The notes under the pieces were generated by a model, which was given only the letters and a program-made list of their open reading frames with translations, had not been told where the DNA came from and ran no database searches. Of a stretch of DNA of 64,000 nucleotides, positions 1 through 64,000 are shown piece after piece. Origin of the DNA: Polymyxa betae A26-41. Its lineage: Eukaryota > Protista > Endomyxa: Phytomyxea. The DNA lies in contig RBZT01000633.1 in assembly GCA_003693705.1 (NCBI GenBank), positions 207,280-271,279 on the forward strand, in the 5' to 3' direction. Both the position numbers and the translations under genes were made by a program. The number at the start of each line of letters is the position of its first letter. Positions within the stretch are counted from its first letter, which is position 1.

Positions 1-169
1 TTCGACTGGAGCCTGTTAAGAGCACTATTTTCGAACTTCCCTAGATAAATACAGCGTTAATCTTACCAAAATCCAAGAGAACAGAGCTATCCTTCTCCGA
101 AGTACCAAACTTGATTAAACCAATGGGTCCTTTTTTGTCATCAATGTTATCAGCTGATCGCCTCGACAT
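1..169 (-). CDS. 5' end of a hypothetical spliced gene running off the window
   Basis: ATG at 169 (MSRRSADNIDDKKGPIGLIKFGTSEKDSSVLLDF), then a GTAAG donor at 66 and a plausible CAG acceptor at 13; no family recognised. Confidence 0.35.
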
Positions 170-553
170 TGGCGCCCGCTGTGGTGGTATAGTAATAGGA
201 ATGCTGATGTGACAAAAACAGGTATGGACCGTCAGCGATAGAACCAAGAGGACCTCTGCATGCATCTGAAAAGGCCATTGAAGATATGGCGAGGCCATTG
301 GCGAAATCCGAGCAGAATCGATGAACAGGCTATCCTAACTTCCGATCATCCTCTTTTGCAACCCTTCATGGGAGCAGAGCAACGTCAACCCTGGAAGAAG
401 ACAAACGACAGACAACTTCGATTTTGAAGTAATGAAGCGAAGGGAACTCCTGCAAGTGATCACATAAGAAGTAACGTAAATAGTTATTTGTTACACATAA
501 ACGACAGCTATAGAGAGAATATATTCAAGAGTTGACTTGTTTATATGAAAAAA

Positions 554-1198
554 TCAGAACAGCAGAACCGACTTGCCATTGATAGGGCCGTGGCCGTTCA
601 GGAGCTTAGCGTGAACACCACGGTTCTCGAGACGGCCCTGGTCGCGGTACTTGATGTATTCGTCACGAGTGAATTCAGTGAATCCCCACATGTTGGACAC
701 TGCGATGTGCTGCCGGCCAGGGAACTTGTATTTGGCACGACGGATGGCTTCCAGAACGTGCTGACGAGCAGAGTCCTTAGCACGAACGGACAGGATCGGG
801 TCGCCGATGTTAACACGGGCGACGATACCAGCCGGCTTACCGAAGGCGTGTCTCATACCGGTTTGCAGACGATCGGCACCGGCACACGACAACATCTTGT
901 TAATACGAACGACATGGAAAGGATGGGTTCGTATACGAAGGTGGAAGGTATCCTTGCCGGAGTATCGAACCATGTATTTGTTGACGGCAATACGGCCAGC
1001 TTCCAGGGCTTCCGAACTCAGCTGTTCCTTCTCACCAGAGACCAGGTGGATACAGAGCGGGAACTGGTCAGCATGGGCAGTCTTGGCACCGACATCGTAG
1101 ATACGGATCTTGGGGTCGGGGACACCACGAAGGTATCGAGACTTGATGTAAGGCTTATTCTTGCAGTAGCGGTAGCATCGGGCAGGACGGCGACCCAT
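554..1198 (-). CDS. RPL10: 60S ribosomal protein L10 (uL16), intronless
   Basis: [17 protein letters not shown]...[25 protein letters not shown]; start taken at MGRRP (1198), not the upstream ORF-track start. Confidence 0.99.
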
Positions 1199-1241
1199 GA
1201 TCTCGATACAGATGACGACGATCTGAAACACCGTCCACTAG

Positions 1242-1274
1242 ATAGAACGGATTGCGTCACGGACTCCGTTCTAT
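1242..1274. promoter_or_regulatory. Candidate promoter element CGGATTGCGTCACGGAC within a 10-bp inverted repeat, about 50 bp upstream of RPL10
   Basis: 17-mer at 1248-1264 is identical to 7220-7236; arms ATAGAACGGA (1242-1251) and TCCGTTCTAT (1265-1274). Confidence 0.6.
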
Positions 1275-1344
1275 ATGTGCCTATCCCCTAAGATTAATCA
1301 TTGCTTTCCTGCTCACATGACACAAGACTGAAATGATGAATAGT

Positions 1345-3174
1345 TTAGTTTTTCCCTCTTTGCAAAACGGCCCAATTGTTAACCATTAATTTTTGAACGC
1401 AAAGTAGGGCTTGTTGTTGAACGTCTTGTTCGGGGTGCGACATCTTTAAAATTAGCTTCTCTTGGCCACTCAACTTTCGAACGACCTGTTTTCCAGCTGG
1501 ATAAATTCTTGCGAATTCACCAAGATCGAAACAACAAATTGCTACAGTTTGATGATGCTTCGATTCCAGCAAATCTATTAACCTATACAATATTCAGCGA
1601 TATGTATACCGAAAAAGGAGTTGCCGACCTTTTGATTGGGGCGAATCCGTCAACTTCGCATTTTGAAGCATTCTCCTTCCAGAAGGCTTCTGTGTGAATC
1701 GGGCCCCATTTTAACTGTCCAATTTGTAGTTCATTCAGGAATACCTCAAATGATCTAAGAGAAAATTCGGTAATCTTCTAACCGTAAAAGTATAAGAAGT
1801 ACGAGTATTGCTTAACAGCTTTAAAAAGTTCAGAGCGAATGAAATCAATGTCAGTCACCATCTCTGAATCGATCGCAGTAGCTCGTTGCTCTAGTAGATC
1901 TAATGTGGTTATAAAATTTAATTGTACGAGCATTTCATTAAAGCAAAGATGCCCGATCATATTCTGGTGAACCCAAATTAGGAATGAACGTGAACAATAT
2001 CACAATATTACTCTGATGCAAGCAATAACGATTCTGGCAACTTTATCCCTAGAAACATTTCGAACCGTCTCAACCAGAACTGGAATGACAGAATCCCGCA
2101 GAAAGAACGAGTGGATTTTGCTCTGGGTGGCAAATATTGTGATTACGTTTGTCAAAAAGCATGCAGAATACTTACATTAAATGAGAGCAACCAAATGCAA
2201 AAGCCTGCTTGATAAACTATTTGAGTGTTCCGAGTTGATTCGAACTGCAGAGTTCTGACAAGGCTGCAAAACGACCTTAATTTCCAACAAATTTCCAATA
2301 ACAAATTACCTAGATAAGCCACCCTCTTCTGCAAACTGTACTTGAGCCTGAGGCTCCTTTAAGAACAACTTTAAGCACGTCAAAGCGACAGCATGACATC
2401 TAAAAGTTCTTCAGCACATAAATATGAAATGTTGTTAACTTACCGGTCATTAGTATCAGCCACTTTGGCGTTCAGCCACGACCCAAACATCGATACCACC
2501 TTATTATCAGTAGTATATCCTGGAGGTTTTAGGCTTCATTACAGATTAGAAATTTGTGAGTTGAATTCTTCAGCAGAAAGGAGTATTACCTGATGAGAAG
2601 AGAAAATAATATGCAAGCTTTTTCAATAGTGAACGGATGATAATCACTACGAGCTAGAATCCTATTATAGGTTGACTATGTAGTCAGCAAGAAACAGTGT
2701 CATTTCTATACCTCAGCAACAAAGAGTGAAAGTCGAAGTCTGAGGTTTGCAGCGACAAAAACAATGGCGAGGCGTCAATGTTCTCTAACAGAGCGAATGA
2801 TATAACGTTCATGATGAAGAGAGCAACTGACTTCGTAAAAATTCTTCAAGTATAACCAGGACGAATTGTGTGATGTCCTCATCAGTCCACTTTTTCAAGC
2901 ATGTAATGCAAGCTTGGATTAAGGCCAGGCCATTCTGCTCATGCAGTTTACAGAAGCGTATATCTTCGAAGCAAATCAATACCTTGGCGTCATACTGGTT
3001 TTCTGGAGCCTTCTTGATTAGGTTGACTTCTTGTTCCGAGATCACTTTCGACAGATTTCTCCATGGCAGCAAACTCGCACGTGCGATAACGGACTCGTTA
3101 TCAATGGCGGTCAGCTCTTGAGCAGTCTCGAATTCGAAACCCGAGAGCGATAACCGATGCTCGATGGAAACCAT
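1345..3174 (-). CDS. V-type H+-ATPase V1 subunit H, multi-exon
   Basis: Exons encode QIVYQAGFCIWLLSF, LKWGPIHTEAFWKENA, AICCFDLGEFARIYPAGKQVV and QQQALLCVQKLMVNNW, typical of VMA13/ATP6V1H. Confidence 0.93.
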
Positions 3175-3641
3175 CTTCTATCAATATGGGCTAAGTCGAT
3201 AATGACTGATGAGGTCAGCAGTGTCAATATGCAGTAAAGTGGCTACGCTCTCTTCGCTGTCGTTTCGTTTTATCAAAATGAGAATTCCGATTCGCTATAC
3301 AAAGCAAATTGCATGCGGCACCTTCAAGCATCATGATCCAGCAAGAATAAGCCCATCAGCGTGTTGTAAGTTTATCGTTTTGTTGGGTGGGTCGATATCA
3401 TACTAAACTTACAGAATAGGAAACTGCTTCACAAAAACGGCACCAAAAAATTGATTTGTATTCAATCGAATTCAATTGTTCTTGTGTCAATCCAGATGCC
3501 TAAATTGATTCCGAAATCTTTCTGAAAAATTGTTATTCTGCGCGAATCGAATGACCTGAAACGAGTTCAGGCCGAATTTTTGCAGAACATCTTTCGCCTA
3601 CGTCTTTGAAGCCGTTATAATTCGAACTATACTCTGTTAGC

Positions 3642-4417
3642 ATGGAAGGCGAGGTATGTGTCCAGACATTCTCAGGTCCAAGTCGTCATGATCCACTTGT
3701 AAACGTTCTCGATGGTCTGGAATTATATCATGATGTCGTCGACGCCGATCTGCAGCGAAAATTGCTTGACTTCGTTGAGAAAGATATTCGAAAGGGAGAA
3801 AATCAGCTTCTGATTGGGTATCCAATATTCGGTTGATAAAGGACAAATTTGATTTTACATTAGAAAATCCTATCAGCCACCAGAAGCCAAGAAATGGGCT
3901 GGAAGATCTAAAAGCAGGCTCTTGCTGCAGTATGGTTCGTGATTTCGGTCATAGCATCTTGATTTATTAATTGGCATATTCAGGAGCGTATACCTTATGT
4001 AATCGTGTTTATCGACATATTGCTGTAGAACCGATTCAAACAGAACCTTTGCAGTTACTTATAGACACATTATATTCCAAAGGCGTTCTAAAAGATACAA
4101 GTTGTAGACCTAATCAATGTACTATAAATGTGTATGAACAAGGAAATTGGCTTCCAGCACATGTCGACAACAAAGAGTTTCAAAGGCCCATAATTACTGT
4201 CTCGTTATTGTCGGAACAAGAAATGGTTTTGGGAGAACAATTACGTCTGGTGGAGGATGGCGTCTTCGACCAAGAACAATGTCGGTTAAGGCTGCCAATA
4301 GGATCGGCTGTTTGCCTCTGGCGTAATGCTGCTGATAGTCTGAAACACGCTCTACCAGCATGTACCTCCAAACGCATCTCAATCACATTGAGATATTTAC
4401 CGGAGTTACCTGCTTAA
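3642..4417 (+). CDS. AlkB-family 2OG-Fe(II) dioxygenase, ALKBH9/ALKBH5-like (putative RNA m6A demethylase), 3 exons
   Basis: VNVLDGLELY...; NQCTINVYEQGNWLPAHVDNKEFQRPIITVSL (HxD); distal His in LKHALP; RISITLR; start codon uncertain. Confidence 0.85.
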
Positions 4418-4706
4418 TGTTGTATTATCTCTATTATTAAATTCACCATCTGTTTAATCTCGCTCCTGTTTTAATTTGATAGAGTGATACGCCGTTGGAT
4501 AATTCTTTATTCTGAAGACATCAAAAGTCGAATGATTTTAGCTAATAGTTATCGACTGAAGTTAGGGTTTTGGGGTTTGGGGGTTCGATTTTGTAACAAC
4601 AAAAGTGCGTTCAGGTTGAGCCAGCGAACACTTTTTCATAATCGCCTTTCTGTAATCTCTTGTTGGGGGTCGTCTTCCAAGCCCCAGAGCTGGCGACGTC
4701 TAATCT

Positions 4707-6146
4707 ATGGGCTCGTTTCTTGCCAGATGCATTGCCGCCGCTCTGCTGGTCGTCGCTTTCTTGATTGTTGCTGAAGCCTCTGGGGATTACTATTCAATGC
4801 TTGGTGTGGCGAGAGATGCGACACAGAATGAGGTGAGCTTGTTTTGTTCCTGACAATTGCTGCTGAAAGGAATTAGATTAAGAAAGCCTTCAACAAACAA
4901 GCCAGAAATGTTCATCCAGATAGGAACAAGGTGATCTTGTCGTTATTGCAGAGTCTCTTAATTAATATCGCCGACAGAGTCCAGATGCAGAAGAACAGTT
5001 CAAGAAGTTAAAGAAGGCATACGATGTTCTATATGATGAAGAACGACGATCAGTGTATGATCGATATGGCGAGGATGGTATCGATCGAATTGAAAATGGC
5101 CAAGGTGGATTCAGTCGATCCTCCTCCTCCGTATTCGATTTTTTCGAGCAATTTGGAGGGTTTAACGGTATGGGAAATGCCAGATTCGAACAAGAAGAAC
5201 AACGGGGTGAAGACCTTCAAATGGTGCATCCAATCTCCATTATTGCCACTATTCAAAATTTCTGACAATGCTCAGGCGCTTGTTATTACTTTGGAAGAGG
5301 TGTTTACTGGAACAACTAAACACGCTCACATGAACTGTCATGAGACCTGTCCGCATTGTAAAGGCTCAGGAGCTGACTCTCCTCATGACATTCAAACCTG
5401 TCCACAATGTCATGGTCATGGTCGCCTCGTCACCCGACAAGGATGGGTGACAACGGTAGTCATGCGTGTTCCAATCAATCAGATCGTTTAATTTATCATA
5501 GTGCAATGTTTGCGGTGGGAAAGGCAAACTCGTACGAAGTAAATGTCATATGTGTAAAGGGCACAAAGTAAGGTTTTCCCAATTACCTCGTTTGTTGCTT
5601 CTCAGCAGTCACATTCAGGTTGTTCCGCATCCGAAAGAATTCGAGATTTACGTGCCAAAGGGCATTAAAGAGAACGAGGTCCTTGTTCACGAACATGAAG
5701 GTGACGAGCGTCCCGATATGAGACCTGGACACATTTCTTTCACAATATCGACGGCAGCTCATCCGGTATTCACCCGGAATGGCGACAACCTTGAGGCTAA
5801 TTTGTAGGCGGTATTCCTCGAATAGTTAATATTCTTCTAACTATGCTCAGGGAAATCGATTTGTTGGAATCCCTAGTAGGTTTTGAAAAAACCATACAAG
5901 GCCTAGATGGGAAACCCATCAAAGTGTCAAATAACGAAGTATGTTGATATCTGCACGCATCTTCTGTCTGCTGAATGTTCGCAGATCACCAATCCAGGAC
6001 AGGTTTTGACTGTCAAAAAGGCAGGCTTGCCAAACAAACAGAAACCGTCGAAATTTGGCGATCTATTTATTAAATGCCAAGTGCGTTTTCCTTTCAAATT
6101 AACGCCAGAACAAGCTGCTGTTATCGATAAAGTTCTTCCAAAATAG
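4707..6146 (+). CDS. Type I DnaJ/Hsp40 with signal peptide (ER Scj1/ERdj3-like), multi-exon
   Basis: Hydrophobic leader MGSFLARCIAAALLVVAFLIVAEASG, J domain (DYYSMLGV...HPD), G/F region, CxxCxGxG zinc repeats, C-terminal GDLFIKCQVRFP. Confidence 0.93.
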
Positions 6147-6271
6147 AACTTCTCATAGGCAGTGCGCGTATAGCATTGTAATAATGTCGCTTCCAATGTG
6201 TAAATAAACAATACATCAGCCATGGTCCAATTAAATGGAAAGTTGTATATGTATTGGATTCGAAAAGAAAA

Positions 6272-7162
6272 TTAGATAAATTCGTCAATGAGCGAGCTGC
6301 GAAGATCGTTGACGATGGCGTCTTTTGGACCTTCATGCAGGTTGAATATTGATTCAATAACACTCTTCTCAGTCGTCGTTGTAGCGATGCCACAGAAAGC
6401 AGTCCAATCGTTGACGACGAGACCGGCAGCGATCACATCGCTACCGCGATTGACAGTTCCGGCAGTTAGCGGAACTTGCAATAATGAAGACAATTCTAAA
6501 GACTGAATCAGAGGGCAGTATGACCAAATGAATCGCAATCAAACCTTGTTGCTCTTCTAGAGTGGTCTTAGGATGGACCAGACCGCCCTGGTTCGTTAGT
6601 TTACAGTAACTTCCAACCAGAACATTGCCAGCGATGCTCTGACGGAAGACTTCGACGCCGAGAACATCGGCGACGATCTCTTCTGTGGCTTGGTCAATGT
6701 CGGGATGGACCAGGGCGACATGGTCATTACAGGCGATGACATTGCCCAATGCACTCAGTTTCTCCTCAATCCTTTGAATCTAACAACAGATTGCTTCAGT
6801 TCAACAATTTAGCAAATTCCATCGCACTGGTACTTTGGCAGAATTCGGCAGCGAATTCCTCAGATGCTGAAGTTCGAGGTCGGTGGTCGTACTGGGCACC
6901 AGCAAGCCGTTCTTGTTACCGACAGTTAATCGGCCCACGATACGACATCCAGCAATTGAGCTGTGAATAACGGGGATGTGATCAGCCAGTTCGCCTTCGA
7001 ATGCGCTGTAGAACGAATCGCTGGCGCCGATTCCCACCAGACAGTACGAATTCGTCAGAGAGGCAAAGACGCCGATTTCGTCCGAATTCTCGAATTTCAC
7101 ACCTGGATGGAATTCAGAGACGGCGCCCACCCGAGCCTGGCTGTCGACTTACGAATTGCCAT
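6272..7162 (-). CDS. EIF6: Eukaryotic translation initiation factor 6 (TIF6), multi-exon
   Basis: 10-nt first exon (7153-7162) spliced to give [16 protein letters not shown]; GNKNGLLVP; [20 protein letters not shown]. Confidence 0.98.
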
Positions 7163-7219
7163 GAGGCTGTTCTCAGAGAGAGAATCAAATTGCTAAAGAT
7201 TCCTCAGAAAAGGAAGACT

Positions 7220-7236
7220 CGGATTGCGTCACGGAC
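7220..7236. promoter_or_regulatory. Candidate promoter element CGGATTGCGTCACGGAC, about 58 bp upstream of eIF6
   Basis: Exact 17-bp match to the RPL10 upstream copy, same orientation and similar distance from the ATG. Confidence 0.6.
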
Positions 7237-7716
7237 CTCTCTGTTCAGCCATGCTTTACTGCGATTTTCCATTTCAAATTGAGTTTTCGAGTTCTCGTGA
7301 AATTTCATTTCTCAGGCGTTTACAATTTTTGCGGATTTGTGCGAGACGAAAAGATTTCTCGAAAAGGGCCGAAAAACAGGGAAATTCAGTAAAAAACAGC
7401 ATTGTGGACTGGCGGGCAAACTGGTCATGTTCTTTTTTAACAGAAGTTATGATGGGTTTATTCAACCCAGTAAACAAGAGAAAACTTGAATTCCAGGTTT
7501 GTTCTGAACAAGCTGAAGGGAGCAACCATAATCCTCAATTGTTGTCTGGATTGCAATGAAAGTGGTCGAGCTGTCATGGAACGAGGTTAATTCAAAAAGC
7601 CGGTGATAACGACGAGAATTTCGTGCGATCTAAACTCTTGGACTCAGCTGGAAACGAATATAATAGTTGTTAGTATTTAATGATAATAGAAATCAACATC
7701 CAGGTAAAACAGCTCA

Positions 7717-8785
7717 TTACATATCCAATAATTTTCTGGCCTTGGATTTCATCTCTTCAAACGTGATCACACCCATATTACACGCCTTCTCATAATTGGC
7801 AAGCATGAACTTGGTCTCCTCTTGTTTGGCCTTGGCTTTGTGAATCTCCAGAAACTCCATAATTCCAGCACAGGCCTTATTGAAATCGGCTGACATCTTA
7901 CACAACGCCTGTGTTTGAGTCTGCATCAACGCCTTCTTACCCTGCTGCTGTGCCTGCGATGTTAACGGGGCGGATCTGGCAGCAAGCGGCTCTGATTGTG
8001 GTTTCGGGCATGGATTGTGACTAGCGCCATTCTGGTTAGCGGCGTCATCTGAATCAGATTCGGAAGCGGTCGGCGTCATCTGTGAAGGCTGGGCCGACAT
8101 TGGCTGAGAAGACGGCGCTGGTTGAGGCAAATTCTGTGAATCGCCGCAGGCAGCAGGTTCACTGCAGCCGGCACTGACGGCAGCTGTTGTCTGCGATGGC
8201 GTCGTGGAAGACGCTGGAGTCTCAGGTGGCTTTTCTGTTGGTGGTGCCTGAATGGTGACAGCGTTCATAGGCTTCTGCTGGGACGAGATCTCGGCGTTGT
8301 GATTACGCCAGAGAATCTGCTGCATCAGCGGAGACGCACCCGTCATCTTCAGACGCTTCAGAATCTGTTCGTTCTGCTGGACAAGTTCGGTAATTGAGCT
8401 GTTCTGCCCTGTGCCTTCCAGCTCTTTCAACATGTTTCGGACACGGGTCTTCAAATGTTCGTTGTCGAAGGCCGATGCTTCCGGATACAGCCCAACAAAA
8501 TCGTTGTACACCTAATTGAAGTTGAAAACAGTGATGAAGGCTTGATGGCGTCAAGCGAACCTTTTTCCAGACAGAAGATGGGACCAATTGAGTGACACTT
8601 TCTCGAGATTGAACGTATTGTGAGTAATGCATACGATAGGATGCGATTAGAGTACTCATATGTTGAGGTGTCAAAGTGGCCCGTGGCTTTCGTTTCTTTT
8701 TGGCGCTGTTCGGCGTGCCGGGTGGCTGTAAATCAGGTGCAACCGGCAGCACGAGCTCAGTCTGGTCGGCCGTGGTCGTTGACAT
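7717..8785 (-). CDS. Myb/SANT-like (trihelix/MADF-type) DNA-binding protein, 2 exons
   Basis: Intron 8512-8560 joins two ORFs: basic KKKRKPR, helical domain ...SSVWKKVYNDFVGLYP...EHLKTRVRNMLKEL, S/P/Q-rich linker, helical C-terminus. Confidence 0.6.
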
Positions 8786-9197
8786 GACGCTTGCGATAGT
8801 CAAGGCGAATTTAGGCGGAAATCTCGGCGTGAAAAAATAACCCGTTCAGCATGGATGAACCGCGCAGTTTTTTCCGCCCATTTTCAATCGGGTTCATTTT
8901 CACAAAATTTAGCTGCATCTCCGCTAATCTGAAACATTGCACAGATGCGGACTTTTCTCACTTCACTGAGTTTTTCCCACTGTTGTCTGGGCTTTCTATG
9001 ACTCTGACCAATGGGAAAAACTCGGTCTTGAACTATTATTAAAATGGCTATTGTTGTATCGGAATTGATGACTCGATGTCACCTAGCCAAACGGCTCAAT
9101 GAGGAATCCGATTCAGGTCTATTGGAAGATTTCTGAGTACCTTGAGCCGATCAAAGGACAGCTTGATTAGATTCCAAATTGTCTGCCGATCACAGCC

Positions 9198-10266
9198 ATG
9201 ATTATCGGTGAGAGTATCAACCAAGTTTGTCTCAATCGATGCTTGAACCCAGCTGAGAAGCTAGCAGTACGAGCATCGTTAAATCAGCTAGCTAATGAGG
9301 ATCCATTCGGATCTTTATCCTTCTGGGTAATAGTTCGCTGCTAGTTATACGTTTGCAATGTAGAATTCAAGATCGTTGTTGTTAGGGTAAAATCTATGGA
9401 GTTCAGAACGACTACTTAATCGCGAAATCATTAAATTTCAAAGTTGAGATCTCCAAGAAGTTCTACTTCAGTATGGATCAGGGCAAGACATTTGCTGTTC
9501 TTCCAAATATCGACGCTTGGATCGCCGATAAAGCTAGTAAACATCATGGACAGTTTACTGGAGACCCGAGCGCCCAGCTTCAAGAATTCGTACCTGGCCA
9601 GGGCGAAGGTGACAAGGAGGGCGAAGTCTACTAACCTGTCGCCTCCCCGATGTCTTGGCTAATTTTAAGCATAGGAGCAGGAGTCTGCTGATGGAAAGGA
9701 AGTTGACGGTTCTGCGTCGATTCGGCAACTAAGAGAGTTGGAACGGTTGTCATGGACTGTGTTGAATATCGATCATCATACAGATTTGACTATCAAAGGA
9801 TCTTATATTAGAAACTCTGCCAGTGATCTGATCCCAAACCCAAATTTCCAGGGATTAGAGTCCCCTGCTCAACTATTAGATCTGAATAACTATCAACATC
9901 TACGTCAGCCGCAAGATCTTGACAATCTCATCGTTAGTAATAATTCAAGATTACAACCCAACCTAATTTGCATTGCTCAGGAAATGACGAAACGATTAGA
10001 ATCATTCAGCATCAAAGCAGCTTTGGATACAATATCCATTGACCTACCAAAAGGTGTTTGGACAGTTTCTGCAGTGGATTCTAGTGGCACCTCTGTACAT
10101 CTTCAGAACCATCTATGGCCAGGTAAGACACCCTTAATCGATGTACATTGAAGTCAACATATGTGTAGGGTTTTCTGCTTGGGTTTCGATTGGATCACCC
10201 AGGATTGAACAAGCTGGCTACTTCGGATATGGTCAACGAAATCAGGATTTGGTCTTCGCGTTATAA
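9198..10266 (+). CDS. RSPH9: Radial spoke head protein 9, multi-exon
   Basis: FWGKIYGVQNDYLIA, FTGDP, ELERLSWTVLNID, NPNFQGL, HLWPG, C-terminal GYFGYGQRNQDLVFAL. Confidence 0.88.
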
Positions 10267-11224
10267 ACATAACACTTTAAAGTGTTTTTATGTTGAGCAG
10301 ATTGCGGTGAAGACTTTCATCTTCCTCGAGCTAGCATATGGCTCCTTAGGGATTGCCTACTTTTAGGTGTCGTAGAAGAGAGCAAGCCCCCTGCCGTTTC
10401 TTAACTGAAGTCTTTGGCCTGGTAGCAATAGCTAAGGAAGCGAAGCCCTGCCTTTATTTATCCAGCTTGTGACAGGAATTTGTTGAATACTGGCACTTGG
10501 AAGAACGAACTGATTCAGCTCGTTCAACCCACGCTCAAGCTTGAACAGAATCTTTATCTTCGAATTCGTAACTGCTCCCTCGTCTCTGTTTCTGCAATTC
10601 TGCTTCCCATTACTATTCCAGTTTGTGTATCTTTTGTCTACAGGTAATCTTATCTGTTGTATTGATAGATAGTTCGGTTCTTGACAGACTGCTTCGTTTT
10701 GACTGACATAGATCTTCTATATGCCGTTTCTCGTCGTTGACTGATTCCTTTGAGTTGGCGTAGACACTTTGGATATCAATTTCGACGTTGATTGATCCTT
10801 TTTTATTGGCGTAGGCACTTGGGATACTGGTCTGGTAGTTGAATGAACCCTTTTAACTGATGCTAACGCTTTCGATAACAGTAGCCTTTCTTGAGTCGGT
10901 GTAGATGGTTTCAATCTGTCATGTGAGCAATCAACTTTAGTGGGCGACAATTCCAGCTATCAGCAGCCACTCTTCAGGCCGTCTAGACGGTCTCAATTGT
11001 TCAGGTGCGCAATCAACTTTAGAGGGCGACAGTTTCAGCTAGCAATCAGCACGGCTCGGTTTCAACTGGTTCAAACCAAAATTGTACGGTTTGGTTTGAG
11101 GTTAATGAAATTGGTTTGGTTTGCTTTGAAGTGGTTTTGGTTTGGCTTGATGCATCGCTAAACCGCTTTGTAGCCAAGAGGAAGGTTGGGTTAACGATAG
11201 AACAAGGTGGGCGGCCATTTCTTT

Positions 11225-12604
11225 TTATAGACGGTGACATAAGGTTTGCGGTTCCAGTTCAATTCCGGTCTCAATGGAGGTCTTGAGTCGTTTCGCCAGC
11301 ACCCGGTCTCTTTTCGTTATTAAAGCATAAACTACCCCATCATTTCCAGCTCGAGCTGTTCTGCCTGCACGATGAAGAAACTCGGTTGAATTGTTAGGAA
11401 AGTCGAACATGACAACTGATGAGGAGACAGGGAGATCAATTCCACGACAAGAAATGTCAGTTGCGACCAAAATCGTTTTTTTTGCAGATAAGAACGAATC
11501 GAAGTTCGCTTTTCTGGTCTTAGGCAGAATACTGCCATGTATTGAAGTGGCTTGAGAAACCCCAGCTTCAATGAGACCATGTTCAATAGCTCGGCAGCTA
11601 TCAATAGTGTTACAGAATACAACGACACGTTGGTATTTGGGTTGGATCTCTCTAATCAGCGACACTAATTCAGTTAATTTGTCTTTACCGCCAACGTCTA
11701 TGAAGTTGACCTAGATGATACATGTGACAAATCGTATATCAAGCCAAGATTATAAAATTACCTTGAGCTTTGGAGGAATCCTGTGAAGCTGATTGGACGT
11801 TATAATTTTTAAATTCGGGAACCTTGATTGTAAGTGACGTATGCATTGCTTTGTTAAGGTGGCGCTTACGAGAACAAACTGAATGTCGGCTGATTTCGGC
11901 AACCGTTTTAATATCCCATTCTGAATTTCATCCATAAATCCACTTTTCCCGTCAAAAAGCGTATCGGCTTCATCAAACACAACTGTTTTCGTATTGTTTA
12001 AGCGGCAGAATCCATTGCTGATTAACTCGCGAAGCCTTCCAGGTGTAGCAATGACAACATCAACAGAATCATCAAATATTTGCTTTTGCTGAGAAATCGA
12101 TTTGCCCCCAACAATAAGTCTAGCAGTAAGCTTGATGTGATGACAGAACATTTTGGCGACATCGCCGATTTGCACAGCAAGTTCTCTGGAGGGAGCCAGA
12201 ACAACAGCTCGAGGATACCCAGGAGTAGCAAGCAGCCCTAAAAAGAGTCAACACGTTCTAAGCAGAAGAACATTCTTATACCTGAACTTCCTTCTAGTGA
12301 CTTCACATTATTTAGTAAAGGTAGCATATACGCTATAGTCTTCCCTATTTCAACCTTAAAACGATAAAATGACGTTGCTGGAAAGAATCTTACCTGAGCC
12401 GGTTTGATCTGCAAAAGCCACGTTTTTCCTGTCCAGAATGTGAGGTATCACCGATTGCTGAATCCATGTAGGCGTATGGATGTTTGCAGATTGCAAAGCA
12501 GTAATGAGAGCTGGGTTTAAGCCTGACGATACGAACGATAATGTCCTGATCGACAGCCGCTTGGTAACCAGAAGTAATGTCAGCGGTGATCTAGCCATTG
12601 TCAT
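11225..12604 (-). CDS. DEAD-box RNA helicase (possibly organellar), multi-exon
   Basis: Q motif PTWIQ, DQTGSGKT, ATPGRL, DEAD, SAT, RGID, HRAGRTAR; basic/hydroxylated N-terminal leader. Confidence 0.93.
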
Positions 12605-13013
12605 GACGCCGAACTTCGCAGAAAATCCCATCGCAACTGATATTCGACAACAAAAATAACTTTCAGTGGTCAGTAGGACGCTTCAGTTGGAGTTATTCCC
12701 ATAGGATTGTTCAATGGTACAATTGGATGCTATCAGCAGTACCACTGTTCGTCCTGGCTTTTCCCGACCACTAAGCAATTCCGACACTTGCCTTGCTTGC
12801 AGAATACAATACTGGAATGGGATTCACTGGCCAAGACTGGTACCAGATGCTGGAAGACAGATAGAGAGTGAATAGATAAGCGTAAGAGCTCTCAGTTACC
12901 ATTATACTACAACAACATGAACAAATGCGTTGCTGTTGCTATCTGAGACTGAGTATCAGATTGGACGACGACTCTGCTCTAAGCTGTCTTCAGACTATAG
13001 ATATAATCAGACC

Positions 13014-14449
13014 ATGATCTCTCCACGATTGTTGAATGCCTCGCAGCCGCAATCCAGGCGTCGCGAAATCGTCCTCGAACTGTTATCTACAGAGAGGAAC
13101 TATCTTTCTTGGTAGCCTTCTGTCATCTTCGCATCTCTCCTAGCTCATCGAAGCGTTGTAGTTTAAACGCTTTCTTCTCGACATACGTTTGGCATTTGTC
13201 AACTCAAAAATTCGTTCCAATGCCGACTCAGTATATACAATTGGTTCAGAATTTGGAGGTCAACTTGTCGCCTTTACTTCTTATCTCCATGAATTTTAAC
13301 CTTCATTAGGTAATTAAGCAGCTTCATTCACAGTTTTATGATGAACTTCTGTCCCATATAAGCATTGAGAGCTGGGAGTCGGATTCCGAAGTCTCACCCC
13401 TTTTCAAGAGATTTTCGCCTTTCTTTCGGATATATGGCGATGTGATTCATCAAGTCGAGGTTGTAGGGAATTTAGTGCAGGATTTAGCTGTAGAAAATCC
13501 TGCTTTGGATGACATCCTTCAGTGTTGTCGGCAGGATCCGCGCTGCAACAAGCATACATTTCAAAGCTTCTTAATTATGCCAGCTCAGGTTTGAACCTCT
13601 CAAAGTTGGAATGATATAATTTTTTAATGTCAACCGAAACAGCGAATCCCACGTTATATATTATTACTGAAGAATCTACTCCACCATACCCCATTAGACC
13701 ATGTTGAAAGACAATCACTCCAGGAAGTGACAGAGCTTTTAGATTTGATTCTGCAACAAGTAATCTTGCATTGTTTTCTCCGTTCATACCAATGAGCTTA
13801 AATTTTTTAGATCAATCAGGAAGCCTTGAACGAATGCAATCGGAAAATTCTTGCGAGGATTCACAAAAAGGTCAGATAATAATAGCAATTGTTTATTCTC
13901 ACTATTCTTAGCTGCTTGTTGCCTTTTAGATGCCAAAATCTTTCAATGTTTTCTTACCCAGGCGTAAATTTTTGATGAAGACGAGAATGCAGTTAATGAA
14001 CCAAGACCAGTCAATTCAGCCTGTAAAGCTTGTTCTGTTCAGCGATGCACTTCTGATCGTCAAGAATTTCATTGGACATTATCGCATCGTGAAGAAGTTT
14101 GATTTTTCATGTTCTTCATCGTTAACAGGTTCGCGGCTACTTATTGACATGACGGATTACTAAATCTTTATTCAGTGAGAGATGGTGACGATTTTCCAGC
14201 GACATGCAAAGGAGCCGATGAAAATACGGATTCAAACAGAATCATATTTTGTGAAGGAGATGGCCAAAGATATATTCTCCAATGTGCTAACTATGCAATG
14301 AAGCGGAAGTGGTTGGACACGATTATGCAATGCATTAATGGTTGCGTTAACAACTGCATCAGCAGTCAAGAACGCGATAGAAGGTGAGAACATGTAAGAC
14401 GTATTTAGCCTAATTAACAAACATGTTCAGAGCATCATGCACGTTGTAA
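13014..14449 (+). CDS. DH-PH RhoGEF, multi-exon
   Basis: RREIVLELLSTERNYL; FLIMPAQ spliced to RIPRYILLLK; PH-like LVLFSDALLIVK...KRKWLDTI. Confidence 0.88.
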
Positions 14450-14571
14450 AGGTATAAAGCTTGATAACAACATTTGTCTTCTTTAACCAGCGCGGTATAT
14501 TTATCCAGTTCCAAGTTAATATTGTTATATACATTGTAAGGAAGTGAATCAATAAATATAAGCAGCCTTTT

Positions 14572-16507
14572 TCAAGGCCGATTCCTATTCGGGCATGGTG
14601 ACGCCATCGGTAGAGGACACTTGTATCCAGCTTAGACGTTCATCAGATAAAAAATCGATAGAAAACTTACCTTTAACTGGCTACGACTTGGTTTCTTGGC
14701 AGAAAATGATATTTTTTTCACAGCACTTTCCAATGGAGCGCCTACGAAACAATCAATCGAAAATCATCTGTCCAATAAGAGAAGACCTGGATGCAATTTT
14801 ACTGGCAGTCGTGCTGGAGTTTGCTGCAGCCAAATGTCAAAATCGATTCATCAACGTAGATGGTACCAAACCGTAAAAGGAGGCAGAAGGGGCCTTGACA
14901 TTACAGGTGTTGGGGGGACCAGACCCATCCGATTGATATCAGGAGAACTGGTTTGGGAAGAGTGATTGGTCTCTGGATTTTGACGCTCGTCTGAACTACG
15001 TAGCTGGGAAATAATAAGAATATAAACACTGCAAACGAATAATTCCACCAACTTCAGTTTTCAAGCCAGCAATTGAAGCCTTTATAATATCAATCTCTGT
15101 GGATAATTTCGGCAAGATATCCCGAAGGTGTTGCAATTGTGAATATTGCAATGATACTTGACGTGCTACTTTGTTCTCGTTTTGAAAATCAATGGCCTAA
15201 TGAAAGCAACATCAAGATGAGAAAAAACTTGAAAAAGTTCTTACCGATGCGTTCTCACTCGAAATCAGCAAATCTGAAGAGGACAGCTTCGGGAAAAAAT
15301 TGACGAAATCGTCAATGATTTCCTGTAAGTTGACATCTTTCTGAGAGGTCAATTTCTCTTTAGATTCCTCACAATAGACCCTTGTAATAAGATTGGCACT
15401 TCCCACTTTCTCGGAAAGAACAGTTTCAACCAAATCTTGAGCATTTATAAGATCAGGGAAACGCAATAAAATGAATTAAACCTACCACAGCCTGCTTTGG
15501 AGCCAGAGTGTAGTTCATGTAACTGCTCCCAAACAATGCCAAGACGTTCAACTTTTTCGCTTCTTTCTACATTGGCAAACTCAGAAAATGCCTCCTTGTT
15601 GCATATATCCTGATTGAAAGACTTCTCTGCTTCTCGCGCATGATCCTGAGAAGCACGTTTAGTCGGGAAAGTAATCTAATAAGAGCAAAACCAACCAGCG
15701 CTTGAACTGTGACACGATAGCTTTGTGCTAAACTGTCGATTTTACGCTGATATTTTTGTGACCGAAGAGAAGTTTGACGAACAGATTCAAGCAGTTTGCC
15801 ATTTTCTTGTAAGAATCGGCCCTGTATGCAGACTTGAGTACTAACAGCACGTTAAAACTTAACGAACCTCTAACGCTCCAACATGAGCATTGAGAAGAGA
15901 TAAAGGCATCTTAGACGAATCAGGAACACCAAACGCAAATTTCGTATAGAATTCTGGAAAATCTCTTTGGAACACTTGATGCAAAACATATTCTGAAAAC
16001 CGCCAAACGAGATTTATCAATCTGCTCTATCAATTGGTTTTCAACACAGAGAAAACGCATGCTCAGCTAACCTGGTTCCAAATCCACAGCTCAGATACGA
16101 ACGTTGCACAGTTCCACGTGGAATGTCGCCTTTCCTTTCCAAATCGCTCAAAAACTTCAAAGTTGTAGCTCGAAACTCCTGGTCTTGTCTTTGGTCGAGA
16201 ATCGGCCATATGCCTGCAAAATTCTAAGGCGGCGTCACCAAACATAAAAGGCAATTACAAACGCCAATACCTTTGTTGCTTGAGTTGGATCCAATCGATG
16301 GAACAAGAAGAATAAAACCATATTCTGAGCCTTAAAGTTACTCCCATGTAAGAACATGCCAGGTCCAAGCTCAAATGTTGTCCGAGCCATAGCCGAATTG
16401 ATGATTTCTGAGACTTGTAGACCAAGCAGGCATAGATTTCTCCATAGAACCTGAGATGGCTCCAAGAACTGTTCAATCAACTGGTCTGGCTGTCCGACAT
16501 CTGCCAT
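14572..16507 (-). CDS. Augmin complex subunit 6 (HAUS6-like), multi-exon; 3' end approximate
   Basis: LWRNLCLLGL...GMFLHGSNFKAQNMVLFFLFHRLD spliced to FAGIWPILDQRQDQEFR, matching the HAUS6 N-terminal pattern. Confidence 0.75.
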
Positions 16508-16688
16508 ATGTCAATGAGCACCTATTAGTCTACACAGCTGTTAATAATGGCATGTAGCATAACAGGTTACGCGGATACATTACAAGTCGATTGAATTCCA
16601 AAGGGGGTGGTTAATGATAATAATCGTTGGATAATCACAAAGCGAATGTTGGAGTCGGAGTGCGCACCCAAAATCAGCTCGCGATCAA

Positions 16689-18490
16689 ATGGAGCCGCCA
16701 GGCAACCCATCGGATTCGATGACGGATATCACAGCTTTGCTGAGGTCTGCTGTTAGTGACCTGGAGATTGGCCAAATGGTTCATGGGCCAAAGTTCTCCT
16801 TATTTGAGGTGATTTAGAATTACGTGCTTTTGTGGTTTGCTTTATCAAGATGATAGGCAATGTCAGCTCTGGAAATGTTTGATCCCAAAATGGATCCACG
16901 TTTGGGTTTTAATCCTGAACATACAGAGCCTGATTGTGAATACCAATGGTTAACGGAATCGGATGCCATTCAAGCCATGGATCGATTATTACAATGTGAA
17001 TCGTATTTCTATTCAGGTCGCAATTCCGCCATGTAATTACAATTGCTTATTCTAATGCCATTCGTAGGCACAACTCTACTGCATTCAGTCCTACTTTGCG
17101 CCTGGCTTCATGATTGTAATCAGTTGATGCTTCCAACGGAGCATCTACCTACCATTGCTGTTAGAGCCTATTCTCTTGCCGTTCTTCGATGTATCAACAG
17201 GATTGTTGATGCTTTGTATACCTCAGACGTAGTTTACGAAGAAGATATCACCTTGGAACGATTCGGGTCCTAGTTTTCTGTCGATCTGTGTCTCTTAGAT
17301 TAACGGACAGATTTAGGTTTTCCCTTGGGGAATCGATACCATCAAGCTATATTCTCGAGAGCATTGATCGGGCCATTAGTTTATTCCCAGAACAATCACC
17401 AGTTTGGTTGAGGCTGCAGTACCGTCGTCATTTGCTACACGCTTTCGAATATTTCTTTGGCAATAACTCGGCGAATTTTCGGCATGCGTTCTCTTATCTC
17501 GGCAGCTGTATCGAATCTGTAGATAAGCTGAATCTACCTGAAGATGAATGTTGCCCCAAAATTTCTTATTTTGACCTCTCTGTTCCTTGTAATTATCTTG
17601 CATCGTGCCCTCCGCGTTTAATCAAGCTAAAGTCCCCAAAACAGTCATTACTGCAGCAAAAAGATTTGTTTGAACAGCTGATGTGTCTTTCATATTTTCC
17701 CGCCGATTCTACTGCTGATCAATTGCTGCAGTTCTCAAGTGCATTTGCTACCTGCCTTCCAGCAAACATTATCCCCAGAGCATGCTTATATTTACTCAGT
17801 TTATCTGTATCTAACATTCAGCCTTCGTATCGCCTGTTTTTACGCTGTCTGTCAATGAACAGATCGCGAGCTCATCGTTTCACATCGAAACTATTCGCTG
17901 CCTGTCTAACGCTTCCTTCTCCTGATTTCGCCTTGATGGTTCTTATCCATCATGTTGAAGCAATGCTGGAACTTGAGTTGCTTTCACCGCAAGAATACTC
18001 CTCTGTCTTCTTTATTTTGGATGCGTTATATTCATCTCTGACGGCAGCGACGATGACTCGTTTTATGCGAGGCTGTATGCTTCTCGCTAAGGGGTTGTTG
18101 CTTTCATATCTATCCTTTTCATTGTGTGCCTCTCAAGAGCAAACCCCATTGATTGACCAGGAATATATTTTTTCGCACAGGTTCAGTCTTGTTTACAGGC
18201 ATCTGGAGAACTTTCCAACATGCGCGAAATTTCAAAGTACTGTCTCGTTCATTCGCAGTCAAGAGCTTCGTTCGACGATAGAACGAGCATCAAAGTATTT
18301 CGAAGATGCCAAATCATGTTTTTCTGATGGTCATTTCGTCATGCCGAATCAGGAAAAACGCGCTAGGAGACTTGCAACCATTGCTGGATGTAACTGTGCT
18401 AGTGTCAAGTCATTATCTAGCAGAATGGGACAAGCTATTTCAGTTCGTTGGATTGGTGACCACACATACCCTATTATCAGGTGGGCTTGA
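16689..18490 (+). CDS. NAA35: NatC auxiliary subunit (MAK10/NAA35), multi-exon
   Basis: DITALL...[44 protein letters not shown]. Confidence 0.9.
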
Positions 18491-18970
18491 TCGGAAATAC
18501 ATCAATGTTATAACGATTCTTGAATCCTCGAAAACTTTAGCACGCATCAGGAAAATATGTTCGCTGTTTTTATCGATCACAATCTGAACTGTTTAGACTC
18601 GGGGCTCAGATACCTAAGAGTGCATTTTTATTGAACTCCAACAAAGGAAACTTGCGTCTTTTCGCAATGCAGAAGCATGATGTCTTCGCTGCTGAATTGC
18701 GATCAACGATCACGCTATGTATTCTGGCTTTGCGCATACAATGATAATTGCAAACTGTCCATTTTGACTCGTAAAGCATTTCGAGATGGATGGGTAAGCA
18801 GCTTTATAAATAAAAGCTTCCCCATGCTAAATTTCGCGATCCAGAAGCTTGACAATGTTGCTTGTTTGCGCATTGTTTGGGGATGTATCATTACGGGTTT
18901 TGGCATGGTGTATTGCTTAAGTGAGACTACTCCTCGTACACTACCGTATATATAATGATATCACATCATC

Positions 18971-20641
18971 ATGATATACTATTTAATTGATCGTAGAACC
19001 ATTGCTTCTGCCATTATCGCAGCTACTTTCGCCATCTGTCTCACAGCAGTCATCGGTTTCGTATGCTATGACCATTATCAGACGAAACCCAATCATGGCA
19101 AGACCAACCGGCAACCACCCGTACAGGCACCTACCAATTCCAGCATTAGTCATATGGCAGATTCTGAGAGTAAATCCAAGCCCGTCGTTTCAAACATTGT
19201 TCTTGGAGATGATCCAATCCAAACCAATATCAACGATCAAGAATATGAATCGAATCCGGAACAAGTGGAAACAAAAGTTGACGAGTACTGCATGCCTATA
19301 CATACATTTAAAGGCAACAATTACCATGATAAACGTACCCGAATCGTTTATGGTGATCACCCGGTTCCTGAAGAAGACTATGACAAAATGTCGTTTATCG
19401 ACATCGAAATCGATTCCGGCTCAAAAGCGGAATACCGTCAGAATATACCTGCAGATGGATCTTGCAATAATAATCAGCCAAATCGATGTCAGAGATCGGC
19501 CATTCCAGGCTGCGAAACTGATATTTCAGAAACAGTTAATAGCTGTCCGAGGTCGTCATATCAGCATGATATGGCAGCTGATTCCAATCCAAATTCTGCT
19601 GAAGAACAGATCAAAAGTCCTCAGAAGCCATCTCGCCCATCTGAAGCAGATTTACAACGTTATGCAGTCAGCATGATCAAGCGCTGCAAGCACAGCTTGA
19701 AGTTGTTTTACCGATCAGGACGGTACGAACCTGTTGACGATGAAAGTTCATGGCAAGTTTTTGAGCATTTCGCCTCCTCGTCGAAATACTATATGCAAGT
19801 CGTTGCGTACCGACTAAAAAATCAAGAGCTTGAGCATATGGAACAATTTCGGCGAATCTGTAGAAGTTATGAGAAAAGGGATGAGGATAACCCTGAAAGA
19901 AAGACATTTGTTCTACATTCGGACGGAATTCGTGAATTTCTGGATTCTTTTCAAAAATATAAGCAATGGCGAGATGGCAAATCTACTGATTGTCTGCAAT
20001 ATGCCGATCGGATTAAAGCTAAGAGGTACGATGACTTTTTGAACTTAGCAGCAATATGCATTGCAAAACATCTCGATCATATTATCGAAGTTGGGGAGAG
20101 AAGCGGCAATTTTACTATAAGGCATTATCAAAGGTTTTGGAACTTCTCCAAATTTGCCAGAGTGTATGCTATGCTACCAGATCTTCCGGAGCCACTTCAA
20201 CAAAAACTGAACGAGCTAGAAAACGCTATTCTATCTATTAGGTCCTGCGTGTTCGATCGTGTTAATGGACTGAGAAGTACTATCGGTGACAGCAAATCTT
20301 CGTCTAAGAAAACGTCACTTTCATCAAATAAAGCTTCTAGCGCAAGTGTTGGTTATGAGCCACCCAAAGAACGGAAGTCATCTCAAGACAACTCCTCGCC
20401 CATAAGAACGCCAAATTTGGAAAGGCATTGTATCCAGAACAATGAGAACATGGCAGAGAATGGGTTGATTCATGATCAGCAATTCAAAACCCAATGTAAC
20501 CCGGCTCCAGTATCACCGGAAAGGAAGGTGCTTTCAAGGCTTGATAATCTTCCCAGCGTTATTAAGCCAAACGGCAAACCAGCAAGCAAGTCGACAGCGT
20601 TGAAGATTTTTTTTCGGCGTAAGCGTGCTGGATTGGCATAA
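18971..20641 (+). CDS. Hypothetical intronless 556-aa protein with N-terminal signal anchor
   Basis: Long ORF; hydrophobic TIASAIIAATFAICLTAVIGFVCY; TATA-like TATATAA just upstream; basic C-terminus RRKR. Confidence 0.75.
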   Translation: MIYYLIDRRTIASAIIAATFAICLTAVIGFVCYDHYQTKPNHGKTNRQPPVQAPTNSSISHMADSESKSKPVVSNIVLGDDPIQTNINDQEYESNPEQVETKVDEYCMPIHTFKGNNYHDKRTRIVYGDHPVPEEDYDKMSFIDIEIDSGSKAEYRQNIPADGSCNNNQPNRCQRSAIPGCETDISETVNSCPRSSYQHDMAADSNPNSAEEQIKSPQKPSRPSEADLQRYAVSMIKRCKHSLKLFYRSGRYEPVDDESSWQVFEHFASSSKYYMQVVAYRLKNQELEHMEQFRRICRSYEKRDEDNPERKTFVLHSDGIREFLDSFQKYKQWRDGKSTDCLQYADRIKAKRYDDFLNLAAICIAKHLDHIIEVGERSGNFTIRHYQRFWNFSKFARVYAMLPDLPEPLQQKLNELENAILSIRSCVFDRVNGLRSTIGDSKSSSKKTSLSSNKASSASVGYEPPKERKSSQDNSSPIRTPNLERHCIQNNENMAENGLIHDQQFKTQCNPAPVSPERKVLSRLDNLPSVIKPNGKPASKSTALKIFFRRKRAGLA

Positions 20642-20844
20642 AATTGCCCTAGCATGCAAATATGTTTAGGTAGAGAACAATACAAGACTTAAAAAAACCA
20701 GCTATCGTTATTAGTGTGTTATTCAATCTCCAATAAATAATTATTGATGTTTTTTCAGATACGGGATGTTAGGGTTTTATGGCTTACGTAGAAAACGCTG
20801 GATAAACCCGTTGTTTACTTAAGATCAGCTCCAAAAACTTACTA

Positions 20845-21630
20845 ATGCATAGCCAGAGCAGTGTTGCAAGCATTTCTCCTGCTATATCTCAGGGCAATAA
20901 CTCTTTCTATAAGCTTAGTCGAATACCAATAATAATCGCTTTGACAGCTCTCGCCATCTCCATTATTGTGATTGCCTTTATCACGTCGTCATATTCGCCA
21001 TATCAAGACTCTGCATCTTCTTCAGACTGGAATAAATCCAACCACCTCCAAAACCAGACCGTCGAGAATCAATACCATCCGATCACAATTGTTGGAAACG
21101 GCACGGATCCTTCAAATAGAACAGAAATCCCATCTTTCTCTTCTAAGCAAGCTGTCTTAATGACATCTCTGAATAATTTTCAGCTAGCATTTGATTTATT
21201 GGCAAATTCGATCAATGAAATGTCAGTTTCTTCATTAATTCGAGCATTTACAGAGTTTCGTCGTTGCTGGGAAACTTCTATCTCCACTTCGTATATCGAT
21301 GATCAATTCCGTCTCATTCAAGCTGCTATAATTGAGCTATTGCGACCTGCGCACGACGAGCTTATCAAGCTGAAAGAAAGGGCAAGAAAGTTACCACCTC
21401 CAGGCGAGAACATAGGCAGCTGGGAGCGATTTAACAAACACTTTAGACGATGTGCAGATAGTGGAGTTGTACAATTCATGAAACCAGTAATAGCGATCAT
21501 ACAGGGACCTAATCCATATAAGTTATGGGCTCTTATTGATGAAATCTGCATAATATATCGAGAGCAAATAACGCCAACCCATTCTGTCGAGTTTCTTCAA
21601 GAATGCATCTCCAAGCAGGTGGCCATGTGA
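20845..21630 (+). CDS. Hypothetical intronless 261-aa type II membrane protein
   Basis: TM segment IPIIIALTALAISIIVIAFI, then N-glycosylation sequons (NKS, NQT, NGT, NRT) and a helical domain. Confidence 0.7.
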   Translation: MHSQSSVASISPAISQGNNSFYKLSRIPIIIALTALAISIIVIAFITSSYSPYQDSASSSDWNKSNHLQNQTVENQYHPITIVGNGTDPSNRTEIPSFSSKQAVLMTSLNNFQLAFDLLANSINEMSVSSLIRAFTEFRRCWETSISTSYIDDQFRLIQAAIIELLRPAHDELIKLKERARKLPPPGENIGSWERFNKHFRRCADSGVVQFMKPVIAIIQGPNPYKLWALIDEICIIYREQITPTHSVEFLQECISKQVAM

Positions 21631-22026
21631 TTTGTTGCTTTATTTCTAGCATCTGCATCTCTATGACAAGTTCGTTATCGTTAACTTGCATTATTGAGTA
21701 TGGGTAGTTCTTAACATGGCAGTACCTAACACCGTGGTTTCAATACAGAAGTGATTCGTATTGGAATGTAAGTAAATGTTAAAAGTGTTTTGGAACTTTA
21801 CCAACACCATTGCTTTTCCTGATTATGAGATCATACTGACTGTAAACTATGGTATTAATAAAATATTTAAGCGTTCAAGTATTCATCCAATGAAATTTTC
21901 AAAAGTAAAACACTTCAGATTATATGTATTCGAGCATGCTATCTGAGCGCAGAGAAACTTGATGCAACATTAAGAAGCAATCACCGATTAATTTCACAGT
22001 CGGCGTTCCTGATTGTCTGTGACAGA

Positions 22027-22713
22027 TGATGTTAGGCACCATCACACGTGAAGCCATGCAACAAATAGTTTTTCAATGCAGAAAAAGACGGGTGTTCCGT
22101 TTATCGAGCCTTTTATGATCGGTCATTATCTGAAATAGATATTACCAGGAACACTTTTCGTTAAAGATGGAAATCCTATTAAGACGGCGTTTCAACTTGG
22201 CCGAGAGCTCAAGGAGGCTTGTCGCTTCCATTACGAGCTTATGAGAATGGCAAACAAGTTGTCGGTCTGTACATTTGATTAGACGAGACTAAGCCGAAGT
22301 TACTGAAACGATGAAACGATTGAATAAGATCCAAGTATAATTTGATGCTAGAAGTGACCAGATAGTATCGGCGAATGATCGTCTCTGCCATATTCCAGCC
22401 TATAACGATGCAAGGAATGCCAAAAGTTTGATGACGGTTAAGAAAGCTGTTGCGGTCGTTGGAACAAAAATTAGTGTTGATGTCGAGAATGATCCATAAA
22501 GTACGACTGACCAGAGAATTCTACAGAGAATTAGCAGCGTACATAGAGCATCATCGTCGCTACTGTCAGCTCAGTACAAATCCAGCCACTTCAGAAGACG
22601 TTGTCACATCCTCTGTACAGGATGATGATATCAGCAATGCACCATTCATCGACGTCATCAACAGATGTAATAACCCAAGTAGCATTTCGTTTGAACGTGA
22701 TGTACTAAACTGA
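22027..22713 (+). CDS. Possible spliced hypothetical or decayed gene
   Basis: Protein-like fragments (FVKDGNPIKTAFQLGRELKEACRFHYEL; ORF 22450-22713) but no complete model could be built. Confidence 0.25.
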
Positions 22714-23579
22714 AATTTACCATCTTTTGATACAAAGAGACAAACTGAAAACCCTAAATAACGGCTGATAATGGATGTCACTGTCTTTAGTATTCACAGA
22801 TTGCTCTGACACCTTGAGGGATGCGATTTTACAAGATTCAGCGGTACCTGGCAATTAACGGCTTTCAATCGCAATTGATATCTGTCTAGATCAACAACGA
22901 ATGGCAACCGGATGATCACCATAACGGCATAACCCTTAGCAGATCACTGAATTACAACCAATGAACCTGTGACGAATCGTGATGGGCACCGCCACTCATT
23001 GAGCCATGAGACTAGCGGCGGCCTCTTCGTTCAAATTCTTCGTTCAAAGGAAGACGGGGGTCGCTCCGTCAAAGAAAGCCTCCTGTCAGTCCAACTGTCA
23101 TTTGTATTGTTAAAAGATAAGATGAGCCACTTGTTTGGGTTCTTATTGGCTCTTTAGATGTTTGGAGAGCTGGGTTAACGTTCCCTTTCTTCTAGTGATT
23201 ATTAGGACATTGCGTTTTCGAAGTCAGTTTGGTTCTTGAGCTGTCGGTACCTTAATCATAACACGAGCCATCACATTTAGTTAGAGACCACAACGTAGCG
23301 GTTTGAATCCTGCCTGCAAGCGGAGCATGGCGACAAATCGTCTAACATAGATGTCGACATTCTCAATTTCAACACTGCTCAATGACTAAGCCTATGCTCT
23401 GCACTGAGAGCTGCATATATAAATCCAAATAAACATTTCATGCCTTGTGAATGATTCAGCGCAACCCATTCTGATATGTAATAAATCAAATGTAAGGAGA
23501 TGGCAACCGATTATGGGTTGCTTGTGTATAAACAAGGATTTATGACACACACAGAACCAACTTAATCTTCATCTCGTTC

Positions 23580-24377
23580 ATGGACAATCACCGTCATGCG
23601 GTAAACATTCCCGAGGTCGTACCCGACCACGATGACGAATTTCTCCGTGTGACTCATTCAGTAGGCTTCCCATCAGCATTCTCTGTCATGACCAAAGGCG
23701 AGCCCAGCTCTAACGACACTCGGACGAGACTGAAATCGAATAGCTGGCGAGATGAAGAGGTCCTGTATCTGAGTGAGCTTGGTGCTGACCCAGATCTGCG
23801 TAAAGATTGGGATCTAATTGCACAGAAGATGAGCGCGAAATTTGGTACCAGTTATCGTACCAAGTATTTTCCAGCTACTATCAAACAGAGATGGTTCAAG
23901 CTTAATCCTCAGAAACCTAGACCTTCACATCGTGATCCATATCTTGATTTTGTACAATCAGAGAACATACAGAATCATGAATCTATCATCACTCGAACAC
24001 CTTACCATAGAGAAGAGCTCTCCTATCTAGCTGAGCTTATCCGAGATTTTGGACTCAGAGATTGGTCTCGTGTTGCACAACGTATGCAGCTGAAATTTGG
24101 TGACAAATATCGTCGTTATGCGCCAATGTCACTCTCCATGAAATGGGCTCGACTTCGTGCTAAGAATCAATTACCTCTGCCTCCCGTAAGTTATATTTCA
24201 CAGTCTTCTTCAATCTCAGTTCCAGTCTTGCTTCTTGCAATGTGCTTGTTTTGTTTTTGGCATTGTGCTTTCGCATTTTGGCTCGTTAATTGACGGCGGC
24301 ACCTATAGCAATCAGAAATTGAAGGTTCTGCTGCGGAGATGGCTGTAGAGATAACAAAACCAGAGCCCGGTGCTTGA
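23580..24377 (+). CDS. Two-repeat Myb/SANT-domain protein, 2 exons
   Basis: Repeats WRDEE..DWDLIA..IKQRWFKL and YHREE..DWSRVA..LSMKWARL; GTAAG donor at 24186 and TAG acceptor at 24308 give a last exon QSEIEGSAAEMAVEITKPEPGA*. Confidence 0.75.
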
Positions 24378-25359
24378 AATCTCATACAGTGATAATCCTC
24401 AACAACCAACTGGCGATACTCCGGTTGAAGACGCCGGTTAACTTCTTCAAACACCACCATTATCTTACCAATTTGAACGTTGTATGATTACCCATTTAGC
24501 AATGTTCTTCTTTCAATCTGTAGTCGCAAAATAAAGCCGGCTATCGATAGTTTTTAGGCCTATTACGACTGTGCCTCTGTTTTTTTCAATGTCTCAGGAA
24601 ACCTTTTTTGACACAGATCTGATAGTGAAATGATCTATTAGCAGTTTGCGACACTGGAAAGCCAGATTTTGATTACAGTCCTGCAATACTTCCCAAAATG
24701 AAATTGTGTTTTGGGTACCGCCGCCAACGTCAAAGATCGGTGTCACAGGTAGTCGCTGAAAGCTTCCAAGTTCCATGATTTGAAAGTTTCTGCTCGGTTG
24801 GTTGCGGAATCAGTAGACATTCCTTGCTGACCACGCGGTGAAGTCGATCATTAGCTGAGAGAGCTGGAATAAGATAGCGATCTATTGATGAAGAGGAATA
24901 GTGAATGATTAGCAAAGTGAGTTATGTTACAGACGAGTCTCTTGGGACCCACCTCATATTTTTGTCATAATTCATAACAACACTCTCTAGACTTTCATCT
25001 TGTCGTAATGCTGGAGACCAATTCAGACCCAGCATCAATCGCTAAGCTATTCTCCAGAAGGCGCTACGATTCATTGGCAAAACGTATTCCGCTTCTCTAT
25101 GTAATCCTTAAACAAACATTAGAAGCAATGCAGTGCAAGTTTCTCCAGACTGGGCCTCCATCTTTTTCTACCTTTGCTTTCGGCTATTAAAGAAATGAAT
25201 CCTGTTTAGAAAACACTGTCTGGTTTATTGGCAGTAGACGTATTCCTAGCTGGACACAATCTGGCCAAAACCTATATCTAACTCAGCGCCTGTTTTTAGT
25301 ACTTTCTGATCCCTCGATCGAGTTGTACATATCGAGTCAGCTGATGTCACCGGCGTCTA

Positions 25360-37843: not shown

Positions 37844-40800
37844 ATGCGAAACGAATTTAGGCCAAGATCGGTAGCCTCAACGAGGGGTCAAAACGGCAAC
37901 GATGTACCATTTTCTGGCATCAACATCGTCGATGATGGGTACGATTTTGAAAGTGGGCTAACTTCGAAAATGGTATCCACACAGCTGCTACCGCTCTGAT
38001 GGTCTGCTATCCCCTAATCGCTCACTTTTTTCTCAGGGGTATTCCTCCAAAGATTATTCTACCGAGAAGTTCGACCAATATATGATGATGCTGTGTATCG
38101 TTTGCTTCGTCTGTATCTTTTTTGGGTTATTTGCTATTTCTGGAACTGGCAAACTCGTCGTCTGTTTCGTTATGTTGGTCTGTGCTGGAAGTTTCTATTT
38201 CTGCTCATACCTGATGAAATGGATTATGTCGAAAGACTCGGGTTCTCCTCAAATGCGCGTGATCTCTGATGCCATCCAGGAAGGCTCAGAAGGTTCATCA
38301 AAGGACTTATATCACAACGAGTAGCACTGATCACCCATATTAGGATTTCTACGAACACAATATTCAGCGATCGGTTATATGGCTGTACTTGTTGCTGCCG
38401 TCCTGTTTATTATCTATCTATTTCGTGAACAATCTTCTGCTTCAGTTGGATCTTTTACTCTTGCCTTCGTAACAGCGCTTTCCTTTCTATTAGGTACATA
38501 GGTGCCAATAACTATCAGAACTTAACTTAACCTTGAGCAGGATCATTTTGTTCTGCTATGGCCGGCTTTGTTGGAGTTTGGGTTTCAGTTCGTATTAACA
38601 TACGGGTGGCAAGTGCTGCAGCAAACCATAACTATTCAGGTATTTGACTCTCAAGATATTATTTTGTTATAGTTATACGTTATAGATGCTCTGCGGTTAT
38701 CATTCCGAGGTGGCGCTGTGTCATCTGTCCTATCTGCAGCTATGTGTATCACTGGATTGTGTGCACTTTACATTTGCTTTCATCTATTGTTTGTTGTTTT
38801 TGGAGGTGATCGTCATTGCTTTTTCCCTTTGAATCGGTTACCAATTATCCGGTTTCAGGAGTGCCTCCACAACAAATCCCCATGATGATGGGCGGGTATG
38901 GCTTTGGAGCCTCATTTGTCGCCCTATTCATGCAACTTGGTGGTGGTATTTACACCAAAGTATATTATATTTGCTACTGTTATCGTTTCGCTAACCGGAA
39001 ATAAATAGGCTGCAGATGTTGGTGCTGATATGGTCGGTAAAGTTGAAAGAGATATTCCTGAAGATGATCCCAGAAATCCTGCTGTGATCGCTGATCTGGG
39101 TAACTCTCGGCCCATTTGCTTTGCTTGTATGTCAACGTTCTTAGTGGGCGATAATGTCGGAGACTGTGCTGGCTCGATGGCAGACGTATTCGAAAGCATT
39201 GCAGCAGAAATCATAGGTCTTTATGTCTGTAGTTTTTCAATTTATTGGTTACGCTGCATATAAGGTACCATGATTTTGGCAGGGTCATTGGCCTATAAGT
39301 CGAATCTGGATTCTCCTGAGAATTTCATCTTCTTTCCACTAGTTATCCATGCATTAGACTTGATTATCAGTGGGATTGGCATAATGTTAGTTCGCAGTGA
39401 AAACGACCGAGAGGTGATATACGACTTTAGCCGTTAGAACCTAAACTCAAATCTTTTGTAGGATCCTCTTTTATCTATGAAAAGAGCATACGGTTTATGT
39501 ATTGGAATCGCTGTGGTTTCCTTCTTCATTATGACCCGATTGCTTCTGTATGATCGCTCTGCTCCCAGTGCTTGGTGGCACTATGGACTCTGTGGGCTTG
39601 TCGGCATTATCTGTTCATATCTCTTAGTGGTTAGTTGCCTGATGCGTTTCTTTTATTGTAATGTAAACTGTGTTAGATCACAACACAGTATTACACTGAT
39701 TACTCTCACTCGCCTGTCAAGAAAATTGCTGCTGCATCTGCCACGGGTCATGGTACTAATATTATAGCTGGGATCTCTGTTGGAATGGAATCTACGGCTC
39801 TTCCTGTTGTTATTATTTCAGTATCGCTTCTGGCTTCTTATGGCTTAGGGGCCACATCTGGTTTTACAAGCAATACTTCGGTCTGCTGCGCGTTTTACCA
39901 GATGATAATGTTTGAAAATTGATCTGTAGGGCCTATTCGGAGTTGCAATTGCAACGATGGGAATGCTTTGTACTGCTGTTTTTATTCTCTCAATGAACAA
40001 TTTCGGCCCCATTGCTGACAATGCTGGTGGAATTGTCGAAATGAGTGAGCAACCCGAATCTGCTCGAAAGATTACAGATCGATTAGATGCAGTTGGCAAT
40101 GTCACAAAAGCTGCAACTAAGGGGTATTATTGCACTTTTGTCTGATCTTATCTGTAATTGTTAAGCTCCTCTCTTAGGTACGCTGTTGGTGGCTCTGCTC
40201 TAGCGTGTTTTGTGTTATTTCAAGCTTTTCTGGATGAAATTAACGAGTTCGCTAAGACTCCATTACATGTTGTTGACATTGCCAAGATTGAAGTCATTAT
40301 CGGTGGCATGATAGGGATCGGATTGGTTTTTCTCTTTACTGGTTGGGCTATTGATGCTGTTGGTCGTACTGCCCAGGAAGTGGTCGGTATCTTTCTTGAT
40401 ATCTATCATTATCAATTCAAAAATATCAATGCTAGGTATGGGAAGTTCGAAGGCAGTTTAAAGAGAATCCAGGAATAATGGAACGAAAAACCAAACCTGA
40501 ATATGGCAAATGTGTTCAAATTGTTACCAGAGCTGCACTCAGAGAGATGATTCGACCTGCAAGTCTTGTATGTTCTTAGGCTTCACCGTTCTGTAATTCT
40601 CTGATAATAACTTATAGGCGCTGTTCTGCCCGATGGTCATTGGAGTCTGTTTCAAATGGATTGGGAACGCAACTGGAAGACCTTTACTTGGTGTTGAAGT
40701 TCTGGCATCATTCCTACTTTTCTGTACATTAACTGGACTTGTAATGGCCATTTTTCTGGATAACAGTGGAGGCGCCTGGGATAATTGCAAAAAATTGATC

Positions 40801-40965
40801 GAATCAACTGGCGGGAAAGGGAGCGAAGTACATAAAGCGGCCGTAACTGGTGACACTGTTGGCGATCCATTCAAAGATACAGCTGGCCCAGCATTGCATG
40901 TCATCATTACAACAATGTCAACCACAGCCCTAGTCCTTGGGCCAATGTTTATTGGATCAGAATAA
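37844..40965 (+). CDS. Membrane H+-translocating pyrophosphatase, K+-independent (type II), multi-exon
   Basis: [20 protein letters not shown]; DNVGDCAG; GPIADNAGG; [10 protein letters not shown]; GGAWDNCKK; [10 protein letters not shown]. Confidence 0.97.
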
Positions 40966-40997
40966 AGAGCACATATCTTTGTACAATGGGGACTTAT

Positions 40998-41510
40998 TTA
41001 ATGGCTATACTTCCAAACAGCTGCAATAGCAGCAGGAACAACAATCGCAACAACATACACGTATTTCCAGATACCTACATCGCCACTCTCTGCGACAAGC
41101 TTGGATCCTAGTTTCCTCGCTTCCTTGTTCCTCTTGAGCCCTGCTTTGAAGACATCCGATGGGTCTTTAACCTCAGCACCCTATGAAGTTTTTAAGATGT
41201 GAACGTAAAAGTTAGCAGTGAATAACCTCGAGAACGCCCACAAGCAGGGTCTTTAACTGATCTCGCGCAGGCAGAGAATGATTCATATCTTCAAAATCCT
41301 CAGTGGCATCGCCACCAGCATGATTAAGAACAATATCGGGACCGCCTGGATGATCTTCAACGAAACTTGTTACATTATAGACATTACCATGGATGCTAAT
41401 CCATGCGTCCTTTTCAGTGTTATGCTGCTTCAGCTCGTCCTGACCGCAATCAGCATTGACGAGCACAATAAGACGAGCTGACTGACCTGCGTGATTATTC
41501 TGGATGCCAT
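40998..41510 (-). CDS. Tail-anchored cytochrome b5, 3 exons
   Basis: HNTEKDAWISIHGNVYNVT..HPGG..DATEDFEDMNHS; C-terminal TM YVYVVAIVVPAAIAAVW. Confidence 0.95.
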
Positions 41511-42078
41511 TGCTGGGGTTGATGTAAATGGCAGAGACTTGGCAATTAAGGAATGATTGGAATGAGGATGGACGGATGGCGTGATAAGTCTGCAGCAGCA
41601 ACAGAGCAAACCCTGTATATATATATCATCAGGGCTGCGTCCGGGATTTCTCAAACATCAAACGCATCAGCACATTCACATTGCCGTTTGTTACCATGTA
41701 GGTTTCATCTGCCAAGACCCAAACCATATAACACTAGAGTATTGGGTCAATAGACAAGGGTCTCCTCTATCAACATTTATATAATGAAGAGCTATTTATG
41801 TAAACACAGATATTTCTATCATACAGCGCAGGCAATCTTAAACCGACGACTTGTATCCATTTATTTTAAGGGGTTGCGCAGGAGTCCGCCCCAATGGAGA
41901 AAGAAAATTTTGAAGACCTTTTTGCTTTTTAACTTCAAATTTTGTAGATGTGGACATAGACAAGTCTGCCGAAGCGCCGTCTGCATCAGCTTTTGAATTC
42001 AGGATGATATTGATTCGACCCACGTACTACTGTTTGCTGCCGTTGTTTATTTGATTCACCAGTTATCAACTAACCAGA

Positions 42079-43717
42079 ATGAGGTCGATTTATCTTGAAT
42101 AGCGTTGCTCGAATTGTAATTGACGCTACACTTCAGACTTGAATATTAGTACCTAACCTTTGCATTGTAGTTGTCCCTTCAGCCGGTCGCTGCGGCGTCT
42201 GTCATCAATACTTCGGACTCTCGTTGATGACGATGTTGATGAAGATGACGAAGAACAGACCATGGAAACGTCCCTCAATCCCTCCAAGACCATATTCTAG
42301 ACATTAGGCGGAAAATCCAATCTTTTTACACTAGTTGACGACGATGAATCAGAAGTATGTTTTCAATAGTCGTCATTTACTTTCTAAAATATTGTTTTGT
42401 AGTGTTCGGGGTCGTCTTTGACTATGGCTTTACAGTTAATTACAGCCAAAGTTTTGCAGTGTAATCAGGATGAGGATGATACCATTGAACAACCGTTAGT
42501 CATAGCAAAATCATCTGTCCAGAGCCTGTTATAATCAATGTGATAACATCGCTGCAATCGGAGGAGTTTTCTTCGAACTTTATTACAACCACTTCCAAGT
42601 CGCCTGATAAGCCAAAAGATAGACCAGCTCAGCGATTGTTGACATTTCCTCCCTCAGAAGAGGGAATCAATTTCTCTATCTCGACACCTCCAGAGACAGC
42701 GTCTGCTGAACTTGATCAATTTGAGCTTCTATCACCCGCACGTCGAATCATTTATCATGACCATACCACTGAATGACGCGAAATATTCGACTTTATATTG
42801 GCACGATTGTCATCGGTGGAGATGACGGCAATAAGACAGTTGATTGACTCGATTGGGATTCCAAATGACAGAGCATGAGGCGAAGGTCGCCATGGAGCTT
42901 AAAGCGTAATCTCAATATTAAAGGGGGAATGCAGATGTGATGACTAACAGGTTCAGCGATGTATCTCTGGACGCCGCCGACAGCGTGGTCGAGCTGGCCC
43001 GAGCCCTGTTGCACAGACAAGTCCAGCACAAAATGCGCGTTCCGGATCCCGGGCAGCGCCCAATCTGGCCCGACGTACTGAATGAGAACTTCGACAGTCA
43101 GCAACGTCGCGATTACCGTTTATGGGCGCTGCTGTTGACAGGTCTGGTCAACTCCGGTGATATTGGAGGCCAACACCTATTTTCTTACTTCAGTAACTAT
43201 CTCAAAGAGTGCGAAACACGTTTTTTTTTCACGAAATTATTCTTCACAAAATGAAAGATTTACAAGATTTTAACGTATTTTCAGTTGAAGTATTTTTTTG
43301 TCAAATATTTTCTCTAGATGGCGTGACGACTCATTTTTTAGTTTTCGTGAAGTCTTTTCAACAAATGTGTCGCTCTGACCGTTTTCAGGTTACCCAAGAT
43401 CAATTCAGACCAATTTGCGAACTTCGCTGACGGATGCACCATTCTTGTGTCATCAGCCAAAGCCAAATTCAAGCCCCATTATCCAGACGTTCTTGGTAAA
43501 TTTCGAGCTAGCCGCTAATACCAAGATGTCTCACATCAATTGGGCAAAAGTCTTCAAAAATTATCAAAGCCCTGAAGATGAGCATATGCGACTTCTTATA
43601 AATCTGGGAACCTTCATGTTGTCCAAGCTCGTCTTCCAGCCACATCAACTGCTTCAGATCAAGAATCTGCATAAGCAACTTAACATTCCGATGGATGCTG
43701 ACCTCTTTCTCCAGTGA
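42079..43717 (+). pseudogene. Hypothetical gene with disrupted acidic N-terminal half and intact-looking helical C-terminal exons
   Basis: Frame changes and stops between about 42500 and 42870; exons about 42951-43219 and 43389-43717 splice in frame; start approximate. Confidence 0.4.
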
Positions 43718-45160
43718 TATGAAAACCGTTCCCGATCTATCATCCGCTTGAAATCTGCTGTTTTAAGAATATAAATTTTTCTCTCTCATCTTTAATACAT
43801 CTCGATGGTTTTAGTTGTTACCGACGCTGCTTACGAATTTGTTGTAAATTCGTTGGCAACCGCTGTATGGTGTTGATCCATGTTGCTATCAGGGTAAAAG
43901 CTCACATTTGTAGAAGTCGATAGGATAACCTGTTTCTTCTCATCGTTAGACCTCGCAGCGTTCCGCATTCTTGAACCGAAATAAATAAACGTTGTTTACT
44001 GAGTTTCTAAACGTCCATTTCTGTCATTTTATCAAATGTTGTCATGGAAATTTGTTATATGTGATTCCAAGGCGCACGATCGGTTCCTGAAGCTCTAAAA
44101 GGCCCTGTAGCAGCGATGTTTGTTTGCCATAGCTGCTTAAATATTTGATGACCTCCAGCATAGAGATAACGACAAGTGATGATATAACACAGATCAATAT
44201 GAAGAATTCCGACCTTCAACTTGATTAGATTTGACACCATGAACGATTTAACCAGTTGATATAATTAGTACATCTAGATGACGACTTTTAATAAGAGATG
44301 TGTCATAGACTATGTGCAGCATCGATTGACTTCACGATTAGATTCAATAAAGGCCAGAATGATCTTCGATCATCCTTTAAGCAATTCATCGCAGAGCTTG
44401 AACGTCTCACAATTACAGAGGCAAGTGCTCGATAAACTCCATTGATTATGAGAATCTGTTTGTGCTGCTGACCAACGAGATTCCCATCGCAATCCCTCTG
44501 GAATCAGGTGAATGAATTCCGCACGACCAATATCAATATGTGAGTTTGCTCTTCCAATTTTAATGCCTCTTCAGCCGTCTCCGTTCGATGTCAAGATGTG
44601 GTATTTAGGTCGATTCGGATGAATATGTTTTCAGATCGTTTGAGATGCTGTGAATGTCGCTCACTGAATATTCACTGTCTACAAGTGATATGAGGTTGTT
44701 TGATTCTCCCTGATTATTGTGTAGTAGAATATTGGCAGATTTAATGAATCATCATAACAAATGGGCAGTTGATGTCCTTGTATCACAGTTTCTGGTCTAA
44801 TTCGATTTCTGTATTTGTAGGAAAATGTTGTATCAATCTGACTGCATATTCTATAATACAATTGGGCCAACCAAACACCTGGTCTACAACCGACGTATCA
44901 GCGGGAGATATAAGAACAACTCAACTTGATTGAGCAGCTATGGAAGGTCCCAGGGTTCGTATCGCAGCTGTCTTAAAAAAATCTCGTTTCTTCCTAAGCT
45001 CGAGATTTCGCAATTTACGTGGTTAAATTCTGTTGTTGGGCCCAAAGACCTCTGAGTACCACTCCTCGGTTGAACATTGCCTGCACTGTAGGTTGGTGAA
45101 AAATGTAGTAATTGCTACAATGATACATTGATGAATAGAATACACAGTATATAATTTAAA

Positions 45161-47852
45161 TTAAACGGTCATTTCAACGTCAAGCCTGGAGTCGGAAGCG
45201 GGAGCAGCAGCGTCGGTGAAGAATTGCTGATTGGAATTGGAGTCAACAACATCGTTGATTCCAGGCCCTAAATCTTCGTTTCCAGGCGCTGCATCTTCGT
45301 TTGTAGGAGCTACATCTTCGTTTCCAGGCGCTGCATCGTTGTTTTCAGGCAGTTCAGAATTCGGGATGTCTGAAGAAGATTCCGATTTCTGTAAAGGAAG
45401 GGGTTCAAGTTGCGGTTCTGGATTTGATGACTGAGGTGTTCTAGGAGGCGGAAGAGGAATTGAATTCGAAACTGAAGCAGCGGCTGCTGCTTTTGCAGCT
45501 CGAACGACAGCCATATGAGATGGCGCTGCCAGATTTTTAGCATTCAGCGCATTTTCGTAGCTGATTTTCTCAAATTCGATCGTCCAACGAAGTTTCTTCG
45601 CCGTAATCAAGTCTTGACGTCCCGCATCGATCTGCTTCAGTCTCAAGAAGCATGCAGCTGCAACAAATGAATTTCCAAAGCAAATTACGGGCGCAAATCA
45701 GAACCTCGTCTTTCATAGGGACTGGGATCAGCTGGGTTAAGCTGAATACAATCTGTATAGTCACGAACAGCAGCTTCAACATCGCCCAGTTGTAGATAGG
45801 TTTGTGCTCGCCCAATATACAGCTCCGGGTTCTGTCGATCATGTTGTAGAGAATTTGTCCAACATTTAAGAGCCTCGTTCCATTTGTGCTGTTGACAGAG
45901 AGTCTTAGCTCGCTCACAGTACCTGGGAGAAGGATTAGAGCATAAATGGAGCAGAAGGAGTGAGTAATACCCTGCAGGGTTTTCTGGTGCCAAACGGACT
46001 ACTTCTTGATAATATTTATCAGCATTTTCGTAATCGTTGTTGTAGAAATATTGTTTCCCTAAGTTGTAATATGCTTTTACCATTTCCGGATTCATATCTG
46101 CAACCTGGAAACAGTTTTAATTACAGTGAGGTCATGAATATCATTGTAAGCAAGACCTTAAGCCAATCTTCAATGCTTTTATCAAATCGCTTTAGCTGTG
46201 AATATGCAGTCCCTCTGGACATAAACGCGAACGAGTTGGCTGGCTGAACAAAGCATTCTGTTAATAGCTGAAACCCATTCAGAAATCTAAACCGCACCTG
46301 TTGCTCAATGACAAATGTGAAATCTTCAATAGCCTTATCGTATTCTCCCATCTGTGCCCACCAAACACCACGATTTTGATAAGCAGAGATGCATTGTTCA
46401 CCACTAGATAAGCGAATAAATGCAGTAGCATCATTGACCGCCAGATCTAATCGTTTCAGATGGGCGTATAGAACAGACCGATGCCCATAAGCTAATGGTA
46501 CGCTCTGTATATTCATATCAGTAAATAGCCACAGCTTAACAATATGGAATATTACAGGTGCAATTGATACAGCCATACTGTAATCTGCTAATGCTGAGTC
46601 GAACTCACCGATCTGAACGTATGATCGGCCACGAAGTGTCAGACACTCATAATCAGCTCGAACTGCCAAGGCCCGATTGAAAGCTCGAATAGCCTGTAAA
46701 TCAGTAAATGAAAACCTAAGTCCAGGGTCCATATTAAGGATATAACCTGTGGAATTCGCTGTGTATCAGCAAAGATCAAACCAGCACGCCTATTAGCAAT
46801 GACATGTTTCGGATCTATCTCGAGCGCCTTCTGGCAGTCGTTCAGGGCCAGATCATACTGACGCCGATCCACGTACATAGCTGAACGACCAATATAGACA
46901 GAGATTTCCTGATCATGTGGCACTTAATCAAGCATCAATCAACAGATAGATCGGCTTACATTTGGGTCAAGATTCTGAACTGTCTCGTAGTCTTGAAGAG
47001 CCAAATCAGCCCGATTAATGGTAGCATAAGATTTGGCTCTGAGCACAAGAGCACCAATCTGTAACTTACCAACTGGGGTCAACTGCAATGAAGAGGCGAA
47101 ATCTCTGCCATCGATCTCAGCCAAAGATAACCCATTAGATAGCTGCTTAGATACCCGATGGCAGCCAAATGATCGCCTGAAAGCTGTAAAGCTCGAGCTC
47201 GAAACACGAGCACTTTGGCGAGTTCAGCATCGGGCTCGATATGTTCCTCATCGATCACCATAGCATCAGGCGTCTTCTCAGCAGCATCAGCTTCCTTCAC
47301 TGGTGATTTAATCATCTCGGCTTTCATAGGAGATCGCGACCTCGATCTTGATTTCGATCGTGTTCTTCGGGTCTTCTCTTCTGGTTCTGTCTCTTCGGCG
47401 GCTTCAGTATCCTCGTTGGAAGGCTCAGCTTCATCTTTCTGATCTTCGTTTGGAGCTGATAGGTCTAAGTCATGGTCTATTGGATCTATTTCTCTTTCTG
47501 GGACAGGTGGAGGTGGCGGTATCCTGGCATCTTTCAATGCTTCGTTTAGCCAATAGATAGCTGCTGGCAACGCTTGAGCTTTCAGACAAAATGCTCCGCG
47601 TTTGAAGGCATCTTTCGGATCAGTAGCTGTTCCGACGCCTTTGAGCCATTCCTGACTTTCGTTTTCCGAGATAGGTTCAGGCACAGGAGCATCGGCAACC
47701 GGTTCAGCAGTTTCATGGGAATTTAAACCCTCCTCAGGCCGAGACATTTCAGGTACAACAGCACCGGCATCAACAGCTGCAACTCCATCACTCTGTTCAT
47801 CCACTATGCCATCGCCTAATGGCGGCGGCGACGGCTGTGGCTCTGTCTCCAT
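45161..47852 (-). CDS. TPR-repeat protein with acidic low-complexity termini, multi-exon
   Basis: Many TPR units (AYQNRGVWWAQMGEYDKAIEDFT; AYYNLGKQY...; LYIGRAQTYLQLGDVEAAVRDYT). Confidence 0.9.
45271..45340. repeat. 21-bp coding minisatellite (about 3.5 units, NEDAAPG-like heptapeptide) in the TPR gene tail
   Basis: ATCTTCGTTTCCAGGCGCTGC and variants in tandem. Confidence 0.8.
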
Positions 47853-48253
47853 AGAAAGAAAATTAAAAATTCGAAGATGTTATATTCAAAAGGCGCAACG
47901 TCAAAATTGCGTAGTTTTTGTTAAGAGCTCGTTGAGAGTTGGATTGCTGTAATCGGATTTGATTTAGAACGATAAAGGGCCTCTACGCTAGGCGAGAGGG
48001 ACTGTGTTATCAATTATAGAGATCATCAAAGTACCTATGATATTACTCTATGGTATTTTAATTCTATCAAAAAGCAAGCCCATCAATACAAAGAATCAGT
48101 TGCAAATAGCTACCAGATCTACTCGTAAATAACGGCATTCAATATACCTCGCTTACATAAAACACATTCAACTGGATAGTCAAAATCAATTTGGCCTTTT
48201 TTCGAAGACAGCAGCCGACAGTACAAATAACCTAATTTTTATGAGATTTGAGT

Positions 48254-48697
48254 TTAGAAACAACCGCCGATCTGGTTTGTCATGGCGTCAATTTCGTCTT
48301 CGTCTACCATATCAAGCTGTCACAGATTTTAAAGGCCAGTTGCATACAAGACAATCACATACTTCAGCGGGCGTTTGGTTCTCCTGAAGTCTGTTTCCAT
48401 CGAAAAGGAAGATTATGCTATCGGAGATTCATCAACAAGTAAAAAAATGTATAAAGAGCAGCCATACTTATCCTTGCCGGATCGCTTCTTGAACGCATCC
48501 ATTAGCTTCTTCAACGGCGTCGTCTTCTTCACCTTGAAGAAGACCGCGTTACCATCTTGACTTTTGACCTAAAATCATCACTTAATGAAAACCAAACAAT
48601 AATCTAATAAAATTTCAACTTTCAAGTTCAGGTGCTCGCCATCTCCAGCGGCGTCATCCTTAACTGGGGCCGGTTTCTTGTCTTCGTTGTCGCTCAT
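48254..48697 (-). CDS. SUMO: SUMO, 4 exons (absent from the ORF track)
   Basis: Spliced product MSDNEDKK...[32 protein letters not shown]...[36 protein letters not shown]. Confidence 0.96.
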
Positions 48698-49318
48698 CTA
48701 CACCAAAATGTTCAGAACTGCATTCCATGCGGCGGCAATCAGCTGGCAATTACGGCTGTACAATTTGTGTGGTGGGCGCCGGGACTGTTGTTAAACAAGC
48801 AGGAAGACAAGTTGTCTGGTCAATTAGATGGGATTGGCAGCAAGAAATGCGTAATGATGGAGGACTCACTCAATCCCCTCGTCGTGATACCAAAGATTGG
48901 ATTAAATTACTAATCGATATCACTCACATACATCAAATAAACGCTCGATTCGATCACTTAAACATTCCACATTCCGACACAAGTTCTGCTGGTATTGTTT
49001 TATAACAGGAACAATGGTGCAATAATCTTGACGCATTGCATTGCTGCCAGGTCTAACTGGCAGATCTTTCGGATTTCTAATCTAATTTCTTAGTTTCATC
49101 ACAGGTATTTCTGATCGCAGTCGTTATTCGACCCTTCAACTGAATCCCTAAGTATACGGAATGATAGAAAAAATATGGACTACTGACCCGACCCGACAGT
49201 GCTAGAAACCCTAGCATCGGTACGAAAGGTGACTCAAGGTCAGAAACGTAAATCTGTCTATGGGCAGGGTGAGACCTGTTATTGAGAAGAGACATTACAG
49301 ACAAGTACTCATCTGTCC

Positions 49319-51917
49319 ATGTCTCTTCATGATTCTGTATTCTTTGTAATCATCCCCTTGGTTCTCATACCAGTCTCACTCTTATTCTTTCGTCGAATCC
49401 AGGTATAGAAACATCGTGCTGACGAACGTTCATGATGGACGGATGGTGATCATTTGGGATTTAGGCTTTGAGACCTGCATTGATCTCAATATCATGGCTG
49501 CTTTGGATTCTCGTTTCAATCCTGAACATTTCGTTGCAATGGCTTCTCGTTATGTGGACCTCTATGCGAATTTTCCTGACTATGTTGTTCTTCGCTTGTC
49601 TAAAAGTGCTCGTCTCGCTGCTATCTGTTTTCGTTCTAGGCCTAGAGTTAGCTCACAACAATCATAAAGATCCATCAAAGTGGTCGGGCTTGTCAATTCC
49701 AAAACTGAATTTTATTTACATTCAATTTAGCAGCGAACAAGTACAAGCACAGCGTCTATTGCGGCTAAGAAGTCGCCTGCTAGAAGTGTCTGATTTTTCT
49801 GGTTTGCACAGAGGCGCTTTGAGATTTCTAACTTTGGCTCAATGCATTTTTTAGAATGGTGTAAACTTGCTTTGGAAATCGACGAACTATCAGGAATAGA
49901 TGGCTGGGCTTCGGTAAGAGATTCTGTTTTTGACATTCTGATTTTGATCGGACTAGAATCCAGAAAGCAAGTATTACGACCACGAATTGCTGCTGGCCAA
50001 TCTTGAAAATATCAAAAAAGCTCAGCGCAGCGAAAATATTCGAGATTTGATTTTTGTCCTACCTGGGTCGCTACAAAGGTCGCAAATTACGTTGATCATA
50101 TCGCTATCTAATCATCAAATCAGATCGTTCTGTGGTATTTCACATGACCGCCTATTTTCTCGGCGTCTGCTTGGAACCAAGCTCATCATCGAAGATTTTA
50201 TACTCGAGCTAGAGAAATCGATCGATATTGTCAAGAACAGCCGACAACTGTCATTTCAGGAAAAAATCTCTTTCTTTGACAGTGCAAGGTGTTAAACGTA
50301 AATTGCAACTTTCACATATTCTAACTGTCTACAACAGTTTAAGTATCGGACATACAGCTCTGTGTTTATCTGGCGGAGGATCCTTATCTATGTACCATAT
50401 GGGAGTGGTAAAAACTTTGTTGCAGCAGAACTTACTGCCCAAGTAAGTTCAATGACGAATCTTTCCGTCAATATTAAATGCTTTCTGCAGATACATCAGC
50501 GGAACTTCTGGAGGAAGTATTGTTTGTGCTGTAGTGGGTATGCATACAGATGAAGAGCTGCTTAACGACATCATACAACAAGATATCTCTAACCGTTATG
50601 GAGTGCAATGGTTCGAACCTATGGCCACTCAAATTCTCCATTTCGCCACACGTGGTGTTTTGATGGATAATTTATTCTTCGCTAAAACCTGCAAAGCCTG
50701 TAAGATGACCTATGTGATCTTCCTGCCTTTTCCAATTTATGTAGACTTTGGGGATATCACGTTCGAAGAAGCTTACAATCGGACTGGCCGGGTCATCACG
50801 ATAACCTTGACGAAATCTTCACGAAATGCTCAAAGTGTTGATGCCGATGTAGTTTTACTTAATCATGTCACTTCACCCCATGTGTTGCTTCGAAGGTTAT
50901 GGGTCTTTGCTTTAAATTATTGATTCTGCTGATGTGATCCGACAGTGCGGTCGAGGCTTCATGTGCATTACCAGGTTTGATGAATCCAGTAGAGCTTCTA
51001 GCCAAAGATAGCCAAGGGGTGATCAAAAAGTGCTAAATTCATTTTCACAGCATGCTTTTACGTGTATTTATGAGATCTTACTGTAGGTATTATCCCGATG
51101 GTGCTCGGTTTGTTGACGGGAGTTTGACAGCGGACGTTCCTATGAAGCGTTTATCTCAGCTATTTAACACAAGCCATTTCATCGTATCCCAAGTAAAGCA
51201 TCTTCCGATATTTGTTCTTTTTTACCCAATCTAGCTTCTTTTAGGTGAATCCTGTGAGGTCGTCCATTTTATGCTAAGGCAATATTACTGAGCCATGTTC
51301 TCAGCACATTGTCCCTTTTGCTTCCCGTATTAAAGGCGATTGTTGCCTGAGAAGAGATGGCGTTCTGTCGAAATTACTACGCCTAGCTATAAATGACCTA
51401 CAAAGCTCAGCACGGAAATTAGCCAAGCTTCGGTTAATTCCCAACCTGTTTGGACACGATATATCAGCTGTCCTTACCCAAAAGTTAATAATCCTTTAGA
51501 TCAAATATAGTCTTTGACCCTGCTCAGATATAGGGGTGACATCACGATTTATCCAAGACTTGGACTAGTTGATACGCTCAATGTGGTAATCCTGAATGAT
51601 TATTTAAAAGAAAAATCTGTTAATTTCCACTCAGCTGTCTCATCCGTCGGAATCGGATATGGCCAGATATATCAGGGAAGGGGAAAGGGCGATCTGGGAG
51701 CACATTCCCAGAATAAGACAGGTGCGTGCAAAAATTGCAGTTTCGGTTTGTTTACCCATCGCAGGTACTGAAAATCGAGTTTCGAATAAGATCGGTTCTG
51801 GAAGAGCTTCGCGTATCTTCAACTGCGATGTCGAAGCCAAAAACGCATTTATCTGCTGAAGGATTATGCAGAAATTGCTCTTCTCATCAATTGCATTTAG
51901 ACGCCCATCCAGCATGA
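49319..51917 (+). CDS. Patatin-like triacylglycerol lipase (SDP1/TGL3-5 family), multi-exon
   Basis: GHTALCLSGGGSLSMYHMGV; ISGTSGGS; TFEEAYNRTGR; ASCALPG; FVDGS; SHFIVSQVNP; YRGDITIYP. Confidence 0.93.
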
Positions 51918-51991
51918 AGCAAACCAAGAGGTCCTGATAAAAAGATAGATATATATTTATTAATACATCTGAAAGATATATATTGGAACAA

Positions 51992-53093
51992 TTAGGACGC
52001 AGGAGCAGAGAGGATGCCCTTTGGTAGAGCGCTTCGTAGCAAAGGATGTCGAAGAAGGTCACTAGCAGTAGGCCGAGTATCGGGATCGTAAGACAATAGC
52101 CATGCAATCAGATCTTTCATTTCCTGGCTACAGGAAATTGATTGCGGGAAGAAAGCCCCAAAGCCTGATCGCAGGGCAAAAGTAAACAAGCAAGAATCAA
52201 TTTCACGATAAGTTTTGAGACCTGGCTTGGTGGTAGGTTGGAATCCAGACCGCACACGACTATGTAGAGCGCTGTGGATTTCGCAATATGGCTTTCCCAT
52301 TGGGTTCATTGGGCTGAATCCAAAGACCATAATAAACAGAATGATGCCAATCGCCCTGTAACTTTGTTATTGTTGGTCCACACGAAACCTGCAGTCCTCC
52401 AACCAGATATCTGATTTGAAACCCAGTTGTGATCGCTCAAGGACTTCCGGCGCCATGAACTCAGGTGAGCCTTGCGTCACCTGAACATAGCTAGACCCTG
52501 ATGTGACACGCGATGCACCAAAATCGATCAATTTGACGATCAGGTTGGGACCAGACACCATTATGTTGGATGGCTTTAGATCGCTGTGCACGATGCTTTT
52601 CGAATGCATAAAGCATACAGCATTAACCTAAATGACCAGTAGGTTTCAAATACTGCGGTAACGTCGAGAATCGGTATCTACAAACCAGTTGTTTACACAC
52701 AGTGATGGCATCAGCCTGCGATAATCGACCACCACAATACTCAATTAAATCGATTAGATCCCCTCCAGTGCAATGCTCCATCACAAAATATATACACTTC
52801 TTGTCCTCAAAGACATCAATGAGTCGAACTAGGCTTGGATGTGCCATCTGCCTGAAAACCAGCTCCTCCTGATCGGCTGCAGCTCTGGTCTTCTTCATGA
52901 CAGCTTTAACTGCCACACGATCACCAGTTTCACGATGCCGACCAAGCCGCACTACGTTCATCGATGCATCATTATCGATGCGTTCCGTGATCTCGTATTC
53001 GTCATCAATATGTCGAAATCTCCTATCCTTAGACCCAGCAAGCGGACGAAACGCCTTTAATAGCAATGTGAAGCGCATGCAGCCGAATCGCAA
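51992..53093 (-). CDS. Ser/Thr protein kinase, CAMK-like; start uncertain
   Basis: VAVK, VMEHCTGGDL, HSDLKPSN, DFG, GSPEFMAPE, SDIW, RPTASDLLRHP. Confidence 0.9.
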
Positions 53094-53729
53094 GAGATCC
53101 GAGATGGAATCACAAGTGGATAGTCGCCTGTGTTAACGATTACAGAGTCAGAGCCGACGGAAACAAGGGCAAGATCGGCCGATTGACTCACGACCTAGTC
53201 GAGTTTCGATTCGGAAGCAAGCATGGCTGAAATGGTCTCAGATCACGTGGGTCAGGAATGGATGGAGATCGAGATTGAAGATTTTGCGGCTGCGCTGCGC
53301 ACATTCGAGGGACGAGCCCAAGGTGGGGGGGGGGGGCCGCACTCTGGGATCTGGCTCACCCAAAAACCCTACTCGAAGTCCTGAACAATTCAGAAGCGGC
53401 CACCTCTCAATGAGCAGGTAGTCCGCGTCTCTCACGGAAAACTTCGCCACTGTCCAGTATATGCCCGGCCTCCTCTATAAATCGCTCGTATTTGTCATAA
53501 TAATATCCAGATTCGAGATGTCGATGGTCATGTTATATCTTGTCGCTGACCTGCTGTAGCAGTGTTGTCGTGGTTTGCCTCGATTAATCCAGATCATTCC
53601 GGATAGTTTATTTTGCTTCGTCGATGGCTGTAGTGCTGCTAACGCTTTCCACCTCTATTGCTTCCAACTGCAACAATACAATAGTCATTTAGGGAATTGC
53701 CAGGCAAAATCGTTCGTACCGCTGCATCA

Positions 53730-55787
53730 TCATTCACATCTGCTATTGCACTGCTTCGTTTTGCCACCAGATTCGTTGTCGTCTACAAAATTGTTGACTT
53801 CCTGGCAATATTTTGTTATAAATTGTTACTTTAGGTAGAGATTGTCTGGCTTCAGTTGCTCCAGCGTCTTCTACTTGCTCGATAGCCGCGTCATTGACAT
53901 TCTCAATAATTGTCATGGAATTCTAATCACGTTTAGAGTAGAAAAATTTATATTTGTGTTAATGTGTACCAGATTAGAATCGAGATTGTTCGCCCTCATT
54001 ATGGTATGTACAACTTTCTCATTTGTGACCTTGGCTCCGGCCATCTTAGCATCTATAACATGGATCTCAGAACCCAGATGAAACCATCCCAGTTTAGGTA
54101 CCTTTATGTTTGCTAATAGTAGAAGTCGGCAATATACCTGCCCAGGCCTGTTTATAGACCATTGTTAGCACTGCCTAAAAACAAACCGATACCAGAAACC
54201 TGTTTTGGAGTTTTGCCTTTAGTTGCATTCTTTGTATCGAAATCTGTTGTTGTCGCTGGTAATGCAGAGATTTTAAACCAGGCGAAAACGTTAAGAATTG
54301 AGTCCAGAATCGTTTTAAGAACTGGCCACCCTATAACAATAGATGATGAGGCATTCACTTTGAGATTAGTATTACCTCGAGATTCGGATACAACAGGTTG
54401 AATTGAGCCTTGAGAACTCTTTCTTTTGGATGACGACACCGAGATTCTCTTGAACATAGAAGACGGCGACTCTTTTGTGTTGGTAGCTTTGTTCGCTGAA
54501 TATCATACCAATAAGTAAAAAGCAAGCCAGCAGAAAACATAGTGAACCTCGTGATAGGAATTGTGCTGCATTTGTAACTGCTTTAACCTTTGATCTTAGA
54601 ATATGCTTGGCATTAAGCCATGGCTCCATTTTTGTGACGAAATCGTCGATCACATCTGGAACATTACAAACAGATGATGTGAATAACACGGCTCTTGATG
54701 TCGTGTAACTTGCTTGAGGTGCTAATTCACCCTCACCGATATCGCCTACACATCTTTATCATCGTTTCAAATTCCACTACATGTTGTGATCACCTTGAAA
54801 TTGCTTAGCAATATATGCCAGTCGCTGAACTCGTGAAGGTAATTTGGTATAGGTGTTAGCCATGGTTTCTAATCGTGTTAAAGATGATGCCAGATGAGGA
54901 TGAATCTTGATCTCTCCTGTGGCTATTTTCTTTCGTGTGAATATGACTCGTGAACGAAATGGAATATAGTGAGGATGTGCTACCTAATTTGTCTATCGAG
55001 TCACATGACATACATTCATGAATTCAGAACATACAATTCGAGGTTTTACTGTATAATGAAACGATTCAAATCGCGTTTTCGGCGGTTGTAATCGAGGTAT
55101 TAATGACGACATAAGATACTGCTCAGCTGATACAGAAGATGCAATCGACATCTGTGGAGAGTGACCAAACCCGAACAGGCCATAATGAAAGATAAGCCTA
55201 ATTGATAGACGACCAACGAATATCTCACGATGGTCGAACATCTGAAATATTCGTGGTCCTGGGCTTGACTAAGTTTTAATTAGCTAGAATGTATAATGAT
55301 CATGATACTTATTACACGAATGATGCTATGCAAATGTAGAGATATATAGCCGATTTGATCAGAAACAATGCTATTCGTGATTGATTGGCGATGTAATGTC
55401 AGCCTGAATCACATATTGATAGATGAACTTTGTAATATCGATTTACGAACGATATTCGATTAGTAGGGTTGGATGATGTGATTGCCACAATCACAGGCAT
55501 ATGCTTAACTTCGTTCCATTCAGCAGTTCCTTCAATACTAGGTCGAACTTGCATAGTCCTCTTGGCTACATTTCGTACACGAACCTCTACTGATAGAGCA
55601 TCAAATGGTGATATGCCTAATAGACATCTTAATAGCTATGACGTCTACTATATTGCGTTGTTCTACTCATCATATCCAGCTTGGTGATTCGGCTGATTTC
55701 GATGGATAAAATCCCCTGGATTTGAGGATAATGTTCATCTCGACGTTGAACTGATCTAGCTACGGGACTGCCTTGGTTATTCATCAT
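53730..55787 (-). CDS. C2-domain protein resembling C2CD6/ALS2CR11 (CatSper-tau), multi-exon; 3' end approximate
   Basis: Spliced N-terminus QGILSIEI..VEVRVRNVAKRT..WNEVKHMPVIV..NRISLTL..IGYISLHLHSIIR..IFVGRLSIRLIFHYGLFGFGHSPQ..LIPRLQPP..RLETMANTY. Confidence 0.72.
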
Positions 55788-56337
55788 CGTTGATTTCCAA
55801 TCGATTTGACATTATAAACGATCGATTCCTATACACTACAAGTACTTCAACGAATCACGAATTTTTGTTTAGGTGCCAATGGGGTTTTTTGATGCTTCCT
55901 ATTAGCTTTTTGTCTCCAGCTACTATGGCAGGCTACTCTGATTATAAACGCATCATTTGGCTTAACAGATCGGGAAATCCCAGGCGATGTATTTTATTGA
56001 GTTTGGTTTATAGAAATATATAGCATGACGCTGCTTGAAGTGAGGTCTCTGGCTGCTCGAGCTTACTGAAGGGCCTATTGGTTGCGATTACTCTTTAGGG
56101 AAGATTGTACTTAGAATGAGATGGGAGATGGTTAGAAGTCGATCTGGGTACCCGATCCGAATGTCTTGCCAGGCAATTTATCAACCTAATCCAGGAAGCA
56201 ATCACAAAACCAACAGTTTAGACAATAAGCGATGCCGGAAGGCAGGCCGGGACCTCATATCCCAGGCCGGTTGAGTCTTGCTCTTCAACCTTTGAAGAAT
56301 GGCAATCTAGGATTCGAGACACAAACAACAGAAGGCA

Positions 56338-56655
56338 GTGTTTATTCATCTGATAAAGCTGGTAAGACATCTATATGGTGATATGGACATATTTTTACCC
56401 AATGATATAGCCATTGACGAAGCCACGTTAGAGATGATCCATAAAATCACCAAATGTACAACCCAAGGCAAAATGACCAAAGAGTTTAGTATTGATGAGA
56501 GCAAGGCGACTCCGAAAGATCAACGGCAACAGCTTCATGAACTTGAGAATCAGCTACAGGAAATGGATCGATTGTTTCAATGGGCCACGAAGATGAAGAA
56601 TGCATCTGAACAAGTCTGGATTAAGTGGAAACAAACTCAAAGGGAAATACAGTAG
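56338..56655 (+). CDS. Hypothetical coiled-coil protein (last exon; upstream part unresolved)
   Basis: QRQQLHELENQLQEMDRL coiled-coil character; upstream candidate exons contain stops. Confidence 0.35.
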   Translation: MFIHLIKLVRHLYGDMDIFLPNDIAIDEATLEMIHKITKCTTQGKMTKEFSIDESKATPKDQRQQLHELENQLQEMDRLFQWATKMKNASEQVWIKWKQTQREIQ

Positions 56656-56827
56656 GATATGATATTGATTTCAAGTTGCTTCTTGAAATAGCTCGATACG
56701 TTTATTTGTTGGACTCAGTTTGCTGAAATGGTTAAAGTTATATTTTAGACAATTGCTGCTAATAGGTAGCACGTTTCCGTTGAGCATAAATATATACTAG
56801 ATTCAGAGTAGTTGACCTCATATATCT

Positions 56828-57726
56828 TCATTGATCTAGCTGGAAAATCAATCGATGAGCGAGCTCGACATCATTAAGCTCTCCAAACAATTCCTGGACC
56901 AGGGCCTTAATCTGAGACTTTTCTCGCCTAATTTCTGCTTTGAGACTGGCATATTCTTGATCACCACCAGCATCTGATTCATCAACAGAAGATACGTGAT
57001 GGTTGACGGCTGCCATCATATCCACTAGCGAACCCAAAACAGAAGACTGGTCGTCTTCCCATGATACTGATTCCAAATGATCCACGTATTGCAGAAGCAA
57101 CTGTGATTGTGACACGACATGCTCGCGACTGAATATTCCAGTACCAGAACAAGATCCTGATGAGCAGATTGAGCTGGATCTTGACCTAACAAACATTTCG
57201 CCATTTTTATCCTGCTCTGGTACTGTGAAATCATCATCTTCAGAAACTGGCTTCACAATCTCTTTCACAGCATTTTTCGATGCATTGCCATTTGATTCAC
57301 CAGCAGCGATATCGACAATGGGTTTGGGAGGTTCAAAGATGGACGCCTCTCCCGAACTCAGCGACCCAGCTGGGTCATTGATCATCCAAACGGCCTGGTC
57401 CATCGGGCTGCTAGTTTTCTCAGTCCATATCGTCGACCAAAACGCACGTTTCTTTCCTGTCTTCTTTGTCCAATGATCATTCGTGAGGCTGCCGTCTCGA
57501 TCAGATTGCCATGTATGTTGCGCGTGCCTGGTCATTGTTGAGTCATCGCCACGATCCAGTATTTCTGAACCGGAAAATGATCTGGCACGAAATTCAAACT
57601 CAACTATAGCTCAGATGTTTGTGATAGTAAATACCCTTCAAAGCGATGCGGATCGACGATAACCTCCGAATCAGGCATGGTGCTACCAAAGGTCTGACGA
57701 TCTTGATACTGCTTATCTGGACGCAT
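56828..57726 (-). CDS. Hypothetical acidic/Ser-rich protein with C-terminal coiled coil; start uncertain
   Basis: 235-codon ORF plus an upstream exon with a GTATTT donor near 57634. Confidence 0.55.
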
Positions 57727-58502
57727 CGTATTCGAGTAGTATTTAGTGGTCAAACCAGAATCAACCTGATATAGAAACGAAATTCTTTCTAGAAAAGTGT
57801 TCGCGAACCGTGATATTTCCTTCTTTGCTGAAACCAAGATCTCAAATGCAAATGCTTGTCAGGCTTTGTGATTGATACAATGGAAGTTGCTGGAACTGCT
57901 ACAATCAACAGATAGACGAGCGTCTGCCGCCTTTTAAAGCATGATGTCGAGTTTGTCGAAGGTCGATGATTATGTAGGCCTTGCTGGTAAGGCAGCAGGC
58001 AGATATGGTGGTGAGGTTCGGGGGCCGCTCCACGCAGGGACGCCCCGATTATCGTGCGGGGCCTCCGATCTGCCTTAAACTGTCCTGGCTTGAGTGGCAA
58101 TAGGACTCTGAAGTTGGGACTCCCTCTAACGCCCCATGGGGTCTAGGGGCTATGTTCGAGGCTACCTTCTCTGAGGCCTGTCTCTCTCAAAGAACATCAT
58201 GTAGCTAATTGGTCAAATCTACCTCGCTGTCTCTCTGATTCCCTATCGCCTTATCCATCCGTCAGCGCTCCCTTGAATTGTGCTGGTTGATTCGACTGAT
58301 GGCCTGAAGCGGAGCGCCAAAACATCGCTCTTCTCTCCGTGCCAAGATGTCAGCATCAGTCCTCATCTGATTGAGTGTACAGTAATTCAAAGTAGGGCGA
58401 AAACAGCAAACTGAAGATAATTAATTGCCTTGGTTATTTAGATTGGTTAACTTGTGTATTGTTTAAAAGACTGTCGAGGTCGTGGGTACTTTCGGGTTCT
58501 AT

Positions 58503-59360
58503 CTAATAAGATGTGTTACGTTCAGTATCTTCTTTGTCTTTACATTCAGCGGTCTCTTTGTCTTTAAAAGCCCAGGGGCAACAATAACAACAGATTTTTT
58601 TCCAAAACGGGGTCTCGCTGTGCTCTTTCTTCTCATCATATTCTTCTATTTCGTCATTCTTCGATTCACAAGCCCCTGTTTCAGCTAGCGCTTGATCTCT
58701 TGTAATGTATTCACATTGATCTTTGTCAGATTCTTTCGAACATTCTGTTTCCTAATGATCAAGTTCAAATGGGACTCATGCTCTATGACGTTTTATGCAA
58801 GTAACCTTTGGCTGAAGCTCAACTTGGTTTTCTCCAGTTTGATAATTTTCCGCCAAGTCATCATTCTAGAAGCAATGTTAAGTATTTCTGAAAGTCAACG
58901 AAGTGCAATTACTTTGACCGGTTCCGATTCAATGCTCGCTGGATATTCTGTTTGAGTGGGTACATCAGCGGCATAAATCGTTTCTGGTTGTTGCTGTTGT
59001 GTAATAGACACGCTGTCATCTGAGCTGCCATAAACAGAACTCGGCTGTATGACTGGCGTTTCGTTGCTGACGAGTTCTGCTTTGCAATCATTAAAACGAT
59101 TAGCACTTTTGCAATCCTCGCTACCTGGCTGTTGAGTAGCGTATTCGGCAGGGTTTTGCTCGCTATATTCTTCAATGTAAGGTGGTATATCTGGTTTGTT
59201 CACATAGGCATTGGTATCCAACTCCCAATACGGGCTAGTACCACTAACAGGCTCCCTGAGCAGAAATGTATTCAGATTGGCATCCAGTCTGATAAATAAG
59301 AGATCACATTGGTGTAGCAATCAAGGGAAGGACTAGAGCCAATATATGGTATACCATCAT
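58503..59360 (-). CDS. Putative secreted acidic protein with a C-terminal Cys cluster, 4 exons
   Basis: Three short GT-AG introns give one frame: MMVYHILALVLPLIATPMEPVSG...E/Q/P-rich...PFWKKICCYCCPWAFKDKE...SY*. Confidence 0.6.
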
Positions 59361-60024
59361 GATGGTAGATATCAAGATAAAGACAGCAATATAATAATGA
59401 TTGATAGGTCAGAGGGACAGTAGCACCAACACGTTATGTAATTGGATTTGGAGCGGATATGACGGGATAGGAACCCCCCGTTCACGGTAAAGTGGTGCCC
59501 CCCCCGTTGTCATCACTGGCCCATCGAACTCATGCAAGTCCACACTGCACTTGTAGAACTTAAAATATCGTATCCAATACAGGGCTCAACAAGACTGTTG
59601 AGTACTGATTTTACCTTGAGCTCAGGAAACTACAAGCAATATATGGGTTTTGTCGTCCTCCAGCCCTATTGCCTCATAGTTGGCTAAATGACCTGGGAGC
59701 TGGTTGCATCCACTGAATTCAAGAAATCCTTGTCTCCATTACCCATCCTCAACAATGACAGGTACCTAACCGAAGCTAACACATTATATAGTGTTTAAGT
59801 CAAGCGATTAATATCATTGGGTAGCTCTTCTAAATAGAGGTTACCCGAACTAGCCAGAATGTACCAAATACGACGCGATTTACATGAAACATAAATGAAG
59901 ACTGGCAACAAAGAGTCCACTTTAAGACAGATGACTGAATTTATACCTCCCTTTTATAAATCAGTTATCATCGTCTATATCTCTCTCAACATCTTTTCGT
60001 TCAAAGTTTCTGACCAGGGTCGCC

Positions 60025-62141
60025 ATGGCCAGTAATTCTTCTGGCCCAGCAACAGACGCCGCTGGTAGCTTTCCAGTGTGATGACTTTCTGAGATTTATG
60101 TGATTCGAAGGTAATGTGTTATTCCTGAGCTCAACGAATGGCGGCGACCCTGCGTTTGATGAAACTGGGTATGCCAGCATTGCCTTTCTTTTGGTAATGG
60201 CAGGTGAACTAACTGTTAACGTTATAAAACTCCAATGAATCAGCTCTTGATAGCACTGGTATTTCTAATGACTCCTGGACTTGGACTTTTCTACTCGGGA
60301 TTGTCGAGATCCAAGAATGCAGTTACATTGATCATGATGTGCTTCTTAAGCATGTCTGCTATCACGATTCAGGTATGCTGACGTTAAAATCACGTTTAAA
60401 TTTCAAATTAAGTGCAGCAATTAGTGGGTATTGTTAGGGTTCTCTTTATCGTTCTCTGAATCAGGAAGTGCTGTTATTGGAGACTTCAAGCATGCAGGAT
60501 TTTATGGTCTGGGATCTAATGCATTAGCCTTAACAGCTCCAGCAGTTCCAGGTTCCTAATAGCCTTCTATATTTGATTTATTCTTGACTCATTGTAGGCA
60601 TTATATTTGCTGCCTATCAGATGAAATTTGCCACCATAACGCCCGCATTAATATTCGGTGCTGGTAACTAATCATGCATGTTCTCTCAGTTATCTATGAA
60701 CGAATTGGCAGTTAGTGAACGGTTTCGTATCCTGCCTGGATTAATTTTCATTGTAATCTGGTCTACTTTGGTGTTCTGCCCTGTTAGCATGAGAATGTCA
60801 GCCGCTGCACATTATCTCAAATCAGACTTAGGTGGCTTATTGGACATGGGCTGCTCGTGGTTGGTTAAGAAATCTGAGTTGCTTGTCTTCTGTTTCTACG
60901 ACACCTTGCGGTATTGGGAGCTACGATTTTGCAGGAGGTCGTGAATCGAAACCATGCTGAATTGTACACCTTAAAGTACTGTAGGGGGTCCTGTGCATAT
61001 TACATCCGGATTTGCAGGATTGGCATATGCAATGATCTTAGGTAAAGGCAAGGTCCCTATAAGCTCTAAAGCTCCTCTTGCTCACGACAGTAAGTTGTGT
61101 GTCAGATTCGATAAGCAATGCATGAACATGATGTTTGGCATAGTGTCCAACGTCTTTCTCGGCACCGGTTTACTTTGGTTTGGTAATGGCACGTTTCTAA
61201 GGGCGCTGCAGCTGAATAAACCATGATTCAGGTTGGTTTGCCTTTAATGGTGGATCAGCTTTAGCTGCCACACCTCGAGCTGCAATTGCTGCTACCGTAG
61301 GTTGAGTTATTGCAATGTTCCTGCAAAAATGAGTCATCTTGACAGGTCACAACTGTTGCTGCAGCCGCTGCTTCAATGACATGGTAAGAGCAGTTACTGA
61401 GAATTGAAATAACTGATTCTATAAACGCTAGGGTATGCATAGACTACTACAAACGCAAGAAGTTCTCAGGGATTGGGTTTTGCTCTGGTGTAATAGCCGG
61501 ATTGGTTTTTATTACACCTGCTGCTGGTTTTGTCGGTGAGAAATTTGTAATTCAACACTTATAGCTGATTCCAATGCAAAGCCCCTTGGAGTGCTATTGT
61601 GATTGGCATAATTGCTGGCATCGTCTGTAATTATTCCATTGAGCTAAAAAATCGTTCTGGTTTGGATGATACTTTGGACACTTTCAGCGTTCATGGAATT
61701 GGAGGGTTTGTGGGAAACATTTTAACAGGTGTATTCGCTGAGAAGTGGATTGGGTTACTTGATGGCACTAATATTAACGGTGGAGCAATTGAAGGCAATT
61801 GGTAATTGAAACCAAACTGTAATATTGTATAATTAACTTCAATAATCATCATTGCTAGGATACAAATAGCTTACCAACTTTGCGGTTCAACTGTCATTGC
61901 TGTTTACTCGTTTGCCATTAGCTATGCTATTTTGTACGTCATAAACAAAATCCCTGGACTCCATCTTCGTCCTTCTGAATCTGATGAGTTCGCTGGAGCT
62001 GACAAGACCCAAATGGCTGAGATCTTATATGTTGCAATATATCCAGACAAGCTCAGTTCAATGCCATCATCGGAGAGGCTTCGCATAGTGGACACGTCTC
62101 CCGATAAACCAAAACATTTGGATGTTGAAGAGATTTCTTAA
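60025..62141 (+). CDS. Amt/Mep ammonium transporter, highly interrupted by introns
   Basis: LVFLMTPGLGLFYSG; YQMKFATITPALIFG; DFAGGGPVH; WFGWFAFNGGS; DDTLDTFSVHGIGG. Confidence 0.97.
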
Positions 62142-62598
62142 AGTGAATTGCAAATAACCGCTTTTGAGGCCTCCCATTTTACTGTTAAAGGTCGTTTAAT
62201 AAAAAGTGGCTGTGCTTATTTCCGAGATCACAGACGTTTACGAATAGAGAAAACAAGGTCTTGATAGATACATCTCTGTCACTGTTTGTATAAGCTAACA
62301 ATCACGAAACGATGGATAAGGACGCAGTCGACAGAGCTGTCTTGCAACAACACAAATTATTGACTATGGGTCAATAAGACATTTCAAATTTGATTGACAT
62401 GAATGCAGACAATTTGAGAAAACCGAGGCCAATTCTGCAAAAATCGCAAACTGGAAATGAGATAGATGTTAGGGCGCTTTTATGATTGTAATTTCACTAA
62501 TTTGTGATGCTGACCGAGGCAGAACAACAGGTTTTTGCGCATAGGAAACCGGGTTTTCTGCGACCAGATTTAGAGTGCGTTTGGTAACCACAGCGTCC

Positions 62599-62710
62599 CA
62601 AACGGTCGTTTGAGCAAAACGGCCGTTTTCCGTTTTCTGCGCCACGTTTACAAAACGGCCGTTCTGGAACAGAGCTTGCAGCCAAACGCTAATTCGAAAA
62701 CGCCCGTTTT
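62599..62710. repeat. Cluster of four palindromic AAAACGGCCGTTTT-like motifs
   Basis: Copies at 62599, 62616 (perfect 14-bp palindrome), 62652 and 62697. Confidence 0.75.
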
Positions 62711-62915
62711 CTAATAAACTCTGTACATATTACATTAGGTAAACTTTCTTCATTCTAGAGCGTAGACGGATGGTGACACCATCCGTTAACTCACCGACGG
62801 AAGGTGACACCGTCGATATTTTCTGCCTGATCGGACTGAAACTGCATCCATTTTGGTATGTTCTGTGCATTGATTCATAAATTCAACTTTCAATAGGGGT
62901 ATCAAAGTTAAGTTA

Positions 62916-63300
62916 AGAATCGATTCTCCGGGGGTCGAAAAACATGCGGGAGAATCAATTCTCCGGGAGGCTACGGTAATTTTCGCGATTATAACATAAA
63001 ATTATAAATAGATAGGATATTTATTATTCAATCTGAATTGAAAATTCGGCAGCCTGTTTTGGCGGCTGAACCGCCATGTCAATGACAAGGCGTATGGTGC
63101 TGTAGCCTCCCGGAGGATCGACTCTCCCGCATGTTTTTCGACCCTCGGAGAATCGATTCTCCGGGAGGCTACGGTAATTTTCGCGATTATAACATAAAAT
63201 TATAAATAGATAGGATATTTATTATTCAATCTGAATTGAAAATTCGGCAGCCTGTTTTGGCGGCTGAACCGCCATGTCAATGACAAGGCGTATGGTGCTG
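62916..63300. mobile_element. Transposon-end/MITE-like structure with a 154-bp direct duplication
   Basis: 62949-63102 matches 63147-63300 with 1 mismatch; 62916-62973 is inverted at 63103-63160; 14-bp inverted ends at 63102-63115 and 63159-63172. Confidence 0.6.
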
Positions 63301-63955
63301 CCAGTTTTTTTTTGAGGTAATATACCGAAGGTCCGGCATTTCCGGAATGACCGCAGCCGGCAGCGGGATTGTTATTTGAAAAATCTGTGGCGTATGGCCT
63401 TGGAAGTAATGCACTATGGCCTTACTTTGGGGGTCGTCCAGAATGTTATTTACGTGGGCCGGATCGACGTAGTCCACTGGGTCAACCGTGCTCTGTTTCA
63501 GTGAGAGCAAAACATGGCTCCCATCTTCAGCAACTTTTGCCGTGACTGCGTGGCCTGTAACCAGGCATACAATCAGGCATATCCGGTCGCGGCCTTCAGT
63601 GGAATAGCGGATTAGTTCATGGAACACCACATTGTTGTGCGCGGCGATGGATTTTGATATTTCCGGGGTCATGGTAGTCGTGACATCCAGGAAAGTTTTT
63701 TTGTTGGGGTGGTAGGAGGTACTGGAGTACTGATAGGTGGCCGTTTTTTGCCTGAGCCGATACCTAGGATGCGAGGTGGGGTATCTGCGCTTGCATCATC
63801 GCTAGGGTCCGGTAATAAATCCCCTGTTAGGACATATGTGTTAATTAACGTTACACAAACCCTAAAACCCTACCTTTTTTCTGGAGCTCTTTAACCAGTT
63901 TCTTCAAACGGCCGTTAACCACGTTCGCATTGAATGACTCAAACAGAGGATCCAT
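63222..63955 (-). pseudogene. Hypothetical gene interrupted by two homopolymer frameshifts
   Basis: ATG at 63955 (MDPLFESF...), intron about 63825-63873, frame breaks at T7 (63696-63702) and probably T9 (63305-63313). Confidence 0.45.
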
Positions 63956-64000
63956 TGATTTGACAGTTGCTGTTCCGAGAGGTCCGGCTAATTTGAGATC

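Follow-up and report, generated by a model that had tools for sequence, protein, structure and literature searches.

A predicted CatSper-tau (C2CD6) family member and a near-complete predicted CatSper gene set in the plasmodiophorid Polymyxa betae

CatSper-tau (C2CD6, ALS2CR11 or CATSPERT) has been characterized in mouse sperm. There it binds CatSper1-4 and EFCAB9 and is required for flagellar targeting, and delivery of the channel to the flagellar membrane depends on its C2 domain (10.1101/2021.07.06.451342; PMC8857959). Tau has been described as conserved in vertebrates (10.1101/2021.07.06.451342). In the source data of a 2025 eukaryote-wide CatSper map, the rows examined contain tau for therian mammals only (elephant seal and Tasmanian devil) and not for platypus, lizards, fishes, invertebrates or protists, and the row for Plasmodiophora brassicae holds no CatSper genes at all (PMC12638846). 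Allomyces, some chytrids, Thecamonas and Tritrichomonas foetus are already known to carry CatSper genes. Fungal tau has only been tabulated, without discussion, in the 2026 supplement of an independent study that placed fungal CTSRT proteins in the human CATSPERT orthogroup (10 proteins in flagellated fungi, 7 of them with PF15729; PMC13358043). In the literature searched, with most subscription journals beyond its scope, neither tau in a non-opisthokont nor CatSper in a plasmodiophorid was found to have been reported.

Polymyxa betae infects roots and is a vector of beet virus. A gene in the 64,000-nucleotide stretch of P. betae A26-41 contig RBZT01000633.1 analysed here (the window) resembles vertebrate C2CD6 in having one N-terminal CTSRT-type C2 domain, as judged through homologues, and in the co-presence of CatSper pore and auxiliary genes. 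It differs in its host, a rhizarian with zoospores where vertebrate C2CD6 belongs to sperm, in a short predicted product (271-446 aa), and in exons too divergent to be matched singly by the Pfam CTSRT model. The mouse long isoform contains a roughly 5-kb exon, whereas no long minus-strand frame lies downstream in Polymyxa. Proteins of Allomyces, Catenaria and Rhizoclosmatium and other chytrid proteins in the fungal CATSPERT orthogroup (PMC13358043) align over the five exons described below (E1-E5), but Polymyxa lies outside the opisthokonts. The same domain order and invariant residues are found in C2 proteins of Lapot gusevi, Rhodelphis marinus, Diphylleia rotans, Paratrimastix, Carpediemonas, TZLM1-RC and GEM-RC1; these are annotated as hypothetical or C2 domain-containing, and no paper was found that calls them CatSper subunits. 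The new element is thus a divergent predicted member of the C2CD6/CatSper-tau family that would extend tau across several eukaryotic supergroups, tau in flagellated fungi being already known (PMC13358043).

Gene model and protein architecture

The initial annotation had proposed that short minus-strand exons at 54780-55787 splice into a C2-like domain. The motifs it quoted were located on the minus strand from 55787 to 54777, where five exons are linked by GT-AG introns. When 2,082 six-frame fragments of the window were scored with a profile built from homologues, E4, E2, E5, E3 and E1 took the first five places, and E1-E5 are colinear along that profile (positions 3-255). The features are as follows.

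Exon 1 (E1), 55667-55787, minus strand: start codon, acidic N-terminal motif and first C2 strand; 8 bits at profile positions 3-24, with 0 of 500 shuffles matching the real score.
Exon 2 (E2), 55451-55616, minus strand: middle C2 strands with the family motifs KRT, W..VKH.PV and PxN; 33 bits at profile positions 35-79, genome-wide E 3e-6, hhalign probability 95.5.
Exon 3 (E3), 55316-55403, minus strand: C2 strands with the motif G.I.LHLH (family G.V.FHLHD); 10 bits at profile positions 84-111, with 0 of 500 shuffles matching the real score.
Exon 4 (E4), 55035-55268, minus strand: final C2 strands and the post-C2 family signature (YGLFGFGHSPQ, SLIPR.QPP); 73 bits at profile positions 119-186, genome-wide E 7e-20, 22 protein matches with best E 3e-8.
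Exon 5 (E5), 54777-54983, minus strand: HP.YIPF motif and a helical hairpin ending in RLAYI (family RL.FL); 27 bits at profile positions 188-255, genome-wide E 1e-5; modelled as two helices in the homologue.
Possible exon 6 (tentative 3' extension), 54548-54745, minus strand: in frame, with a GT-AG intron of typical size.
Possible exon 7 (tentative), 54152-54495, minus strand: Ser/Lys-rich low-complexity tail, in frame to a stop.

All comparisons of the Polymyxa gene were made exon by exon. The homologues were picked with E4 alone, so E1, E2, E3 and E5 constitute independent confirmation, and with a second, larger profile 0 of 500 shuffles of any of E1-E5 reached the real score. A genome-wide profile search recovered a single locus. 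Introns 1-4 are all GT-AG, 47-51 nt long and compatible in phase, and their GC content is 23-34% compared with 38-43% in the exons. The frames of E1-E5 are open, the splice sites are clean, and no membrane helix is encoded. The five-exon gene is genuine. Its boundaries allow some variation, with a second in-frame splice option for intron 1 (a donor at 55648) and likewise for intron 3. E5 ends either at a stop at 54779-54777 or at a donor at 54793. The originally proposed extent stands for E1-E5, and the 3' end possibly lies further on. Candidate GT-AG introns of 48 nt (54793-54746) and 52 nt (54547-54496) could carry the frame to a stop at 54152, which would lengthen the predicted product from 271 aa with the E5 stop to 446 aa. 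The larger homologue profile gave exons 6-7 zero support; tails of similar length that cannot be aligned occur in homologues and bear on possible exon 7.

The fold was predicted on a natural homologue, that of Rhodelphis. Its AlphaFold model comprises an N-terminal helix, a confident C2 domain (pLDDT 78-96 per block) and a later helix pair, and its matches in the PDB are solved C2 domains (E about 1e-8), which by proxy supports an N-terminal C2 fold for the Polymyxa protein. Read by eye, the C2 loops are variable, and the canonical Ca2+-binding aspartates are missing as a set throughout the family; Polymyxa tau is therefore unlikely to sense Ca2+ and more likely to be a Ca2+-independent adaptor. 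The same missing aspartates, together with a family-specific post-C2 segment, led us to reject a generic Ca2+-binding C2 protein. Other C2 families (PF00168, NT-C2, C2-C2_1/RPGRIP1 and C2CD3) have the C2 fold in common, and several fall just below CTSRT in the Atlas, but the Polymyxa post-C2 segment matched this family alone. The sequence is divergent, with the family HPFN and LHD motifs altered.

Family membership and descent

An E4 query against 1.84 billion proteins returned 22 matches with E values from 3e-8 to 4e-4. Named sources include Rhodelphis marinus, Diphylleia rotans, Paratrimastix pyriformis, Carpediemonas membranifera, Eukaryota sp. TZLM1-RC and GEM-RC1, Lapot gusevi, Allomyces and Paraphysoderma, and the profile search added many proteins of Blastocladiomycota and Chytridiomycota. 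The homologues thus fall into Rhizaria, Rhodelphis, Diphylleia, metamonads and zoosporic fungi. A word search with E4, and its PDB and Atlas comparisons, gave nothing useful. Among 20 homologues scanned with Pfam, CTSRT (PF15729, C2CD6/CatSper-tau) matched 13, of which 11 scored above the curated cut-off of 24.4 bits; the scores are modest (18-43 bits), and most matches span profile positions 7-143 of 143. CTSRT was the best Pfam family in 11 of the 13, with generic C2 outscoring it in two, and other C2 families, which the initial annotation had named as the counter-case, were not the prevailing best hits. In the core alignment, 14 of 17 members match CTSRT. A Pfam scan of E1-E5 taken singly gave no match, and PF15729 searched against the whole genome gave no candidate; four exons, each encoding 29-78 aa, share the domain between them. 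In the profile comparisons the Polymyxa exons show colinear, significant homology to proteins above the CTSRT cut-off, and the homology to C2CD6 proposed at the outset holds through these intermediates. PF15729 is already annotated on some of the homologues in public databases. Several tau-like fungal proteins (P0012, P0033, P0062 and P0063) carry the NCBI name 'Hyaluronan and proteoglycan link protein 1', which has no backing from their Pfam matches and is apparently a misannotation.

Neither the E4 search nor the profile search returned vertebrate or named invertebrate sequences, and two word searches run with a profile and directed at animal C2CD6 gave protists and fungi only. Searched by features in the Atlas, a fungal homologue placed a chordate CTSRT cluster first (0.92, with 160 of 256 features in common), and other C2 families followed at 0.90-0.91. 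Searched by shape, the Rhodelphis model had the chordate CTSRT cluster in its first row, with a weak TM of 0.36. The link to tau is supported by the Pfam matches of the homologues, the CTSRT cluster in the Atlas and the fungal CATSPERT orthogroup (PMC13358043) taken together. On this sequence evidence, membership of the Polymyxa gene in the C2CD6/CTSRT family is well supported through intermediate sequences, and orthology to vertebrate tau is likely.

When exon scores were summed, the rhizarian Lapot gusevi ranked highest (394, next 364), also when E4 was left out (274, next 246). A tree of 29 sequences, all natural homologues, grouped the fungi together (100/99) in two subgroups corresponding to Blastocladiomycota and Chytridiomycota; its deep branches are unsettled, several are long, and the root is not proven. 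Because Lapot scores highest and the fungi group by phylum, vertical descent fits, and Polymyxa tau would have been inherited from an early eukaryote. Transfer from fungi was rejected, the best match being rhizarian. With homologues spread over Rhizaria, Archaeplastida, CRuMs, Metamonada and fungi, tau is a candidate ancient subunit, and on this distribution it looks like an old part of CatSper, not a vertebrate addition. The initial annotation had pointed to phylogenetic co-occurrence as a check. With CatSper status taken from a published table, tau-like matches came from 3 of 8 CatSper-positive and 0 of 4 CatSper-negative species (12 in all, zoosporic fungi plus Rozella) in non-exhaustive searches, a split with a chance probability of about 0.25, so that the co-occurrence of tau and channel in these organisms is suggestive only.

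The CatSper gene set of Polymyxa

The initial annotation had supposed a CatSper-type complex in this organism, and a genome search did find CatSper1-4, beta, gamma, delta/epsilon and theta genes. The pore genes are four distinct single-domain Ion_trans genes.

CatSper1, locus L018: best PDB match CatSper1; filter TLDDW.
CatSper2, locus L004: best PDB match CatSper2, E 1.5e-23; filter TLDNW.
CatSper3, L006:1017-1229 on contig C892, minus strand: best PDB match of the pore exon CatSper3; filter TCNNW.
CatSper4, locus L001: CatSper4 is the best single-domain match, 128 bits, with four-domain channels higher in sum; filter SQDGW.
Beta: CATSPERB_C, E 7e-12, above the Pfam cut-off.
Gamma: CATSPERG_C, E 2e-6, above the Pfam cut-off.
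Delta/epsilon: CATSPERD-E_C, E 1e-14, above the Pfam cut-off.
Theta: TMEM249, E 2e-19, above the Pfam cut-off.

In the CatSper3-like gene, the S1-S4 exon taken alone is closer to Cav/Nav. Its filter, TCNNW compared with TVDGW in mouse, has asparagine in place of the aspartate in this single assembly, a change that could alter the ion selectivity of the Polymyxa channel. No ARMH2 candidate emerged from the genome search, which is weak on intron-rich genes. The CatSper genes lie on eight contigs besides the tau contig, with at least nine in the genome, and the predicted CatSper set is near-complete. Set against the P. brassicae row with none, these at least nine genes make a recent loss of CatSper within plasmodiophorids possible.

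An RSPH9 radial-spoke head gene, noted in the initial annotation as the sign of a motile axoneme, lies in the window at 9400-10150 on the plus strand (PDB match, E 7e-7). SLC9C did not turn up in full. The exchanger found (L047/L052, contig C944, about 31100-34100, minus strand) is a Na+/H+ exchanger of the SLC9C/SOS1 clade (165 vs 160 bits), and no voltage-sensor or cyclic-nucleotide domain was seen by eye in the downstream frames; a full SLC9C was rejected for this apparent lack. A lone voltage-sensor-like protein on contig C413 (L027:1315-1770, plus strand) looks by eye like an Hv1 proton channel and is a possible partner for alkalinizing the flagellum. Contig C839 carries a tandem pair of similar genes resembling cyclic-nucleotide-gated K+ channels (L005/L012, about 196000-202000, minus strand), and more such genes occur elsewhere in the genome (L003, L010, L017, L022 and L024).

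Proposed role and alternatives

The best explanation is that this locus is a single-copy, vertically inherited Polymyxa orthologue of C2CD6/CatSper-tau that acts as in mouse sperm, a reading we consider likely. The product would be a soluble protein of 271-446 aa in which an N-terminal helix precedes a single C2 domain, followed by a conserved Gly/aromatic segment and then a helical hairpin. Its C2 domain would bind the inner face of membranes or vesicles and its conserved post-C2 segments would contact CatSper pore subunits, so that tau would deliver the channel to the zoospore flagellar membrane and retain it there. By analogy with mouse, CatSper binding and flagellar trafficking are probable functions of Polymyxa tau. 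Ca2+ entry at the flagellum could in turn tune beating and steering towards roots, a role that we favour by a small measure. Zoospores of the related Spongospora lose both chemotaxis and attachment to roots when Ca2+ channels are blocked (PMC8921600), which fits a CatSper role, although the channel is not named there.

A true C2CD6 orthologue could also have had a more general ancestral job in ciliary or vesicle trafficking, with the tie to CatSper formed only in animals or vertebrates. Published co-evolution screens that recover theta and ARMH2 leave C2cd6 outside the CatSper cluster, mouse tau is reported to be able to reach the flagellum independently of the channel (PMC8857959), and many ciliary C2 proteins traffic other cargo. 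However, these screens are blind to the tau pattern, because the OrthoDB groups they used hold no tau entry for platypus, lizards, sea urchin or any protist row examined. Fungal tau, moreover, is flagellate-specific, lies outside the minimal flagellum, and numbers 10 proteins compared with 9-15 for beta, gamma, delta/epsilon, theta and EFCAB9 (PMC13358043), and none of the named tau-like matches comes from a CatSper-negative ciliated model in the published table. We regard a general trafficking origin as unlikely.

Two further explanations concern the identity and the source of the gene. The modest CTSRT scores (18-43 bits) and the two homologues in which generic C2 scores higher would suit a sister C2 family that resembles CTSRT and is not orthologous to vertebrate C2CD6, but CTSRT ranks first among Pfam families for 11 of 13, the gene is single-copy in Polymyxa, and it was an independent study that put the fungal CTSRT proteins in the human CATSPERT orthogroup (PMC13358043), which leaves a sister family improbable. 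Sporosori purified from infected roots were the material from which the assembly was binned (PMC6328671), no CatSper gene is listed for the relative P. brassicae, and the Polymyxa sequence is divergent, all of which would agree with a contaminating flagellate as the source of the gene and the CatSper set, or with a decaying relic. Yet the tau contig exceeds 270 kb and has typical GC and housekeeping genes, the CatSper genes are spread over eight other contigs, and the best match is rhizarian, not fungal; a relic is at odds with the open frames and clean splice sites of E1-E5. Contamination or decay is thus highly improbable, and a tau orthologue acting with CatSper is the reading that we retain.

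A wider interpretation, which we put forward tentatively and at somewhat less than an even chance, is that tau has been a core CatSper subunit since LECA, kept or lost with the channel across supergroups, and that orthogroup screens miss it through the fast divergence of vertebrate tau; the near-complete Polymyxa complex, with a CatSper3 filter lacking the aspartate, would then steer zoospores to roots and offer a target against virus transmission. The short protist versions reveal the conserved parts, namely the C2 domain, the Gly/aromatic segment and the helical hairpin. A CTSRT structure was not found in the PDB, and these short versions could help to locate tau within the complex or assist attempts at reconstituting CatSper in cells. 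A virus-vectoring plasmodiophorid with a near-complete predicted CatSper set, compared with P. brassicae, which is listed without one, provides a specific candidate Ca2+ channel for zoospore chemotaxis. If tau is indeed a core subunit and the channel does steer zoospores, the CatSper complex would be a target for blocking virus transmission.
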